Shown here: piece after piece, positions 1 through 64,000 of the stretch
Position numbering within the stretch: position 1 is the stretch's first letter
Layout of the letters: each line of letters begins with the position of its first letter
Source of the DNA: Candidatus Moraniibacteriota bacterium
GTDB taxonomy: Bacteria; Patescibacteriota; Minisyncoccia; Moranbacterales; UBA1568
Length of the DNA: 64,000 bases
Reading direction: 5' to 3'
Assembly: GCA_013334245.1 (NCBI GenBank)
Contig: JAAXXZ010000002.1
Span: forward strand, 21,166 to 85,165
Notes under the pieces: generated by a model
Database searches by the model: none
The model's input: only the letters and a program-made list of their open reading frames with translations
Told to the model about the DNA's origin: nothing
Made by a program: the position numbers and the translations under genes

Positions 1-2
1 GG

Positions 3-1949
3 TATTATGCCGCAGGCAAGATCAAGGGATCGCGCTTCATCAAGCGCGAGGGCCGTCCTTCGGACGACGCCATCCTTTCGGGGCGGGCGGTGGACCGTAC
101 GGTGCGACCGCTGTTCGACGGACGTATGAGAAGCGAGGTGCAGGTCGTTACGACCGTGCTTTCGTTCGACGGTGAGAACGATCCGGATCTCGTGGCGATC
201 ATCGCGGCCTCGGCGGCGCTCGCGATTTCCGATATTCCATGGAACGGTCCGGTCGGGGCGGTTCGGGTCGGACGGATCAACGGCGGCGATTTCATCCTGA
301 ATCCGACGACCGAAGAGCGCGAGAGTTCGCAGAATGCGCTTGACCTCATGATTTCCGGAACCAAGGACAAGATCAACATGATCGAGGCGGGAGCCAACGA
401 GATTCCCGAGTCTGAGATGGCGGAGGCTTTCAAGTTCGGTTTCGAGAGCGTTCAGAAGATCGCCACCTTCATAGAGGGTATCCGCGCCGAAATCGGAAAG
501 CCGAAGTCGGAAGCCATCATGCTCGCCGGCCCGGAAGGATTCGACGAGGATTTGAAAGCGTTCCTTCGAAAGGAAGGACTTTCCGAAGCCCTTTTCGCCT
601 TGGGGAAGAAAGAGGAAAAGGAAGCTCGCTTCAATGAGATCGCGAAGAAAATGAAGGAATACATCGCCGAAAAGTATCCGGAACAGGCATCCGGGTTGGG
701 CGAGGTTTCTTCCTTGGTCATGGACGAGGTTTCCGACGAGATATTGCACGAGAAAATCCTGAAGGAGGGTATCCGACCGGACGGACGCAAACTCGATGAG
801 ATACGGACCATCACGTCGCATGTCGGCGTGCTGCCGCGTACGCATGGGACCGGTCTCTTTACCCGTGGCGAGACGCAGGCGCTGACCGTGACGACCCTCG
901 GCGCTCCCGGCGATCAGATGATCGTGGACACGATGGAGGTCGACATGAAAAAACGGTACATGCATTTCTACAATTTCCCGCCGTATTCGGTGGGAGAGGT
1001 AAGGCCGATGCGCGGCCCTGGGCGGCGCGAAGTCGGACATGGAGCACTCGCGGAGAAGGCCCTTTTGCCGGTGTTGCCGCCGTTTGAGACATTCCCGTAC
1101 ACCATCCTGCTCGTTTCGGAGGTACTTTCCTCGAACGGCTCTTCGTCCATGGCGTCCACCTGCGGATCGACACTGTCGCTCATGGACGCGGGTGTTCCGA
1201 TCAGGAAGCCGGTCGCGGGCATCGCGATGGGCATAGTCGAGGGTGACGGCGAGTACCGCGTACTGTCGGATATACAGGGACTCGAGGATCACTTCGGCGA
1301 CATGGACTTCAAGGTCGCTGGGACCGCGGACGGTATTACGGCCATGCAGATGGACGTCAAGATAGACGGACTTACGCCGGAGACGCTGGCAGAAGCGCTG
1401 AAACAGGCGAAGGAAAGCCGCCTCTTCATCCTCGGAAAGATGCTCGAGACGATAGCCGAGCCGAGACAGCAGATGTCGGCGTATGCGCCGCGCATCATCA
1501 CCCTGCACATCAACCCGGAGAAGATTCGCGACGTCATCGGTCCGGGTGGCAAGATGATCAATAGGATCATCGATGAGACCGGAGTTTCCATCGATATAGA
1601 GGACGATGGATCGGTTTTCATCACCTCGACCGACGAGACAAGCGCCAAGACCGCCGTCGAATGGATCAATAACCTGACGCGTGAGGTGAAGGCCGGGGAG
1701 CTTTTCCAGGGTCGCATCACGAGACTGATGAACTTCGGAGCGTTCGCGGAAGTGCTGCCGAATCAGGAAGGGCTTATCCATATCTCCGAACTGGCGGACT
1801 ACCGTGTCGAGAAGGTGGAAGACGTCGTCAAGGTCGGTGATGTCATTCCGGTTGTCGTCAAGGAGATCGACAGTCAGGGACGAATCAACCTTTCGCACAA
1901 GGCGGCCGTCCGAAGACTCGAGTCGGAGGGTCAGGCGAGCGCCGAGTAA
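3..1949 (+). CDS. pnp: Polyribonucleotide nucleotidyltransferase (5'-truncated by window edge)
   Basis: RNase PH motifs (RREVGHG, SNGSSSMAS, GDMDFKVAG), KH (IGPGGKMI) and S1 domains; frame is open to the window start. Confidence 0.97.
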   Translation, partial: YYAAGKIKGSRFIKREGRPSDDAILSGRAVDRTVRPLFDGRMRSEVQVVTTVLSFDGENDPDLVAIIAASAALAISDIPWNGPVGAVRVGRINGGDFILNPTTEERESSQNALDLMISGTKDKINMIEAGANEIPESEMAEAFKFGFESVQKIATFIEGIRAEIGKPKSEAIMLAGPEGFDEDLKAFLRKEGLSEALFALGKKEEKEARFNEIAKKMKEYIAEKYPEQASGLGEVSSLVMDEVSDEILHEKILKEGIRPDGRKLDEIRTITSHVGVLPRTHGTGLFTRGETQALTVTTLGAPGDQMIVDTMEVDMKKRYMHFYNFPPYSVGEVRPMRGPGRREVGHGALAEKALLPVLPPFETFPYTILLVSEVLSSNGSSSMASTCGSTLSLMDAGVPIRKPVAGIAMGIVEGDGEYRVLSDIQGLEDHFGDMDFKVAGTADGITAMQMDVKIDGLTPETLAEALKQAKESRLFILGKMLETIAEPRQQMSAYAPRIITLHINPEKIRDVIGPGGKMINRIIDETGVSIDIEDDGSVFITSTDETSAKTAVEWINNLTREVKAGELFQGRITRLMNFGAFAEVLPNQEGLIHISELADYRVEKVEDVVKVGDVIPVVVKEIDSQGRINLSHKAAVRRLESEGQASAE

Positions 1950-1969
1950 TCTTGGAAAACAAAGCGTAG

Positions 1970-2002
1970 AAAGCGACCCGGACGTCCCGGGTCGCTTTTT
2001 TT
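1970..2002 (+). terminator. Intrinsic terminator after pnp
   Basis: aaagcgacccgg-acgtc-ccgggtcgcttt followed by a T run. Confidence 0.8.
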
Positions 2003-2061
2003 ACGCCGGATTCAATGTTATACTTGAACCGTTCCAAAAAATACCGATCCATTCACGCAGT

Positions 2062-3114
2062 ATGAGTGATCTCAAGGAAATGTTCGCAAAACGGGAGGGA
2101 CAGGAGGAACACGCCGACATAACGCCGGAGGAATATAAACATATTCATGTCATGCAGGACGATCTGGATGAACTTTCCGGAAAAAACACTGAAAAGCCCG
2201 TCGAACGGAACACGGAGGAGACGTCGATCGCGGCGGGAGGCAATCCGTTTCTCGGCGATGTTTCGGGCGCTGGCGCCGTTTCTCCGCAAGAATTGGGCGG
2301 TCCTTCGGAAACCAATGCGAAAACAAAGCTTCGGTCACTGAAAATCGATAGGAAAATACTGATCGTTTCCGGCGTAATCGTGCTCGTCATACTGATAGTC
2401 GCGGCCGTATTCGTAATCGTTGGTAGAAGTGCCCCGCCTCAGGATGTGCCTACCGGCGAAGATCTTTCGTCGAAAGCCGCCGTGACCCCGACCGTTTCGG
2501 AGAGTCTTTCCACTCCGGTCGATACGACGGAAAAGCCTTTCGTCGAGACCGGAGCGAATTACCTGCAGCTGAATACCGATTCGACGGATACGACGACAGA
2601 TGACATCGTCTCGATCCTTGACGAAACGGCATCTAAGATGAGCGTCATGGATACATCTGTTCCGGTCGAGTTCCTTGTCCGGGATATGAACAATAACCCG
2701 ATCGCGTTCTCGCGCTTCGCCTATCTTCTCGGACTGAAGCTTCCGGAGGAGCTGCTCGCGAACGTGAATGAGTCGTTTTCGCTGTATTTCGTGCGCGAAC
2801 CGATCGGTGTCCGCAGGGCGCTTGTCATCCAGGTAAAAGATGCCGAAAAGCTGAGCGCCACGATCGTGAAGAGCGAATCTTCTCTCCCGGCGTCGTTCAG
2901 TGCGTTATTGTATGGCAAGGGAGTCGTCGTTTCGTCCGCGCAGTCTTTTCGGGACGGCTCGTTCGGAACGATGCACACGAGGTTTTCCATCGTGAGTGCG
3001 GAAGCGGGACTTTCATTCGATCACGTGGTATTGGAAAAACGCTGGATCATCGGTACGAGCAAAGATTCGTTTGGTTCGGTCCTGGGCGGCGTGCTGCAAA
3101 AGATTTCAAAATAA
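2062..3114 (+). CDS. Single-pass membrane hypothetical protein
   Basis: ATG 2062 (MSDLKEMF); hydrophobic segment ILIVSGVIVLVILIVAAVFVIV followed by a globular domain. Confidence 0.75.
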   Translation: MSDLKEMFAKREGQEEHADITPEEYKHIHVMQDDLDELSGKNTEKPVERNTEETSIAAGGNPFLGDVSGAGAVSPQELGGPSETNAKTKLRSLKIDRKILIVSGVIVLVILIVAAVFVIVGRSAPPQDVPTGEDLSSKAAVTPTVSESLSTPVDTTEKPFVETGANYLQLNTDSTDTTTDDIVSILDETASKMSVMDTSVPVEFLVRDMNNNPIAFSRFAYLLGLKLPEELLANVNESFSLYFVREPIGVRRALVIQVKDAEKLSATIVKSESSLPASFSALLYGKGVVVSSAQSFRDGSFGTMHTRFSIVSAEAGLSFDHVVLEKRWIIGTSKDSFGSVLGGVLQKISK

Positions 3115-3133
3115 GCCTTGTCCAAGACAAAAG

Positions 3134-3171
3134 AAAAAAGTGACCGCATTTATTTTTGCGGTCACTTTTTT
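3134..3171. terminator. Bidirectional terminator hairpin
   Basis: aaaaaagtgaccgc ... gcggtcactttttt inverted repeat. Confidence 0.75.
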
Positions 3172-3240
3172 CGATCACGTGCTCGTGAAGGCCAGAGTGA
3201 TCAAGTATTCGCGAGTTGAAGCGAAAACGGAAAGACATGA

Positions 3241-3269
3241 TTGACCGCGCGATAAAAAAATGCTATACT
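3241..3269 (+). promoter_or_regulatory. Sigma70-type promoter
   Basis: TTGACC-17 nt-TATACT. Confidence 0.7.
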
Positions 3270-3275
3270 ACGGAA

Positions 3276-3792
3276 GTAAAGAACATTTAAAACGAAGTTG
3301 GTGAACGGAGAAAGAAGTTTCAGCCACGAACTCCCCCTGATCGTGACTGAAACCTCTTTCACTGTTCAAACGCATCAGGTTGAACTCTTCCTGGTGCAAC
3401 CTCGGATCTGACCCGGGGACCAAAACAAAAATAAACAAGCCGAAAAATAATATAATCGGCATGTTTGAAACAAAAAGAAAAAGAGAAAACAGTTCTTTCA
3501 AGAAAGGCTATATGCCAGAGAACGGTGAAAGGAAGTCGTCATAGCAGTCAGACAGACGGCAAAAACGGTATGTATGTTCACAAACTACATGCGGCAGAAT
3601 GGACTATGAGACATCTTCACACCCGGGGATGTGTAGTAGCCTCGCCACATGTTGGGACATGCAGTCGGGCGCTTCAGCCACATTATTTATATATTGGGCG
3701 CACGAAGCGCCCGACACCAACAATCTTTATCTCTGATTGTGATGTCGGGCGGTGGCGGATGGCGGTGGATGCCCTGATGGGGCGTTTTTTTA
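3276..3792 (+). ncRNA. Putative structured non-coding RNA of unknown class
   Basis: Lies between a promoter and a terminator-like hairpin, has no convincing ORF, and contains several long stems. Confidence 0.35.
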
Positions 3793-3827
3793 TTGCTTAA
3801 ACGTGGTGGGAGGGTTATTCTATCGAC

Positions 3828-4226
3828 ATGAAGGCTATCAGGCGCTTCCATCTCAAAAATCCTTTGGGAAATCGCGGAGAGAATGATGCCGCGACTTTCT
3901 TGCGGTCGCTCGGGTACAAGATCCTCGATAGGAATTACAGGAACGCTGTCGGAAAAGCGCTCGGTGAGATCGATATCGTCGCCAAAGACGGCGACGAGAT
4001 CGTGTTTGTCGAGGTGAAAGCTCGGACCGCATCGGAACGCTCATCCGTTCTTCCCGAGGAAAGCATAACGTTTGGAAAACTGAGAAAACTGGAAAGAATA
4101 TCGTCGGCATATCTCCGGGAAAAATCCGTGCTCTCGGCGCAGTATCGCTTCGATGCCGTGCTTGTGATGTATGGCGACTCTCCACACGGAAGTGAGATAC
4201 GCCACTTCAAAAGTATTTTTCTTTGA
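3828..4226 (+). CDS. yraN: YraN family (UPF0102) putative endonuclease
   Basis: LGNRGENDAA..L...GY.IL.RNYR and GEIDIVA..FVEVKAR motifs. Confidence 0.92.
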   Translation: MKAIRRFHLKNPLGNRGENDAATFLRSLGYKILDRNYRNAVGKALGEIDIVAKDGDEIVFVEVKARTASERSSVLPEESITFGKLRKLERISSAYLREKSVLSAQYRFDAVLVMYGDSPHGSEIRHFKSIFL

Positions 4227-4345
4227 ATCCCTATGTCTGAGGAAGTGAAAGATATCGCTTAAACGAAGCCAAAACGACGTTGCGTGACTTTACTTTCACA
4301 TGCCTTCGTCGTACAATTGACTCGTATAATCCTGTATTCAAACGT

Positions 4346-4705
4346 ATGACTGTCAGCAGCGAATTCCTGGAAGAGATGAAGGAGGCTCTTCTGTTGGAGA
4401 AGTCCCGGATGGAGGCGGAGCTTGGCCGATTTGCGGATAGGACGGATATTCCCGGTGATTACGAGACCCGCTTCGAGGATATCGGAAACGACCGGGATGA
4501 TAATGCGACCGAAGTCGAGCAATACGCGGATAATATCGCTCTTGAGGAGAATCTGGAAGGCCAGCTGTCCGAGGTAAACGAGGCCATTTCAAGGATTGAT
4601 GCCGGCACATACGGCGTATGTGTCAGTTGCGGTGCCGATATCGAAGAGGGCAGACTTCGGGCATATCCGGCCGCGAAGGAATGCATGGCCTGTTTGAAGA
4701 AATAA
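4346..4705 (+). CDS. TraR/DksA C4-type zinc finger protein
   Basis: Coiled coil plus GTYGVCVSCG..I...RL.AYP.A..CMAC. Confidence 0.9.
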   Translation: MTVSSEFLEEMKEALLLEKSRMEAELGRFADRTDIPGDYETRFEDIGNDRDDNATEVEQYADNIALEENLEGQLSEVNEAISRIDAGTYGVCVSCGADIEEGRLRAYPAAKECMACLKK

Positions 4706-4709
4706 GTAG

Positions 4710-5135
4710 ATGCTTTCTTGTATTGAAAAAATTCACGTGAAAGGCCGCGAAATGTTATTGTTCGCGGTCTTGTTGTTTGCGGACCTGTCAGTGAAGAGCT
4801 TGTTCGAAGATTCTTCTCGTGCTTATTGTAATCCGGACGGTCCATGGGGGTGGCGAATCGGTATCGGAATGATGACCGTCTTGGTGATTTTTGCGTTGGC
4901 TGGAATCGTGACCGCCTTCGTTCGAAACAGGTCGATGTCGTTCCGTATCGTTCTTATCGTGATTTTGGCAGGTGGGACGGGCAATCTTCTGGATAGGGCA
5001 CTGCTCGGTTGCGTGCGTGATTACACGATCGTACCATGGTTTCCCGCATTCAATTTGGCTGACATGATGATTACCGCGGGCGCGGTACTGGCGCTATGGT
5101 TTGCAGGTATCCGTCGTTCCGACGGACACGTGTGA
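4710..5135 (+). CDS. lspA: Lipoprotein signal peptidase II
   Basis: GG.GNLLDR...GCVRD and FPAFNLAD motifs; hydrophobic. Confidence 0.85.
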   Translation: MLSCIEKIHVKGREMLLFAVLLFADLSVKSLFEDSSRAYCNPDGPWGWRIGIGMMTVLVIFALAGIVTAFVRNRSMSFRIVLIVILAGGTGNLLDRALLGCVRDYTIVPWFPAFNLADMMITAGAVLALWFAGIRRSDGHV

Positions 5136-5162
5136 TATAGTTGAAGCACCTATCGAATCAAT

Positions 5163-6686
5163 ATGCCTGCACGAATATTTTCCGTCGCCACGGTCGGACT
5201 CGACGGGGTGACGGTCGAGGCCGAAGTGGATGTCCTGAATCAGGGATTGCATGCGTTTACGCTCGTCGGACTGCCGGATACCTCGGTGAAGGAATCCCGT
5301 GAGCGCGTCAGTTCTTCGATCAAGAACAGCGGTTTCAAGCCGCCACACCAGAACGGTCGCATCACCGTCAATCTGGCCCCGGCGGATTTGCCGAAACAAG
5401 GGCCCGTGTACGATCTTCCGATAGCGCTCGGCTATCTTCGTGCTACCGGACAGTTGGATTTCGAACCCGCGGGAAAGCTGTTTCTTGGGGAACTCGCGCT
5501 CGATGGCGCCGTACGACGCGTAAATGGCGTGATTTCGGCGGCCGTATTGGCACGTGACGCCGGTTTCCCGGAGTTGTACGTACCTGCGGAGAATGCGGCG
5601 GAGGCGTCGCTTATTCCGGGCATAACCGTCTATCCCGTACGGAATCTCTTGTCACTCGTGTCCCATCTGTTGGGTCGCGAGCGTATCGAGGCCTTCGTGT
5701 CCGAAGAGACGCCGTTTGTCGAAGACTCGAAGGATGTTCTCGATATGTCGGAGGTGCGCGGTCAGGAGCATGCGAAGCGCGCGCTTGAAATCGCGGCTTC
5801 CGGGGGTCACAATGCGATTTTGGTCGGCCCGCCGGGATCGGGAAAGACATTGCTTGCGCGAGCTCTTCCGACCATTCTTCCCGCGTTGTCCCTTTCGGAA
5901 AGCCTGGAAGTGACCAAGATTTTTTCGGTCGCCGGAAAGCTGTCGGCGGAAAAGTCGCTCGTACGTCGTCGTCCGTTCCGATCACCGCACCATAGCGCAT
6001 CGGCGATTTCGCTTGTGGGAGGAGGGACCGTTCCGCGGCCTGGAGAAGTGAGTCTGGCACATCGTGGCGTGCTGTTTCTCGACGAATTTGCGGAGTTTCC
6101 GAAGTCCGTGCTGGAGAACCTTCGTCAGCCGCTTGAGGATGGCCATGTGTCGGTTTCCCGCATCAAGGGAACAAGCACGTTTCCTGCCAGGTTTACTCTG
6201 GTCGCGGCCATGAACCCGTGTCCGTGCGGGTACGCCGGGGATCCGGAACGTATGTGCTCCTGTTCGCCGTTTCATGTGCTCCGATACAGGGAAAAGATAT
6301 CCGGGCCGATACTCGACCGCATCGATCTTCAGGTATCCGTTCCGCGACCGAAAATAGAGAAACTCGAGGAAACCGGACGGGGAGAGTCGAGCGCCGATAT
6401 ACGGGAACGGGTGGAGGCTGCCAGGGCGCGGCAGGAGCGTCGTTTCGAAGGCAAGACGATTCATACCAACAGCGAGATGGGTCCGGAGATGATACGGGAG
6501 TACTGCAGACTTGATGAGGATTCGAAACAGTTGCTTCGCGGAGCCGTTTCAGAGTTGAAATTATCCGCCAGAAGCTATCATCGCATCCTGAAAGTCTCCC
6601 GGACGATCGCCGACCTTGCCGGATCGGAAGATATCCTGATGGGCCATGTCGCGGAAGCACTGCAGTTCCGATTCCGCAGCGAGTAA
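5163..6686 (+). CDS. comM: YifB/ComM Mg-chelatase-like AAA+ ATPase
   Basis: VGLPD..VKESRERV, GPPGSGKT, PFRSPHH, AAMNPCPCG. Confidence 0.95.
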   Translation: MPARIFSVATVGLDGVTVEAEVDVLNQGLHAFTLVGLPDTSVKESRERVSSSIKNSGFKPPHQNGRITVNLAPADLPKQGPVYDLPIALGYLRATGQLDFEPAGKLFLGELALDGAVRRVNGVISAAVLARDAGFPELYVPAENAAEASLIPGITVYPVRNLLSLVSHLLGRERIEAFVSEETPFVEDSKDVLDMSEVRGQEHAKRALEIAASGGHNAILVGPPGSGKTLLARALPTILPALSLSESLEVTKIFSVAGKLSAEKSLVRRRPFRSPHHSASAISLVGGGTVPRPGEVSLAHRGVLFLDEFAEFPKSVLENLRQPLEDGHVSVSRIKGTSTFPARFTLVAAMNPCPCGYAGDPERMCSCSPFHVLRYREKISGPILDRIDLQVSVPRPKIEKLEETGRGESSADIRERVEAARARQERRFEGKTIHTNSEMGPEMIREYCRLDEDSKQLLRGAVSELKLSARSYHRILKVSRTIADLAGSEDILMGHVAEALQFRFRSE

Positions 6687-6785
6687 GGTGTCCTGGAAAT
6701 CTTGAGAGAAACGAGTATTCCGTATCCCGAGCGCCGATGGCGGCGAGTGGAAAGCATTTCGTAAGCGTGATAACGATGTTCTGGC

Positions 6786-7736
6786 ATGAGCAGAAAAAGA
6801 ACCACTATTATCAGCGCCGTCATTCTTGGAAGCGTAGCCATCGCCTCCTTTTTTATCATGTCGCAAAAAACCGCCCACATATATGGTTCATCCGCGCCGA
6901 AATTCGTTTCCGTGGTCGTCGACGGGTTTCCCATGTCGTACCCTTCGGTGACGGAATTGACTGTCGGGGGCTTTATTGACGGTCTTGGCATGGACATATC
7001 GTCGCGAGACGACGTTTTCCCTTCTCGGGACGTTTTGCTTTCATCGGGTATGAACATCATCGTGAACCGCCTGAAGACCGTCTCGATCCGCGCGGACGGG
7101 GAAACGCGGGAAATTAAAACGAATGCGCGGACCTCGGGGGAAGCGCTTATGGAGACGGATATTACGCTCCGTGAAGAGGATTTGGTCGCTCCGGCACGGG
7201 AAGCGCTGCTGTCCCGAAGCGAAAAAATCACCGTGACCCGCGTCGAGATTCGGGAAGAATCGACGGAGAAAAAAATCGCATTCGAGACGAAAACCAAGGA
7301 AGATGATACGCTGAGCTGGAGGAAGAAGGTCACCGAACAGAAAGGCGAATACGGGATACGGACCTACCGGTATCGTGTGAGCTATCATGATGGAAAGGAG
7401 GTCTCCCGAAAGCTGTTGGGCAGCGAGGTGACCAAGGAGCCGGTTACGGAGATCGTCGTGCAGGGGACGTATGTCAAAACAGGGAAAGCGGTCCGAGGGA
7501 TGGGAACGTGGTATTCGTATACCGGAAAGCGTGCGGCGGCAAGCCTTTCCTTGCCCCTGGGCAGTTATGCCAGGGTCACGAATCCGGCGAACGGAAAGTC
7601 GGTCATTGTCGTCATCAATGACAGGGGTCCGTACGGAAAAGGAAGGATTATCGATCTGGACAAGGTAGCCTTTGAGGAGATAGCATCACTCGGGGCGGGG
7701 GTCATCGATGTGAAAGTGGAGCTGGTACTGAACTAG
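6786..7736 (+). CDS. G5 domain plus RlpA-like DPBB cell-wall protein (YabE/RpfB-like architecture)
   Basis: N-terminal TM, DUF348-like segments, G5 (KEPVTEIVVQGT), C-terminal VINDRGPY..RIIDL; lies upstream of rsmA. Confidence 0.85.
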   Translation: MSRKRTTIISAVILGSVAIASFFIMSQKTAHIYGSSAPKFVSVVVDGFPMSYPSVTELTVGGFIDGLGMDISSRDDVFPSRDVLLSSGMNIIVNRLKTVSIRADGETREIKTNARTSGEALMETDITLREEDLVAPAREALLSRSEKITVTRVEIREESTEKKIAFETKTKEDDTLSWRKKVTEQKGEYGIRTYRYRVSYHDGKEVSRKLLGSEVTKEPVTEIVVQGTYVKTGKAVRGMGTWYSYTGKRAAASLSLPLGSYARVTNPANGKSVIVVINDRGPYGKGRIIDLDKVAFEEIASLGAGVIDVKVELVLN

Positions 7737-7844
7737 CGGGAAACGAAAAGAAAAGTGAAAAAAGGAAGGACGGGAATATTCGTATCACATTCACCTTCCG
7801 TTCGTTTCATCCCATGAAGATTCTGCACAATATATACTACAGAT

Positions 7845-8666
7845 ATGGAACAAGTGAAGGCGAAAAAATCACTCGGACAGAACTTCCTCCGCGATGTCGA
7901 TATCATCGACGGGATTTTGGAAATCGCGGACCTCGGATCGGAAGATCGGGTGCTTGAGATAGGTCCGGGAACGGGTGCTCTCACATCTCATCTGCTCGCG
8001 CACGTGGCGTCCGTGACCGCCGTCGAGATCGATCACGACATGATCGTCCGTCTCGGAGAGACCTTTTGCGAATCCAAGGGCTTGTCTTTATTGGAAGCGA
8101 ATATCCTCGACATGGATCTCGGCACCTATCTTCGCGACGCCGGTTTCGAGGATGGAAAGTACAAGATCATCGCGAATATCCCCTATTACATAACCGCTCC
8201 GATCATCCGTCTCCTCTTGTCTTTGGCGATACGTCCGGAGAGGATGGTGCTCATGGTGCAAGAAGAGGTAGCCGATCGACTTTCCGCGGCGCCAGGCGAC
8301 ATGAGTCTCCTCTCGCTTATGGCACAGTACTATGCCGACGTTTCGAAGGAACTGTTTGTGCCCCGATCCGCCTTCATTCCCGAGCCGAAGGTTGACAGCG
8401 CGGTGATCAGGCTCGTTCCAAAACGTCCGTATTCGAAGGATACGGATAGGATTCTTTTCCGCACGGCGAGAGCTGGATTCGCCGCGAGGAGAAAGACCCT
8501 CGCGAACAATCTGTCATCCGCTTTTCATATCGAGCGGAAACAAGCCGAAGAAATGATCGTCGGAATCGGGCTTGGTCGCCTGGTCCGTGCGCAGGAACTG
8601 TCGGTCGAGAACTGGATCACGCTTTCAGAGGAGGTCGAGGCTATGCGGAACGAAACCGGAAATTGA
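7845..8666 (+). CDS. rsmA: 16S rRNA adenine dimethyltransferase
   Basis: KKSLGQNFL, VLEIGPGTG, ANIPYYIT, PKVDSA. Confidence 0.97.
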   Translation: MEQVKAKKSLGQNFLRDVDIIDGILEIADLGSEDRVLEIGPGTGALTSHLLAHVASVTAVEIDHDMIVRLGETFCESKGLSLLEANILDMDLGTYLRDAGFEDGKYKIIANIPYYITAPIIRLLLSLAIRPERMVLMVQEEVADRLSAAPGDMSLLSLMAQYYADVSKELFVPRSAFIPEPKVDSAVIRLVPKRPYSKDTDRILFRTARAGFAARRKTLANNLSSAFHIERKQAEEMIVGIGLGRLVRAQELSVENWITLSEEVEAMRNETGN

Positions 8667-8697
8667 CATCCGGCGGACCGTCGAAAAAACCTCAGTA

Positions 8698-8722
8698 AAA
8701 AAGCCGGCCTGAGCCGGCTTTT
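8698..8722. terminator. Bidirectional terminator between convergent genes
   Basis: aaaagccggc-ctga-gccggctttt. Confidence 0.75.
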
Positions 8723-8750
8723 GCGGTCGATACGCCTATCGTTTTGTCCT

Positions 8751-10427
8751 TCACGAAAGAAGGATGAGTGCGACGCAGATGCCGTACAGGGCGATGAAAA
8801 GCATATTCCATGCCGGAAGTGAGCGGAAAGAACCCCAACGGGAACTCTTTTTCCCCGCGCGCCGAATACTCATGAACGCGAGTGATCCGAAGAGAAAGGC
8901 CGGCAAGAACAGGCCGGCATCATGCAGCGCGATTGGGCTGCCGACATAGCATGCGAATAGGACGCTGCCGAGAAAAAGCCGGGCTTTTTCTTCGCCGAGT
9001 ATGACGGGAATGGTGAATACCCCGTCTTGTCTGTCTCCCTTCATGTCTTTGAAGTCTTTGAGCGGTATGGTGGCCGCATAACAGACGAAAAGGAACGCGA
9101 GCAGAGGAAGCGGAACCGGGCTGATCGTGGGAACAGGTGCGATGACGGAGTAGCCGGCAAGCATGACGGCGATTCCTGCCGCCGCCGAGAGCGCCGTCGC
9201 GACGACGGGTATCCGCTTGAGACGGAGTGGGGGCATGGAGTATATCCATGCAATCGCCTGATAGGCCAGGAGGAACAGCATGCTTTTAATGCTGACAATC
9301 GAGGAAAACAGGATGGAGGTGAAAAAGAACAGTATTCCGATATGACGGTATCGGTACTCCGATATGGAGCGAACCGGCAACGGGCGGGACGGATTGGTAA
9401 TCGCGTCGATATGGCGGTCCGTCAGGTCGTTGCCGATCACGGAGGCAAGCCACGCGCTTTCGACGGCTATGACCATGACGATGACGGAAAGGATTTCGAA
9501 GAGTCTGAAGTCGGGTTCCGCACCGGCATAGATCATGGCGAGGCATCCGCCGAGAAGGAGGAGGCCTCCATGCCAGAAGACCTGTGGCCATCGTACGTTT
9601 CCGAGGAGGGCGAGGAATGTCTTTCTGAACGAATGAAAAAGGAGTATGCCGACGGAAAGAACTGACAAAATGGCGTATACGAGACTCATGCGATAGCCGA
9701 GCGACATTCGGGGATCTGCCATCTCCATCCCGAAAAACTTTTTGGTGGAGAGCATGTACCCGGCGATATCCGCGCCCGTGACGTGGAACAGTCCCTGCCG
9801 GGAAGCCAGGGCGCCGATCGCGATATAGGAGGGAAACGTGCCGAGAATGTAGAACACGAGATACGACAAGAAGACGATTCCGACGGAGCGGAGCGGTTTA
9901 CGGGTGCGGAATAACGAATACAGACCGAGAGCGATGCTCATGGCGGCGACTTCGAACCGGACCCCGTATGTGATTCCTATGTCCGGTCTGCCTCCGAAAA
10001 AGTGGAAAAAACCGGAGAAAAGTCCCGAAAGTCCGTCGAGCTGGTAGAAGCTCCAGAACGCCTGGTCGCCGAAAATCATCTTGTCGATAATCGGCGGTGT
10101 CCAGATGATGAGAAATCCGGCGAGGAGCAGATTCGTGGCGCGAGACCATGATGTGGCTCCGGCAAGTCGCGCGACAGGTAAGAAAAGGAGGAACGCGAAG
10201 AGAAAGAACAAAAACGTATGTGAGAACTCGTAGAGCATGTAGTTCAGCGGCTCAGAGCCGAAAAGATTCGTCCCGAGCTCGATCAGGATTCGGACGATAA
10301 TGATGGCGAAGAACGCCGTCGCAAAACCTCCGAGGGTGAGGGGCGCCGCTTCTATCGCCTCAAAAAGATCGGTAATTGCCTTATTGAGTCGTTTTAGCGC
10401 TCGACGAAGGGTTGATTTGTTGCTCAT
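8751..10427 (-). CDS. UbiA-family prenyltransferase with an extra N-terminal multi-TM domain
   Basis: NDLTDRHID..NPSRP and KDFKDMKGD Asp-rich motifs, YSMPPLRLK; about 280 aa additional membrane region. Confidence 0.85.
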   Translation of the reverse strand: MSNKSTLRRALKRLNKAITDLFEAIEAAPLTLGGFATAFFAIIIVRILIELGTNLFGSEPLNYMLYEFSHTFLFFLFAFLLFLPVARLAGATSWSRATNLLLAGFLIIWTPPIIDKMIFGDQAFWSFYQLDGLSGLFSGFFHFFGGRPDIGITYGVRFEVAAMSIALGLYSLFRTRKPLRSVGIVFLSYLVFYILGTFPSYIAIGALASRQGLFHVTGADIAGYMLSTKKFFGMEMADPRMSLGYRMSLVYAILSVLSVGILLFHSFRKTFLALLGNVRWPQVFWHGGLLLLGGCLAMIYAGAEPDFRLFEILSVIVMVIAVESAWLASVIGNDLTDRHIDAITNPSRPLPVRSISEYRYRHIGILFFFTSILFSSIVSIKSMLFLLAYQAIAWIYSMPPLRLKRIPVVATALSAAAGIAVMLAGYSVIAPVPTISPVPLPLLAFLFVCYAATIPLKDFKDMKGDRQDGVFTIPVILGEEKARLFLGSVLFACYVGSPIALHDAGLFLPAFLFGSLAFMSIRRAGKKSSRWGSFRSLPAWNMLFIALYGICVALILLS

Positions 10428-10549
10428 AAATCTAAATGTGACTTATAACTTTCTTATTATAGACGGTTTTCATAAATTTGAAGACTTCTTTCTGAAATTG
10501 GACCCATTGCGTTTCCCTGGTATACTGTACCCGTGGGGTTATCCGATAC

Positions 10550-11104
10550 ATGAACCATATGATCATATTTGCCATCGTTGCTATTGTTGTCGTGTTGTGG
10601 GGGGTAGTCGTTTATAACCGTCTGGTCACGCTCAAGAACCGGACCGACGAGTCATGGAGCGATATCGATGTGCAGCTCAAGCGCCGGTACGACTTGATTC
10701 CGAATCTCGTGAACACGGTGAAGGGGTATGCCGCTCATGAAAGCGGGGTATTCGAGAAGGTGACCGAGGCACGGACTCGCGCGATGGACGCTGGGAGTCA
10801 GCAGGAGAAAGCGGAAGCGGAGAACGCTCTTGCCGGCACGCTGAAAAGCCTGTTTGCTGTCGCGGAGAACTATCCCGATCTCAAGGCGAATCAGAACTTC
10901 CTCGAATTGCAGCGTGAGCTGTCCGATACGGAAAACAAGATTCAGTCCGCCCGCCGCTTTTACAATGCGAATGTTAGGGATTTCAACACGCAGATACAGT
11001 CATTCCCGACGAATCTGGTCGCATCGGGACTCGGTTTTCCGAAGCGGGACTTCTTCGAGCTCGATGAAGAGGCGGCAAAGAAGCCGGTCGAGGTCGCATT
11101 CTAA
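10550..11104 (+). CDS. lemA: LemA family protein
   Basis: YNRLV..W..IDVQLKRRYDLIPNLV, ENYPDLKAN.NF. Confidence 0.96.
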   Translation: MNHMIIFAIVAIVVVLWGVVVYNRLVTLKNRTDESWSDIDVQLKRRYDLIPNLVNTVKGYAAHESGVFEKVTEARTRAMDAGSQQEKAEAENALAGTLKSLFAVAENYPDLKANQNFLELQRELSDTENKIQSARRFYNANVRDFNTQIQSFPTNLVASGLGFPKRDFFELDEEAAKKPVEVAF

Positions 11105-11194
11105 GGGCTTCACCCTGGAAAATACTCTCATTTTCGAGTATAAAGAAGAGGCGACTACCCGCCTCTTTTCCTATTCTTCACCTATTTCGCACGT

Positions 11195-12097
11195 ATGCCA
11201 TCCATTTATACCAGCTTCGATCGGAACAGTCGTCTCACCTGGGTCTATCTTACCGGATTTCTCGTCATCGTAATCGGCGCGGGATATGTGTTCGCGCAGG
11301 CACTCGATATGCCGAGTATCCTTCCGATAGCGGTCCTTTTCTCGGTCATCATGAGTTTCGGCTCATACTGGTGGAGCGACAAGATCGTGCTTTCCATGAG
11401 CGGCGCGAGGCAGATCGGTCCCGAAGACGATAAGGAGTTGTTTCGGGTCGTGGAAAACTTGTCCATCACGGCCGGGCTTCCCATGCCACGGATCTATGTC
11501 ATCGACGATACGGCGATGAATGCGTTCGCGACCGGCCGCGATCCGGAACATGGGGTGATCTGTTTCACGACGGGCATCCTTTCAAGGCTTGAAAAAGCCG
11601 AGGTCGAGGGCGTGGCTGCTCATGAACTCTCCCATATAGGTAATCGGGACACGCTCATTTCGACGGTTGTCGTCATTTTGGTCGGCTTCATCGCACTTCT
11701 TGCGGACTGGTTTCGAAATTCGCTCTGGTTCGGCCGGGATCGCGACGATGACAACGGAAATGGCCAGCTCCAGGTGATATTCTTTGTCCTAGCGATCATT
11801 CTGTCCATTTTGGCCCCGCTTGCCGCGACACTCATACAGCTGGCCATATCACGTAAGCGCGAATTCGTCGCTGACGCCTCGGGAGTTCTTCTGACCCGCT
11901 ATCCGGAAGGTCTTGCCTCCGCATTACGGAAGATTTCCGCGGATTCGGAACCGCTCGAGGCGGCGAATCGTGCCACGGCACACCTCTATATCGCCAATCC
12001 GTTCAAGGGAGGGAAGGGAGCGAAACTTTTTATGACCCATCCGCCGATCGAAGAGCGAATCGCGGCACTTCTTGGTGAACATGCAACTGACCACTGA
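11195..12097 (+). CDS. htpX: M48 zinc metalloprotease HtpX
   Basis: NAFATG, AHELSH, SRKREFVAD, THPP; follows lemA. Confidence 0.94.
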   Translation: MPSIYTSFDRNSRLTWVYLTGFLVIVIGAGYVFAQALDMPSILPIAVLFSVIMSFGSYWWSDKIVLSMSGARQIGPEDDKELFRVVENLSITAGLPMPRIYVIDDTAMNAFATGRDPEHGVICFTTGILSRLEKAEVEGVAAHELSHIGNRDTLISTVVVILVGFIALLADWFRNSLWFGRDRDDDNGNGQLQVIFFVLAIILSILAPLAATLIQLAISRKREFVADASGVLLTRYPEGLASALRKISADSEPLEAANRATAHLYIANPFKGGKGAKLFMTHPPIEERIAALLGEHATDH

Positions 12098-12181
12098 TAA
12101 CTGACAACTTACGACGTTCGGCTGTCATTGTATGTATATCGATACGTTTTCGTTGATAGTCGTCGGTTGTAAGTTGTGAGT
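12091..12181. repeat. Inverted pair of degenerate 7-mer tandem repeats
   Basis: actgata-actgaca-acttacg ... gtcgtcg-gttgtaa-gttgtga. Confidence 0.55.
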
Positions 12182-12188
12182 AGATGAT

Positions 12189-12680
12189 ATGCCGAACCAT
12201 CAGGATTTTCTCAAGATGGCCCGGGAGCGGCACGGAAAATTGTGCGGCGCCCCGAACCGTACGGTTCGGGGAGGCGTGTCGTTCACGCGCCATGCCGAAT
12301 ACAAGATGAAGCAGTACGGTTTGTCGGCGCAGCGGGTCCGAACGGTCATGCGGAACCCGAAGCGCATACAAGAGGGTGTTGCCAAGGATACGGTAGCCGT
12401 GATGCAACCGGTATCCACGCGGCGAAAGGATGGAAAGGAAACGTGGAGCCAGGAAATATGGGTGATGTACGTTCAACAGAAATCAGTTAACACGAAACAG
12501 AAAGCAGAAAACTCAGCATCCGGGGATTCCCGTTATCTGTTATCTGCTAACGGCTCTCTGCGAGTCATCAGCGCCTGGCGGTATCCCGGGGTAAGCCCTG
12601 CCGGGAACCCGATACCGGAGGATATTTTGCGTGAAATCGAGGAAGGGAGTATCTTTGAGGAAGAGGGAATAATCGGATAA
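12189..12680 (+). CDS. Hypothetical protein, DUF4258/RelE-like
   Basis: FTRHAEYKM..YGLS...V....P and VISAWRYPG. Confidence 0.6.
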   Translation: MPNHQDFLKMARERHGKLCGAPNRTVRGGVSFTRHAEYKMKQYGLSAQRVRTVMRNPKRIQEGVAKDTVAVMQPVSTRRKDGKETWSQEIWVMYVQQKSVNTKQKAENSASGDSRYLLSANGSLRVISAWRYPGVSPAGNPIPEDILREIEEGSIFEEEGIIG

Positions 12681-12690
12681 TAAACGAAAT

Positions 12691-13197
12691 ATGACCGAAG
12701 AAGTGAAGCAGGAGCCGAAGGCGGAAGAGACGAAGACCGGAGCGGCATCGGATGCGAAGAATATCCTCGCCCAGCTCGAGGCGATCCTCGACGAATATAT
12801 GGTGACGAAGGCCCCGTTCACGATTCCGGCGAACGGAAAGGAGCTGATCGTGAAGATCGCTCCGTATCTCGTGATTCTGAGCGCCATCATCGCGGTGCCC
12901 GCCATTCTTGCGGGGATCGGGCTGTCCGCATTTCTCGCTCCGTTCGCGATGCTCGCCGGGCATGTCGGCATAGCGGCATTCATCTCGCTCATCTTTGCGG
13001 CCGTCTCGCTCGTAATCGATATCATGGCCATCCCGGGCCTTTTCGGTCGGACGAAGAAGGGTTGGAGACTTACGTACTATGCGACCGTCGTGAGTCTTGT
13101 CGGCAATGTCCTTTCCTTCAACATCATCGGAGGAATCATCAGTGCCATCATCGGGTGGTTCATCCTCTTCCAGGTCAAGGACAAGTACGTGAACTAG
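12691..13197 (+). CDS. Hypothetical multi-pass membrane protein
   Basis: Several hydrophobic segments; terminator hairpin at about 13215-13243. Confidence 0.8.
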   Translation: MTEEVKQEPKAEETKTGAASDAKNILAQLEAILDEYMVTKAPFTIPANGKELIVKIAPYLVILSAIIAVPAILAGIGLSAFLAPFAMLAGHVGIAAFISLIFAAVSLVIDIMAIPGLFGRTKKGWRLTYYATVVSLVGNVLSFNIIGGIISAIIGWFILFQVKDKYVN

Positions 13198-13347
13198 CAG
13201 TTCATGTCGGTTCGAAAGCCGCTCCATATCGGAGCGGTTTTCTTTATCAGGCGGTTGTTCTTGACGGGAACGAGAATAGCATGTATAATGCGATTTCCTT
13301 AATATTATATACTTTTCTCAACCACTATCTCTACGGGAGTGTAAACC

Positions 13348-14376
13348 ATGGGCACTATCGAACAGCTATTTACCGCGATCGGCAAAATGCTGGACGCAAT
13401 TTTCGGAATTTTTAAAGGACAGGAAGTGCATGAGCCGCCCGTGCCTGTTTCGAAAGAGAAGGAGAGATCGGGTCCGGTTCGCTTTAAAAACGAGCCATTC
13501 ATGGCGAATTATGACAAATTTGGCGCTGAGCCGGTTAGGCTGACACCGATTGTCTACGATGAGGATTACAATTGCGGTGTGGGCATTGTCGGCCCTGACG
13601 GAAGCGGGTCAGTCTGGGGGCTCGTTGCTCCGCGAGATCTTGTTGCATCATGGAGAGCTACGGAAATACTCAGGAAGCTCAGTATCATCGAACATGGGAC
13701 ACTGTGTGCTTCATACTATGCGGGCCGACGAAATCCTCACGAAAGTGATCGTAAACGTTACGTCGAGCCGATAATCGGAATAATCGGCAGCGAGACCTAT
13801 GACAGTATCATGGCGATGCCGGTTCCCGAGCAGATTATCAGGGCTATTCTTGATTACCAGGACGCAGAGTTTTCGCCGAGCCTGTATCCGATAACCGAGG
13901 AAATCAAGGCAGGGACGATCAAGTGGCGTCAAGAGTTCGCTGATGCGGGAATCAATCATCCGGATGATGTTGAGATCGAGGAAGAAAGGAAGGCGGGAGT
14001 CATCGCCCGGTACGAACAGCTATTATGCGATTACGCGGAGCGACGTAAGCTTCCACGCGAGTGTCTGGGGATGAACCATGTCGAGGGCGCACTGCTGACG
14101 CTTTTAGATAAGGGGTTCAAAGAATCTTCCTCGCATTCGGACCGCACCCTTGTTGCTCTGTCTGGTATCGTCGGAGAGATTGCAAGCTTTGAGTTCTCAA
14201 TGTTTATGCTTCCCTTCGGTCCGCCGGAGGATTATCACGAAACGAAGAAAAAAGAAGCAATTGAGTTTTCCGCAAACTGGCTCTCAGAAGATGGAGAGAT
14301 GCGAAGAGAAGACGCGGAATGTTTTCTGGTCCTGCTGCTTGACGAATACTTCCCTACAGAGGAGATAGCCGGCTGA
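13348..14376 (+). CDS. Hypothetical protein
   Basis: 342 aa ORF with GGGAG RBS and an upstream TTGACG...TATAAT promoter. Confidence 0.75.
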   Translation: MGTIEQLFTAIGKMLDAIFGIFKGQEVHEPPVPVSKEKERSGPVRFKNEPFMANYDKFGAEPVRLTPIVYDEDYNCGVGIVGPDGSGSVWGLVAPRDLVASWRATEILRKLSIIEHGTLCASYYAGRRNPHESDRKRYVEPIIGIIGSETYDSIMAMPVPEQIIRAILDYQDAEFSPSLYPITEEIKAGTIKWRQEFADAGINHPDDVEIEEERKAGVIARYEQLLCDYAERRKLPRECLGMNHVEGALLTLLDKGFKESSSHSDRTLVALSGIVGEIASFEFSMFMLPFGPPEDYHETKKKEAIEFSANWLSEDGEMRREDAECFLVLLLDEYFPTEEIAG

Positions 14377-14493
14377 GATAACCCAAAATGAAAATCTGCC
14401 ACCAGTCTAACGACTCGTGGCGGTTTTTCATTTCATCGGTGACGGGCTATACTGGAATCATCGAAAAACAGTCAATCATAAACGGATACGGAT

Positions 14494-15924
14494 ATGAAAA
14501 ACACCAAGATTGTCACGACTATCGGCCCGGCATCGGAATCCAAAGAGATGCTCCGGGCGCTCGCGGAGGCCGGAATGAACGTCGTCCGTCTCAACTTCTC
14601 GCACAACGAACATGCGTGGCATCGCGATGTCATAAACCGTGTCCGGGAGATATCGCAGGAGCTGAATCAGCCGATAGGCATACTGGCGGATCTGCAGGGA
14701 CCCCGCATCCGCATCGGGAACGATGCGGAAGTCGCGGTAGCGGCTGGACAGTCGGTCCGTGTCAGCGATATCGGACATAAGGAGACGCTTTCCGCTTCGG
14801 ATCTTGCGACCGTCTTCCTCGATATAGCCGGCATATCCGATCCGCTCGAGGCGGGACATCAGGTGCTCATCGAGGACGGTACGATCCGACTCTCCGTCAC
14901 GGGCCGGGAGGAAAGGTGTGCCATCGCGACGGTGGAGACCGATGGACTGATACGGCCTCGCAAGGGCGTGAATCTGCCTGATTCCAAACTCGATCTGCCG
15001 ATTCTTTCCGAAAAGGACCGAAAAGACCTGTCGTTCGTCCTTAAGGAAGGAGTCGATTTCGTCGGTCTTTCGTTTGTCGGGTCGGCCCAAGACATCGAGA
15101 GCGCCCGTGAAGTCATGCGGGCCGAGCTGCCCGAAGGGGCGCGTCTGCCGGATATCGTTTCCAAGATCGAGCGCAAGGAGGCGATCAAGAACATCGACGC
15201 GATCATCAAGGCGACGGATGCGGTCATGGTGGCTCGCGGCGACCTCGGTATCGAAATGCCGGAGTCCGAGGTGACACTTCTGCAAAAGGATATCATCCGC
15301 CGAAGCCTTATGGCGGTGAAGCCGGTCATAGTAGCGACGCAGATGATGAAAAGTATGACGGAACAGCCGATCCCGACACGCGCCGAGGTGAGCGATGTGA
15401 CGAATGCGGTCGTGGATCATGCGGATGCCGTGATGCTTTCCGAAGAGTCGGCTATGGGCAAGTATCCTGCGGAGACCGTTTCCATGATGCGCGAAATCAT
15501 CACAAGGACCGAAGAGTCGCCGTTTGACGACGTGTATGACGCCTTGGACCTGAATATCCATTCCGAATACGCCACATTGATCCGGAGCGTGTACGAGCTG
15601 GCCAAGAGTTTCGAGACCAAGGCGATCCTGCTGCTTTCCATGAGTGGATTCACCGCCAAGCTCGCATCCCATTTCCGACCGGATACGGGTATCTTGGTCG
15701 CGACGAACGACCGTCGAACCTATGATCGCATGGCGCTTGTCTGGGGTGTGCGCCCGTACCTGTTCGATGGGGACAAGGATCTCGACAGCTTTATCGACAA
15801 GATGGTCGATTCGGCCAAGGAAGACGGAATCCTCGCGGCCGGTGATCAGACGGTCGTATTCCTCGGCCGCGTGCCCGGCAACCGCGATATGATGCGCCTT
15901 GTCGGAATCCGGGAAATCGGTTAA
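14494..15924 (+). CDS. pyk: Pyruvate kinase
   Basis: TKIVTTIGPAS, RLNFSH, DLQGP, SKIE, MVARGDLG, ATQMM, DAVMLS. Confidence 0.97.
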   Translation: MKNTKIVTTIGPASESKEMLRALAEAGMNVVRLNFSHNEHAWHRDVINRVREISQELNQPIGILADLQGPRIRIGNDAEVAVAAGQSVRVSDIGHKETLSASDLATVFLDIAGISDPLEAGHQVLIEDGTIRLSVTGREERCAIATVETDGLIRPRKGVNLPDSKLDLPILSEKDRKDLSFVLKEGVDFVGLSFVGSAQDIESAREVMRAELPEGARLPDIVSKIERKEAIKNIDAIIKATDAVMVARGDLGIEMPESEVTLLQKDIIRRSLMAVKPVIVATQMMKSMTEQPIPTRAEVSDVTNAVVDHADAVMLSEESAMGKYPAETVSMMREIITRTEESPFDDVYDALDLNIHSEYATLIRSVYELAKSFETKAILLLSMSGFTAKLASHFRPDTGILVATNDRRTYDRMALVWGVRPYLFDGDKDLDSFIDKMVDSAKEDGILAAGDQTVVFLGRVPGNRDMMRLVGIREIG

Positions 15925-15933
15925 TGGATCGGT

Positions 15934-16860
15934 ATGGAAATGGAATTCGGAGACGCTTCATCGGGAGAGGCACGGGAACAGGAGCGAAGTCGAAGGAGAC
16001 GTGTTTTTCTCGACTCTTGCGCACAGCGACTTCAGACGCTCGAACAGGACGGGGTGTTTCCGAGCGATTATATCGAGGCTCGGTTTGCGGCGGCAAAACT
16101 TTCATCTGGTGATTTCAAGAATCCAGAGGCCGAAGGCGAGTCGTTCGCGAGTCTTGGCGTGAAAGAACGGAAACGGTTTCTCAGCGCGATCGACACGTTG
16201 GTCGAAACCGTCCGTCCTGCGATTGTGAGGATAACAGGGAGGTTGGACGGGCTGGAGCTGAAGAAACTTTCTGGAATAATCTGGGGAGAAGCCTTACCGG
16301 TCAGCGTACATGATATCCGGAAATATCTTGAGCGGCCGTGGGAGGAGTTTCGGGATGCCGTGCGTTGCTGGAAAGAAGATCAGCTCTCTCTGCTTTTTGC
16401 AGTCGAAAATCCCGATTTGGACAGGCTTACCAGCGCCTATGGAGAGATGTTCGCGTGGAAGGACTCGTTATCGGATTCGCATGACGGATTAGATGAAGAT
16501 GACCTTACAACACCTCCCTCGGTCCGTATGTCGGAGGACGGATTGGAAAAACTCTTCTCGTTCGCCGAGGATCGACTGCTACGGAAGGCGGACGATTTTC
16601 GCGGACGGATAGAGGATATATTGGAGCTGAAGGAATCCGAAATTCTGCTCCTGCCGGAATTCGAAGAGTCGCTGTATGCGGAATACAGGAAGCTGAGTGA
16701 CAAGATGGATACCTTTCATGAGGATTCGGCGAAAGTGCGAAAGTGGTTCAGAATACTGGATCAGCTGACGGAAGATTCCCGATGGGATGACGTATTCAAG
16801 GCATTCGATCGGGCGATCGCGAGGGCTGCTCGACGCGGTTCGGGAGAAGAGCCTGTTTAG
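15934..16860 (+). CDS. Hypothetical acidic helical protein
   Basis: 308 aa ORF directly after pyk. Confidence 0.7.
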   Translation: MEMEFGDASSGEAREQERSRRRRVFLDSCAQRLQTLEQDGVFPSDYIEARFAAAKLSSGDFKNPEAEGESFASLGVKERKRFLSAIDTLVETVRPAIVRITGRLDGLELKKLSGIIWGEALPVSVHDIRKYLERPWEEFRDAVRCWKEDQLSLLFAVENPDLDRLTSAYGEMFAWKDSLSDSHDGLDEDDLTTPPSVRMSEDGLEKLFSFAEDRLLRKADDFRGRIEDILELKESEILLLPEFEESLYAEYRKLSDKMDTFHEDSAKVRKWFRILDQLTEDSRWDDVFKAFDRAIARAARRGSGEEPV

Positions 16861-16971
16861 GAGTCTTGCCGCGGGTAGAAAACCTGCTCTTGCTCGACGA
16901 GGAAAAATACGATAGGCTGTCTTTCTGGGGAGTCAGGGTATTTTGTTCGAAAAGCGCTTTTCTCCGGTGTA

Positions 16972-17091
16972 ATTGGAGAGGTGGCCGAGCCCTGTATCGT
17001 ACGGTACAGGGCCGAGTGGTTGCCCGTTCGTCACAGCGAACGGGTCCGCGCACTCCGCAAGGCGGAGATGTCGCAGAAAGGTGCACGCCTG
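16972..17091 (+). pseudogene. tRNA-Ser 5'-half copy interrupted by hairpin insertions
   Basis: attggagaggtggccgag is identical to 17139-17156; resumes as ggccgagtggttg, then aaggtgcacgcctg (tRNA has aaggcgcgcgcttg). Confidence 0.8.
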
Positions 17092-17141
17092 TCCGAATTC
17101 AGAAGTCGTCAGTTGTTCGTTGTCAGTCGTCAGTTACTATT

Positions 17142-17226
17142 GGAGAGGTGGCCGAGTGGTTGAAGGCGCGCGCTTGGAAAGCGCGTTAGGGGCAACTCTA
17201 CGCAGGTTCGAATCCTGTCCTCTCCG
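17142..17226 (+). tRNA. tRNA-Ser (anticodon GGA)
   Basis: GGAGAGG/CCTCTCC acceptor stem, anticodon loop TTGGAAA, long variable arm, GGTTCGAATCC T-arm; CCA not encoded. Confidence 0.95.
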
Positions 17227-17309
17227 CCTTCGCTACGCTGAAGCGTAGCTACGGCGTGACACAGTCCGCCGTAGAAACGCGAAAGCGAGGTTCGCAAGAG
17301 ATACACGAT

Positions 17310-17543
17310 ATGTATTACGTGTATAGTCTCAAATGCAAGGACGGGTATTATGTCGGGTGCACCGACGATTTGAAGGAACGCCTGAGCCGGCACCAGAACG
17401 GGTATGTTCCGGCGACCAAGAACCGTCTTCCGGTCGAATTGGATTTTTACGTCGCGATCCAAGAGAAATACAAGGCATTTGAATTCGAGAAATATCTCAA
17501 GTCCGGATCTGGTAGGGCATTCGTAATGAAGCATCTTCTTTAG
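17310..17543 (+). CDS. Small GIY-YIG nuclease family protein
   Basis: MYYVYSL..DGYYVGCT.DL..RL..H; A..FEKYLKSGSGR. Confidence 0.9.
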   Translation: MYYVYSLKCKDGYYVGCTDDLKERLSRHQNGYVPATKNRLPVELDFYVAIQEKYKAFEFEKYLKSGSGRAFVMKHLL

Positions 17544-17592
17544 AAATACGGCTCCCCTTAACGGGGAGTCGTATTTATTCGGTATTTGTGCA

Positions 17593-17706
17593 AGGATAGG
17601 ATTCGAAAGCCGGACCGTCAGAAGGCGGGAGGCGGGGTCGCGACCCCGAACGAGGTCTTCCGAGACCTAGCGTTCGGGAGTTGTGACAGAATCCTGTCCT
17701 CTCCGC
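17593..17706 (+). repeat. tRNA-Ser 3'-end-bounded structured element
   Basis: Starts with aggataggattcgaa (reverse complement of tRNA 3' end, 14/15) and ends with gaatcctgtcctctccgc (18-nt direct copy). Confidence 0.8.
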
Positions 17707-17818
17707 AGTGAAAGGAGTGCGGAGTTCCGAGGGGCACTCATGGCTATGAAATCGGATACGAAAATACGAAAAGAGGCGCTACCATTTCTGATAGCGCCTC
17801 GGTTTGAATAGGATCGGC

Positions 17819-18955
17819 CTATCTGGCCTTCAACTTTTCCAGCGCGGCCTTTATCTGCACGATGAGCGTGTCTCCCTTGAGGAGTACGCTTTCGTATGTG
17901 AACCAGCCGCCACGAAGGGTGAAGAGGTGTAGCCATTGGCCAAACTTCTTGATAATCCGCTGAATAAGCTTTCTGGGGGGATTCGACCGATAGACGTCGG
18001 CCGCGATGCGGATTCGGCCGCTTTCCGCTTCCTTGAACATGGCACCTTCGTCGACCAGGCGTCCCGCACTCGTGTTGACGAAGATACTACCATCTTGAAT
18101 GAGAGACAATTCTTCTCTCCCGATGATGGGTCGGCCGTATTCCTTGATATACTGTGACATCCGGTCATCGATCGAGATGCGGCCTTCTTGATCGACATTC
18201 GCGTATGGGGAAACATGGAGCGTGACGATGTCGGAAGTACGGAGAAGTGTCTCCAGGTCGGCGTAGCCGACGTGCTCATTTTCCAGTTCTTCCTTACGGT
18301 GCAGCGAGTAGTACAGGGCGTTCATGCCGTATCCCGTAGCGATACGTGCCACTCTCTGTCCGATCCGGCCGAACCCGATGATACCGATCGTCTTTCCTTC
18401 GAACGTGTGGTACGGGATGGCATCCATCTTCGGCACGAAGAGCGATGTCTTCAGGAGTTCGTATACCCACTTCCCGCTTGCGACGTCTTTTGCCTGCCTT
18501 GAAGGCATCCTGTAGAGCGTATGAAGCAGTGAAAACACGTATTCGGCGACGGCGGTGGTTCCGTAGTCGGGAAGGGAGGTGACCTCTATTCCCATCTCCT
18601 TCGCCAGTTCCAGGTTGATCCGGTGATTTACCAGGTTCGTCCAGAATCCGATGTAGCGTATCTGCGGATTATTCCGGAGGACCTCGTCAGGAATGTTGGT
18701 CCAGCAGGTAACGACCGCATCCGCACCGGATAAACGCCGGTTGAGTTCCTGATTTGTCACCTCCTCCATGGCGAGAGCCGTGAAGCATACCGCTCCCGGG
18801 TCATGCGCCTGCTCATGCTGCAGTTTTTCGGTTACTTGCTGCGGCGTCAGGCCTGAATATTCCACGACCTCGTCCGCCAAGGAACGAAGTGTTTTCCACT
18901 GATCTTCCGACAGGATGATCCTGTCGAGAACGACCATTTTTTCGAACTTATCCAT
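17819..18955 (-). CDS. D-isomer-specific 2-hydroxyacid dehydrogenase-like protein (atypical)
   Basis: YGTTAVAEY, GKTIGIIGFGRIG, SDIVTLH, FVNTS.G. Confidence 0.85.
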   Translation of the reverse strand: MDKFEKMVVLDRIILSEDQWKTLRSLADEVVEYSGLTPQQVTEKLQHEQAHDPGAVCFTALAMEEVTNQELNRRLSGADAVVTCWTNIPDEVLRNNPQIRYIGFWTNLVNHRINLELAKEMGIEVTSLPDYGTTAVAEYVFSLLHTLYRMPSRQAKDVASGKWVYELLKTSLFVPKMDAIPYHTFEGKTIGIIGFGRIGQRVARIATGYGMNALYYSLHRKEELENEHVGYADLETLLRTSDIVTLHVSPYANVDQEGRISIDDRMSQYIKEYGRPIIGREELSLIQDGSIFVNTSAGRLVDEGAMFKEAESGRIRIAADVYRSNPPRKLIQRIIKKFGQWLHLFTLRGGWFTYESVLLKGDTLIVQIKAALEKLKAR

Positions 18956-19006
18956 GATTGCCTCCGTTTGTTGTGCTGTTTGTGTGAATGCTGTAAGTAA
19001 TAAGAA

Positions 19007-19723
19007 TTAGAGAGTCAGATTCTTGAGATATCCTCCATCGACAGGAATTACTTTGCCCGTAATCCTTTCCTGGTTGCAAAGAGAATAGATTTCCCTCGCG
19101 ACCTCGATCGGTTCCAGTATCCTGCTTCCCAGAGAGTGACTGAGAAATTCCTCGATATCGCATTCGCCGTAAGCCTCTTCGATCATCGGCGTTCTGACCA
19201 GGCTGGGAGCGACACAGTTTGTGATAACGCCCTCGAGACCGAGGATAGCCTCTTCCATTTCCCTCTGGCATCCTTTTTCGAACGATGGAACAAGGGAGTC
19301 TGGCATGAGCGTGAAGAGCGAGCTGACCGCGCAGACATGCGTGATTCGACCCGGGTCCTGTGCTATGAGGCGGCGAATCAGTTCCACTCCGCCCATTTTC
19401 GTCGCCCGGTACGCCTCACGGTATGCTTCGTCTGCCGATCCGTCGCGCCTGAATATTCCGGCGCAGTGCACGATTTTGCTGATACCGAGCGGCTCGAGTC
19501 GCGGCAACAGTCCGTCGATTTCCTTTAGGTCGCTTACATCGAAAGAAATCCTCAGGGATCCATATAATTCGGGATTCGCGGCTATCTTGTTGATGTTTCT
19601 TCCGATGATGATGACTTTGTGATCCTCTCTGAAGAGGAGGGCCGTCGCAAGGCCTATTCCCGATGTTCCTCCGATGATCAGAACCACTTTCATGTGCTGA
19701 TCCGCCTCGTTCACGTGATGCAT
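19007..19723 (-). CDS. SDR family oxidoreductase (atypical)
   Basis: IIGGTSGIG, VHCAG, NCVAPSLVRT, ITGKVIPVDGG; GGAG RBS before ATG 19723. Confidence 0.85.
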   Translation of the reverse strand: MHHVNEADQHMKVVLIIGGTSGIGLATALLFREDHKVIIIGRNINKIAANPELYGSLRISFDVSDLKEIDGLLPRLEPLGISKIVHCAGIFRRDGSADEAYREAYRATKMGGVELIRRLIAQDPGRITHVCAVSSLFTLMPDSLVPSFEKGCQREMEEAILGLEGVITNCVAPSLVRTPMIEEAYGECDIEEFLSHSLGSRILEPIEVAREIYSLCNQERITGKVIPVDGGYLKNLTL

Positions 19724-19881
19724 TGTCTTCTCCGATTGGTTATGAATGAACGTTCCAACGCAGAATGGTAGCATCATCAGAACGAAAAGTCAATAGGAAA
19801 TGGCTTATAAGAAGCGCAATATTGACAACCGTATACAAAAGATATACACTAGGAATACGGAAATAGCCTGAATATGGCCGT

Positions 19882-20658
19882 ATGAAGAAGAACGAAACGT
19901 ACCAAAGTCTCTACACTTCGCTGAAAGAATTGGGTCTCGGGGACATGGAGGCCGATTTATACATGGTTTCGCTGAAGCTCGGACCGAGTCGGATTTCCGA
20001 TATCGCCAAGCATTTGGGAATCTCCCGTCCCAATGTCTACAAGGTCATACGGTCGTTGGAAAAGCATGCCTTGGTCCGATATTCCGAAAAGGACAAGTAC
20101 TCGAGGAGTTTCATGGTCGAGCCGCCGAGTCTTGTCTTGGAGGCTTTGAGAAAGAGAAAGAGTCGGCTATCCAAGATTGACGAGGGATTGGTCCTGGAGA
20201 TGCCGGATCTGTTGGCGACGTATCATCAGGGCGAAGGATCTACCAAAATAAAGGTCCTGAAGGGAAAAGAACAGTACATCAAGATATTCAATCAGTCGGT
20301 CGAGGAGGAAGACAAAGAGATCCAGTTCTGCGGATCTTCCGGGGACTTCATCGACTTCATTTCCTGGGATGTGGAGAATGACTGGATCAAGAAACGGCTC
20401 AAACGGAATATATCGATCAAGGTCCTGACGGTGCCGGGGGTTATTCCCGATAACCTGAAATCGAGGGATGATCGGGAAAAGCGCGAGACACGAATCCTTC
20501 AGGTCGCGAATCCCTTCCGGTCGTCCTTCATGCTCTACGCCAACAAGATGATCATCTGGCAGCCGGAGGCTCCGCTCGCGGTCCTCGTCGAGGATATCTA
20601 CATCGTCAGGATGATGAGGGAGTTGTTTGATGTGCTGTGGATTGGTTCCGAGCCCTGA
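19882..20658 (+). CDS. TrmB-family transcriptional regulator
   Basis: LKELGL...EADLY..SL.LG, ISRPNVY HTH; C-terminal sensor domain ending FDVLW. Confidence 0.85.
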   Translation: MKKNETYQSLYTSLKELGLGDMEADLYMVSLKLGPSRISDIAKHLGISRPNVYKVIRSLEKHALVRYSEKDKYSRSFMVEPPSLVLEALRKRKSRLSKIDEGLVLEMPDLLATYHQGEGSTKIKVLKGKEQYIKIFNQSVEEEDKEIQFCGSSGDFIDFISWDVENDWIKKRLKRNISIKVLTVPGVIPDNLKSRDDREKRETRILQVANPFRSSFMLYANKMIIWQPEAPLAVLVEDIYIVRMMRELFDVLWIGSEP

Positions 20659-20707
20659 ACGGTAGCATTTCATCGATATTAATCCATAATCAGTAGAAAT
20701 AAGTCCT

Positions 20708-21085
20708 ATGCAGTCCAACAACGGGAAAATATTCCTAAATACGGTCTTCTGGGGATTCGTGCTCTGGCTCGTCGGCTATGTGCTGGGTATCGTTTTCTTC
20801 GCTCTTGTGCCCAAGGAGCAGATCGGGTACTTCGTCATGCCACTTGGTATAGCGTTCACCTTGTGGGTGTTGTGGAAGAAGATAGAGCGGGAGGAACTCA
20901 TATGCTATTTCGGACTGGGCATTATCTGGACGATCATGGCGATCATTTTGGACTATCTTTTCAATGTGAAATTGTTTCACCTGACCGATTACTACAAGCC
21001 GGATGTGTATCTGTACTACGTCCTAACCTTTGTCTTGCCAGTTGCCTTCGGGTGGTATAGGTTCAAGGTGGATAAAGGGCAGTAG
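20708..21085 (+). CDS. Small 4-TM membrane protein
   Basis: Four hydrophobic segments. Confidence 0.75.
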   Translation: MQSNNGKIFLNTVFWGFVLWLVGYVLGIVFFALVPKEQIGYFVMPLGIAFTLWVLWKKIEREELICYFGLGIIWTIMAIILDYLFNVKLFHLTDYYKPDVYLYYVLTFVLPVAFGWYRFKVDKGQ

Positions 21086-21111
21086 GGGAGATTATATGGT
21101 ACTCGTCATTG

Positions 21112-21171
21112 GTCATCCCGGGCTAGACCCGGGATCCAGAGCATAGATTCCGGCTCAAAGTCCGGAATGAC
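21112..21171. repeat. REP-like palindromic dimer (GTCATCCCGG...CCGGAATGAC)
   Basis: gtcatcccgggctagacccgggatccag ... gattccggctcaaagtccggaatgac. Confidence 0.7.
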
Positions 21172-21216
21172 AGGAAAAAGAATTTCAACAGGTTTAAACC
21201 ATTCATTTGTACGAAT

Positions 21217-21525
21217 ATGTCCAAGATTTGCAACGCGTGCGGGATGCCGCTTGAGAAGAAAGAGGATTTTGCGGGAGGGAACGAGGAGATGGATTATTGT
21301 CTTCATTGCGCGGATGAGAGCGGAAGCGTGCATTCGTGCGAGGAAATCTTTGAGGGAGGCGTTCAGTTTTTCATGGGGGCGACGGGTGCGGACCGCGCAC
21401 TCGCGGAGCGCGTGACACGCAAGAATATGAAGGGGCTGCCATATTGGCAGGGGAAGACCTGCACCATACTCGAAGGGGAGGAAGCGACCGACGCCGAGTT
21501 CGCTGAGGCGCTCGCAAAGCTGTGA
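21217..21525 (+). CDS. Putative zinc ribbon domain protein
   Basis: ICNACGMPL ... YCLHC; C-terminal LPYW. Confidence 0.75.
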   Translation: MSKICNACGMPLEKKEDFAGGNEEMDYCLHCADESGSVHSCEEIFEGGVQFFMGATGADRALAERVTRKNMKGLPYWQGKTCTILEGEEATDAEFAEALAKL

Positions 21526-21533
21526 GAGAGGAT

Positions 21534-21857
21534 ATGACTACCAAATCGTACAAACTCGTCGTGTTCGTGCCGATCACGTATGCGGACGCGGTGCGGGAAG
21601 CGATGGGAAAGGTCGGGGCTGGGAAGATCGGAAACTATACGCACTGCTCGTTCAGTTCGCGTGGGACGGGGCGGTTCCTGCCCGGGGAAGGCGCGCATCC
21701 GTCGATCGGTGAAGTCGGAAAACCTGAGGAGGTCGAGGAGGAGCGGATCGAAGTCTTATGTACCGAGGAATCGATCGATGCGGTCATCGCCGTGATGAAA
21801 TCAGCCCATCCGTACGAGGAAGTCGCGTACGATGTGTATCCGTTGGAGCTGCGGTAG
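21534..21857 (+). CDS. YqfO/Nif3-insert PII-like protein
   Basis: KLVVFVP, GAGKIGNYTHCSF, HPYEEVAYD. Confidence 0.88.
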   Translation: MTTKSYKLVVFVPITYADAVREAMGKVGAGKIGNYTHCSFSSRGTGRFLPGEGAHPSIGEVGKPEEVEEERIEVLCTEESIDAVIAVMKSAHPYEEVAYDVYPLELR

Positions 21858-21966
21858 AGTAGAGTGAGGCGGGGAAGGGGAAAACGGTCTTCGGACCGTT
21901 TTTCTTTGTCCGGAACCGTGATAGACTGTCGCGGTACCCGTCGTCCGATGATGCCAGCCGAATCCT

Positions 21967-23130
21967 ATGAAAAAAATGTCGCCGAAATCACTCATCCTCT
22001 TTACCGTCTTTGTCGACGTGCTGGGTATCGGGGTGGTCATTCCGGTATTGCCGTTCTACATCGGCACGTTCAATTCGTCCCCGCAGGTCGTGACGTGGCT
22101 TATCGTCGCGTTCTCCTTCTTTTCGTTCCTTTCGGCGCCGCTGCTCGGGACCCTGTCCGACCGATTCGGACGGCGACCCGTTTTTCTTGTCAGCATCTTC
22201 AGTACGTTCCTTGGGTGGCTCGTCTTCGCGATGGGACAGAGTCTCTGGGTCCTGTTTCTCGGACGCATTATCGACGGACTCGCGGCAGGAAATATCTCGA
22301 CGGCACAGAGCGCGCTTTCCGATATCGCCAAAGACCGCAATGAGCGGATGCACAACCTCGGTTCTATCGGCGCGATATTCGGCATCGGGTTCATCATCGG
22401 TCCGTTGGTGGGAGGATTTCTCGGGAGCATCGACCATCGGCTGCCGTTCCAGTTCGTCGCGGGGCTCGCGTTCGTCAACTTCGTTCTTGCGGTATTTCGT
22501 CTTCCCGAAACCAGGAAGGGCGATTTTTCCGGACAATTCGATATTTCGCTCGCGGATCCGACACTTCCGATCCGGAGCGCCTTCCGCGACCGTGCACTTC
22601 GACCGACGTTCCTCGCCTGGTTCCTGTTTGGAACGGCATTCGCCGCGCAGCAGTCCGTCTTCGCACTCTATATGGGGAGGCTGTTCGGATCCGGAGAGGT
22701 GGTCGTGGGACTTTTTATGACCGGCGTCGGGGTCATGATCGCGCTCAATCAGGGATTTCTGCTCAAAAAATTCTGGCTGAAGCGGTTCACGGAACATGCG
22801 CTCGAGCCCGTGCTGCTCGCGCTGCTTTCCATCGCGTTCCTGGTCATGGGACTTCCGTGGTTCTGGGCCTTTACGGCAGGAATCGTCCTTTTGTCCGCCG
22901 TCCAGCCGGTTATCCGTGTCATCATGAACGGCCGTTTCGCACACGAGGAATCCCGAAGAGGTGAGCTTCTCGGCATGTCTGCGTCCGTCATGTCGCTTTC
23001 GATGATCGTAGGACCTATCGTGGCCGGGTGGCTGTTCGATATCAGGCCGTTCCTCCCGTTCGTGTTCGCGGCCGCGGTCGTCGCGTTTACGCTCGCCTTG
23101 CTTCGGCGGAATCGTGGCGTTCTCGCGTGA
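21967..23130 (+). CDS. MFS transporter, TetA/DHA1-like
   Basis: GTLSDRFGRRP motif A, GRIIDG, GFIIGP; about 12 TM. Confidence 0.92.
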   Translation: MKKMSPKSLILFTVFVDVLGIGVVIPVLPFYIGTFNSSPQVVTWLIVAFSFFSFLSAPLLGTLSDRFGRRPVFLVSIFSTFLGWLVFAMGQSLWVLFLGRIIDGLAAGNISTAQSALSDIAKDRNERMHNLGSIGAIFGIGFIIGPLVGGFLGSIDHRLPFQFVAGLAFVNFVLAVFRLPETRKGDFSGQFDISLADPTLPIRSAFRDRALRPTFLAWFLFGTAFAAQQSVFALYMGRLFGSGEVVVGLFMTGVGVMIALNQGFLLKKFWLKRFTEHALEPVLLALLSIAFLVMGLPWFWAFTAGIVLLSAVQPVIRVIMNGRFAHEESRRGELLGMSASVMSLSMIVGPIVAGWLFDIRPFLPFVFAAAVVAFTLALLRRNRGVLA

Positions 23131-23211
23131 TCCGGGGTACAGTAGTGGCATGGATGCTCTCCGCCTTGAAGCGTCGGAAAGCGGGAGTGTGTGGACTCAT
23201 GGTATACCGCT

Positions 23212-23574
23212 ATGAACCGCGAACTGACCCCCGAAGAAGGGCGCGTGATCGTCGGCAAGGGGACGGAGCCTCCGTTCTTGGGGAAGTATGACGATTTCTT
23301 CGAATCGGGGACGTATCGTTGCCGGCGGTGCGGTGTCGCGCTCTATCGTTCCCGTGACAAGTTCCCTTCCGGTTGCGGCTGGCCGAGCTTCGACGACGAG
23401 ATTGCCGGTGCGGTCACGCGCGTTCCCGATGCGGACGGGCGACGGACCGAGATTACCTGCTCGTCCTGCGGGGCGCATCTCGGACACGTGTTTACGGGTG
23501 AGGGGATGACGCCGAAGAATGTGCGACACTGCGTCAATTCGATCTCGCTTGAGTTTGAGAAAGAAAAGGAATAG
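23212..23574 (+). CDS. msrB: Methionine-R-sulfoxide reductase
   Basis: GTEPPF, GCGWPSF, HLGHVF, RHCVNS. Confidence 0.95.
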
Positions 23575-23580
23575 CCTTCT

Positions 23581-23705
23581 GTCATCCCGGACTTGTCACA
23601 GTCGTTCTCGAACGACGTGACTTGATCCAGGATACAAGATGTGAGAGTGGGGAGGATGTGGATTCCGGGTCAACCCGCATACGCCGGTCGGAAGCCCGGA
23701 ATGAC
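23581..23705. repeat. REP-like palindromic dimer carrying two secondary inserts
   Basis: gtcatcccggacttg[hairpin]acttgatccagga ... gattccgggtcaa[insert]aagcccggaatgac. Confidence 0.7.
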
Positions 23706-23801
23706 ATGTGGGAGCATCTTGATATCGACATACTGCGTTATTCAGAGTCAGGATGCCGATATTCTGATGATAAGTCGGAATAATCCGTAACTGAAAATCC
23801 T

Positions 23802-24317
23802 ATGAATACGCGACAGACCGAAACAGCCTATTTCGCGGGAGGGTGCTTTTGGGGCGTCGAGTACTGGATGAAGCGGCTCGACGGCGTGTTATCGGTACGA
23901 TCCGGGTATATGGGCGGAACGGTTCAAAATCCGACCTATGAGGAAGTGTGTACCGGGAAGACCGGACACGCGGAAACGGTTGAAGTCGTCTTTGACTCGA
24001 AACGGACATCATATCGCGACCTTGCAAAACGGTTCTTCGAAATTCATGATCCGACCGAGCTGAATCGGCAGGGTCCAGATATCGGTACGCAGTACCGGTC
24101 GGCAGTCTTTTATACGGACGAAGATAAGAAGCGGCTCACCGGGGAACTGATCGGCATTCTTCGCGACCGGGAATACGACGTACGGACGGAAGTCGTCCCT
24201 GCCGAGACCTTCTATAATGCGGAGGACTATCATCAGGAGTACTATGACAGGTCCGGAGGTGCGCCGTACTGCCATACTCCGGTCGACCGATTCGGGAAAT
24301 CGACCGAGGGACGTTGA
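23802..24317 (+). CDS. msrA: Methionine-S-sulfoxide reductase
   Basis: AGGCFWG, GHAE, QGPDIGTQYRS, AEDYHQ. Confidence 0.96.
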   Translation: MNTRQTETAYFAGGCFWGVEYWMKRLDGVLSVRSGYMGGTVQNPTYEEVCTGKTGHAETVEVVFDSKRTSYRDLAKRFFEIHDPTELNRQGPDIGTQYRSAVFYTDEDKKRLTGELIGILRDREYDVRTEVVPAETFYNAEDYHQEYYDRSGGAPYCHTPVDRFGKSTEGR

Positions 24318-24393
24318 CAAAACATCCGGGATAGGCAAGAATCACCAGTTGTCGTTTTCCAATAACAAAGAAGAGAAAAAAGGAGGTGCCGGT

Positions 24394-24888
24394 ATGTCAA
24401 AGTCAATCGAGACGACCATACTCTGGACGGGAGGGAAAGATAAGGCTTTTTCCGGACAGAAGAACGAATTCGTTGCCGTTTTTGGCGGACTCTTCAGAGA
24501 TCTGTTCGGAGTTCTTCCCGGTTTCCGTGTGCCGAAACGGGAAAGAGGGTGTCCGTTCGGGTATGTCGCTATTTTCGGAGAAAAAGAAGTCCTTCGTCTG
24601 GCGCATCCCGATCCGGACCGACCGTTTTCCCGTCGTCCGGATAAATCGCTCGAGAGCGAATTTCTGCTCTCGGTCGACATATCGGACATGTCGGAAGAGA
24701 TACGTGATATGTTCCTGGACGCCCTGTTCCGGTTCCTGACCTACGGACGGGGGCATATAGGGAGAACGTCGAGGATATTTCAGGAGCGGTTGTTGGTGAA
24801 CGGTACCTTCATACGGCTGCCGGACGTGATGCAGGAGTCGGTCGAGCCACAGTGCACAGAGTTTATGAAAGCCATCCTGAAGGAATAA
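24394..24888 (+). CDS. Hypothetical protein
   Basis: AGGAGGT RBS before ATG 24394. Confidence 0.6.
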   Translation: MSKSIETTILWTGGKDKAFSGQKNEFVAVFGGLFRDLFGVLPGFRVPKRERGCPFGYVAIFGEKEVLRLAHPDPDRPFSRRPDKSLESEFLLSVDISDMSEEIRDMFLDALFRFLTYGRGHIGRTSRIFQERLLVNGTFIRLPDVMQESVEPQCTEFMKAILKE

Positions 24889-24955
24889 GGGTGGCTTTTT
24901 GTTAGAGGAAAGTACGCGCATCTCCCGTATGCTATGATGCCGGTATCGATCCGTC

Positions 24956-25678
24956 ATGTTTATGCGCGAGATTCCGAAATCCATTCCTATCCTTCTCACC
25001 GTCATGTTCCTGCTTTTCACGGCAGCCGTCGTTCTTTTTGGTAAGCCGTCCGAGCCAACGGTTCCGAATCAAACTCCGGTATCACCGGGTTCGACTTCGA
25101 ATGTACGGATGAACGGCCTGTCGGAGTCGGATCAGGTTTCGTCGGTGACGTCGGAATCGGGGGACGGTTCAAACTTCGTCCCGCCGTTCGCGCTCGCGAA
25201 CGAACGCGTGACGAAAAAGCCGTTCGGCATCTTTATCACGAAAGCCGCGTCGCCGGTTCAACCGGAACGGTTTTCGGGGTATCATACGGGAACGGATTTC
25301 GAAGTCTTTCCGGATGAGACGGATACTGACGTGGGCGTATCGGCAATCTGCGACGGCACACTGCTTATGAAACGCTCTGCAAGCGGTTACGGTGGCGTCG
25401 CGGTCCAATCGTGCGCATACGATGGGCGGCCGATAACGGTCGTATACGGTCATCTACGACTTTCAAGTATCCGGGTAAAGGTTGGGGAACCGATTGCCGC
25501 CGGTGATTTCCTAGGAAATCTTGGAGCGGGATACTCTTTGGAAACGGATGGGGAGCGGAAGCACCTCCATCTCGGAATACACAGGGGAGACATCGTCGAC
25601 ATACGCGGGTATGTGACGACCGTTCGACAGATGTCGGACTGGATGGATCCGTATGAACTGATACACTCTCAGCAATAA
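24956..25678 (+). CDS. M23 family metallopeptidase
   Basis: HTGTD, YGHL, HLHLGI; N-terminal TM. Confidence 0.9.
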   Translation: MFMREIPKSIPILLTVMFLLFTAAVVLFGKPSEPTVPNQTPVSPGSTSNVRMNGLSESDQVSSVTSESGDGSNFVPPFALANERVTKKPFGIFITKAASPVQPERFSGYHTGTDFEVFPDETDTDVGVSAICDGTLLMKRSASGYGGVAVQSCAYDGRPITVVYGHLRLSSIRVKVGEPIAAGDFLGNLGAGYSLETDGERKHLHLGIHRGDIVDIRGYVTTVRQMSDWMDPYELIHSQQ

Positions 25679-25687
25679 TAATGGCTT

Positions 25688-26302
25688 ATGGACAAGAAAG
25701 TGATCATATTCGATTTCGACGGGACGATAGCGGACACGTTTCCGGTTTTCGTCGAATTCGCCCGCAGTGAGGGCTTCGATTTCAGTCCGGAGGAAACCGA
25801 AGAACTTCGGAATTTTTCCATGCGCGACGTAATCGCGAAACTGGACATATCCATGTGGAAAGTCCTGTTTCTTGCGAGCAAGTTTCACGGATATTTCCAA
25901 AAAGCGTCTCCGCGGGTGCCCCTGTTCGAGGGAATCGTCGATGTGATCCGAGATCTCCGTGAGAGTGGACACACCCTGGCGATCGTGACGTCGAACAGTC
26001 GATCGAACGTGGAGAATCTCCTGAACCGTGACGGAATTTACGATTGTTTCGAAACAATACATTCCGAACGAAGCCTTTTCGGAAAAGCGAGACCGCTGCG
26101 AAACATCATGCGACAGCTGCGGGCACTGCCAAACGATGCATGGTACGTTGGCGACGAGGTTCGTGATGTGGAAGCCGCGCGCGGAGCCGGAATGAGATCG
26201 CTGGCCGTTTCCTGGGGGTTCAATTCCGAGTCGGCGTTACGGGCGTCGCATCCGGATAGTCTCGCCTTCGAGCCTTCCGAACTGTCCTCGCTTCTCAACT
26301 GA
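25688..26302 (+). CDS. HAD family hydrolase
   Basis: FDFDGTIADT, IVTSN, YVGDEVRD. Confidence 0.92.
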   Translation: MDKKVIIFDFDGTIADTFPVFVEFARSEGFDFSPEETEELRNFSMRDVIAKLDISMWKVLFLASKFHGYFQKASPRVPLFEGIVDVIRDLRESGHTLAIVTSNSRSNVENLLNRDGIYDCFETIHSERSLFGKARPLRNIMRQLRALPNDAWYVGDEVRDVEAARGAGMRSLAVSWGFNSESALRASHPDSLAFEPSELSSLLN

Positions 26303-26655
26303 TGTCATTCTATCGTATGAGTCCCGCCACCTTGCCGATCCTTGTCGGAGTAGCGCTGTCCTTCATCACCGTCGGGGCGGACTATCTTGTCAAAAGGTCT
26401 TCACAGGCACCTGGCTTTTGGGGATGGCGATCATTGTTGCTGGGCGCCACGATTTACGCGCTGACAGCGGTAGGCTGGTTCTTCGTCATGCGCTATGTGA
26501 AACTCTCGGTTCTCGGCGTGCTATACGCGGTAACCTGTGCCGTTCTCCTCGTCTTTCTCGGAGTGGCGCAATTCCATGAGCGACTCGTCTGGCAGGAGGT
26601 GATGGGGGTCGCATTCGCTCTCGTTTCATTGGTTCTCCTGTCGAGATTCGCATAA
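26302..26655 (+). CDS. SMR/DMT-like small membrane protein
   Basis: Four TM segments, 117 aa, FHE motif. Confidence 0.7.
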   Translation: MSFYRMSPATLPILVGVALSFITVGADYLVKRSSQAPGFWGWRSLLLGATIYALTAVGWFFVMRYVKLSVLGVLYAVTCAVLLVFLGVAQFHERLVWQEVMGVAFALVSLVLLSRFA

Positions 26656-26665
26656 ACGCGAACAC

Positions 26666-26697
26666 AAAAAAAGACCCGCCGAAGCGGGTCTTTTTTT
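26666..26697. terminator. Bidirectional terminator
   Basis: aaaaaaagacccgc-cgaa-gcgggtcttttttt. Confidence 0.8.
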
Positions 26698-26709
26698 CCG
26701 ACTACCGTA

Positions 26710-26991
26710 TTAGTAGCGCGGGCGATCGTCGCGGCGCGGGCGATCCTCAAGCGGGCGGGCCTCGTTGACCACGAGCTCACGTCCGTCGAGTTCCTTTCCG
26801 TTCCACATGTCGATAGCCTTGTCGGCATCGGCATCTTCCATCTCGACAAAACCGAAACCGCGGGAGCGGCCCGTCATTTTGTCCATGATGACTGCAACCG
26901 AGACGACGGTTCCTGCCTGCTGGAAAGCGGCGCGGAGTCCCTCATCAGTCGTGTTGTAGGAAAGATTGCCAATGTAAAGCTTCTTTGCCAT
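26710..26991 (-). CDS. RRM RNA-binding protein
   Basis: RNP2 LYIGNL, RNP1 RGFGFVEM. Confidence 0.95.
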   Translation of the reverse strand: MAKKLYIGNLSYNTTDEGLRAAFQQAGTVVSVAVIMDKMTGRSRGFGFVEMEDADADKAIDMWNGKELDGRELVVNEARPLEDRPRRDDRPRY

Positions 26992-27224
26992 ATCTTCGAT
27001 AGAATCCTGAATTTACGCGTAAGACGACCTTCTTCTGGCGCGCCTCAGGTCGAATGGCCTTAACGCGCTCCCTTGCCGGCAAGCCGGGTGGGAAAAACCA
27101 AAAAGAAAACTTACAGGGCCATTATAGCGTAAAGGCGCGGAAAAGGCAAGTCCTGGCTGGAGACGGTCGAAAATCGGTCTTGAAGGGCATGGTATACTGA
27201 ATCAATAATCCGTTCCGAAACCAT

Positions 27225-27590
27225 ATGACATATTTTTTGGGAAATATCGCCGATAAGACGCTTGGCAATGTCAATTATCGCGAAGTTCTCTATTCCGGTC
27301 CGAAAATGCAGCTCGTGGTTATGTCTCTCGAGCCTGGAGAAGAGATCGGGGAGGAGATTCACGCGGATCACGATCAACTTCTTCATTTTGAGGCTGGTGA
27401 GGGAAAGGCGGTTCTCGATGGCGTCCCACATGACGTCAAAGTGGGTGACGTAGTCATCGTTCCGGCGGGAATGCGGCACAACATCATCAACTCCTCGACC
27501 GATGCCATGATGAAGCTTCATACCGTGTACGCGCCGCCGGAGCACAAGCCGGGGACGATACAGCCGCGGAAACGCGACTCGATATCATGA
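27225..27590 (+). CDS. Cupin domain protein
   Basis: QLVVMSL.PGEEIGEEIH, VPAG.RHN, YAPPEH. Confidence 0.9.
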   Translation: MTYFLGNIADKTLGNVNYREVLYSGPKMQLVVMSLEPGEEIGEEIHADHDQLLHFEAGEGKAVLDGVPHDVKVGDVVIVPAGMRHNIINSSTDAMMKLHTVYAPPEHKPGTIQPRKRDSIS

Positions 27591-27674
27591 CGAACCATTT
27601 CGGATGCCATAGCGGCGTCCGATTTTTTTTACTTGCATCGTTTGTGGTATACTTGACGTATCGTTATCACGAAT

Positions 27675-28250
27675 ATGCAGAACGAAACGAACGAAAAGAA
27701 AAGTCCGGGAGTTTCCTCCGGAAGCGCCGCTTTGGTGCGCGTCGCGGTCGTTATCGGGATAGCGATACTCATAAATGTCTTTCTCGCGTACCTGGTGCGC
27801 GTATTCTATCTGGAACCGACGTATACGGATTTTTGTCCCGAGTCGCAGGTGGTGAAGCCCGTTTCGGATCAGGAATCCTGCCTGTCGATCGGTGGGCAGT
27901 GGAATGAATCGGGGACATCGGGGCCTGTTTTGGAGGGAAAGGGGTCCGATTCGGCGTACTGCAACGAGCAGTTCACCTGTTCGAAGGATTTCGAGACGGC
28001 GAATTCGCTCTACAATCGCAACCTGTTCATCGTCTTCGTCATTGCCGGCGCGGCATTGTTGCTTGGCAGTTCTTTTCTTACAGCCGCCCGAACGGTTTCC
28101 TCGGGATTGTCCCTGGGCGGTGTGATCGCGCTGATTTTCGGTTCTCTGCGATACTGGTCGGATATGGATGATCGGTTGCGGGTCGTCGTTTCCGGGGCGG
28201 CATTGCTCGCATTGCTCGCCATCGCATGGAGAAGGTTCAAGGACGAATAA
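27675..28250 (+). CDS. Membrane protein with a Cys-containing extracellular loop
   Basis: TM - C..GG.W..YC loop - three TM. Confidence 0.75.
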   Translation: MQNETNEKKSPGVSSGSAALVRVAVVIGIAILINVFLAYLVRVFYLEPTYTDFCPESQVVKPVSDQESCLSIGGQWNESGTSGPVLEGKGSDSAYCNEQFTCSKDFETANSLYNRNLFIVFVIAGAALLLGSSFLTAARTVSSGLSLGGVIALIFGSLRYWSDMDDRLRVVVSGAALLALLAIAWRRFKDE

Positions 28251-28267
28251 ACGTCGTACGGAATCAT

Positions 28268-28861
28268 ATGAAAAAGGGTGAGGAACAGATTGCGGCGGAT
28301 ACACGAAACACCGTCTCGAAACCGGGTATGTATCGGGAAAGCCGACGGGATGATTTACTCGGGAAGACCGTCATGTTCTCGGTGGCCGTCCTTGTTGTCG
28401 GCGTCGCGGCTTTTTTCGTGTATATCGCGTATCGCATGGCAGGCTCGGATGCGACGGAAGGCGCCTCGATAGCGTCTATCGCGAACGAGAATCAGACTCC
28501 CACAGACGCGAAGGAGACATCAAAAGCGGAAGAGGCGCCCATAACGGAAAAAAAGATCGAGGACGCGTCTTTCAAAAAAGACTCGGTTGCCATATCCGTA
28601 CTCAATGGCGGTGCCCCGAAAGGTTCCGCGGCGATTATCGCCGACATCTTGAAGTCCGACGGGTTTTCGAGGACGACGACGGGCAACTCTTCTGGTGACT
28701 ATTCTGGGTTGGTCGTGTATCGGAAAGAGGGGAATGAAGAGGCCGCCGAGGCGGTGAGAAAAACGCTTTCCGTGAAATATCCCTCTGTCAGCGTGAAAGC
28801 CGCCGATCTGAAAAACAGCGAGACGTCGGTAACTCCTGTCGTCGTCGTGTTCGGAAAATAA
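28268..28861 (+). CDS. LytR C-terminal domain membrane protein
   Basis: TM, then ISVLNGG...G.A....L...GF....GN ... VVVVFGK. Confidence 0.8.
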   Translation: MKKGEEQIAADTRNTVSKPGMYRESRRDDLLGKTVMFSVAVLVVGVAAFFVYIAYRMAGSDATEGASIASIANENQTPTDAKETSKAEEAPITEKKIEDASFKKDSVAISVLNGGAPKGSAAIIADILKSDGFSRTTTGNSSGDYSGLVVYRKEGNEEAAEAVRKTLSVKYPSVSVKAADLKNSETSVTPVVVVFGK

Positions 28862-28888
28862 ACGTTCGATAAGCGTCAATACACAACT

Positions 28889-30490
28889 ATGAGGATCATC
28901 CGGAACAGGGTCTTTTTTTTGGTAAGTCTCATCGTTGCCGTGACGATGACGGTCATGTTCCTCGTGACCTCCTACTTTCTCATGAAGGGATTCGGACAGG
29001 AAGAGGTTTCCCGCGCAAACGAGGAAGCTAATCGCGCGACGGAGCTTCTTTCAAGCCAGATCGATCAGCTGAACCTGAAATTGGCCGATTGGGCCCAGTG
29101 GGACGACTCGTATGAGTTCATACAGGATTCGGATCCGGACTACATAAAGTCGAACGTGAACAACGAGGCGTTGAAGATTCTCGGCATCGAGTCGATGATC
29201 TTCGTCAATGATGAAGGGCGGATCGTCCAATCTCTCAGTATCGACCCCGAGACCGGGACCGAGATGTCGTTGCCGCGCGGCTTGGAGGAGCACCTTCGGA
29301 AGGGGGATTTCCTCGTCAGCCACGAGGATGTAAAGAGTGCGAAGAAGGGCGTGCTCAATCTCGATGATGGGCCCGTCATGGTCGCGTCTCAGCCTGTCGT
29401 GAAAAGCGACGGTGAGGGGCCTGCGAAGGGTACGATCGTTTTTGTCAGTTATCTTGATAAGAAGTGGCAGAAGGATTTTACGGGTATCATCCATTTTCCG
29501 TTTTCAGTCGCATCGTTCCGTGATCCGAGGCTTTCACGCGAATTTTCCCAGGCCAAAGCCGGGCTTTCCGCGGACCGGCCCGTAACGGTCACAGAGCTGA
29601 ACGATGAGACTCTTGCCGTGTTCGGGCTGATGCCGGACGTATACGGTGAGCCGGGACTGCTGTTTCGGATGGAGATTTCCCGGGACATGCATCAGCAGGG
29701 TATGCGGACCTTGTACGTTTTCGCTTTCCTGCTCGCGGCGATAGGCCTGTTGTTTTTCTTCTCGCTCTCCTCGCTTCTGCGTCGTGAGGTCCTCGCGAGG
29801 CTTGAACAATTGTCGGAGGTCGTTTCCGAGATACGGCTTTCCGGAGGCTCGAAGATTCCCCATATTTCAATTTCTGGAGACGATGAGATCGCACAGCTGG
29901 CCGAAAAAATCAACGAGATGGTCGACGTATTGCGCAAGACGAAGTTGCGCGGCGAGGAGAGCGAACGGCGTTTTCAGACGATCGCCGATACGACCCCTAT
30001 CATGATCTGGATGTCGGACAAAACAGGGCTGTTCACATATTTGAACAAGGGGTGGCTTGAATATACGGGAAGAGAGTTCGATGACGTGATCGGGGAGGGA
30101 TATATGCAGGATATCCACATTCTCGATCGGGAGAAGGCCGTTGCCGCGTATCGTGAGGCATTCGAGAAGAGGCGGCCGTTCCGCACGGAGTTCCGATTGA
30201 GGCGGCATGATGGCGAATATCGGTACATGTTGGGAAACGGCGTGCCATACTATGCCGCACTCGGGGAGTTCCTCGGGTATGTGGGTGTGTGTTTTGATAT
30301 ACAGGACCGGCATGCCGTGGAGATGAAGCGTGAGGAGCGTATCGAGGAAGTCGAAAAACTGAACGCGGTCATGATCAGCCGCGAGCTTCGTATGGTCGAG
30401 CTCAAGGAGGAAGTGAAGCGTCTGCGCAAGGAGCTGGACGAAATGGGCGCGGCGATGTCACGTAAGAAGTCGGGAAGATCGGAAAAGTGA
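28889..30490 (+). CDS. CHASE4-HAMP-PAS sensor with no kinase domain
   Basis: DWAQWDDSYEF (CHASE4), GDDEIAQLA (HAMP), PAS EFRLRRHDGEYR, C-terminal coiled coil. Confidence 0.85.
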   Translation: MRIIRNRVFFLVSLIVAVTMTVMFLVTSYFLMKGFGQEEVSRANEEANRATELLSSQIDQLNLKLADWAQWDDSYEFIQDSDPDYIKSNVNNEALKILGIESMIFVNDEGRIVQSLSIDPETGTEMSLPRGLEEHLRKGDFLVSHEDVKSAKKGVLNLDDGPVMVASQPVVKSDGEGPAKGTIVFVSYLDKKWQKDFTGIIHFPFSVASFRDPRLSREFSQAKAGLSADRPVTVTELNDETLAVFGLMPDVYGEPGLLFRMEISRDMHQQGMRTLYVFAFLLAAIGLLFFFSLSSLLRREVLARLEQLSEVVSEIRLSGGSKIPHISISGDDEIAQLAEKINEMVDVLRKTKLRGEESERRFQTIADTTPIMIWMSDKTGLFTYLNKGWLEYTGREFDDVIGEGYMQDIHILDREKAVAAYREAFEKRRPFRTEFRLRRHDGEYRYMLGNGVPYYAALGEFLGYVGVCFDIQDRHAVEMKREERIEEVEKLNAVMISRELRMVELKEEVKRLRKELDEMGAAMSRKKSGRSEK

Positions 30491-32280
30491 GCACTCATAT
30501 GGAAACAGGAACGACAAAAGTCGGCGCTTCGGGGCGAAGGATGTCCCCCCGGTCGCTCGATGCCGTGTCTGTCGCAAAAAACTCAGACAAAAAATTGGTA
30601 ATATCCGATGATGTGAACAGTGGCGATGTCGAGGACGTCGTATCGCTTGCTGAGCTGGAATCCCGCAACAGGACCCTTCGGAATACCGAGCGTGCCATCA
30701 TGAATGTTCTGGAGGATACGCTTGAAATCCAGGAGAAATATCGGTACGAGGCCGAGGAGCTTCGGAAGTTCCGCATGGCTGTTGACAATAGTCCTATCCA
30801 TACGGTGATAACGGATATCGACGGTCTTATCCTGTATGCCAACGATGCCGTCGAAAGGACAACGGGATATACCGCGGAGGAGATGTTCGGTGAGACGCCG
30901 CGACTGTGGGGGAAGCAGATGCCGATCGAATTCTATGAGGATCTCTGGAAAACCATAAAAACCCTCAAGAAGCCGTTTTTCAGCGAGATTACGAACAAAC
31001 GGAAAAATGGACGGCAGTATATAGTGGACGCGGGAATTTTTCCGTTGCTCGATGAGAAGGGAGACGTGAGTTTTTTTGTCGGGGTCGAGCGGGACGTCAC
31101 TCCCGAAAAGCGGTATCAGGAAGAGTTGCTTGCTCAGGCATCGGTTCTCGAAAAGACGAATATTGAAATCCTGAAGGAGAAGGAGCGCGCCGAAGGAGTG
31201 CTACGGTTCCTGCGCTCCATCGGCAGCGGGGTATTCGCGACCGATCGTGAAGGAAGAATCGTATTCATGAACAAGTCGGCGGAAGATCTGACGGGATATC
31301 CGGTGTCCGACACCGAAGGAAGCCATTATTCGAAGATATTCTGCTTTTCGTTCGAACATAATCGTACGCCGGGCTGTGCGAGAATAGTCGAGGAGGCTAT
31401 CGATGAAAATCGGTCGGATCGGGGCGGCGCGACCCGTATCGTCATTACCCGTCGGGATGGGGAGGAAGTTCCCGTCACGTATACGGCCGCGCCGATACGC
31501 GATGCGGAGGGGGTGGCGATCGGCTGCATCGTGACGTTGGAAGACGCGAGCCGGGACCGGCAGACGGAAGCCCTCCGTGATGACTTTCTTTCGGTCGCGG
31601 CTCATCAGCTTCGTACTCCGCTTACCGGCATCCGCTGGGGACTCGAGTTGCTGCTCGAAGAGAAAGACGTTCCCGAATCCGTCCGGAAAGAGTTGACCAA
31701 GATCCACGAAAGCAGCCGTCAGATGTCGTACCTCATTGACGGACTTATCGATGAGTCAAGGTTGGACCAGGTGATCCGCACGGAAATGCCCGAGTGCGTC
31801 GATCCGGCCAATATCGTGGCGGAAGTGGTGGACGGCTTGCGTTCCGAGGCGAAACGGATCGGAACGAAAATGTCGTTGCATTCCGAGGGAAAGGGTGGGG
31901 CCATGGTCGTCCCACGCGCCGGATTGTTGGAGGTCGTGCGAAATATCGTTTCGAATGCCGTGAAATACAGTCGCAAGGGAGGGTCGGTGGAGATAGTGAC
32001 GTCACGTAAGGACGGATATTTCCTCGTGAGCGTCGCAGACAGCGGCATAGGGATACCGAAGAGCGAACAGGACCGCGTATTCTCGAAATTCTTCCGGGCG
32101 ACGAATGCCGTACTGAAGGAAAGCGAGGGTGCCGGAATCGGGCTTTCGGCGGTGAAGTCATTTCTTGACGGGATGGGCGGTCGGATCTGGTTTGAGAGCG
32201 AGGAGGGCGTCGGTACGACGTTTTACGTCGAGGTTCCCGATCTGTCGGCTTCGAAACATGGGAAGCGTAAGGCAAAATGA
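30487..32280 (+). CDS. Cytoplasmic PAS-PAS histidine kinase
   Basis: AAHQLRTPLT H-box, NAVKYS, DSGIGI, GIGL, GVGTTF. Confidence 0.93.
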   Translation: MSTHMETGTTKVGASGRRMSPRSLDAVSVAKNSDKKLVISDDVNSGDVEDVVSLAELESRNRTLRNTERAIMNVLEDTLEIQEKYRYEAEELRKFRMAVDNSPIHTVITDIDGLILYANDAVERTTGYTAEEMFGETPRLWGKQMPIEFYEDLWKTIKTLKKPFFSEITNKRKNGRQYIVDAGIFPLLDEKGDVSFFVGVERDVTPEKRYQEELLAQASVLEKTNIEILKEKERAEGVLRFLRSIGSGVFATDREGRIVFMNKSAEDLTGYPVSDTEGSHYSKIFCFSFEHNRTPGCARIVEEAIDENRSDRGGATRIVITRRDGEEVPVTYTAAPIRDAEGVAIGCIVTLEDASRDRQTEALRDDFLSVAAHQLRTPLTGIRWGLELLLEEKDVPESVRKELTKIHESSRQMSYLIDGLIDESRLDQVIRTEMPECVDPANIVAEVVDGLRSEAKRIGTKMSLHSEGKGGAMVVPRAGLLEVVRNIVSNAVKYSRKGGSVEIVTSRKDGYFLVSVADSGIGIPKSEQDRVFSKFFRATNAVLKESEGAGIGLSAVKSFLDGMGGRIWFESEEGVGTTFYVEVPDLSASKHGKRKAK

Positions 32281-32369
32281 ATCAAAGCGGTCTTTTCGTG
32301 GAAGGGTGAGTGAAGCGGCGCAAGGCGACAGGGCATAATTTTGTCGAAATAAGTATTCCAAGAACGCGT

Positions 32370-32747
32370 ATGGCGTCAACGAAAGGAAATGTGTTAGTCG
32401 TCGAAGACGACGAGTTTATCTCTGCAATCTATGAGAAGAAGCTGACGACGGAGGGATATTCGGTCAGATTGGCGAAAAACGGCGAAGAGGCGCTTCGGAT
32501 GATGCGCGAGGAACGGCCAGACGTCGTCTTGCTCGATATTATTATGCCGATAAAGGACGGGTTTGATACGTTGACGGAGATGCGGGCGGACGAACACCTG
32601 AAAGACATACGAGTGGCTGTGCTTTCGAATCTGAGCGATGACCGTGAAATGGGTCGTATGAAAGAGCTTCACGCGATAGACTACCTCGTCAAGGCGAACG
32701 TGTCGGTTCAGGAACTGGCTGGGAAGGTCGCGGCCTATATTGGCTGA
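32370..32747 (+). CDS. Single-domain response regulator
   Basis: VVEDD, LLDIIMP..DG, LSN, YLVK. Confidence 0.9.
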   Translation: MASTKGNVLVVEDDEFISAIYEKKLTTEGYSVRLAKNGEEALRMMREERPDVVLLDIIMPIKDGFDTLTEMRADEHLKDIRVAVLSNLSDDREMGRMKELHAIDYLVKANVSVQELAGKVAAYIG

Positions 32748-32772
32748 ATTGGCGACGGAAAAGGGAACGAGT

Positions 32773-33846
32773 ATGTCTGAAGTATTCCATGTCAAACGCC
32801 GACAGATCGGCGCACTGTATCGGCTGTGTGCGTTGTTCGTATTCGTTTTCCCGGCGAGTGCGAATTATCAGCTGCAGGGATACGGATTCGGAAGCGGAGG
32901 GGAGGAGAATGCGACGTCGGCGAATTACGCGCTGGACGCCATGACCGGTGAGACCGGAGCGAGCAATCTGGTTGGAGCGAATTATTCTCTGGGCGCCGGG
33001 CTTTCGTTTGCCCAGCAGGCGGATGTGCCGGCTGCCCCGACGTTCACGAATCCGAGCAATTATTACAACAAGCTCCATCTCGTCATCAATACGTCCGGCA
33101 ACGCGAGCGATGCACTCTTTGCGATCGCCATCAGCACGGACGGTTTTGCGACCACGAACTACGTGAAAAGCGACCATACGGTCGGTGCCACGCTCACGCT
33201 TTCCGACTATCAGACCTATGCGGCCTGGGGCGGCGCAACGGGTATCGATGTTATCGGACTCACCGCAAATACGACGTACCAGGTGAAGGCCAAGGCCATG
33301 CACGGCAAATTCACGGAAACCGGATACGGTCCGACTGCGAGCGCGGCCACCGTCAATCCGACGCTTTCCTTCGGTATCACGACCGATACGCAATCGAGCC
33401 CGCCGTTTTCCGTCGATTTCGGCGTCATGGTTCCCGGATCGGTCAATACGAGTCCTCATCAGGTCAACGTCACCATGAATACGAACGGGGCGAACGGGGG
33501 ACAGGTATACCTATCCGGTGCTAATGCTGGTTTGCGGAGTGCCGGCGTCAGTTACACGATCGCCGCGGTGTCCGGAAACCTCTCGTCGCTGTCCGAAGGA
33601 TTCGGCGCACAGGGGATTTCCGCGACCCAGACATCCGGTGGCCCGTTCACGATCGCGACGCTTTACAATCAGGGGAGTGATATCGTTGGCATCACCGATA
33701 CGAACGTGCGGACCATTTTCACCAGCGCGGGACCTGTGGTCGGCGCAGCCGGATCGTTCAATTTCAAGGCGAAGCCGTCCTCGATCGCACCCGCCGCAAG
33801 CGATTATTCGGAAACGCTGACGATAGTGGCAGCGGGTAGTTTCTGA
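32773..33846 (+). CDS. Secreted beta-rich protein with FN3-like region and WxL/Csu-like C-terminus
   Basis: Signal peptide (..PASA), GLTANTTYQVK, ends DYSETLTIVAAGSF. Confidence 0.7.
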   Translation: MSEVFHVKRRQIGALYRLCALFVFVFPASANYQLQGYGFGSGGEENATSANYALDAMTGETGASNLVGANYSLGAGLSFAQQADVPAAPTFTNPSNYYNKLHLVINTSGNASDALFAIAISTDGFATTNYVKSDHTVGATLTLSDYQTYAAWGGATGIDVIGLTANTTYQVKAKAMHGKFTETGYGPTASAATVNPTLSFGITTDTQSSPPFSVDFGVMVPGSVNTSPHQVNVTMNTNGANGGQVYLSGANAGLRSAGVSYTIAAVSGNLSSLSEGFGAQGISATQTSGGPFTIATLYNQGSDIVGITDTNVRTIFTSAGPVVGAAGSFNFKAKPSSIAPAASDYSETLTIVAAGSF

Positions 33847-33947
33847 TCGATGTGACTCAAATGATTCTTAGCGACGGTTTTGGACGCTTGTCGAAATAAG
33901 TGCTATAATTTCACCAAGATTTCCGAAACGCAAAGTCGCAAACGAGT

Positions 33948-34997
33948 ATGGAATTCAAAGGAAAGAAAATCGTCTCGATAATCGGCGTGGTCGCCATCCT
34001 CGTGGCGATAGTGGCGCCGATCGTGATGATTCAGAACGCGAAAGCTTCCGGTCTTACGCAGGCATACGTACGTCTGGATCGACTGAAGACCGCGACCGCG
34101 ACTACGGGTTTGGTGTGCGCGCGACCGACGACCGCAACGACAACGAATATTGATGTCGCAGTCACTTTTCCGACCGTTGCCGTTACGAATTATATCGTCA
34201 GTTCGACGGCATCGAAATGGGCGGCAACCGGTTCCAATATCCCAACAGGAACGACTGCATGGCCGGGAATAGCATCGGCCACGGTGACAGTTTCCGGGCA
34301 AAAGGTCACGTGGACCTATGCTGCACAGACGCTCAATACCGGTACGACATATTGCTTCACGTGGGCAGATTCGACGGCACTGACGACGTCAGCTGCCGGA
34401 GTGGATCAGTTGGGTCTTATCGAGCTGCATAATACCGGTCCGACGCTTACGGATTCCTCACAATATGCGCTTTCAATCATCGCCAACGATCAGGTATTGA
34501 TTACCGGTACGGTAAATCCAACCTTTACCTTCAGTCTCTCACAGACTTCTACCTCGTTCTCCAGTATCGGTACATCCGTAGTCAATGCCAGTCCGACTCC
34601 CGTCGTCTCGGTTACGACCAATGCGAGGAACGGATATACGGCCTGGGTGCAGGACGCAAATAATGGAACGCTGAATTCGGCTGGTGCAAGTACCAATATT
34701 CCCGCTCCGGGCGCTGTCGGTTCGAATTACGATCTGGCGACACTGACGGCTAACGGCGCGTTCGGACTCGGTGTCACCGTAAGCGGCGGCAGTACGACTG
34801 CGGCTACGGAATACAACGGGGCTACGACGGGTCATGCCGGAGCATTGTCCACGTCTTTTCGACCGATGGCTTCCTCGACGACAGTTTCAGCAGGGGATAC
34901 GATAACGATGATTCCACGAGCTATCGCGAAAAGCACACAGGCACCGGCCAACGACTATACGGATACGCTGACGGTAGTTGCTGCCGGACAATTCTAA
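33948..34997 (+). CDS. Secreted Thr/Ala-rich protein, putative major fibre subunit
   Basis: Signal peptide (..NAKA), V.TNA.NGY, ends DYTDTLTVVAAGQF; own promoter and terminator (about 35013-35040). Confidence 0.7.
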   Translation: MEFKGKKIVSIIGVVAILVAIVAPIVMIQNAKASGLTQAYVRLDRLKTATATTGLVCARPTTATTTNIDVAVTFPTVAVTNYIVSSTASKWAATGSNIPTGTTAWPGIASATVTVSGQKVTWTYAAQTLNTGTTYCFTWADSTALTTSAAGVDQLGLIELHNTGPTLTDSSQYALSIIANDQVLITGTVNPTFTFSLSQTSTSFSSIGTSVVNASPTPVVSVTTNARNGYTAWVQDANNGTLNSAGASTNIPAPGAVGSNYDLATLTANGAFGLGVTVSGGSTTAATEYNGATTGHAGALSTSFRPMASSTTVSAGDTITMIPRAIAKSTQAPANDYTDTLTVVAAGQF

Positions 34998-35087
34998 AGC
35001 CTGAAGGCCTCTAAGGCCCCGGAGAAGTCCGGGGCTTTTTAATAACGAAAAATGGTGTATAATTGGGGCATTACAGATATCATCCCT

Positions 35088-36182
35088 ATGATCCAAAACT
35101 TCTTCCGAAGAATCGGAACAGTCGGGGTTCTCGTTACGTCTCTTATTTGCTTCTACCCGATTGCCTCTCAGGCACAATCAACCGGCGAACTGCGTCTGAC
35201 CACATCGCCATTGCCAATCAATCTGAAGGTGGCGCCGGGATCGTCGGTGTCCGCGCCTATCAAGATTAAGAATGACGGGAATCTGAACGAGAATCTCAAG
35301 GTGATTCTGATGAAGTTCAAGGCGGATTCGGATACCGGCGTAGCGCAGTTGGTGGAGCGCGGGCCTTCGGACAGCTATTTCGATTGGGTCACCTTTTCCG
35401 ATCCGACGTTCACACTGACTCCGAACGAGTGGAAGACCGTCACCGCGACGTTCAATGTCCCGTCGACGGCGGCGTTCGACTATTACTACGCCATCGTCTT
35501 TTTCCGGGCGGATCAGCAGGTCGGTGCCGGAGATCGGCAAGCGGTTCTCAATGGGGGCACGGCAACGCTTGTATTGCTGACCGCCGACGTACCGAACGCG
35601 AAGAAGCAGTTGAATCTTGATTCGTTCTCCGTTGACAAGAACATCTTTGAGTTTCTGCCGGCGACATTCGATGTCCGAATCAGGAATACCGGTGATGTCC
35701 ATGTGATTCCACACGGGAACATCTTCATCAGCGATCAGGGCGGGAAGGATGTCGCCACGCTCAACGTCAACGATACACAGGGCTCCATACTTCCGGACTC
35801 GCCGCGTGATTTTCAATCGGCTTGGAGTGACGGTTTCCCAAAATACGTTTTTAAGGAAGAGAACGGAGTGAAGACGAAAGATTCCAAAGGGAATCCGATT
35901 CAGGAACTGAACTGGAACTGGGCAGATGCCGCGAAACTGCGGTGGGGAAAATATACCGCGAAGATGGTCATGGTGTATGACGACGGCCGTCGGGACGTAC
36001 CGATCGAAGCTGAGGCCTCCTTCTGGGTCATACCGTGGAGACTGATCGGTGGATCGCTGGTGATACTCCTGCTCGTCCTCATCGGATTGAGATCGGCCCT
36101 GCTCAATTTCTGGAACCGACTGCGGCGTGTTTCCGGCGGGAAGTCGGGCACCGGAAGCGGAACGGGACAGAAGAAGAAATAA
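35088..36182 (+). CDS. DUF916/DUF3324-like membrane-anchored Ig-fold protein
   Basis: Signal peptide, RNTGDVHVIPHG.I, ILP..R.F...W, GKY.A, C-terminal TM with basic tail. Confidence 0.7.
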   Translation: MIQNFFRRIGTVGVLVTSLICFYPIASQAQSTGELRLTTSPLPINLKVAPGSSVSAPIKIKNDGNLNENLKVILMKFKADSDTGVAQLVERGPSDSYFDWVTFSDPTFTLTPNEWKTVTATFNVPSTAAFDYYYAIVFFRADQQVGAGDRQAVLNGGTATLVLLTADVPNAKKQLNLDSFSVDKNIFEFLPATFDVRIRNTGDVHVIPHGNIFISDQGGKDVATLNVNDTQGSILPDSPRDFQSAWSDGFPKYVFKEENGVKTKDSKGNPIQELNWNWADAAKLRWGKYTAKMVMVYDDGRRDVPIEAEASFWVIPWRLIGGSLVILLLVLIGLRSALLNFWNRLRRVSGGKSGTGSGTGQKKK

Positions 36183-36322
36183 CACCGTGTAAGAGTCGTC
36201 GCGACACATCAGATCGGCTATCTACGTAGCCGATTTGATTGTCACTGGTATACTTGAAGATATCGACGCGGGGTGAACGGCGGATTCGGATCCGTACATG
36301 CGTCGAAGAATGATCAAACGAT

Positions 36323-37249
36323 ATGAAGCATGTATTTTCAGTGTCGGTACTGCTCGCAGGGCTTTTCCTTCCCCTTCCATTTTCAAGATGTTTCGCCGAG
36401 TCGGCTCCCGCATCCGGATTCACTATCAGTCCGTTCTATCGGGAAATAGACATCCAAAAGAGTCAGGAAAGGGTTTCCTTCGCGATCGACGTGACGAATA
36501 ATTCCCAACAGATCGCGGAATTCCGCGTTTCAGTGCTCGATTTCGGCGCGCTCGACGAGACGGGCGGCGTCGCCTTTCTGGGATCATCGGATTCTTTGAA
36601 GTATGCACTCGCTTCCTGGGTGCAACTTGAGAACGATACGCTCCTTATCAAGGCCGGCGAGACCCAGACCGTCAGGGGGTATGTCGAAAACAGGGATTCC
36701 CTGTCACCCGGGGGTCATTACGGGGCGATTTATCTGAAATCCGAAGGGCCGGGTGTCTCCGCTGAAACGCGCCGGAATGTCGCCTTCGACCCGTCCATGG
36801 CATCGCTCCTGTTCGTCCGTAAAGTCGGCGGCGAGGTATACGATATGCGGCTTGATGGTCGGGAGTATCCGCAGTCGCTTTTCACACTTCCATCGTCGGT
36901 CACGCTTCGGTTTCAAAATATCGGAAACGTGCATGTCATACCGCGCGGAACGGTCAAGATCACAGATCCTCTCGGTCGTGTCGTGCGGAGCGGGGTTATC
37001 AATGAGCAGTCTGGTATCGTCCTGCCGGAGGCGTTCCGGAAGCTGTCGGCGAACCTGATGCGTGTGGAAACGCCTTTCATCCCCGGCCGATACACCGTGA
37101 CGATCGGCTACCGGTATGACGGAAAGGATTCAACCGACAGCAATATATCGGATTATATCTACATACCGCCCATCTTCGCACTGGCAATGGCCGTCATTGT
37201 AGTACTATCCATGCTTACGTTCCGTTATCTGCGCGCAAAAAACGTATGA
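36323..37249 (+). CDS. Paralogous DUF916-like membrane-anchored protein
   Basis: PGGHYGAI, FQNIGNVHVIPRG.V, VLPE..R, GRY.V, C-terminal TM. Confidence 0.7.
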   Translation: MKHVFSVSVLLAGLFLPLPFSRCFAESAPASGFTISPFYREIDIQKSQERVSFAIDVTNNSQQIAEFRVSVLDFGALDETGGVAFLGSSDSLKYALASWVQLENDTLLIKAGETQTVRGYVENRDSLSPGGHYGAIYLKSEGPGVSAETRRNVAFDPSMASLLFVRKVGGEVYDMRLDGREYPQSLFTLPSSVTLRFQNIGNVHVIPRGTVKITDPLGRVVRSGVINEQSGIVLPEAFRKLSANLMRVETPFIPGRYTVTIGYRYDGKDSTDSNISDYIYIPPIFALAMAVIVVLSMLTFRYLRAKNV

Positions 37250-37845
37250 GCGAAGCAAACGTCAAGCCCGGTCGAGCAAAGCGTCTCGTGACCATTTTTC
37301 TGGTAGTTCTTTGTATTTGCGGTGCCGTCTTCCTCTACTTTTTTGCGAATCAGCCGTCGCGAGATACCAAAAAGAGCACATTGGCAACTTCGGATACCAA
37401 AACGGCGGTCCAAAAACCACAAGAAGAATTTGCAGGGAAGTACGTTTCGTTCACACATGGCGGTGATTACGTGGTCAAGACGCATGATACGGATGAGCGA
37501 GAGGGCGCCGTTATTTTGGAAAGCGCCTATCTGAGTGAAACGTCGGCATTATCAAAAAAAATCGGCTTGACGGTGCGATTTCTGCCCTCAAAGAGCGCGG
37601 ATGCTGATCCGGACTATACCATGCGACGGCAGAATCCCGATCGTTACCGGATGGATTCGTTCGATTTTGACGGGATGCAGGGAACATCGTTCACGTCCGT
37701 CGACACGGGGACATTCGAGAAGACGTGCTTTATGCGACACGGGGACAAAATGGTTTCCCTTACGCTGGGTGCTCCCGGCGCGGAAGATGCAAAAGTCGAT
37801 GCCGAGGCCGAAGCGCTCGTGCGGAGCATCCGATGGAACCAATAG
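37246..37845 (+). CDS. Membrane-anchored protein, possibly PsbP-like
   Basis: N-terminal TM; ends ALVRSIRW. Confidence 0.6.
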   Translation: MSEANVKPGRAKRLVTIFLVVLCICGAVFLYFFANQPSRDTKKSTLATSDTKTAVQKPQEEFAGKYVSFTHGGDYVVKTHDTDEREGAVILESAYLSETSALSKKIGLTVRFLPSKSADADPDYTMRRQNPDRYRMDSFDFDGMQGTSFTSVDTGTFEKTCFMRHGDKMVSLTLGAPGAEDAKVDAEAEALVRSIRWNQ

Positions 37846-38023
37846 GAACGTTCCATGAATACATAATTTTTTAAATGTGATGATGCGTTTTTGATACCGG
37901 AAATAATCTCTGATTCAAGCCAAATTTCGTCAGAAAAGGATTCAAAAAGAAGTAGACGCACTTTTTATGAATGCAAAAAGACTTTCTTCTGTCCGATTTG
38001 AGTAAGTCAACCTGATTTGAGGC

Positions 38024-38052
38024 TTGACCAAAGGATTTTTTTGCTGTATACT
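38024..38052 (+). promoter_or_regulatory. Sigma70-type promoter of the giant surface protein gene
   Basis: TTGACC-17 nt-TATACT. Confidence 0.65.
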
Positions 38053-38122
38053 GTCTCTAGAGATATATGAACGGGTGGCCCGGATTCCTTTTCCGGGCAC
38101 CCGTTTTCTTTTTGCGGCAGCT

Positions 38123-41100
38123 ATGTTGGAGGGAAAAACAAAACACATTTCAAAAATTGCCTTGTATTCCGGAATTCTCGTGATTCTCGGGATTTTTTCG
38201 TTTTCTCAGGAGGCCTTGGCGGCTACTGGAATCAACAGTCAGATCAATTTTCAGGGCAAAGTGGTCAATACCGACGGCACGAACGTTGCGAACGGGAACT
38301 ACAACATGATATTTCGCGTCTATACGGCCTCATCCGGCGGATCGGCGATCTGGACGGAGACATGGAACTCGGGCACGTCGCAGGTCGGCGTTACGGACGG
38401 CATATTCCAGGTCGCGCTCGGAACGCATACATCGTTTCCCGGGTCTATCGACTTCAACACGGACAACATCTACCTCACGGTCGAGTTTAACGGCAACGGC
38501 GAAATGAGCCCGCGTATCCGATTCACTGCCGTTCCCTATGCCTTCAACGCGGAAAAGGTTTCGGGACTGACCGTGACGGATACGACGGGAACGCTGACCG
38601 TCGCGAACGGGAAAACGGTCTCATTCGCCGACGCGTTCACGACTTCCGGAGCCTATCCCCTTACGCTGACAACGACCGCCTCGACCAGCCTTACGCTTCC
38701 GACGACGGGGACGCTGGCGACGCTCGCCGGATCGGAACAGCTCACGAACAAGACCATCGGCTCCACGGGACTGGTATTTTCCGGGGCAACGACGGATATT
38801 GATGCTGCAACCGGGGAAGGGCTTGCGATTCAGGGTCGCGCCGCGTCCTCGTTTTCGACGACGTCCGGGACATTGACGTTCGAGTCTGCCGGAACAGGAA
38901 CAACGGGTATCGTGCAGGTAGGCTCGGGCGGATCCGGATCTGCGACACCGGACTATTTCGGTCTTGACGTGAAGTCGACGACTGGGGATCCCGCCGCCGG
39001 TTTCGAGGGAGCGATGTACTACAACACGTACGACAATAAATTCCGTTGTTATCAGGGTTCGGCCTGGGCGGATTGTATCGGGAGCGGATCGGGCGGCATG
39101 AGCATCGGTGGCACGATTACGAGCGCTACGCAGGGCTCAATCCTTTTCGCCGGATCGGCTGGTATTCTTGCTCAGGATAACGCGAACTTTTTTTGGGACG
39201 ATGCGAATGATTCCCTTGGCCTTGGCACAGCCACCCCGGCTGCCACCCTCGATGTCATTGGCGACGCTCATTTTGGCGACGTCACGAACTATACGGGTAT
39301 CGATGTTGACGGGGACCTTTCCTTTACCGGTACCGCTGACTATCTGGTCGGCGCTAATGACTATGCCTTTCGATATTCCGGAGACGAGGATTTCGGCATG
39401 TTCTTTAATGGCACCAGTGGGACGGTCGACTTACTCGGAGACGGACAGGCGCTCGCCCACCGGTTCAGTGTTGTTGGCGGCACATCATATATCAGCACGG
39501 CACTCGGCATCGGGACGACAGGACCGGATCATATGCTCGACGTCCTCGACGCGTCCAATCCGCAACTGCGCCTCACACATACCGATGGGACCGTCTATAC
39601 CGACTTCCAGACGACCTCTGCCGGAGACCTCACGATCACGCCGTCGGGCGGAGATATGACACTTGTCGGCAATCTTCTCCCGGGAGGCACTTCCGGCACC
39701 TACAACCTCGGTTCCGATACCGCCCGATGGGGTGACCTCTACCTCGACGGCGACACGATCCATATCGGCGCCTCCACAACTGACGAAGGCACCATCGGTT
39801 ACAATGCCTCGACGAACATTCTCTCTTTCGGCACCGATGCTACGACCAACGGCGACATCGCCTTCTTCACCGACGATCTGTATCTCGACAAGTCGAGCGG
39901 ATATGTGGGGATCAATACCACCGCTCCATCCGACCGTTTTCACCTCAAGGGTGGCACGCTACGTGTGGATGCGCCGTCGAATCCCACACTGACAGGTACC
40001 TACAATACGAGCGGATATGCACAAGGTGTCGCCGTGTCCGGTCGCTATGCCTATGTCGCCGATTCTACCGCAGGCCTCCACATCATCGACATATCCAATC
40101 CCGCAAGCCCGTCCCTTGTCGGTACCTACAATACGAGTGGAACTGCATACAGTGTCGCCGTGTCCGGCCGTTATGCCTATGTTGACGACTCCGCTTCAGG
40201 CCTCCACATCATCGACATATCCAATCCCGCAAGTCCGTCCCTTGTCGGTACCTACGATACGAGCGGATATGCATACAGTGTCGCTGTCTCCGGCCGCTAT
40301 GCCTATGTCGCCGATTCTACCGCAGGCCTCCACATCATCGACATATCCAATCCCGCAAGCCCGTCCCTTGTCGGTACCTACGATACGAGTGGAGACGCAA
40401 TCGGCGTCGCCGTGTCCGGTCGCTATGCCTATGTTGCCGATCATAGCTCAGGCCTCCACATCATCGACATATCCAATCCCGCAAGCCCGTCCCTTGTCGG
40501 TACCTACAATACGAGTGGAACTGCATACAGTGTCGCCGTGTCCGGTCGCTATGCCTATGTTGCCGATGTGGGTTCCGGCCTCCACATCATCGACATATCC
40601 AATCCCGCAAGCCCGTCCCTTGTCGGTACCTACGATACGAGCGGATATGCACAAGGTGTCGCCGTGTCCGGCCGCTATGCCTATGTTTCTGATTCTACCG
40701 CAGGCCTCCAAGTCATCGACATATCCAATCCCGCAAGCCCGTCCCTTGTCGGTACCTATAATACGAGCGGAGAAGCAATCGGCATCGCCGTGTCCGGCCG
40801 CTATGCCTATGTTTCCGATTCTACCGCAGGCCTCCAAGTCATCGACATCGGCGGTACCGATACCCATGCCCTCGTCGCCGGCGAAACCGAGACCGGCTTC
40901 CTCTCCGTCAATGGCAATGCCCAAGTGGCGCAGAACCTCTCGGTGAACGGGGGACTGTCTGTCGGTCCGGGTGGTATTCTCTCGCAGGGAGCGGGATCGG
41001 TGTATGCCAACGGTGCCAATACCGCCTTTACAGTGACACAGTATGGTACTGGCGACATTCTCAATCTTTTCGACGGCGCGACCGAAGTATTGACCGTTCT

Positions 41101-43810
41101 TGACGGTGGCAACGCCGGTATTGGCACTTCCTCCCCCGACCGTCGTCTCGACGTCCTCGACACCTCCAATCCGCAACTGCGCCTCACCTATACCGACGGC
41201 TCGGTCTATACCGACTTCCAGACGACCTCTGGTGGAGACCTCACGATCACGCCGTCGGGTGGGGATACCCGCGTTGCGGGAACCCTGGGCATTCTCGAAG
41301 GTGGCACCACACCTAGCTACTACACGATCTTCCAGGGAGGGGACCAGAGTGCCGACATTACCTATACCCTCCCGACCGGAGCTCCGGCGTCGAACGGGTA
41401 TGTGCTCTCGTCAACGACCGAGGGCGTGATGTCGTGGATTGCGGCGGGATCTGGCAGTACGACGCTTCAAACCGCTTATAATACCACTAGCGGTAACACC
41501 ATAACGACGACGACCGGAAGGAACGTCATCTTCACGTTGGCGGAACTCGCGACAGCGACCTCGTTTACGATCGAGAACCAGGATACGGGCGGTGCGGCGG
41601 CGGAGAAGATTACGAACTCCATCGCGTCCGGCACGCTGACTAACGGACTCCAGTTCGAGCAGACCGGTGCAGGCACGGTTACGAATGCCATAAGCATCCT
41701 GAGAACGGCGGGGACCATCACGAAAGGCATCGACATTTCCGGCACCGTGGGAACGGGCATTTCGATCGGCTCGAGCGTTACGACCGGCATCGCCTTCGCC
41801 GGGACGACGAATACGATCGATATGAACAATGCCTCGAACAGTACGCTTTCCATAACAAACTCGGGGACCGGTGTCGCGTCGGTCTCTGTCGAGGCGGGAG
41901 GTTCCTATACCGGCGCGGGCGCGGTGACGCTCTCATCTGCCGCTGCGACGGGTCTGACGATCGACTCCGGTACGACGGGCAACCTTGATATCGGCACCGG
42001 TGCCAATGCCAAGACCGTTACGATCGGAAACGCCACCGGAGCAACCGCGGTGAACATCAGTTCTGGGACGGCCGGTATCAAACTGCAGGCAGCCGGAACC
42101 GGCACTACCGGAACCGTGCAGATCGGTGAGGGCGGCCTTACGGGGTCGACGACGCCCGATCTCCTGGCTTTCGATACGAAGAGTGACTCGGGAAATCCGG
42201 CCGGAGCGGAAGGAAAGATGTACTATAACCTGTACGATCACAAGTTCCGCTGCTATCAGAACTCAGACTGGACGGATTGCGTGGGTATCACGTCCATCAA
42301 TACCACGTTGCCGGTGTTCCGTGCCGTGGGAACGTCGGCTACTGGAACCGGCGCGGTCAACCCGGGACTGCCTGCCGGGCACGTCGCGAACGATATCTTG
42401 ATCTTGTTCGTGCAGTCCGACAACGAGGCGGTGACGGCACCGGCCGGATATACGCAGATCGGCCCACAGCACGGCAGCGGTACGAACGCGACCGCCCTCG
42501 GGAACCGTTTGGCCATGTTCTGGAAACGTGATTCCGGATCGGAAAGCGCCCCGACCGTCGCGGACTCCGGGGACCACACTTTCGCGGTCATAGCGGCGTT
42601 CAGCGGTTGTCCGACGACGGGCGATCCGTTCAAATATATCGCTGGCGGCGAGAAATCGACGGCGAGCGTGACGGGAACGGCTAGCGGCGGACAGACGACC
42701 ATAGACAATTCGCTCGTCGTCGTGGCATTCGCCAACTCCGTCGACGGGGCGACATCGACGATGTATAGCGGTTGGACGAATGCGAGCCTTTCAAGTGTCA
42801 CGGAAATATTCGATACGGGTGTCGCGGATGGAAACGGCGGCAGTATCGGTATCATGACAGGCGCGAAGGCATCGGCTGGATCGGTCAGTTCGACGACGGT
42901 GACGGAGACCAGTGCCGTAGACGCTTATACGACCATAGCCCTTCTTCCTGCCGATGAAAAACAGATCGGAGCCTCGAACGAGGGTGTCGAGATACAGGAA
43001 TTCACCAATACCAACGCGACCGCGGATACGTGGGTCATGCCGTACGGCGCGCAGTCGGTGGAAATCATTGCAATCGGTGGCGGCGGTGCAGGAGGCCAGG
43101 GTATCGCTGCGACCGCCGCAGGCGGTGGTGGTGGTGGAGGTGGAGCCTATTCTAGAAAAGTTTTCGATGCATACGAATTGCCATCTACTCTGACGGTTAC
43201 CGTCGGCAAAGGCGGTGTCGGCGGCGCGACCAAATCCGCCGCGACGGCGTCGACCGTGACGGGAGGCGGTAGGACGCTTGTCAGCGCGGGATTCGGCGTG
43301 ATCGGAATCGCAGCTTCGTCTGGGAGCGGCGGCGGAGGCGGTGGCGGTGGTTCGGTGGGATCGCTGGCAGTCGCGGCAAACGGAAATCCCGGCGTACAGG
43401 GCCCTGGCGGCGGTGGCGCGGGCGGTGGAACGGGCGCGACGACCGGAGCTGTCGGAGGAAAAGGCTATGAAGGCGGTGGCGGTGGTGGAGGCGGAAAGAA
43501 CGCCGCAGGAACGGGAACCGGTGGGACCTCGGAACACGGTGGTGGTGGTGGAGGAGGGGGAGGTTCCGTGACGAACGGAGCCGTCGGTGGTGTCGGCGGC
43601 GCGGGTCAGGCTGGCGGTAGCAACGCGGGTGGGTCCGCGACGGCAACCGGTATGTTCACGCTGGGAGGGTCCGGGGGAGGAGGAAACTTCAGCACGGGAA
43701 CCGGCGGCAACGGCGCACAGCCGGGCGGTGGTGGCGGTGGAGGAGGTGCCACGACGAACAACGGTGGTAACGGCGCTGCCGGTGCGATCACAATCATCGT
43801 GCATTTCTAG
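38123..43810 (+). CDS. Giant secreted adhesin/fibre-like protein with LVIVD repeats and a Gly-rich C-terminus
   Basis: Signal peptide, INFQGK N-terminal domain, GIGT..P modules, 7 x 42-aa repeats, GGGGAGG-rich end; ATG 38123. Confidence 0.85.
39995..40848 (+). repeat. Seven tandem 126-bp coding repeats (LVIVD-type)
   Basis: ggtaccta..atacgag recurs at 126-bp spacing; unit [19 protein letters not shown]...[14 protein letters not shown]; last copy partial. Confidence 0.95.
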
Positions 43811-43841
43811 ACTCAGGTGATTTCGACCAAGAAAGATACAT

Positions 43842-44624
43842 ATGCGGAAAATGCAGTTCATCATCATCGGAATCGTTTTCGTTCTCCCGTTCCGTGCGGA
43901 GGCGGCGTATTTCACTCGGACGGAGGATAACCGGATCGAGGTATCCGGAGACTGTCGTTCGAACGGTGTCGACGTACTTATCCGGCTTTCGGAGGCAAGA
44001 AACGCATCGAAGACCGTCTATACGGCCGGTTCGTCGTGCGCGAACGGAAAATTCTTATTCAGCGACGACCTGACGAAGTGGCATTTTCCGGACGGACGGT
44101 ATGTCGTGACGGTGAATGGCGAAAAGACCGGGAAAGCGGTGGAGAAAAAATCTGATGCCGTCGAAGTCCGTGATGATGCGGAGCCGTCCGAAACAAAACG
44201 ACAGGATGCATCGTCGTCGGATGTCCCAGGTGTTGAGAGAGTCTCGGAACCGAAAGTGAATTTCTTGGAAGCATTCGCGACGCTTCAGCAATCCCTCGCG
44301 GATATGCGTTTGTGGCTTGCCGATTCCGAGTATCCGGAACCGATGAAAGTCGGCTTGGATGCGGCGATTGACGGGGTAGACCTCGCTGCCGGAAAGATCG
44401 CCGACCTTTTGTTCGCATCGGAAAGCGCACACGCTGCCACGACCGATGGAAGCGAGACGACAGGAAAGGTGCAGGCGACGGAAAACGCGACAATATCGCA
44501 GGGCGAGGCTTCCGGCACGGCGGACGCGACGACGACTTCGATACGTGAAGCGTCGGATCTTGCCACAACGTCGATCGATGCGGGAGGATTGCTGACCTCG
44601 GGCGGTCTGAGTGTTTCGCCTTAG
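43842..44624 (+). CDS. Secreted hypothetical protein
   Basis: Signal peptide (AEA), Ig-like N-terminus, Thr/Ala tail. Confidence 0.7.
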   Translation: MRKMQFIIIGIVFVLPFRAEAAYFTRTEDNRIEVSGDCRSNGVDVLIRLSEARNASKTVYTAGSSCANGKFLFSDDLTKWHFPDGRYVVTVNGEKTGKAVEKKSDAVEVRDDAEPSETKRQDASSSDVPGVERVSEPKVNFLEAFATLQQSLADMRLWLADSEYPEPMKVGLDAAIDGVDLAAGKIADLLFASESAHAATTDGSETTGKVQATENATISQGEASGTADATTTSIREASDLATTSIDAGGLLTSGGLSVSP

Positions 44625-44776
44625 GGAACGACGAATGTTCGTCCGGAGAGGTGGAGATGCCGTCTTCCGGGTAATGAACAATCAAAAGGAACGCGCCTTC
44701 CCGGCGCGTATTTTTCTTGCGTGTGATTTTCGTAATGGGTATAATGGTCTCAAAGAGAAATATAAACGGAACACGT

Positions 44777-45742
44777 ATGCCGCAAAAGAAAAAAACGAAT
44801 GCCATATCGGCGGAGGCGCCGCTTGAGTCGGAAACCGAACCGAAGAAAACGCTTGCCACGATGAAGACATTCCAGAAAAATGAATCCGTTCAGGTGGCTC
44901 CCGTCGCAGTGAAGACGAAGCCAGGTATCAAGATCACGAAAGTTTCGGATTCCGGTAAGACGAGCCGGAAAGACAAGACCGGGATGACGATGTGGTTCGT
45001 CGGTGCTGTCCTTCTGTTGGCCGCACTCGGAGCGGCGATCTATTTCTATATCGCGTACCGCCAGGCGATCGAAGCCAGACCGGCGGAAAGCGAGGTCGGA
45101 CAGCTGATCGCCCGCATCTCTCGTTTTATGGAGCTCCCGGCCGGAGAGACGCCCACTTTGGCGACCGTCACCGATAAGGGAAAGTTGTCCGGTCAGGATT
45201 TTTTTGCGATCGCCGAAAACGGGGACAAGGTCCTGATCTACGAAAAGGCGGCGAAGGCGGTATTGTTCCGCCCATCGACCGGCAGGGTCATGAATGTCGC
45301 TCCTATAAATACGTCGGCGGAGACGGAGAAAACGTCGGCCGAACCCGCCACCCAGACGCTAGCCGAGTCTCCCTCGGAGAATGTGACGCCGACGGAGCCG
45401 GCGACGACGGATGGCGCTGCAGCGGCCCAGATTCAATCTGCGCCGGTCGGTAAGGCGAAGGTGGCGCTCTATAACGGCAGTACGACGGTCGGGATAACGA
45501 CGAAGGTGGAAAAGGAGCTTGCAACGGGCTTGGCCGATTCGGTGGAAGTGGTCGCCAAGGACGCCGCTTCCAAGAAAGATTACGAGGGGGTGACGGTCGT
45601 TGATCTTTCGGGGGCGAGGTCGCAGGATGCGTCGTCCATAGCGGGTTTGCTCGGGGGGGCCGTCGCAACCGCTCTTCCAGACAGCGAGGCGACTCCGGAG
45701 GGGGCGGATATCGTCGTCATCATCGGCAACGTGAAAAAGTGA
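44777..45742 (+). CDS. LytR C-terminal domain membrane protein
   Basis: TM, E.PT.ATV.D...L..Q.FF..AENGDKVLIY, C-terminal LYNGS..ADIVVIIG. Confidence 0.8.
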   Translation: MPQKKKTNAISAEAPLESETEPKKTLATMKTFQKNESVQVAPVAVKTKPGIKITKVSDSGKTSRKDKTGMTMWFVGAVLLLAALGAAIYFYIAYRQAIEARPAESEVGQLIARISRFMELPAGETPTLATVTDKGKLSGQDFFAIAENGDKVLIYEKAAKAVLFRPSTGRVMNVAPINTSAETEKTSAEPATQTLAESPSENVTPTEPATTDGAAAAQIQSAPVGKAKVALYNGSTTVGITTKVEKELATGLADSVEVVAKDAASKKDYEGVTVVDLSGARSQDASSIAGLLGGAVATALPDSEATPEGADIVVIIGNVKK

Positions 45743-45822
45743 GGAGACTTTTCTTTCGGACTGAAAATCCCCTGAGAAGGGGATTTTTTTCTTTTTTATC
45801 CGCTTTTCCGTATAATGGAATC

Positions 45823-47268
45823 ATGAAATCAAGGAAGCAAAAAAACAAGTGGAAGAAAGTCGCGGGAATCCATGTCCGTGTGTCCGTTTGGATGTTCGTC
45901 TCGTACCTCGTCCTTTCGGTCGCCTACAGCCCGGAGTTCCTGGTTTCCGATATCCGACATAAATGGAGCGCGCTTGCCGACGACACCATAACGATAACGG
46001 GTCGGGTATTGGGACCGCCGCAGAAGGCAGTCGTGACGGCTGATTCGGTATGTTCGGCCGGAACTCTTTCCGTGAGGCTGGATTGGGCGGATGACGAGAA
46101 CTCCCAGTCGTTCGATGTGCTGCGCGATGGCGCTCCGCTTGTGACGGGGCTCGGGTCCTCTTCATATGTCGATACGACGGTCGTTGTCGGGGAAACGTAC
46201 TCGTATGAGGTCGTTTCAAACGGCCCCATGAGCCCCGGCTCGGCGACATCGGATCCGGTTGCCGCGGTCATGCCGGACGAATGTGTCGTCGTGTTCGTGC
46301 CTTCCGTCGAGATAGTTTCTTTCCAAGGAAAGGCGATTTCCGATTACGTTGGCATCCCGAAGACGGACGCGAGGAAACCGACTATAACCGGGACGACGAA
46401 TATCCCGTCCGCACAGGTCGATTTCCTCATAAACGATTCTGTGGTCGTATCGTCGCGCGTATTCGCGAATACGAACGGCTACTGGAGCTTCAGGGTTCCG
46501 ACGAACCTGTCGTATGGGACGCATACAATATTCGTGACGGCTTCGGATCCCGCCAATCCCTCTGTTACCGTTTCAAAAAGTCTTACGTTCCGTATCGTGA
46601 AGAATAAGAGCGACGGCGATGACGATACGAAGACCGAGCCGGCGTTGCCGAGTACTCCCAAGCCGTCCGTTCCGGGTACCGCGCCCACCCTTTCTCTGGA
46701 ACGACCGGCCACGACGTCCCCGGAATCGGTTCCGCTCGATTATACCCTCCGTCCGCTTTCGGAAGAGGTTTATCAGGGTCGCGACGTGTCTTTCGAAGTA
46801 CGGATTATCCGACTTGATCCCGCATACGCCGGCACGTCGGCGGTGGCGAAATATTCGTTGATCGACCATGAGGGCAGAGTGGTCGCTACGTCCGTCGGTA
46901 ACGTCGCGCTACGGTCAGGCGAATCGGTTTTCGATCGGATATATCTTCCACCATACGTGAGCGGGGGGCAGTACCGGCTGCGCGCCGAACTTTTCTTTGG
47001 CAAGTATGCGGTAAGCCGGGAAGCTCCCGTGACCGTTCTGCCGTTGCCGATATTGTCCTTCGGCGGGGGACTTATGCTAACGTATCCGGATTTGCTGAGC
47101 CGTATCGGCACGATATCCATGCTCCTCCTCCTGCTCCTCCTCTTATGGCTGTCACTGTTCTTGCGTGAGTATCTCCTCTATTCCGAATCGATCCGTCACA
47201 TCACTGAGCGGAATCTGATCGGTGCCGGCTTTTTCGGCCGGAAAAAAAGGAAGGGGGTGTCAGGCTGA
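45823..47268 (+). CDS. Ig-like/FN3 surface protein with C-terminal TM
   Basis: YVDTTV..GETYSY.V, KPTITGTT, G.WSF..L..GTHTI. Confidence 0.75.
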   Translation: MKSRKQKNKWKKVAGIHVRVSVWMFVSYLVLSVAYSPEFLVSDIRHKWSALADDTITITGRVLGPPQKAVVTADSVCSAGTLSVRLDWADDENSQSFDVLRDGAPLVTGLGSSSYVDTTVVVGETYSYEVVSNGPMSPGSATSDPVAAVMPDECVVVFVPSVEIVSFQGKAISDYVGIPKTDARKPTITGTTNIPSAQVDFLINDSVVVSSRVFANTNGYWSFRVPTNLSYGTHTIFVTASDPANPSVTVSKSLTFRIVKNKSDGDDDTKTEPALPSTPKPSVPGTAPTLSLERPATTSPESVPLDYTLRPLSEEVYQGRDVSFEVRIIRLDPAYAGTSAVAKYSLIDHEGRVVATSVGNVALRSGESVFDRIYLPPYVSGGQYRLRAELFFGKYAVSREAPVTVLPLPILSFGGGLMLTYPDLLSRIGTISMLLLLLLLLWLSLFLREYLLYSESIRHITERNLIGAGFFGRKKRKGVSG

Positions 47269-47269
47269 T

Positions 47270-47587
47270 ATGGAAACGCTTTCATTGATCGTCGACTCGA
47301 TTCTCTTCGTCTCACTCCTACTTTCCATCGTTTTCACCGCCGGAGTGGTGTGGCGAGTCGAAATGAGGCTCGATGTCTCATATAAGTTCTATCTCGCGGC
47401 CATCGTCTGTTTTCTCCTGGCGGAAATTTTCGATCTCTGGTATGTTCCGGAGACCAGGGAGATAGCGATCTTAGCCTCTCATGCGCTCCGAACGCTCTTT
47501 TCGGTCCTGTTCCTGGCCGGCATCCTGTCCATGCGGCGCATCGTGCGCGATATGGACGGGGAACGCCGAAAGAAGGGACGAAAATAA
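47270..47587 (+). CDS. Small 3-TM membrane protein
   Basis: Hydrophobic segments; ATG 47270. Confidence 0.65.
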   Translation: METLSLIVDSILFVSLLLSIVFTAGVVWRVEMRLDVSYKFYLAAIVCFLLAEIFDLWYVPETREIAILASHALRTLFSVLFLAGILSMRRIVRDMDGERRKKGRK

Positions 47588-47614
47588 GGGAATAACCGGT
47601 AATGCCCAGAGACA

Positions 47615-49405
47615 ATGGATTCCATCGTTCCAGAAATCAAGTCGAAACTCAATATCGTGGACGTGGTCGGATCGTATCTCCGGCTTACGAAGGCCGGTGC
47701 CTACTGGAAAGCCTGCTGCCCGTTCCACAATGAAAAGACGCCGTCCTTCACCGTGAACGAGGAACGGCAGGCTTTTCATTGCTTCGGATGCGGGAAAGGC
47801 GGGGACATATTCTCGTTTGTCGAGGAAATCGAGGGTATCGAATTCCGAGAAGCGCTTAAACTTTTGGCGGAACGTGCCGGAGTCGAGATTCCGGCATATC
47901 GGAAATCGTCGGTATTTTCGAAAGATGGCGTCGAGAAACCGGATCGGACAAGGGAAATTCTCGAACTTTCGACAAAGTTTTTTGAAAAACAGCTCTGGGA
48001 AGGCGAGGGCGCGAAGACGGCGCTTCCATACCTGCGAAAGCGTGGGCTCTCGGATGAAAGCATAAAGACTTTCCGGGTTGGCTATTCGCTTTCGGGGTGG
48101 CGGCATCTGCACGATTTTCTGGCCTCCAGGGGGTATAGACCGGAAGAGCTCGAACGTGCCGGGCTCGTCATCGCAAAGGACGGTCGGACGGGATACTATG
48201 ACCGTTTCCGCGACCGGATCATGTTCCCGATATCCGACGTGGTCGGACGTGTCATCGGATATTCCGCACGCGTAGCCCCGGGAGGGGACGAGAGCCAGGC
48301 AAAATATATCAATACGCCGGAAACGCCCGTCTATCACAAGGGACGTGTCCTGTATGGCCTGTATCAGGCGAAGCAGGCGATCAAGGCGGAAGGGGTATCG
48401 GTGCTGGTCGAGGGACAGATGGACGTGATCGCCTGTCATCAGGCCGGCATAAAAAACGCTATCGCGGCATCGGGTACCGCGCTTACCGGCGAACAGCTGG
48501 ATATTCTCAAGCGATACGGAAGGGAAATACGTTTGTTCTTCGATATGGATGGAGCCGGACAGGCCGCCGCCTGGAAGAGCGCGCTTCTTTCTTTGGGAAA
48601 GGAAATGTCCGTGTCCGTCGTACTATTGCCAGAGGGGAAGGATGCGGCCGATGCGGCGCTTGAAGATCCTGAGGCGCTGCGACAGGCGGTGATCCGATCC
48701 ACTCCCGCGGCGAAATATTTTCTGGACCGGGCGGTCTCGGCGAACGACGTCAGGATTCCGGACGGAAAGCGTTCCGTGGCGGAGGGATACGCCCCGCTTC
48801 TGGCAGCGATGACGAATCGGATAGACCGCGATTTTTGGCAGCGTGAGCTTGCGGACGCGATCGGGGTCGAGGAGCGTTCACTCCTCGCGACGTTACGGGC
48901 CGCCGAGGTGGCTCCGCGCGAGTCTGCTCCCGAAATACCCAAGACGAAGTCGTCCGGGGAGCGTGGAGACGTGTTTCTGACCCGTTCAGACGTTTTATGT
49001 GACCGGATTCTCGGGCTTATGCTGCTTGAGCCGGTGTTCCGCAAGGATTCGCGCATTTCGGGAAGGGTCGAAGAGGCTCTTTCCAGTGACCCGCTCTTTC
49101 TGTTGATCCGTTCGGCGTCACCGGATGACCTGTTTCCGGTTTCGGAAGACGAAGCGGTGAAACGTCGCCTGGCCAGGTTGTTGTTCGATGCCGAGGAACT
49201 TCTTGCCGGGGAGCGGGGAGAGGATGAACAGGACAAGCGAAAAGAAGTCGTCTTTTCCGAACTGCTTGGTCAGCTCTCTGAGGAATTCCGCAAGGAAGAA
49301 TTGCAGCGTATCGTAAAGGCTATCGGGGCCGCTCGTGTGGACGGTGACCGCGCGCTTGAAAAAAAGCTTCTCGAACGCTTCGCGGAACTTTCGCGGGAAA
49401 ATTGA
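47615..49405 (+). CDS. dnaG: DNA primase
   Basis: CPFHNEKTPSF..CFGC, DRFRDRIMFP, KYINTPET, VEGQMD, FDMDGAG. Confidence 0.97.
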   Translation: MDSIVPEIKSKLNIVDVVGSYLRLTKAGAYWKACCPFHNEKTPSFTVNEERQAFHCFGCGKGGDIFSFVEEIEGIEFREALKLLAERAGVEIPAYRKSSVFSKDGVEKPDRTREILELSTKFFEKQLWEGEGAKTALPYLRKRGLSDESIKTFRVGYSLSGWRHLHDFLASRGYRPEELERAGLVIAKDGRTGYYDRFRDRIMFPISDVVGRVIGYSARVAPGGDESQAKYINTPETPVYHKGRVLYGLYQAKQAIKAEGVSVLVEGQMDVIACHQAGIKNAIAASGTALTGEQLDILKRYGREIRLFFDMDGAGQAAAWKSALLSLGKEMSVSVVLLPEGKDAADAALEDPEALRQAVIRSTPAAKYFLDRAVSANDVRIPDGKRSVAEGYAPLLAAMTNRIDRDFWQRELADAIGVEERSLLATLRAAEVAPRESAPEIPKTKSSGERGDVFLTRSDVLCDRILGLMLLEPVFRKDSRISGRVEEALSSDPLFLLIRSASPDDLFPVSEDEAVKRRLARLLFDAEELLAGERGEDEQDKRKEVVFSELLGQLSEEFRKEELQRIVKAIGAARVDGDRALEKKLLERFAELSREN

Positions 49406-49494
49406 CTTTTCGCCTGAATAAAGCTATTTTATGATTACTGTCGCTTCGGCGACCCTTCGTGTTTCCTTTCGTTTTTGAATACTATCAAAACCGT

Positions 49495-50967
49495 ATGAGC
49501 GTCAAGAAGAAGCCCGTAAAAAAGCCGGTGAAAAAGGGTTCGAAAAAGCCTGTGAAAAAGGTGGCCCCGAAGAAGCCCGTAAAAAAGACGTCTTCAAGCA
49601 AAGCGGCAATGAAAAAGCTGGTGAAAAAGGTTGTTTCGAAGAAGGTTCCAGCGAAAAAAGTAACATCGATACCGAAAAAGACCGTGAAAAAAGCACCGAT
49701 CAAGAAAGTCATCGCCAAGTCCGTTCCGAAGAAGGCTGCGCCAAAGAAAGCGGCACCGAAGAAACTTCCGTCGAAGCAGGCGAAGGCGGCGCCAAAAAAG
49801 AAGGTGTCCGCTCCGAAGTCGGAACCGAAGAAAACCAAGGCCGAGGTCAAGAAGGAAGAGAAGAATGACGCGTTCGAGGAGATCGTGAACCGTGGCAAGC
49901 AGCGCGGTTTCGTGACGGAAGACGAGATCATCCATATCCTCCCGGATGTCGAGACCGACCTCGATGCCCTTGAACGGTTGTATGGAAGTCTTGAAGAGGC
50001 CGGTGTCCGCGTGGTCACGTCCGACGAGATGCTCAAGGTGGAGACCGACCAGATTGCCGAGACCTTCGAGACCGTCAAGGAGAAGGTGCCGAAGAAGAAA
50101 TCCCAGGAGCGCCCTCAGCCGGTGGACGGTGAGGATGATACCTCCGATCTCGTGCAGATGTATCTTCGGGAAATCGGTCGTGTCGCGCTTCTGAACGCCG
50201 AGGAGGAAGTGCGTCTTGCCAAGAATATCGAAAAGGGCGATATCGCGTCCAAGCAGAAGCTGACCGAGGCAAACCTTCGTCTTGTGGTCTCGATCGCGAA
50301 GAAGTATGTCGGCCGTTCACACAATCTCTCCCTTCTCGATCTCATTCAGGAGGGGAATATGGGGTTGTTTCGCGCCGTCGAGAAATTCGATTATCGCAAG
50401 GGGTATAAGTTCTCGACGTATGCCACCTGGTGGATCCGTCAGGCCATCACCCGCGCACTCGCGGACCAGTCCCGTACTATCCGCATCCCGGTCCATATGG
50501 TGGAGACGATCAATAAGTATCTTCAGGTAACCCGACGACTGGTTCAGGACCTTGGCCGTGAACCGTTGCCGGAGGAGATCGCCGCGGAAATGGGCATGGA
50601 GGTTGACAAGGTCCGTCATATACAGAAGATCTCGCAGGAGACCGTCTCCCTCGAGACGTCCATCGGGGACAGCGACGATGATTCGGTGCTGGGCGATTTC
50701 ATCGAGGACACCGAAACCGTCATGCCGAACCAGTCCGCAGCACGAAAGCTCCTGAAAGAGCATATCGCCGACATTTTGGGCGAGCTGACTCCTCGCGAGC
50801 AGAAGATCCTTCGGATCCGGTTCGGTCTCGAGGACGGTGTGACTCATACGCTCGAGGAGGTCGGTCAGGAGTTCGGCGTCACTCGCGAGCGCATCCGACA
50901 GATCGAGGCCAAAGCGCTCGAGAAGATCCGCGAGCACGACAACGTGAAGAAGCTCCGGCATTACTAA
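49495..50967 (+). CDS. rpoD: Primary sigma factor with Lys/Ala/Pro-rich N-terminal extension
   Basis: [41 protein letters not shown]; follows dnaG. Confidence 0.97.
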
Positions 50968-51121
50968 AACTCGTCGAAAGCATGCCCCGTAGCAGAGTCC
51001 GCGAGGCTTTACGGGGTCAAAAGCCCATAAAGTCTATCAAGTCGGAATGTGGGGGCTGAATCAGGAATAGGGAATAAGGAATCAGGAAAGAACGCAAGAA
51101 TCCGTCCGAAAGGGCGGATTC

Positions 51122-51150
51122 TTGCCAATATGGAAGGGTTTGGTTATACT
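51122..51150 (+). promoter_or_regulatory. Promoter of the tRNA-Asn/GIY-YIG unit
   Basis: TTGCCA-17 nt-TATACT. Confidence 0.65.
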
Positions 51151-51180
51151 GTCTCTGTTTCAAGTTCGCTTGAAAATCAG

Positions 51181-51232
51181 ATTCCGGTGTAGCTCAACCC
51201 AACGGGTCCCCTTCGGGGGCGGTAGGGCAGGG
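51181..51232 (+). pseudogene. tRNA-Asn 5'-half copy with a 22-nt double-hairpin insert in the D-loop
   Basis: attccggtgtagctca[acccaacgggtccccttcgggg]gcggtagggcaggg; degenerate second copy at 51496-51547. Confidence 0.8.
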
Positions 51233-51245
51233 TGAATTAAATGAT

Positions 51246-51608
51246 ATGAAGTATTTTGTTTATCTTCTGCAGAGCGAAAAAGATAAGCGTTTTTATATCG
51301 GTTCGACATCGGATCTTGAAAAAAGACTGACGTACCATAATCGCGGTTCGAACAAGTCGACACGGCATAGGAGACCGTTGAAGCTTGTACACGTCGAGGA
51401 GTACGATGAGAAGTCGGATGCGACGAAACGAGAATTTCTTCTGAAAAGTCCGAAAGGTTTTTTGGAAAAGAAGAGAATTATAGAAGATGTACGAAATTCC
51501 GGCGAACCTCAAACAAACGGGTTCCCTTCGGGTGTGGCAGAGCAGGAGAAAGGAGTTTCGTTTGATGAGAATGGTGATGTCTTGAAAGAGAATGATATTC
51601 CGGTGTAG
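51246..51608 (+). CDS. Small GIY-YIG nuclease family protein
   Basis: YFVYLLQS....FYIGST.DL..RL..HN.G, A..RE..LKS; stop codon lies inside tRNA-Asn. Confidence 0.9.
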   Translation: MKYFVYLLQSEKDKRFYIGSTSDLEKRLTYHNRGSNKSTRHRRPLKLVHVEEYDEKSDATKREFLLKSPKGFLEKKRIIEDVRNSGEPQTNGFPSGVAEQEKGVSFDENGDVLKENDIPV

Positions 51609-51670
51609 CTCAGCGGTAGAGCAGGGGACTGTTAATCCCTTGGTCGCAGGTTCGAATCCTGCCGCCGGAG
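51599..51670 (+). tRNA. tRNA-Asn (anticodon GTT)
   Basis: TCCGGTG/CGCCGGA acceptor stem, loop CTGTTAA, GGTTCGAATCC; CCA not encoded. Confidence 0.95.
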
Positions 51671-51754
51671 CCGACAAATGCAAGGCCACCCATTCGGGTG
51701 GCTTTTGCGTTTGCTTCGGCTCCGAGCGGAGCGAGTGAACGGTTTCACTCGCGT

Positions 51755-52051
51755 CAGGATTCGAAAGGCGGAGCGTCGTTCGGTCAGCAGACCGGACAGC
51801 GAGCCGGGGTCGAGGAATTATCCCGCGACGGCGGGATAATATTTGTGACCGAATCCGCCGCCGGATATTCAGATGTGCTTCCGTCAGGATGAGAACGCCG
51901 GAGCGTCTTTTGCCAGCAGGCAAAAGCGCTTGTCACGTCGCTCACGAACGACGTGATGAAACGGTGCCCAGCCCGAGGGGCGCGACGGCGCACCGAGAGG
52001 CGAGTCACGTCATTCGCGAACGACGTGGCGAGGGAGCATCCTGCCGCCGGA
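51755..52051 (+). repeat. Two tandem tRNA-Asn 3'-end-bounded structured elements
   Basis: caggattcgaa...gaatccgccgccgga (51755-51865) and caggatgagaac...atcctgccgccgga (51885-52051). Confidence 0.75.
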
Positions 52052-52375
52052 ACCCTGTGCCGTTTTCTGAATTTTCAGGGCATACTGCCGTTTACGAAAT
52101 ATGATGTTATTTGATTCTTCCAGTATTTCCAAAGATAACTTTACCGAAAGATTATCCGTCACGTTCAGGACAAGTCTATTCCCGAATTTCTCGTGCAACG
52201 GCCGAAGGAATTCATCTCCCCAGGAAGGGGAAAACGTGGTTACCCCGTCAAAATCGACGATGACATCTTGATTGTCTTTGACATCATTGAGAGTCGGAGT
52301 AAATGCTGAAAGCGCCTCTTTTCCGGCCTGGCGGGAGGTGAGGACAGTCCCGAATTTTTTCAGTTCGATGTTCAT
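52010..52375 (-). CDS. STAS-like (DUF4325) protein
   Basis: LTSRQAG, VDFDGV..FSPSWGDE. Confidence 0.8.
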   Translation of the reverse strand: MNIELKKFGTVLTSRQAGKEALSAFTPTLNDVKDNQDVIVDFDGVTTFSPSWGDEFLRPLHEKFGNRLVLNVTDNLSVKLSLEILEESNNIIFRKRQYALKIQKTAQGSGGRMLPRHVVRE

Positions 52376-52386
52376 ATCGGTCAATT

Positions 52387-53112
52387 CTAAAAAGTGATGT
52401 ACGTGAAGCATCCCGAAACGGTATCCGGCGTTTCCTGGATATCAAGGCCGGTCCTTTCCTTTGAGATTTCAACGGTCGCGTTACCGGTCTGAAAGAATAT
52501 GTCCATATTCGCGATCGGAGCGACTTTTCTCACGAACTTTAGTCCGTTGCCTCGTTCCTCGGGGGCTCTTCCGGAAAGAATCTCCGTGAACGCCGTCCTG
52601 AGCGCCTCCGCATCATTCTTCAGGGATGGCTTGACTCGCTTCAACGTTTTCAGGATGCCTTGTCCCTTGTCCGCGAGAACGATCTGTCCTTTTGCGACGT
52701 CATAGCCGAAAAATATGCCTCGGATATCCGGCCAGTTGCCGATATTATGATCGTAGGAGTTGTTCCCGATTTCGCTGGTAGCCGCCACGATAAGGGAAAA
52801 CGAGGCGCTGAGGTCGGGGTTTAACCGCAGATCTCGCTCCAGATTCTCGATTCTTGATTGAAATACGGCTGTGCTGGGACAGTAAAAGTCCGGAGGGGGC
52901 AGTGTTCCATTGGGAGCGTTCAGCCACTCTATCGCCTGGTTATACAAAGAGTCTCCCAGAAAAATTCGGATTTTTCGTACTGAAAAACGCCGACTCCCAC
53001 CCGGGGTCCGAATCGCGGTCAGTTTCCCGTTCTTATCCCACGCCCTGAGCGTGGTAGGGGTAACGCCGAGTATTTTCGCCGCCTTTCCTATCGATATGTA
53101 TTCTTCGTCCAT
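52387..53112 (-). CDS. MerR-type HTH fused to a HATPase-like domain
   Basis: SIGKAAKILGV...TLR.WD..G...RTPGGSRR; EIGNNSYDH, LADKGQGI, RGNGL. Confidence 0.8.
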   Translation of the reverse strand: MDEEYISIGKAAKILGVTPTTLRAWDKNGKLTAIRTPGGSRRFSVRKIRIFLGDSLYNQAIEWLNAPNGTLPPPDFYCPSTAVFQSRIENLERDLRLNPDLSASFSLIVAATSEIGNNSYDHNIGNWPDIRGIFFGYDVAKGQIVLADKGQGILKTLKRVKPSLKNDAEALRTAFTEILSGRAPEERGNGLKFVRKVAPIANMDIFFQTGNATVEISKERTGLDIQETPDTVSGCFTYITF

Positions 53113-53287
53113 ATTTCGGAAATATATTCACAGTGTATCAAAAGTTATAAATATTGTCAAAGAATATAAAAATATATAAATCTGAATATTATATATAAAT
53201 AAATCTTTACTCCCCGACATCTTCGGGAGGGAGTATGACTTCGATAATCCATCTTCTGATTTTGCGTAGCATTCGCATGGCGAATGA

Positions 53288-53983
53288 CTACTTCTCATTC
53301 TCGATTGCCACGTTCAGGAAGAAGATCGTTTCACTTTTCAGTTTCGCGCGGGCCCAGTCTTTTTGCGGTTCACCCAGGAGTTCTCCGAGGCCGTCGAGGA
53401 TATGCCGGTCGTCCATGTGCTCAAGCATATCGACGCACTTTTGCAGGGCCTCTTTGAAGGGGAGTCCGGAACGCTGCTCCGCTATTTCGCGGTTGATCTC
53501 CCAGCCTTGTTTGAAGAAATAATACACGTCGAAGACATCGCGGCTCGTTTTGCCGATCCGTTCGTACATGGCCATGAGCTTGTGCGCGAACATGTCCGGC
53601 TCGGTCATGACGAGCATGGAAATCCCCAGAAAGGTCTTCATCTCGTAGTTCGATCCGAACTGTCTTCGGTTGATCTCGATCTTTATATTCTGCGCTCCCG
53701 CCTCGTATGAAATAACGGTAAGCAGATTGAAGCGTTTTCTATGGGAATCCACGATGACCCCGTACGTTTCGGCGATTTTCTGGATTTTCCCGAACACGAA
53801 CTCCTCCTTGGAGTCGTCCAAGAGATCGAGATCGATATCGACCGAATATCGGTCGAGACCGTAGAAGAGCATCGCGGCCGTCCCGCCCTTGAATCCGAGG
53901 TACGGAGCGATAGTCGTATCGGTATAGATATCCTTGAGGATCCGGAGCAGGATGCTCTTATGTTTGGCGTAGTTCGCAGCCAT
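53288..53983 (-). CDS. AbiEii-family nucleotidyltransferase toxin (type IV TA)
   Basis: FKGGTA.ML.Y.L.R.SVDIDL, HKL.A, RDVFD. Confidence 0.9.
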   Translation of the reverse strand: MAANYAKHKSILLRILKDIYTDTTIAPYLGFKGGTAAMLFYGLDRYSVDIDLDLLDDSKEEFVFGKIQKIAETYGVIVDSHRKRFNLLTVISYEAGAQNIKIEINRRQFGSNYEMKTFLGISMLVMTEPDMFAHKLMAMYERIGKTSRDVFDVYYFFKQGWEINREIAEQRSGLPFKEALQKCVDMLEHMDDRHILDGLGELLGEPQKDWARAKLKSETIFFLNVAIENEK

Positions 53984-53984
53984 A

Positions 53985-54581
53985 TCATTTCGTGTTTATG
54001 AAGTTCCGGTGAAATTTCCGTACCTGTTTTTCCAGCCGCTTGTTGCCATATACGGGCAGGATTTCGAAAACCTTGTCCCAATCCAAGACATTCAGGCTAT
54101 CGAAGTAATATTCCTTGGTCACATACAACCGGTCCAGAAAAGCCCGCTCTTTCGTAGCCCAGGCGACGCCGTTTCTATGATCGATTCCCGTGGTATCGCT
54201 CAAGACGGAACTTTTCATGCGGACATAGTTGATTTTCTGACCGTTAGCCTCTATCTCGCGGTTCAGATACGATGCGACGAAGATATTCCCATAGTACTGG
54301 AAACTGACTCCTTCACGGGTCAAAACGGTCTCGAAGCCGATATAGGAGGGGGTATAGATCCGCGTCGCCAGCTCGTACCGGTCGTAGTTTTCGTCTTTGG
54401 CATACAGGCCATGGCGGACCCGTAACAGCTTCCCTGCGCGGATGTACTTCTTCAGGCGATTGGTGATGGTCGCACTCTCTGATTCGCCCCACAGCAAAGC
54501 CACGTCCTGAACGGAGAAGACGGTTTTCGATGATCGTAGCAGTATTTCCAGGAAATTTCCCTTTGAAGGTCTATTTTCCAT
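53985..54581 (-). CDS. AbiEi-like antitoxin/transcriptional regulator
   Basis: wHTH G.L.RVR.GLY, PSYIGFETVL, ATKERAFLD; directly upstream of abiEii. Confidence 0.85.
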   Translation of the reverse strand: MENRPSKGNFLEILLRSSKTVFSVQDVALLWGESESATITNRLKKYIRAGKLLRVRHGLYAKDENYDRYELATRIYTPSYIGFETVLTREGVSFQYYGNIFVASYLNREIEANGQKINYVRMKSSVLSDTTGIDHRNGVAWATKERAFLDRLYVTKEYYFDSLNVLDWDKVFEILPVYGNKRLEKQVRKFHRNFINTK

Positions 54582-54586
54582 ATATG

Positions 54587-54619
54587 TACTGATATGGTAC
54601 TTTAAGTACCCTTTCAGTA
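54587..54619. promoter_or_regulatory. Inverted repeat, putative AbiEi operator
   Basis: tactgatatggtactt-t-aagtaccctttcagta (14/16 match). Confidence 0.6.
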
Positions 54620-54651
54620 ACAATAGTAGCATATTTTGATACTGCGCGCAA

Positions 54652-54731
54652 GGACCCGGGTTTTTGATTGCTCAAGAAAGGCTTCACAAAGCGACACTTG
54701 CGACATCTTTGGGAGGGAGTATGATGATATG
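54652..54731 (+). repeat. Composite intergenic repeat shared with 53215-53238, 55675-55732 and 56541-56571
   Basis: Common core CGACATCTT; left arm repeated at 55675, right arm gggagggagtatga repeated at 53225 and 56551. Confidence 0.85.
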
Positions 54732-54782
54732 TAACCTTGGAAACGCACCTGACTTCTTTTCTGTTCTGGTATAAGGAATTAT

Positions 54783-55579
54783 ATGGAAAAACTTGAACTC
54801 AGGAATAGAAAAATCAGAAGATCGTCGGTATACTCGAGATGCCGGAGGGGCTAGTACATGGTACGGCTGTGGTTTTGCACGGTTTCGGTGGGATAAAGGA
54901 ACAGGATCATATTCTGAAGATGGCGGCCACATTCCGAGACAACGGATTTATCACGTTCAACTTTGATGCCACTAACTCTTTCGGCGAGAGTGAGGGGGAG
55001 TACTGGGACGCGCGGCTCGGGCTACACGCTGAGGATTTGGAGGATGTCGTGAAATGGGTGCGACAGCAGGTCTGGTTCAGGGAACCTCTGGCATTGACGG
55101 GGCACAGTATGGGCGGGTATGCCGTTGCTCGATACGCGGAACGATATCCGGACGAAGTCTCGATCCTTGTCCCGATCGCCCCGGTCGTTTCGGGCAAGCT
55201 TTCTTTTGAAGCGCATCATGAGGAAGACCCCGTCGCATTCGAGGAATTCAGGCGGCGTGGATTCAAAGAATCCGTGAGTCATACATCCGGTCGTCTCAAG
55301 CGTTCCTCGTGGGCGGAAATGGAGGAACGGCTGCATCATGATCTTTTGCCGGATGCGAAGAAACTCGTCATGCCGACGCTTCTGGTCGTCGGGTCGAAGG
55401 ACTTCTCGATCAGACCTCGGGATGTGCAATCACTCTACGACGCGCTTCCGGCGAGAAAAGACAACGAGATCCGGATTATCGAGGGGGCGCCGCACACGTA
55501 TCGAAGTCGGGAAGATGTCGATGCCTTGTATGAGATCATCTCGAACTGGTTGAAGGACTTGATGCTGAAGAAACATTAG
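54783..55579 (+). CDS. Alpha/beta hydrolase with an apparent 1-nt frameshift near the 5' end
   Basis: LHGFGG, GHSMGG, GSKD, GAPH; in-frame ORF starts 54839, upstream ATG 54783 is one base out of frame. Confidence 0.85.
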
Positions 55580-55790
55580 GAATAAGCCAGAAAAGGAGCC
55601 ATGCACCATTGTTGTGAACAGCTTCTATCCCGATTGAATCAATCAAAAACAACCAAAAACCCGGCCATCCACACGGACCCGGGTTTTTGATTGAGAAAAA
55701 AGGCTTCACAGAGCGACGCTTGCGACATCTTCTGAAAGTGAGCGCGTCATTATTAGCTCTTGAAAACAAGTGATTTCGTCTGTAGCTTGA

Positions 55791-56258
55791 TTATTTTATT
55801 GCATTCAATTCGACAGGAAAATTGTGAAGATTATCACATTCGCTGCAAATGTAGGTCATACTTCCAGCATAGCTCTCATTTAATCCTGTTATTGAAATAA
55901 CAAATGAGCCTGCTCCTTTTATCCTATGTTTTTGGTCAAAATAATTAATTACTCCTATTCTGTCCGGAGTAACAAAACCTTGAAGAATAAAAGCGACCTT
56001 TAGAATAGAGTTTGAAAAAACTTCATATTTACCGGTAATGCGTTTTCCATGCTGTGATATGGATAAAATACCTTTTTCGCCTTCGAACCACGGCTTTTGC
56101 CGGTCTTGATTGCCATACACAATTTCATATTTCCCTGAAATGTTCGGATAGAACTTCATAAACAGTGAATAATACCATTCAAATATCTTATTTTTTAGTA
56201 AATAAGCAATGAATGTGGCAAAGAGTGATGAAACGATGCCTGTAATGAAAGCGCTCAT
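55791..56258 (-). CDS. N-terminal TM plus beta-rich protein (possibly S-2TM-beta/Cap15-like)
   Basis: TM, then PNISGKY and successive beta strands; AT-rich. Confidence 0.55.
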   Translation of the reverse strand: MSAFITGIVSSLFATFIAYLLKNKIFEWYYSLFMKFYPNISGKYEIVYGNQDRQKPWFEGEKGILSISQHGKRITGKYEVFSNSILKVAFILQGFVTPDRIGVINYFDQKHRIKGAGSFVISITGLNESYAGSMTYICSECDNLHNFPVELNAIK

Positions 56259-56453
56259 AGGTTCGAAAATAGTAAAATAATTAAGCCAATACTATATATC
56301 ATACCCCAATTAAACCGAAATACAATTTTGCAGGAAAGTAATTTGGATGCCAAAATGAACTAGGCACTTTGCTCCCTTTGGGCCTAATTGTTTTAGGTAT
56401 TGGTTGCTGATATAAAAAAGGGTATACACATGAAGTGGCATACGCCTCTTTGG

Positions 56454-56489
56454 TTAATTGCTGGTCAAGCTGGCACCGGCACCGCCCAT
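56454..56489 (-). pseudogene. Degenerate micropeptide ORF MGGAGASLTSN
   Basis: Same length and MGGA start as 60577-60612; flanks resemble 60452-60487. Confidence 0.5.
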
Positions 56490-56777
56490 AAGGGATGCCT
56501 TTTTGGCGCAATCCTCGATTTTGAAACAAATCTGCCTTTTCGACATCTTCGGGAGGGAGTATGATGATATGAACTCCGAAATGTACAAATATCTGTTCCG
56601 GATTAATTCATATTTTTCCGGCCCGGAAGGCATAAGGGGGGGGTGCTGACGGGACAAAATGTACCTGATGCATTTTCTGAGATCAAAATGAGAAAGATGT
56701 TAATGATTTCTTTGCCTCATTAAATTAGCTTTGACTAAGGCTAGTTTGGGGCGTAGAATCTATAAAATCATTACTTT

Positions 56778-59270
56778 ATGATTCCGGTTAGAATTAAGAA
56801 CAATTTATATAGATTTAAGAGTTTTTGGCTGTTCAAGAAATGGCTTAACAGGCCTGTATTTTTGTTTTGGGCAAATATGTTCCATGGGCATTACACTATG
56901 GATAATACTAAAAATTACATACGAATATTAAAGCCAACCATAGTTCCCTTTTTGGGATCTGTATTGTATAGCGCCTTTATCATATTTATTCTTGAGCTTT
57001 ACAATAAATATTTTCCAATAAATTCTCAGTTTTTTGATAAGGCTTCAACTGATTCATTGCTTACTGCTGTGGCTAGTCTTATGGGTGTATTTCTCGGACT
57101 TTATTTTGCAGCTCTTTCTGGCATTGCAAGCAATTTCTTAATAAGAGCAACACAGGATGTCAGAAGATTCTTTTTTTCTGCTCCCCTGGGGTTGCAATAT
57201 GTTCGCACTATTGCAATTACTGGAATTGTAAGCGTATTTTATTTATTCCTTAAATCGTTTGGGCACACCTTTCACCCCGTTGGCCTTGCTTTTCTGTCTC
57301 TATTAGCTGCATACATAATTATAAGGTTCTGGAGTATTGGATCTTCGGTTTTTAATTCAATGGAACCGGGCAGCTCCTTTCCATTTGTTAGAAAGGATAT
57401 AGAAGATTCTATAAAAGATATTGCACCACCAGGATTTCAATGGCAAACGCCATTGCTTCAAAATCATAGACGTAGATTGGTTGTTACTGATTTGGATTTG
57501 CTAGCAAACTTGGTAGATTTTGGAATTAAAGAACTCGAACTTCCTGATGAGCAGTTGCTTACAGCTATTGCTCACTTGCGATTAATCTTACTCAAATATT
57601 CAGAAAGCAAGGGAAAAATACCCAGAAAGAGTCTCTGGCATGAGACCAAAAGCCAGTTTGAGAATTGGGCATTTACTGACTCTACCCGAATTAGTCTTGC
57701 TCTAAATACCGGAACATCTATCCAGCCTAAATCAATTCAGGATTTCTTCTGGTTTGAAAATAGAGTCTTTGATATTGTCGTCAAAATACTCAATGAGCTT
57801 GGAAAAAAGAACAAAATACTATCTGTATTTCAGGGCTCTGAATATTTTATTGATGTGGCTGAAGAATATGGGGAAAATCTTGAAGAAGAAAATGTAAAAA
57901 CATTGCTTCAAAAACTAGAGGGAATTTTTTCCAACACTCATTTGGAGAAAACAGATGAAGGTCAAGTTGCGCACAAGGAGCAACTTGCACTTTTAGAAAC
58001 CCAGGGAAGATTAGCCATAGCCGCATTACTTGGGCTAATTAGACACATTGATAAATATCCTTGTGAAAAAATTTCATCGAAAATATCTGGGATTAATTGG
58101 AATTCCAAAAAGAAAGAAACTATTTATTTGACGGGACTTCCATCTTCCATGCTGCCAAGATTAGAAGAAATAGAAGCTAATCTGGAAAATGAAAAGGTTA
58201 TTGAGGGCAAGATACAATCTCCTAGATGGTATATAAAAACTCTTTGCATGCAACAGTACTTATACTCTCTTGAGAAGTATTTTATTTATATAAAATCATT
58301 GCATTCTAATTATTTTCAACGAAAATTCGATAAATTATTAGCAGAGGAACAATATTCGCTTGCAGTGCATTTCCTTCAAAGATGGCTTGAGTTTTCCAAT
58401 AAGTATCAGAGTTTAATTGGATATCTCAAAAAACAGGCTGAATGCTGTAGAAAATTTCATTGGGTAAAAGATTTGCCATTTCCAGACTTTGATTTTTCTC
58501 AAGAAGAAAAAACTGCTTTAGACAGAGAAAGAGAGGTTACTGATAAAATGATTCAGTTACTTCCCAAATTAAAATCAGCAGTAACTGGAAAAGAATTACC
58601 TGACTACTTTGGTCAAGCGCTCACTCTTGGGCTCCAAGCTTGCTATGAAGCATGCATGGATAATGATGTGGAAAGATTTATAAATATTTTCCCAATTATT
58701 TTTGATGCATCGCTGGTATCTCATGATAAAATTCGGAAAGAAGTTCAAAATTGGAGCCAGGACGATAGTAAGATTATTTACTCAACAGAACCACTGGCTA
58801 ATCTGTTCGAAATAAGTGGGTTTGCTCTTCTTTATGCGGAGCTATATCAAAAAAATGAACTCTGGGACATAACAAAAAAAACGTGGAATGCATATTTAAA
58901 AATTGTAGATGCTAAAGCGGCAATTCAGTTTATGATTGCAATTGTGGGATACCGAAATAGCTTGTTTGTCTTGATGCCCCAAGCAATTCTGAGAACAAAC
59001 TGGCAGATGAATTTTAATAGAAAAATGAAAGAAGCGGGGTTGCCAGTTTTTCCTGAAGATAGATATGGCAGAAAAGGAAAAATATCTCATAAAAGTGCGT
59101 TAATAAGAGTTATTGCAAAATGGGGAGGCCTATCAATATTTTCTGCCCAAGAAGTATTTTTCACTATTTATTTATCGAATCGTCCTGAAGCAAAAGACCT
59201 AGCTTTCCTAGATAAGCATGAGCTTAAAGAGGAGGTTGAAAAAGAGGAAAAAGGAAACATTGAAGAATAA
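56778..59270 (+). CDS. Large hypothetical protein, N-terminal multi-TM plus helical domain
   Basis: 830 aa AT-rich ORF; true start may be a downstream ATG. Confidence 0.8.
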   Translation: MIPVRIKNNLYRFKSFWLFKKWLNRPVFLFWANMFHGHYTMDNTKNYIRILKPTIVPFLGSVLYSAFIIFILELYNKYFPINSQFFDKASTDSLLTAVASLMGVFLGLYFAALSGIASNFLIRATQDVRRFFFSAPLGLQYVRTIAITGIVSVFYLFLKSFGHTFHPVGLAFLSLLAAYIIIRFWSIGSSVFNSMEPGSSFPFVRKDIEDSIKDIAPPGFQWQTPLLQNHRRRLVVTDLDLLANLVDFGIKELELPDEQLLTAIAHLRLILLKYSESKGKIPRKSLWHETKSQFENWAFTDSTRISLALNTGTSIQPKSIQDFFWFENRVFDIVVKILNELGKKNKILSVFQGSEYFIDVAEEYGENLEEENVKTLLQKLEGIFSNTHLEKTDEGQVAHKEQLALLETQGRLAIAALLGLIRHIDKYPCEKISSKISGINWNSKKKETIYLTGLPSSMLPRLEEIEANLENEKVIEGKIQSPRWYIKTLCMQQYLYSLEKYFIYIKSLHSNYFQRKFDKLLAEEQYSLAVHFLQRWLEFSNKYQSLIGYLKKQAECCRKFHWVKDLPFPDFDFSQEEKTALDREREVTDKMIQLLPKLKSAVTGKELPDYFGQALTLGLQACYEACMDNDVERFINIFPIIFDASLVSHDKIRKEVQNWSQDDSKIIYSTEPLANLFEISGFALLYAELYQKNELWDITKKTWNAYLKIVDAKAAIQFMIAIVGYRNSLFVLMPQAILRTNWQMNFNRKMKEAGLPVFPEDRYGRKGKISHKSALIRVIAKWGGLSIFSAQEVFFTIYLSNRPEAKDLAFLDKHELKEEVEKEEKGNIEE

Positions 59271-59271
59271 T

Positions 59272-60321
59272 ATGAATAGCTTGATAAAAAAAATTATAGA
59301 AAAAATTAAACCTGTCTTGCGGGATCCTCTTTGTCTGAAAAAATGGGATTCTCCTGATCATTATGGGCATCGCTTAGAAGACAGTAATCGTCTATCCGTA
59401 AGGGTTTCAGGCTCCATGAGAAGAGATTTGTACTCTTATAATGGGGATGCTTTTATGTTCACTCAAGATATCTATGCTGGAATAATGCCATTCATGCATT
59501 ACAGAGGAAAAAGAGAAGCCTACCCAACTAAAGTAATGCCTGCAAATAAAGAGAAAGAGCAAATGATTTGCGAAGGAATTTCAGATAGAGGCAATGCATA
59601 TTTCATTGAGGATGCATTGTGTGATTTTGTTAGAAAAACAGCACAAATATTATGCACTGATGGCATTGTATTTTATGAGATAATTTATGACAAAGATGAA
59701 AATGGACAAATTGAGAGTTTTGAATTAGAAACAATCAGGTCAAAATATTTTTTCCGTTTTCTTGGAAATTATTACCAAATAATACCTTGGTGGGAGGCAA
59801 AAAGATCTCACGTTAGAGTTCAGCTTGTAAAAATTCCAAAAGACAAAATTTTAAGAATAGATATCCCTCTTGAACTTGGGGGTGGTAGAAAATTAAAGAG
59901 AGTAATCAAGCGGTTATGGAAATTGAGTAAAGAAATAATACCTATATTTCAAATGGAAGCGATGGAGAATGATAAGAGTATCGGTTTTGATATGGAAAAA
60001 TTTAGCATGGCCAAATATTTAGAAATAGCAAAAGTAACAAGAGATTTTGGGTGGAGCCAGAGACAACGAGCTGAGAGTAGTTCAATCACTGAATACTATC
60101 TGATATTGCGTCATTTAAGAACAAAGAAGGCGGAAGCTTTAATTAGGGAAAAAATTATATTGGAGTTAAACAATACTCTCAATGGACTAGTTTTAAATTT
60201 GGGCGTAAAAGTAAGTATGGACAACTTGTTTACGTTACGAGACGTGGAAAAACAAGAGGAAATTCTAAAAAAAGGAAATGTTACTTTTGTGGATATTGTT
60301 AATGCTATAAAACTAGAATAG
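59272..60321 (+). CDS. Hypothetical protein (weak portal-like motif)
   Basis: ATG one base after the previous stop; AT-rich; GIVFYEIIYDKDENGQI. Confidence 0.7.
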   Translation: MNSLIKKIIEKIKPVLRDPLCLKKWDSPDHYGHRLEDSNRLSVRVSGSMRRDLYSYNGDAFMFTQDIYAGIMPFMHYRGKREAYPTKVMPANKEKEQMICEGISDRGNAYFIEDALCDFVRKTAQILCTDGIVFYEIIYDKDENGQIESFELETIRSKYFFRFLGNYYQIIPWWEAKRSHVRVQLVKIPKDKILRIDIPLELGGGRKLKRVIKRLWKLSKEIIPIFQMEAMENDKSIGFDMEKFSMAKYLEIAKVTRDFGWSQRQRAESSSITEYYLILRHLRTKKAEALIREKIILELNNTLNGLVLNLGVKVSMDNLFTLRDVEKQEEILKKGNVTFVDIVNAIKLE

Positions 60322-60454
60322 CTAAGCTTTATTCATCAAGGTTCTGACTTCTTCCATAACGTGGAGCAAAACGAAATCCGCCCGGAGCCGGAAAATGGGT
60401 TAAGTGCATTTTTTTAAAGATCACGTCTGATTCATTTCGCTTCTTAACTAATAT

Positions 60455-60482
60455 AAAAGGGTATACGTACGTATACCCTTTT
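60455..60482. terminator. Perfect 28-bp palindrome closing the rSAM-peptide operon
   Basis: aaaagggtatacgtacgtataccctttt. Confidence 0.75.
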
Positions 60483-60484
60483 GG

Positions 60485-60523
60485 TTACTTGCCGGCGGAG
60501 CCGGTGCTTGCGCCACTATCCAT
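60485..60523 (-). CDS. Micropeptide MDSGASTGSAGK, putative RiPP precursor
   Basis: AGGAGGT 7 nt before ATG; paralog of the neighbouring peptide. Confidence 0.7.
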   Translation of the reverse strand: MDSGASTGSAGK

Positions 60524-60576
60524 AGCGTTTACCTCCTCTGCGTCATTGTTTTTTTTTGAAAAAAGCCTCTGTTTGA

Positions 60577-60612
60577 CTACTTGCCTGTGGAACCGGTGTT
60601 TGCGCCGCCCAT
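60577..60612 (-). CDS. Micropeptide MGGANTGSTGK, putative RiPP precursor
   Basis: AAAGGAGGTGA SD overlapping the rSAM stop, ATG 5 nt later. Confidence 0.7.
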   Translation of the reverse strand: MGGANTGSTGK

Positions 60613-60617
60613 TATTC

Positions 60618-61760
60618 TCACCTCCTTTCGTGTTCGTTTTGATTTTGGAAAATTGTCGCTTCTATTGCAATTGCCTGTTCGAAATGCATGTCGAGCCACC
60701 TTCGCACGCATTCTTGATAGAGTTTCGAGAGGGTGTTGTCCGGTCCGATGGGGCCGACGGTGAGCGGAGAAAAGTCTTTGCCGAAACGCGATATGCCTGA
60801 CTGAAGCTCCCGTAGGGAATACGCATTGGCGTAGGGGAGCCGGAAACAGGCATCGGCATCGATGACGAAGGTTTCCTTCGGGGCTATGGAGTGCGGGAAA
60901 TATCGGATCTCGATACCGTCGATCTCGAACCAGACCGATGAATAGTCCGCGATTGCTTGTGAGAATGCGCAATCGAAGACTTTTCGCCCTACGGCTTCAA
61001 TCAGTTTTGGTACATCATCTGTCCAGTAGAACTTTAACGTGACGGGTCGATGTTTACTGATTTGCTTCAGTTGTCTCCAGGATTCCTTGAATTGTTCTGC
61101 GGTCACGGAGAGCGGCATGAGCTCGGGTCTGGCCGGGGTTACGGTCGTCACGTGCCACGCTTCGATACTTTGTGTCAGTGTATCGCATGTCGCGACGAGC
61201 GTATCGTAATTGAGGCCTGTGAGCGTGGTCAGCGCGCTTACCGATCCATTTGCAACAAGGATATCATGTGCGGCGTCGATGCCTGTGAGCGCATTACGGA
61301 ACGCCGTAGTGGAACATCGCTGCCGGTTGTGGACGGCCTCTGGTCCGTCTATCGAGATATCAAGCCCGTCGAAGCGGAATCCGGAGGCGAGAATCTCTGG
61401 CAGGTGCCGGACATACGAACCATTGTCGATAAGACCGATATAGGCATCTGGCCGTATTTGTCGTACCGCACGGAGCCAGTCGAGGTGTTCCGGCGAGAAG
61501 GTTCGGCCTTCGTGAATGAGGGCGAATCCATGGGGCATCTGCCGGGAAATCGTTTCGACGGCGATACCGAGAGCGTGACTGTCGGCTGGCAGCGAGTCAT
61601 CGTGGGGGAATATGCAGTGTCGGCATTGCAGATTACACTTCCTCGTACCGATGACAGAGAGAATGTTCGGGAGATCGTCGGGCATACGGGTACGGATCGC
61701 TTCGGCGGAACCCGCCTGACGCATGTATGCCAGCCACAAGTCGGCGACGGAATGTTTCAT
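60618..61760 (-). CDS. Radical SAM enzyme
   Basis: TRKCNLQCRHC (CxxxCxxC), DNGS, DISIDGPEAVHNRQR; likely ATG 61760. Confidence 0.9.
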   Translation of the reverse strand: MKHSVADLWLAYMRQAGSAEAIRTRMPDDLPNILSVIGTRKCNLQCRHCIFPHDDSLPADSHALGIAVETISRQMPHGFALIHEGRTFSPEHLDWLRAVRQIRPDAYIGLIDNGSYVRHLPEILASGFRFDGLDISIDGPEAVHNRQRCSTTAFRNALTGIDAAHDILVANGSVSALTTLTGLNYDTLVATCDTLTQSIEAWHVTTVTPARPELMPLSVTAEQFKESWRQLKQISKHRPVTLKFYWTDDVPKLIEAVGRKVFDCAFSQAIADYSSVWFEIDGIEIRYFPHSIAPKETFVIDADACFRLPYANAYSLRELQSGISRFGKDFSPLTVGPIGPDNTLSKLYQECVRRWLDMHFEQAIAIEATIFQNQNEHERR

Positions 61761-61946
61761 GGTCGTTTTGCTAGGGGTTGTGAAAGGGCTTTTCTGTCCA
61801 GAGTATGAGCTGGTGTTCAAGAATAGACAAAATAGATGAATGAAACAAAGTTCGATTTTGTATTTATATAAAGCAAAAGAAACGACATCTGATTCTATTC
61901 ATCAAAAATATTGACTCTTTGGATGATTCGGGAATATCATAGGCGT

Positions 61947-62744
61947 ATGGAACTCATGGAATCGCTCATCAATCTGGGACTCAACGACAAGGAAGCCAAG
62001 GTGTACCTGGCTCTGCTTCCGCTTGAAAAGGCGACGGCCTATACGGTCGCGGTCCGGAGTGGGCTCAAAAAGCCGACGGCCTATGTCGTGCTCGATACGT
62101 TGGTGGGAAAAGGGTTCGTCTTGAAGATACCGGGCTCGGACAAGCATCTGTTCATGGCGAAGTCCCCGAAGGAATGCGTCGCGGCCGCTCGACAACGACT
62201 CTCGACTGCCGAGGACGCCTTGCCGGAACTCATGGCCCTGCGCAAGAAAGGGGAGGAGAAGGCGAACGTTTCCTATTTCGAGGGGTTCGACGGGATACGG
62301 GAAATGTATACACGATTGGTGACGGATATGAAGGGGAGGCCGATCGGGGACCGCTCGTTTGTCGCCTTCTATGCGCACCAGAAACACACGCCGGACTTTC
62401 TTCGCGACTACTGGCTGGAATTGAACGAGACGTATCGGGAAGCCGGTATCCGTCGGAAGGCGATCACGACACTCGATCCGTCGATTCGGCAGTACCTGGA
62501 GGAAGAGACGAAACGTCGCTTCGGCATGGACCTGCGTCCGCTTCCGGAATCCGAGTATGCAAGCAATGTCTCCATCGAAATCTACGGCGACCGCGTGCAG
62601 ATCGTCTCGCATCGCGGGATTCAGGGCGTACTCATCGAACACCAAGATATCGCCGACGTCATGCGGCAGATATTCGCCTTGGTGTGGAAAACGACGGAAG
62701 TGACGAACGAAGGAAATGAATCGCAGGAACACCTAAACGGATGA
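61947..62744 (+). CDS. TrmB-family transcriptional regulator
   Basis: LGLNDKEAKVYLALL, KKPTAYVVL, YFEG..GI, IEIYGDRV; divergent from the rSAM gene. Confidence 0.88.
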   Translation: MELMESLINLGLNDKEAKVYLALLPLEKATAYTVAVRSGLKKPTAYVVLDTLVGKGFVLKIPGSDKHLFMAKSPKECVAAARQRLSTAEDALPELMALRKKGEEKANVSYFEGFDGIREMYTRLVTDMKGRPIGDRSFVAFYAHQKHTPDFLRDYWLELNETYREAGIRRKAITTLDPSIRQYLEEETKRRFGMDLRPLPESEYASNVSIEIYGDRVQIVSHRGIQGVLIEHQDIADVMRQIFALVWKTTEVTNEGNESQEHLNG

Positions 62745-63838
62745 CTCTTGAAGACCTGGGATACGATGACTTTTTCGAATCGAGCCGCGCGGAGCGCGGA
62801 TCGGAGGGTGTTCGTGTCGCGCGGGTGATCGCGCAGGCGCGCGGCGGGTACCGGGTGAAGGATGCGGACGGGGAATATGTCGCCAAGGTGACGGGAAAGC
62901 GCATGCACACGGCTTCGTCGCGGGAGGACTATCCGGCCGTAGGGGACTGGGTGGAGCTCTCGGACGTCGCGGGAGGTCAGGCGGTGATTCAACAGATACT
63001 GCCGAGAAAAACCGTTATCCGGAGGAAGTCCGTCGGGAAGGGCAACGGATACGAGGGAAAGAGCGGGGTCCAGATTATCGCGACGAACGTCGACGTGGCC
63101 TTCGTCGTCGAGGCGGTCGACCGCGACTACAACCTGAACCGGATGGAGCGCTACTTCGCCATCGCACGTGACGGAGGCGTACGGCCGGCACTCATTTTGA
63201 ACAAAATGGATCTGATACCCGAAGAGGAGCGGGACGCGAAGGTCGCTGAAATCCGTGGACGGTTCGGGAATATCGACGTGATGACGACCAGCACCGTGAA
63301 CGGGGAAGGGGTGGGTTCGGTGCGGAACGCTATCGAGAAAGGGAAGACGTATTGCTTTCTGGGCTCATCGGGCGTCGGGAAGTCGTCGCTTATAAACGGT
63401 CTCCTTGAATCGGATGGCATCCTGACAGGTGAGATCGGCTCGTATTCCGGACGAGGAAAACATGTGACCACCGCGCGCGAGATGTATTTCCTCACAAACG
63501 GTGGGATAGTGATCGACAACCCCGGTGTCCGGGAAGTGGGGATGACGGATACGGAAACCGGTATCGAGGAAAGTTTCGACGAAATCGCTTCGCTTTCCGG
63601 AAAATGCCGGTTCGCCGACTGTACGCACGAACATGAGCCGGGATGTGCGGTCTTGGCCGCGCTTGGATCGGGGGAGATGAACCGGGAACGATACGACAAC
63701 TATCACAGGCTCCGGAAAGAGGCGGAGTTCTTCGGCTCGTCCGCGTTGGAGCGTCGCGACAAGGACCGGAGCTTCGGGAAATTCATGAAGACCGCCAAGA
63801 AGGAACTGAAGAAGCGCAAAGGGTGCTACGTGGACTGA
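62741..63838 (+). CDS. rsgA: Ribosome small subunit-dependent GTPase A
   Basis: AVGDWV, NKMD, GSSGVGKS, H.TT, DNPG, CRFADCTHEHEPGC. Confidence 0.95.
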   Translation: MTLEDLGYDDFFESSRAERGSEGVRVARVIAQARGGYRVKDADGEYVAKVTGKRMHTASSREDYPAVGDWVELSDVAGGQAVIQQILPRKTVIRRKSVGKGNGYEGKSGVQIIATNVDVAFVVEAVDRDYNLNRMERYFAIARDGGVRPALILNKMDLIPEEERDAKVAEIRGRFGNIDVMTTSTVNGEGVGSVRNAIEKGKTYCFLGSSGVGKSSLINGLLESDGILTGEIGSYSGRGKHVTTAREMYFLTNGGIVIDNPGVREVGMTDTETGIEESFDEIASLSGKCRFADCTHEHEPGCAVLAALGSGEMNRERYDNYHRLRKEAEFFGSSALERRDKDRSFGKFMKTAKKELKKRKGCYVD

Positions 63839-63860
63839 CGGAGCTATTGATTCAGCCTTT

Positions 63861-64000
63861 CTATTTCTTCGCCACCGCCCAGAGGGTGTCGAACTGGAGC
63901 TTTTGGAGAGCGGCGAATTCGGCACTCTCGACGATGAACCCGAACGATTCCTTGTTCGAGCTGATAAAGGCGACTTTCTGGTCGTACAGGATGTAGCTCA
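63861..64000 (-). CDS. C-terminus of a third TrmB-family regulator (truncated by window edge)
   Basis: Translates SYILYDQKVAFISSNKESFGFIVESAEFAALQKLQFDTLWAVAKK*, matching the C-termini of the other two TrmB-like proteins. Confidence 0.7.
   Translation of the reverse strand, partial: SYILYDQKVAFISSNKESFGFIVESAEFAALQKLQFDTLWAVAKK

Follow-up and report, generated by a model that had tools for sequence, protein, structure and literature searches.

A covarying core between tRNA-matched arms and tails behind tRNA genes of Patescibacteria

Two segments of about 110 nt, one behind a tRNA-Ser gene and one behind a tRNA-Asn gene of Candidatus Moraniibacteriota bacterium, raise the question of whether they represent an RNA gene or a piece of mobile DNA. 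The segments are found at positions 17593–17706 and 51755–51865 of a 64,000-nt stretch of contig JAAXXZ010000002.1 (hereafter, the window). Both contain the sequences GGATTCGAAAG[C/G]CGGA, GAG[G/C]CGGGGTCG, and TTGTGAC[A/C]GAATCC, and both terminate in the 3′ strand of their cognate tRNA; the first-pass annotation of the window had described this shared scaffold, and its segments, motifs, and tRNA ends are confirmed here. The two loci contain one type of unit, defined by an arm antisense to the T-loop and 3′ strand of the tRNA, a constant core forming a three-way junction, and a copy of the tRNA 3′ end beginning at C56. The core pattern matches twice in the 1.12-Mb genome and not at all in the reversed genome. 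The coordinates given earlier hold for the scaffold, but the unit extends further 5′, as in the Asn copy, where the arm spans 51716–51765 and is interrupted by an inserted hairpin. The parts of the two loci are as follows.

17142–17228, + strand: tRNA-Ser(GGA), host gene; C56 is 17209 and the repeated 3′ end is 17210–17227
17229–17543, + strand: separate cassette between the tRNA end and the hairpin, outside the unit proper, with a 77-aa GIY-YIG ORF (17310–17543; Pfam PF01541, E 7.8e-13)
17544–17576, + strand: terminator-like hairpin 5′ of the Ser arm (predicted fold)
17587–17607, + strand: Ser antisense arm (sequence and fold)
17609–17688, + strand: Ser conserved core (P2 17609–17633, GGG linker, P3 17637–17687)
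17689–17706, + strand: duplicated tRNA-Ser 3′ end, exact over 18 nt
51599–51672, + strand: tRNA-Asn(GTT), host gene; C56 is 51653
51675–51713, + strand: Asn trailer and terminator-like hairpin, the tip of the fold-back (predicted fold)
51716–51765, + strand: Asn antisense arm in two parts, 51716–51729 and 51755–51765
51767–51849, + strand: Asn conserved core (P2 51767–51805, GGG linker, P3 51809–51849)
51850–51865, + strand: duplicated tRNA-Asn 3′ end, one base deleted
51877–52051, + strand: second, sister unit behind tRNA-Asn

The Ser insert is 479 bp long, the 3′ end at 17210–17227 recurring without change at 17689–17706. Its sole ORF is the GIY-YIG gene, and no tyrosine integrase is encoded. 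The cassette carrying this ORF opens with a hairpin leader where tRNA-Ser ends. Within the arm, 17593–17604 pairs with tRNA positions 57–68, and an invariant GAA (17605–17607) complements T54–C56. The Ser P2 contains a GA/GA internal loop and a variable hairpin, and P3 carries a variable hairpin of its own. The first Asn unit is 197 bp long and non-coding; its tail repeats 51653 onward with one base (T63) missing. The Asn arm, split by a side hairpin at 51731–51752, forms the foot of a fold-back reaching the tRNA T-loop. In the sister unit the arm is 5′-truncated, the P2 motif is the same, P3 is different, and a third copy of the tRNA-Asn 3′ end follows.

Several further features of the genome were observed. 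The sister core has an extra nested hairpin pair, and sister cores with a common P2 motif and a different P3 also occur in G000 (C14 and C20) at Lys-CTT, Arg-GCG, and Arg-TCG. At least two more unrelated cores are found behind other tRNAs of the window's genome. Fragments of tRNA 5′ ends whose loops are replaced by inserted hairpins are located at 16975–17052, 51183–51231, and 51498–51546; at Asn they flank a GIY-YIG ORF (51246–51608) whose end falls inside the intact tRNA gene. Behind tRNA-Asn, an island-like stretch (52010–56570) contains STAS-like, MerR-HTH, AbiEii/AbiEi toxin-antitoxin, and hydrolase genes, and three copies of a 24-nt repeat (53215, 54701, and 56541), each just 5′ of genes. 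A 1928-aa ORF at 38024–43810 contains seven 126-bp tandem repeats and glycine-rich repeats.

Folding the + strands as RNA gives z-scores of −6.3 (Ser) and −4.5 (Asn), with none of 200 shuffles as good, while the − strands reach −2.6 and −2.7. In the three-way junction, P1 is the arm paired with the duplicated tail and is followed by a GAAA linker. P2 pairs G-S-C with G-S′-C and contains a GGA/GA internal loop and a variable hairpin, followed by a GGG linker; P3 pairs GTCG with GTGAC and bears a second variable hairpin. The first-pass annotation had missed the second stem, G[C/G]C with G[G/C]C, which covaries between the two window copies. A kink-turn is defined by a 3-nt bulge, and this reading of the tandem GA pairs was set aside as the P2 bulge is 1 nt.

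Further copies, which the annotation had called for, were sought with a search pattern that leaves the arm and tail free. Among 100 relatives, 18 sites were found in 12 genomes (reversed control, 0), and 10 of the 64 parts of a genome contig collection yielded 124 loci, from which about 880 stretches are estimated overall. By their record labels, these 124 loci comprise 99 from Patescibacteria/CPR, 9 from Elusimicrobia, 2 from Gammaproteobacteria, and 14 labeled only “bacterium.” After removal of duplicates 142 distinct copies remained. A tRNA or tmRNA gene is found upstream on the same strand, at a median distance of 63 nt, in 111 of the 131 copies with at least 200 nt of upstream sequence, and represents 33 anticodon types plus tmRNA without amino-acid preference. 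Some units are located kilobases from a tRNA (L018). In one locus (L003, from G007), the core is within a truncated upstream tRNA-Lys copy, 220 nt before the intact tRNA-Lys.

A covariance model of the core (R1) gives five matches in the window's genome, namely the two copies and three sister cores. At least nine of 151 genomes of the phylum are positive, seven of these with 5–7 matches; the survey is rough, as scoring was limited to 25 candidates for each genome and the counts include sister cores, and the figure is a lower bound. A tRNA precedes 26 of the 28 R1 hits examined in these genomes. The distribution is thus patchy and multi-copy, and most genomes searched are without the core. A comparison with Rfam 15 identified no family for the core: at the gathering score only the tRNAs match, and scans by E-value returned weak, unrelated matches (best E 0.026). 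Two strict patterns gave no match in viral contigs, and none of the 79 loci scored with R1, out of 119 viral loci from a loose pattern, matched the model. Phage records contained no core and plasmid records one partial match of 42 nt. A literature search, largely of openly accessible papers, returned no account of the core or of such units in Patescibacteria.

To what extent is this fold conserved? In 99 distinct model-aligned copies, 94.8% of cells pair and 15 of 17 pairs show two-sided changes; these values were reached by none of 500 shuffles, and slid controls drop to 31–45%. The alignment was fitted to the model and some P2 and P3 columns are fixed by the search pattern, but the pairs that the pattern leaves free agree. 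The S/S′ pair, which is among these, is complementary in 141 of 142 copies (98 C-G, 43 G-C), and the first P2 hairpin pairs Watson–Crick in 135 and 133 of 142. The covariation that the first-pass annotation had named as a check is therefore present.

Mismatches in the stems are informative about the strand. G-T wobbles outnumber A-C (95 vs 28), and the folding strand is therefore the tRNA strand; in the long fold-backs alone the corresponding counts are noisy and uninformative (62 vs 47). Loops of the variable hairpins are constrained in type (of 252, 71 AGCA-type, 53 GACG-type, 22 cGNAg, 8 GNRA, and 1 cUNCGg), whereas loops of the neighboring terminator-like hairpins are diverse. The sequence GC-GNA-GC occurs 20 times on the + strand and once on the − strand, and GCGNAGC is described as a very stable DNA mini-hairpin (PMC13037366). 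By this analogy the GNA triloops lean towards DNA. The commonest loops, AGCA-type and GACG-type, belong to the classic types of neither DNA nor RNA, and leave the choice between DNA and RNA undecided.

The arm and the tail both follow the adjacent tRNA. In the 110 copies with an upstream tRNA, a full tail, and no N, the arm forms 5.9 of 8 possible Watson–Crick pairs with positions 59–66 of the adjacent tRNA, compared with 4.09 when tRNAs are permuted (maximum 4.45 in 2000 permutations), and tail identity is 12.6 of 16 as against 7.8 permuted. These results, together with the fold scores, bear out the earlier proposal of a constant structured core with target-matched arms. The last arm bases track the T-loop variant (CGATT with AATC in 31 copies, CAAGT with ACTT in 8, CAAAT with ATTT in 5), and in 27 of the 110 they are GA, giving tandem G-A pairs. 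The repeat starts at C56, with no 5′ extension in 108 of 110, a value to which the search pattern itself contributes. Of the 110 tails, 55 are exact over 16 nt and 50 over at least 18 nt, and in 38 of these 50 the exact repeat stops at 18–21 nt, the mature tRNA end. Of 58 imperfect tails, 35 have their first mismatch at positions 56–60. When the tail departs from the gene, the arm is a better match to the gene in 28 copies and to the tail in 3, with 13 ties. Among 76 loci scorable for CCA, it is present in the tail only in 8 and in the gene only in 4.

In 51 of 89 loci the arm is preceded by a hairpin and T-run. A crude alignment scored 61 of 104 loci as having a long imperfect fold-back that extends from the T-loop across the trailer and hairpin and has the arm at its foot, and in several other loci a side hairpin interrupts it, as in the Asn copy of the window. 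Among the 45 tRNAs of the window's genome, an arm is located downstream of 10 and upstream of 2 (one being a neighbor's arm), and these arms are trailed by several different cores. In four loci of the same genus (L145, L147, L149, and L151), a tRNA 3′ end, hairpin, and antisense arm occur with no core, sometimes at the head of an island-like region, and fold-back arms may be common to the tRNA integration sites of these relatives. Two recurrent short palindromic inserts were also observed inside the duplicated tail, near 58–65, in unrelated genomes (L024, L044, L053, and L080; L001, L012, L060, and L072).

It has been known since 1978 that E. coli carries repeats linked to tRNA genes, and RtT RNA (rttR), which we take to be Rfam RF00391, belongs with these repeats. 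These tRNA-linked repeats (TLRs), of which 22 have been counted, are defined by an 18–19-bp repeat of the tRNA 3′ end, and no function is given for them in the 2021 account except for the three rRNA-linked TLRs studied there (PMC8144298). Like the units described here, the TLRs, including the 178-bp tyrT/tyrV repeats and RtT, are non-coding, directly follow a tRNA gene, often as tandem copies, and end by repeating 18–19 nt of that gene's 3′ end (PMC8144298). In E. coli K-12 the tyrT/tyrV unit opens with an antisense arm, GCGGGGAAGGATGAGAA, and the layout, including the GA-variant arm, is the same. A tandem GA motif has been reported in RtT (PMC7657543, PMC8250186). The core is, however, unrelated to that of RtT: Rfam gives no RtT match even at E up to 10, and R1 scores the RtT repeats at only 5.2 bits. 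In contrast to the E. coli repeats, one core serves 33 anticodons and tmRNA, and its hosts are Patescibacteria and Elusimicrobia. Both window copies are found on the same strand behind a tRNA gene, with 3′ identity that is exact over 18 nt at Ser and includes a 1-nt deletion at Asn. The units therefore conform to the architectural definition of a TLR without belonging to the RtT family. The layout is not new in kind, being that of the E. coli tRNA-linked repeats and RtT (PMC8144298); what is new is a strongly covarying, uncatalogued core within a known and unexplained architecture.

Comparison of related genomes revealed that the unit is gained and lost at tRNA genes. A 62.6-kb contig of run X3, with a flank about 93% identical, joins 17209 to 17689 and thus represents an exact empty Ser site, skipping precisely the 479 bases of the insert. 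A contig of run X4 retains the Ser hairpin, arm, and core start, while 1651 other bases replace the GIY-YIG cassette; at Asn an X4 contig joins 51707 to 51877, and so the sister unit is present and the first Asn unit absent. The empty Ser allele could be the result of deletion between the 18-nt repeats instead of the pre-insertion state. Cores also change behind a fixed arm. At tRNA-Asn, hairpin and arm are shared by G002 and G004 but lead into different cores, and at tRNA-Ser G004 has the arm with no core and G002 a GIY-YIG cassette with no core. Conversely, G178 contains a near-identical core at tRNA-Leu and tRNA-Met, each with an arm and tail matching its own tRNA. Core identity is 0.65 within genomes (44 pairs) and 0.53 between genomes (334 pairs). 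Copies in the same genome are often very divergent though intact, and this sequence divergence suggests long retention. In the contigs of X1, which may be the run from which the window derives, and of X2, assemblies that drop rare forms, no circle or excision joint of either unit was seen. In four genomes of the same genus (L143–L146), a long insert seems to interrupt tRNA-Asn near the anticodon, presumably a sequence similar to a group I intron with an endonuclease ORF; the window gene is uninterrupted.

Our preferred explanation, to which we assign a probability of roughly 45%, is a non-autonomous, gene-less mini-element that folds as a single strand, registers on a tRNA gene through its arm, and is acted on by an enzyme in trans. 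The moving unit would consist of a replacement tRNA 3′ end, trailer hairpin, arm, and core. Entry would occur by a crossover inside the 17–21-nt repeat, pushing the old 3′ end downstream in the manner of tRNA-targeted islands, with cutting and joining performed by the candidate enzyme. The arm of the folded single strand could pair with either 3′-end copy, and as the invariant GAA pairs with T54–C56, which only the intact gene retains, the intact target would be favored. The displaced tail would then often become scarred near positions 56–60, and cores would likely be exchanged between arms via short T-loop homologies at both ends. The precise presence and absence of the unit, the different cores behind the same arm, and the near-identical cores at different tRNAs of one genome all favor the mini-element. 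So do the match of arm and tail to the adjacent tRNA, the patchy and multi-copy distribution, the greater likeness of cores within genomes, the better fit of the arm to the gene than to the tail, the scarring of tails at 56–60, the GNA loops, and the island-like pairing of a gene with a displaced 3′ fragment. Against it are the lack of a travelling enzyme, the lack of a circle in the X1 and X2 contigs, the possible origin of the empty Ser allele by deletion, and the persistence of divergent intact copies; most loops are not classic DNA loops, G-T wobbles are common, and a repeat ending at the mature tRNA end fits a role at the RNA level. Support for target matching and turnover is good, and that for the mechanism is circumstantial. 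The first-pass suggestion of a guide or a non-autonomous element gains support in its second half from the presence and absence in relatives; a role as nuclease guide is conjectural, and the neighboring GIY-YIG genes are not carried along with the core.

The mini-element can be compared with several mobile systems. In IS200/IS605 peel-and-paste transposition and in REP/REPIN-RAYT systems, folded ssDNA pairs element-encoded bases with the target and non-autonomous copies are moved in trans. Folded ssDNA, target pairing, and mobility in trans are proposed here as well, but the guide would be 8–20 nt and tRNA-specific rather than a tetranucleotide, and no linked HUH transposase was seen. A Y1 transposase (PF01797) is a doubtful partner, with matches in one of the five multi-copy genomes searched, which do not include G000. 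A MITE does not fit, as the inverted ends change with each target tRNA and no transposase-coding parent was found. A gene with a displaced 3′ fragment is the signature of a genomic island in Islander (PMC4383910). As in tRNA/tmRNA islands, the gene is restored, the displaced fragment has the same orientation, the crossover region is the T-loop/junction, and tandem arrays and damaged fragments occur (PMC4383910). The units differ from Islander islands in their size of about 150–200 bp, far below the 2-kb filter, in having no integrase, and in damage located at 56–60 rather than 3 bp before the discriminator (PMC4383910).

The main rival is an RtT-like small RNA, co-transcribed with the tRNA and freed by tRNA 3′ processing. 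Although a serious alternative, it is on balance unlikely. The arm and tail would pair as an acceptor/T helix that resembles that of a tRNA and terminates in a 3′ NCCA, with a protein-binding core as its cap, and copies would turn over by ordinary recombination between short repeats. The layout equals that of RtT down to the arm variant GGATGA-GAA and its tandem GA, and this nearest relative is annotated as a processed RNA; the rRNA-linked TLRs are likewise transcribed and processed (PMC8144298). An RNA would also account for the missing enzyme and circle, the stop of the repeat at the mature tRNA end, the persistent divergent copies, and strong covariation that includes wobble pairs. The hairpin and T-run that often precede the arm argue against co-transcription, yet in the window neither hairpin has a T-run on the + strand strong enough to pass the terminator scan, and the consensus scan of the Ser hairpin (17544–17576) is positive on the − strand only. 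Other observations are less easily accommodated: only half of the tails match exactly over 16 nt, the arm agrees with the gene rather than with its own tail, and the unit is absent from most genomes searched. Neither the scarred tails nor the rarity of UUCG and GNRA tetraloops is explained by an RNA.

A second alternative is that the unit is the non-autonomous partner of small, tRNA-associated GIY-YIG nucleases of the Ssn kind, which would bind the folded ssDNA and nick it at the T-loop. The Ssn proteins, small nucleases of the GIY-YIG type, cleave ssDNA beside hairpins (PMC11893778). In both systems small single-domain GIY-YIG genes are located by hairpin-rich DNA proposed to act as ssDNA (the NTS/SRM hairpins of Chenal et al. 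2025, PMC11893778), and both window loci have a small GIY-YIG ORF (Pfam PF01541) within 600 nt. Beyond the window the linkage is weak. Such ORFs occur in 7 of the 74 loci with at least 500 nt on each side, two of the seven being those of the window, by a profile made from 16 local ORFs that may miss distant ones; a further 26 loci gave 0 of 26. At the genome level there is no enrichment: the window GIY-YIG is matched in six of nine model-positive genomes and in 84 of 151 overall, and in the multi-copy genomes G224 and G241 the matches are long-frame only. SRMs are single hairpins of 20–50 nt (PMC11893778), a pattern that does not describe the core, and their consensus matches one of 142 units, on the opposite strand. 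The term “tRNA” appears 0 times in the main text of PMC11893778. Since linkage is weak, enrichment is absent, and the Ser cassette and the core are gained and lost independently, GIY-YIG was rejected as a dedicated partner, and a partnership of this kind is improbable. The GIY-YIG cassettes seem to have colonized the same tRNA genes independently, and no partner enzyme was found linked to the unit.

It is very improbable that the units are inactive remnants of larger islands, in which an attL-side hairpin and arm became fused to attR after loss of the body. Coreless arms do precede island-like DNA in relatives (L144, L145, and L149), and the units located kilobases from a tRNA fit such an origin. 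The core, however, is contiguous, size-constrained, and absent from the viral contigs and phage records searched (the plasmid records holding the one partial match), and its covariation across distant genomes largely refutes this reading.

Least likely of all, and highly doubtful, is a cis-acting attenuator of tRNA maturation, in which the read-through arm would invade the pre-tRNA T-arm and acceptor strand unless captured by the tail. On paper the arm could pair with the T-arm of the pre-tRNA, and in the predicted minimum-energy fold of the Asn transcript the tRNA unfolds and pairs with the arm. By calculation, the arm of 51 of 52 copies also binds more strongly to an intact T-loop than to its own junction, by about 1.5 kcal/mol, but this gain is entailed by the constant GAA and is not independent evidence. 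The unit is dispensable between close relatives and shows no amino-acid preference, and during transcription the tRNA folds first.

At minimum, the units represent an uncatalogued family of structured nucleic acids in Patescibacteria, one whose copies can be misread as attachment sites of prophages. The family offers what the E. coli repeats do not, namely one covarying core on more than 30 tRNA tails, alleles with and without the insert, and exchange of cores while the arm stays the same. With one core on many tails, natural alleles, and core swaps, the question of RNA gene versus mobile DNA becomes directly testable. A bolder and rather unlikely form of the mini-element explanation is a naturally reprogrammable, gene-less ssDNA element, in which the constant core would recruit a recombinase or nuclease in trans and the exchangeable arm would guide it to any tRNA or tmRNA gene. 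If that were true, the tRNA-linked repeats of E. coli would be members of an unrecognized class of guide-targeted mini-elements, and if the arm is a guide, the unit would constitute a programmable system for insertion at tRNA genes, and a very small one.

Follow-up and report, generated by a model that had tools for sequence, protein, structure and literature searches.

A GIY-YIG nuclease gene and a 22-nt palindrome form an insertion cassette at a tRNA-Asn gene of a Candidatus Moraniibacteriota bacterium

Inverted doublets of a short hairpin lie beside a small enzyme gene in REP/REPIN systems, where the enzyme is RAYT, an HUH tyrosine transposase, and Rickettsia palindromic elements insert in frame into protein genes. 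The tRNA-Asn locus described here resembles both, with an inverted hairpin doublet next to a small enzyme gene and with in-frame insertions. Unlike in REP/REPIN-RAYT, however, the enzyme is a GIY-YIG nuclease and copy numbers are low (1-4 exact matches to the hairpin module per genome). Among GIY-YIG proteins, as far as the available portions of the respective papers go, four further systems come close. The single-domain nuclease SsnA binds a hairpin in single-stranded DNA and cuts a few bases away while ignoring double-stranded DNA and RNA, and its authors raise a mobile-element idea for SsnA (cd10448) with the NTS/SRM hairpin repeats (PMC11893778). Standalone prokaryotic Slx1-like/UPF0213 proteins are described as likely repair enzymes (PMC1564403). 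SegB of T-even phages is enriched beside tRNA genes of many isotypes and promotes duplication of tRNA-bearing segments (PMC13096335), and rRNA genes of CPR bacteria carry GIY-YIG-coding, non-intron insertions that were judged to lie outside homing (PMC11270868).

The locus shares one trait or another with each of these systems. Like Ssn, it pairs a single-domain GIY-YIG protein, about 90 aa long, with a hairpin repeat of its own that is also found by itself in the genome; unlike in the available description of Ssn, the repeat is a head-to-head doublet within a tRNA copy, and the gene lies inside a target duplication. In its main text, the Ssn paper never uses the word 'tRNA' (0 occurrences; PMC11893778). 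The Slx1-like/UPF0213 proteins (PMC1564403; PDB 1ywl, 1zg2) are the closest solved relatives and likewise consist of a minimal domain without extras; the one UPF0213-like locus examined (L301) is surrounded by protein genes and has no annotated tRNA. As with SegB (PMC13096335), the GIY-YIG gene is enriched beside tRNA genes of many isotypes, but SegB is phage-borne and the accessible part of its description mentions neither a hairpin module nor a partial tRNA copy. As in the CPR rRNA insertions (PMC11270868), small GIY-YIG genes lie within structured-RNA genes and outside introns, whereas that source, in the portion available, concerns rRNA only (0 mentions of tRNA) and describes no duplication or module. 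These three, Ssn/SRM (PMC11893778), SegB at phage tRNAs (PMC13096335) and the CPR rRNA insertions (PMC11270868), are the nearest published pieces, judged from the available parts of each. In the literature searched (mostly main texts of non-subscription papers), we found no description of tRNA-duplicating GIY-YIG cassettes; the cassette is a real and, apparently, undescribed nuclease and palindrome element.

The locus follows rpoD in a genome of 1.12 Mb (G000). Coordinates without a contig name refer to the window, the whole stretch of 64,000 nucleotides that was analysed. All the parts listed by an earlier, sequence-only reading were found in their places (Table 1), and the stop codon of the nuclease gene is indeed supplied by the intact tRNA. 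The first partial tRNA copy (copy 1, 51181-51232) comprises tRNA positions -2 to 14, a 22-nt insert and positions 15 to 28 with one mismatch; the second (copy 2, 51496-51546) matches copy 1 at 80% identity across 51 nt. A promoter-like stretch is likewise present at sites without the cassette (G001, G006) and is therefore not a cassette part. That no integrase or transposase lies nearby also held, as the only matches in the genome, one Pfam integrase and one weak Y1 transposase (Y1_Tnp), are both on other contigs. Over the locus, no Rfam family but tRNA reached its gathering score. Behind the tRNA, at 52010-54632 on the - strand of the window, lies a variable region with a DUF4325 STAS-like gene, a MerR-HTH gene and an AbiEi/AbiEii toxin-antitoxin pair. 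The locus itself joins two unrelated things, a nuclease cassette at the 5′ side and a separate repeat system at the 3′ side.

Table 1. Features of the tRNA-Asn locus in window coordinates.
Feature	Position	Strand	Remark
Promoter-like site TTGCCA-17-TATACT, sigma-70-type, of the host, for the tRNA-Asn gene	51122..51150	+	
Left copy of the 16-bp duplication (tRNA-Asn positions -2..14)	51181..51196	+	joint with the empty allele
22-nt double mini-hairpin module at the D-loop position	51197..51218	+	head-to-head doublet of one hairpin across relatives
Resumed tRNA piece, positions 15-28, one mismatch	51219..51232	+	between module and nuclease leader
GIY-YIG ORF, 120 aa	51246..51608	+	PF01541
Second 5′ copy with module, decayed	51496..51546	+	now translated within the protein tail
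Right copy of the 16-bp duplication	51597..51612	+	start of the working tRNA
tRNA-Asn(GTT), intact, intron-less	51599..51672	+	
Terminator-like hairpin extended by a fold-back copy of the tRNA 3′ end	51676..51765	.	carries a 25-nt hairpin; fold-back copy at about 51716-51765
First 3′ module, tRNA-linked-repeat-like	51766..51865	+	ends in a direct tRNA 3′-end copy, 51851-51865 (one base missing)
Second 3′ module with inner inverted repeat	51875..52054	+	ends in a direct tRNA 3′-end copy, 52038-52054

The 5′ side is a recent insertion into the tRNA-Asn gene, 416 bp long (51181-51596) and accompanied by a 16-bp duplication of the tRNA 5′ end. We compared it with Logan contigs from run X1 (possibly the source sample), run X2 (another sample of the same study) and run X3 (another study). 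The X1 contig covers 50839-51624 with 0 differences to the filled allele and the X2 contig 51137-51624 with 1 difference; as both span the cassette, a misassembly was ruled out. The X3 contig, 16,765 nt long and 99% identical, matches 50700-51180 with 5 differences over 481 nt and then presents an exact empty site: 51180 is joined to 51597, 416 bases are skipped and 16 letters fit both sides. Such a skip with shared bases is the empty site with target duplication expected of an insertion sequence or integrative element; the transposase or integrase expected of either is lacking from the 416 bp, which hold only the GIY-YIG ORF. In 7/7 same-genus genomes (G001-G007), the site is also empty, with the tRNA directly behind the promoter, and the comparison of filled and empty sites that the sequence-only reading had proposed thus came out in favour of insertion. 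The ORF core has a GC content of 0.41 versus 0.54 for the genome. The filled allele keeps a whole tRNA gene and differs only in its upstream context. Among the contigs of four runs, no excised circle or head-to-tail joint was found, which counts against a mobile element. In another genome (G027), locus L077, one of 29 other-genome loci, has a GIY-YIG gene just before tRNA-Asn that is only 38% identical and, judging by this divergence, probably stems from a separate invasion.

At 51632/51633, the X3 contig has 630 extra bases before it continues into the 3′ array, which could be followed to 52004. After position 35, in the anticodon loop, an intron of about 630 nt interrupts the tRNA-Asn of five of the seven same-genus genomes (G001, G002, G004, G005 and G006; loci L055:1873-2503 in G001 and L054, L057, L058 and L061) and that of the X3 contig. 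Its ORF bears an HNH-like motif, recognised by eye; no Rfam family matched the intron at gathering score, and it is likely a group I intron. An intron-less filled allele, set against intron-bearing X3, G001, G002, G004, G005 and G006, would fit a host that keeps the cassette in order to protect or refresh its tRNA genes, for example against introns or integrating elements, or to restrict incoming DNA in the manner of SsnA, which modulates transformation according to the available part of its description (PMC11893778). However, G003 and G007 lack both intron and cassette, run X2 has cassette and intron contigs at similar depth (unphased), and the distribution is patchy and includes decayed copies. 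We therefore regard domestication by the host as highly improbable.

By sequence and structural model, the encoded protein belongs with the standalone Slx1-like GIY-YIG nucleases; its catalytic residues are intact, and it is predicted to be active. Residues 2-70 match PF01541 (E 8e-17, 61.7 bits vs a cut-off of 22.6), which places it in the GIY-YIG superfamily. A core of ~83 aa holds Y6, Y17, R27, H31 and E63, the first four invariant and E63 nearly so in 42 sequences, and the last ~35 residues are read-through across copy 2; close relatives are mostly 84-93 aa long (in a search limited to 45-146 aa) and often end inside the tRNA. The AlphaFold model has a pLDDT of 95, and the best fold and sequence matches are UPF0213 (1zg2, 1ywl) and Slx1, with I-TevI weaker. 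The protein is a minimal domain nearer to Slx1, 1ywl and 1zg2 than to UvrC or I-TevI, in line with standalone Slx1-like/UPF0213 proteins. Its nearest nuclease relatives are from Patescibacteria, including a Moraniibacteriota record. Carriage by a phage or plasmid was dismissed, because only distant matches were found: 21 records in phage sets, without a close relative, and 3 plasmid records, all at <60% identity, and one locus in IMG/VR at 39% identity.

The coexistence of empty and filled alleles in near-identical strains would also be expected of free-standing homing, in which a naive tRNA-Asn allele would be cut as double-stranded DNA and the cassette copied in by gene conversion, the hairpin merely protecting the left copy. 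One sub-clade of the nucleases keeps to tRNA-Asn across hosts, and SegB is, in the part of its description available, a tRNA-associated free-standing GIY-YIG homing endonuclease (PMC13096335). Yet the filled allele retains the whole tRNA gene, the presumed target, and would be recut. Moreover, no DNA-binding domain of the kind found in SegB/I-TevI-type homing endonucleases was detected beyond the 83-aa core, and the score for group I intron endonucleases (TIGR01453) was 30 bits, below the cut-off of 56 bits. Homing also leaves unaccounted for the solo modules in protein genes and the occurrence of one module type at five tRNA types, both described below. On balance, this explanation is unlikely, though the most probable of the alternatives.

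Relatives of the nuclease are widespread, with matches at E<=1e-8 in 224/401 phylum genomes. By tblastn, G000 itself has 7 GIY-YIG places, of which 4 (Asn, Tyr, Trp and Lys) have the order 5′ copy, hairpin, gene and tRNA; the others are one in a likely 23S rRNA (by eye), one Ssn-like gene and one remnant at tRNA-Met. The Tyr, Trp and Lys cassettes (G000:C23:33110-34750 and C31:57030-58460) have other hairpin types, and hairpin-bearing 3′ tRNA copies lie downstream of the Trp and Lys cassettes. At G000:C29:11746-12045, the GIY-YIG gene stands between short inverted repeats, apparently inside the 23S rRNA, and L025 is a similar case.

Across the phylum, we analysed 109 relatives among 150 matches listed of 570 (29 non-self loci and 80 in rank order, a set leaving out own-genome rows and several loci at contig ends). 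A same-strand tRNA lies within 300 bp in 75/109 (47 downstream, 8 on both sides, 20 upstream), compared with 319/20,000 random intervals (1.6%) in a control drawn from G000 only; an opposite-strand tRNA lies within 300 bp in 0/109. For 34/109, no tRNA was called within 300 bp (29 with full flanks, 5 cut off). Where a tRNA lies downstream, an exact cognate 5′ copy is present upstream of the gene in 36/55 loci vs 1/550 non-cognate controls, which is not chance. The predicted enrichment near tRNAs and the predicted link between nuclease and tRNA 5′ fragments across genomes were thus both found, and together with the empty alleles and cognate copies they support the claim that 5′ tRNA halves, hairpin and nuclease form one tRNA-targeting unit. 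The family does not have one architecture, however, because 34/109 lack a tRNA and, among the 20 loci lying only downstream of a tRNA, 17 lack a 3′ copy behind the gene (present in 3/20); by eye, many of these 20 have hairpins right after the tRNA 3′ end. Four of the tRNA-free loci (L216, L238, L268 and L258) involve other RNA genes: three extend into the 5′ portion of an RNase P RNA gene, and one borders directly on tmRNA, with a fragment that bears a hairpin. Tandem copies of the unit occur in L006, and the layout was also recognised by eye in records labelled Bacteroidales, Terriglobia, Melioribacter and Omnitrophota.

A FastTree tree was built from 184 proteins after removal of duplicates, of most Pelagibacter-like loci and of sequences that were short or broken. 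It places the query in a 25-member clade with a support of 0.955. The module consensus of this clade is a perfect palindrome of two 11-nt mini-hairpins. With up to 5 mismatches to this consensus, the module is present in 19/25 clade members vs 2/154 other loci, the in-clade count being partly circular, as the consensus was derived from the clade itself, and kin not being independent. As the same module is found at copies of Asn, Met, Val, Ser and Ile tRNAs, it tracks the clade of the protein rather than the type of tRNA. Adjacent hairpins with equal loops occur in 24/88 unique loci vs 6/1900 shuffles; the second loop is nearer to the reverse complement of the first in 21 of these doublets, a direct copy in 1 and tied in 2. 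The query clade contributes 14/24, and the 10 outside comprise 8 inverted, 1 direct and 1 tied. The folding energy of the module is not unusual compared with shuffles (z -0.55 and -0.95), so that its support comes from conservation and not from energy. The resumed tRNA piece is 14 nt long here, with a median of 8.5 and a range of 4-31 in 44 loci (a noisy, uncontrolled measure). In the mirror cases L007, L021, L031 and L091, the module comes after the gene, past about 9-11 tRNA bases (by eye).

A pattern search independent of the protein yielded 18 module matches in 11/401 genomes and 0 in a reversed control; the pattern required four middle bases and thereby missed the variant of G000 itself, and a corrected pattern covered 60 relatives. 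One of the 18 lies before a GIY-YIG gene at a tRNA, 5 are in tRNA 5′ copies without a GIY-YIG gene in the flanks examined, and the remaining matches outside tRNA copies lie elsewhere. A clean in-frame insertion of a 21-nt module is seen in G000, G001 and G006 in a gene that we take, from its motifs, to be mnmA, and is absent from G002, G004, G005 and G007 (3/7 with insertion); in G000 it makes up 7 codons at G000:C21:27984-28003 (L316). The DUF520/YajQ gene (PF04461) has an in-frame module insertion in 2/7 family genomes when compared with orthologues. From these in-frame solo insertions it follows that the module moves alone and works at the DNA level. Solo modules lie inside open frames at L285, L290, L274, L318 and L322, among them the DUF520/YajQ case just given; the other host frames are presumably fpg-, queA- and dnaX-like, by motifs only.

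Solo modules at tRNA copies without a nearby GIY-YIG gene (the 5/18 above) and the weak Y1_Tnp match in G000 might mean that the nuclease is a passenger: the hairpins would be moved by another enzyme, such as a Y1/RAYT-type transposase, or by template switching, and the gene would hitch-hike on tRNA duplications arising from transformation. But the module type tracks the nuclease clade, the module lies a short way before the gene and the protein has conserved its catalytic residues, and we consider a passenger role quite unlikely. The same module data bear on an RNA-level proposal that takes up the guide or decoy idea of the sequence-only reading: the nuclease would cut tRNA, and the tRNA halves, transcribed along with it, would serve it as guides, decoys or antitoxins. 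One promoter would indeed transcribe fragment, gene and tRNA together. Against such a role at the RNA level, the module stands in protein genes without tRNA context, the hairpin goes with the clade of the protein whatever the tRNA, and the nucleases of similar structure act on DNA. Fragment length and break point vary among loci, and copy 1 as RNA folds no better than shuffles (z -0.12). SsnA, in the available part of its description, neither binds nor cuts RNA (PMC11893778). The proposal thus turned out weak, and it is the least probable of the explanations weighed here.

Given its likeness to Ssn, we examined whether the query belongs to that group. Neisseria, Azospirillum and Rhizobium (SRM-flanked) together with Planktothrix and the C15 gene of G000 form a clade of 5 with a support of 0.998 that excludes the query; the Neisseria control was identified as ssnA from its similarity and flanks rather than from an annotation. 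The SRM motif was found at 0/109 loci and 0 times in window positions 50701-52150. As a control, 3/5 Ssn-like loci were positive on both sides, while Planktothrix and C15 were negative, showing that the motif misses some members. Owing to the separate clade and the lack of SRM, membership of the query in Ssn was rejected; by analogy, the cassette may nonetheless work in a way like Ssn/SRM. The C15 gene (G000:C15:56049-56330; L291) is an Ssn-clade GIY-YIG gene whose flanking SRM-like repeats are missed by the published motif.

The repeats behind the tRNA are a separate, older system that is independent of the cassette. The 3′ array stands at the empty X3 allele and is partly present in G002, G004 and G007. 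Modules ending in the cognate 3′ end also lie behind tRNA-Arg(TCG), tRNA-Lys(CTT) and tRNA-Met of G000; the Arg and Lys loci have no GIY-YIG gene, and the Met locus has a frameshifted one about 365 bp downstream. A single system spanning the 5′ and 3′ fragments was ruled out by the array at the empty allele and at nuclease-free tRNAs, and the earlier assignment of the fold-back and 3′-end copies to the nuclease was accordingly not borne out. A phylum search with the 3′ module gave short matches in 6/300 other genomes, none beside a GIY-YIG gene. In E. coli, tRNA-linked repeats (TLRs) lie behind a tRNA gene and end in about 18 bp of its 3′ end, and their function is given as unknown in the part of the source available (PMC8144298). 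Like TLRs, defined there by the last 18-19 bp, the array has cognate 3′ copies, of 15-17 nt behind Asn and likewise cognate at Arg, Lys and Met; unlike the TLRs described in that part, it has an apparently different core with a fold-back copy of the T-arm (PMC8144298). The Rfam family RtT gave no match up to E 5. The palindrome in the last 3′ module (51929-52032) also occurs alone, away from tRNAs, at G000:C11:37602-37637 and in other Patescibacteria (L303-L312). In G007, a remnant of this 3′ array is separated from tRNA-Asn by about 7 kb, and at G000:C31:1-900 a DUF559-like small gene (by eye) is flanked by several copies of another GC-rich palindromic repeat.

Overall, these data suggest a model to which we assign a probability of about 0.5. 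In it, the cassette is a selfish nuclease and palindrome element; it likely nicks DNA next to its hairpin, and host recombination then likely copies it into the site. The hairpin, in a single strand or as part of a cruciform, would be bound by its own nuclease, which, by analogy with SsnA, would nick a few bases away from it. A head-to-head doublet would offer one hairpin per strand and lead to nicks on both sides, which would fit the short tRNA piece between module and gene as well as the mirror cases. Conserved tRNA sequence would next give host recombination the homology for copying or amplifying the unit; the 16-base duplication leaves a whole tRNA, and only outcomes with one whole tRNA would survive. 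The protein would thus be the agent that cuts, acting on DNA at its own hairpin, and would move the cassette, as the autonomous form, and likewise the solo hairpins, as the non-autonomous one. tRNA genes may be favoured because of their conserved homology between species and because they provide a promoter for the gene. To our knowledge, the GIY-YIG domain has no strand-joining activity, which counts against this model, as does the module-bearing mnmA in G001 and G006, whose tRNA-Asn sites are empty.

More tentatively, and short of even odds, the cassette may represent a class of mobile element free of transposase, integrase and reverse transcriptase, in which a ~85-residue Slx1-like nuclease and a cognate 22-bp head-to-head palindrome form an autonomous/non-autonomous pair. 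In such a class, solo palindromes would insert into genes for tRNA, RNase P, tmRNA and proteins. Nicked symmetrically on each strand at about 10 nt from the palindrome, the DNA would undergo duplication by host repair, through which the nuclease gene would enter essential RNA genes non-lethally. Patescibacteria and other phyla would hold hundreds of such clade-specific pairs.

Slx1-like GIY-YIG proteins of the small, standalone kind abound and tend to be classed as repair enzymes without an assigned role. The exact pair of filled and empty alleles at tRNA-Asn makes the mechanism directly testable. If most of these proteins in Patescibacteria are selfish tRNA-gene cassettes, this would account for their abundance, for the pseudo-tRNAs around CPR tRNA genes and for the in-frame palindromes in core proteins. 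The cassettes would then be among the smallest self-spreading DNA units and would add to Ssn a rich natural collection of tiny nucleases with hairpin specificity.
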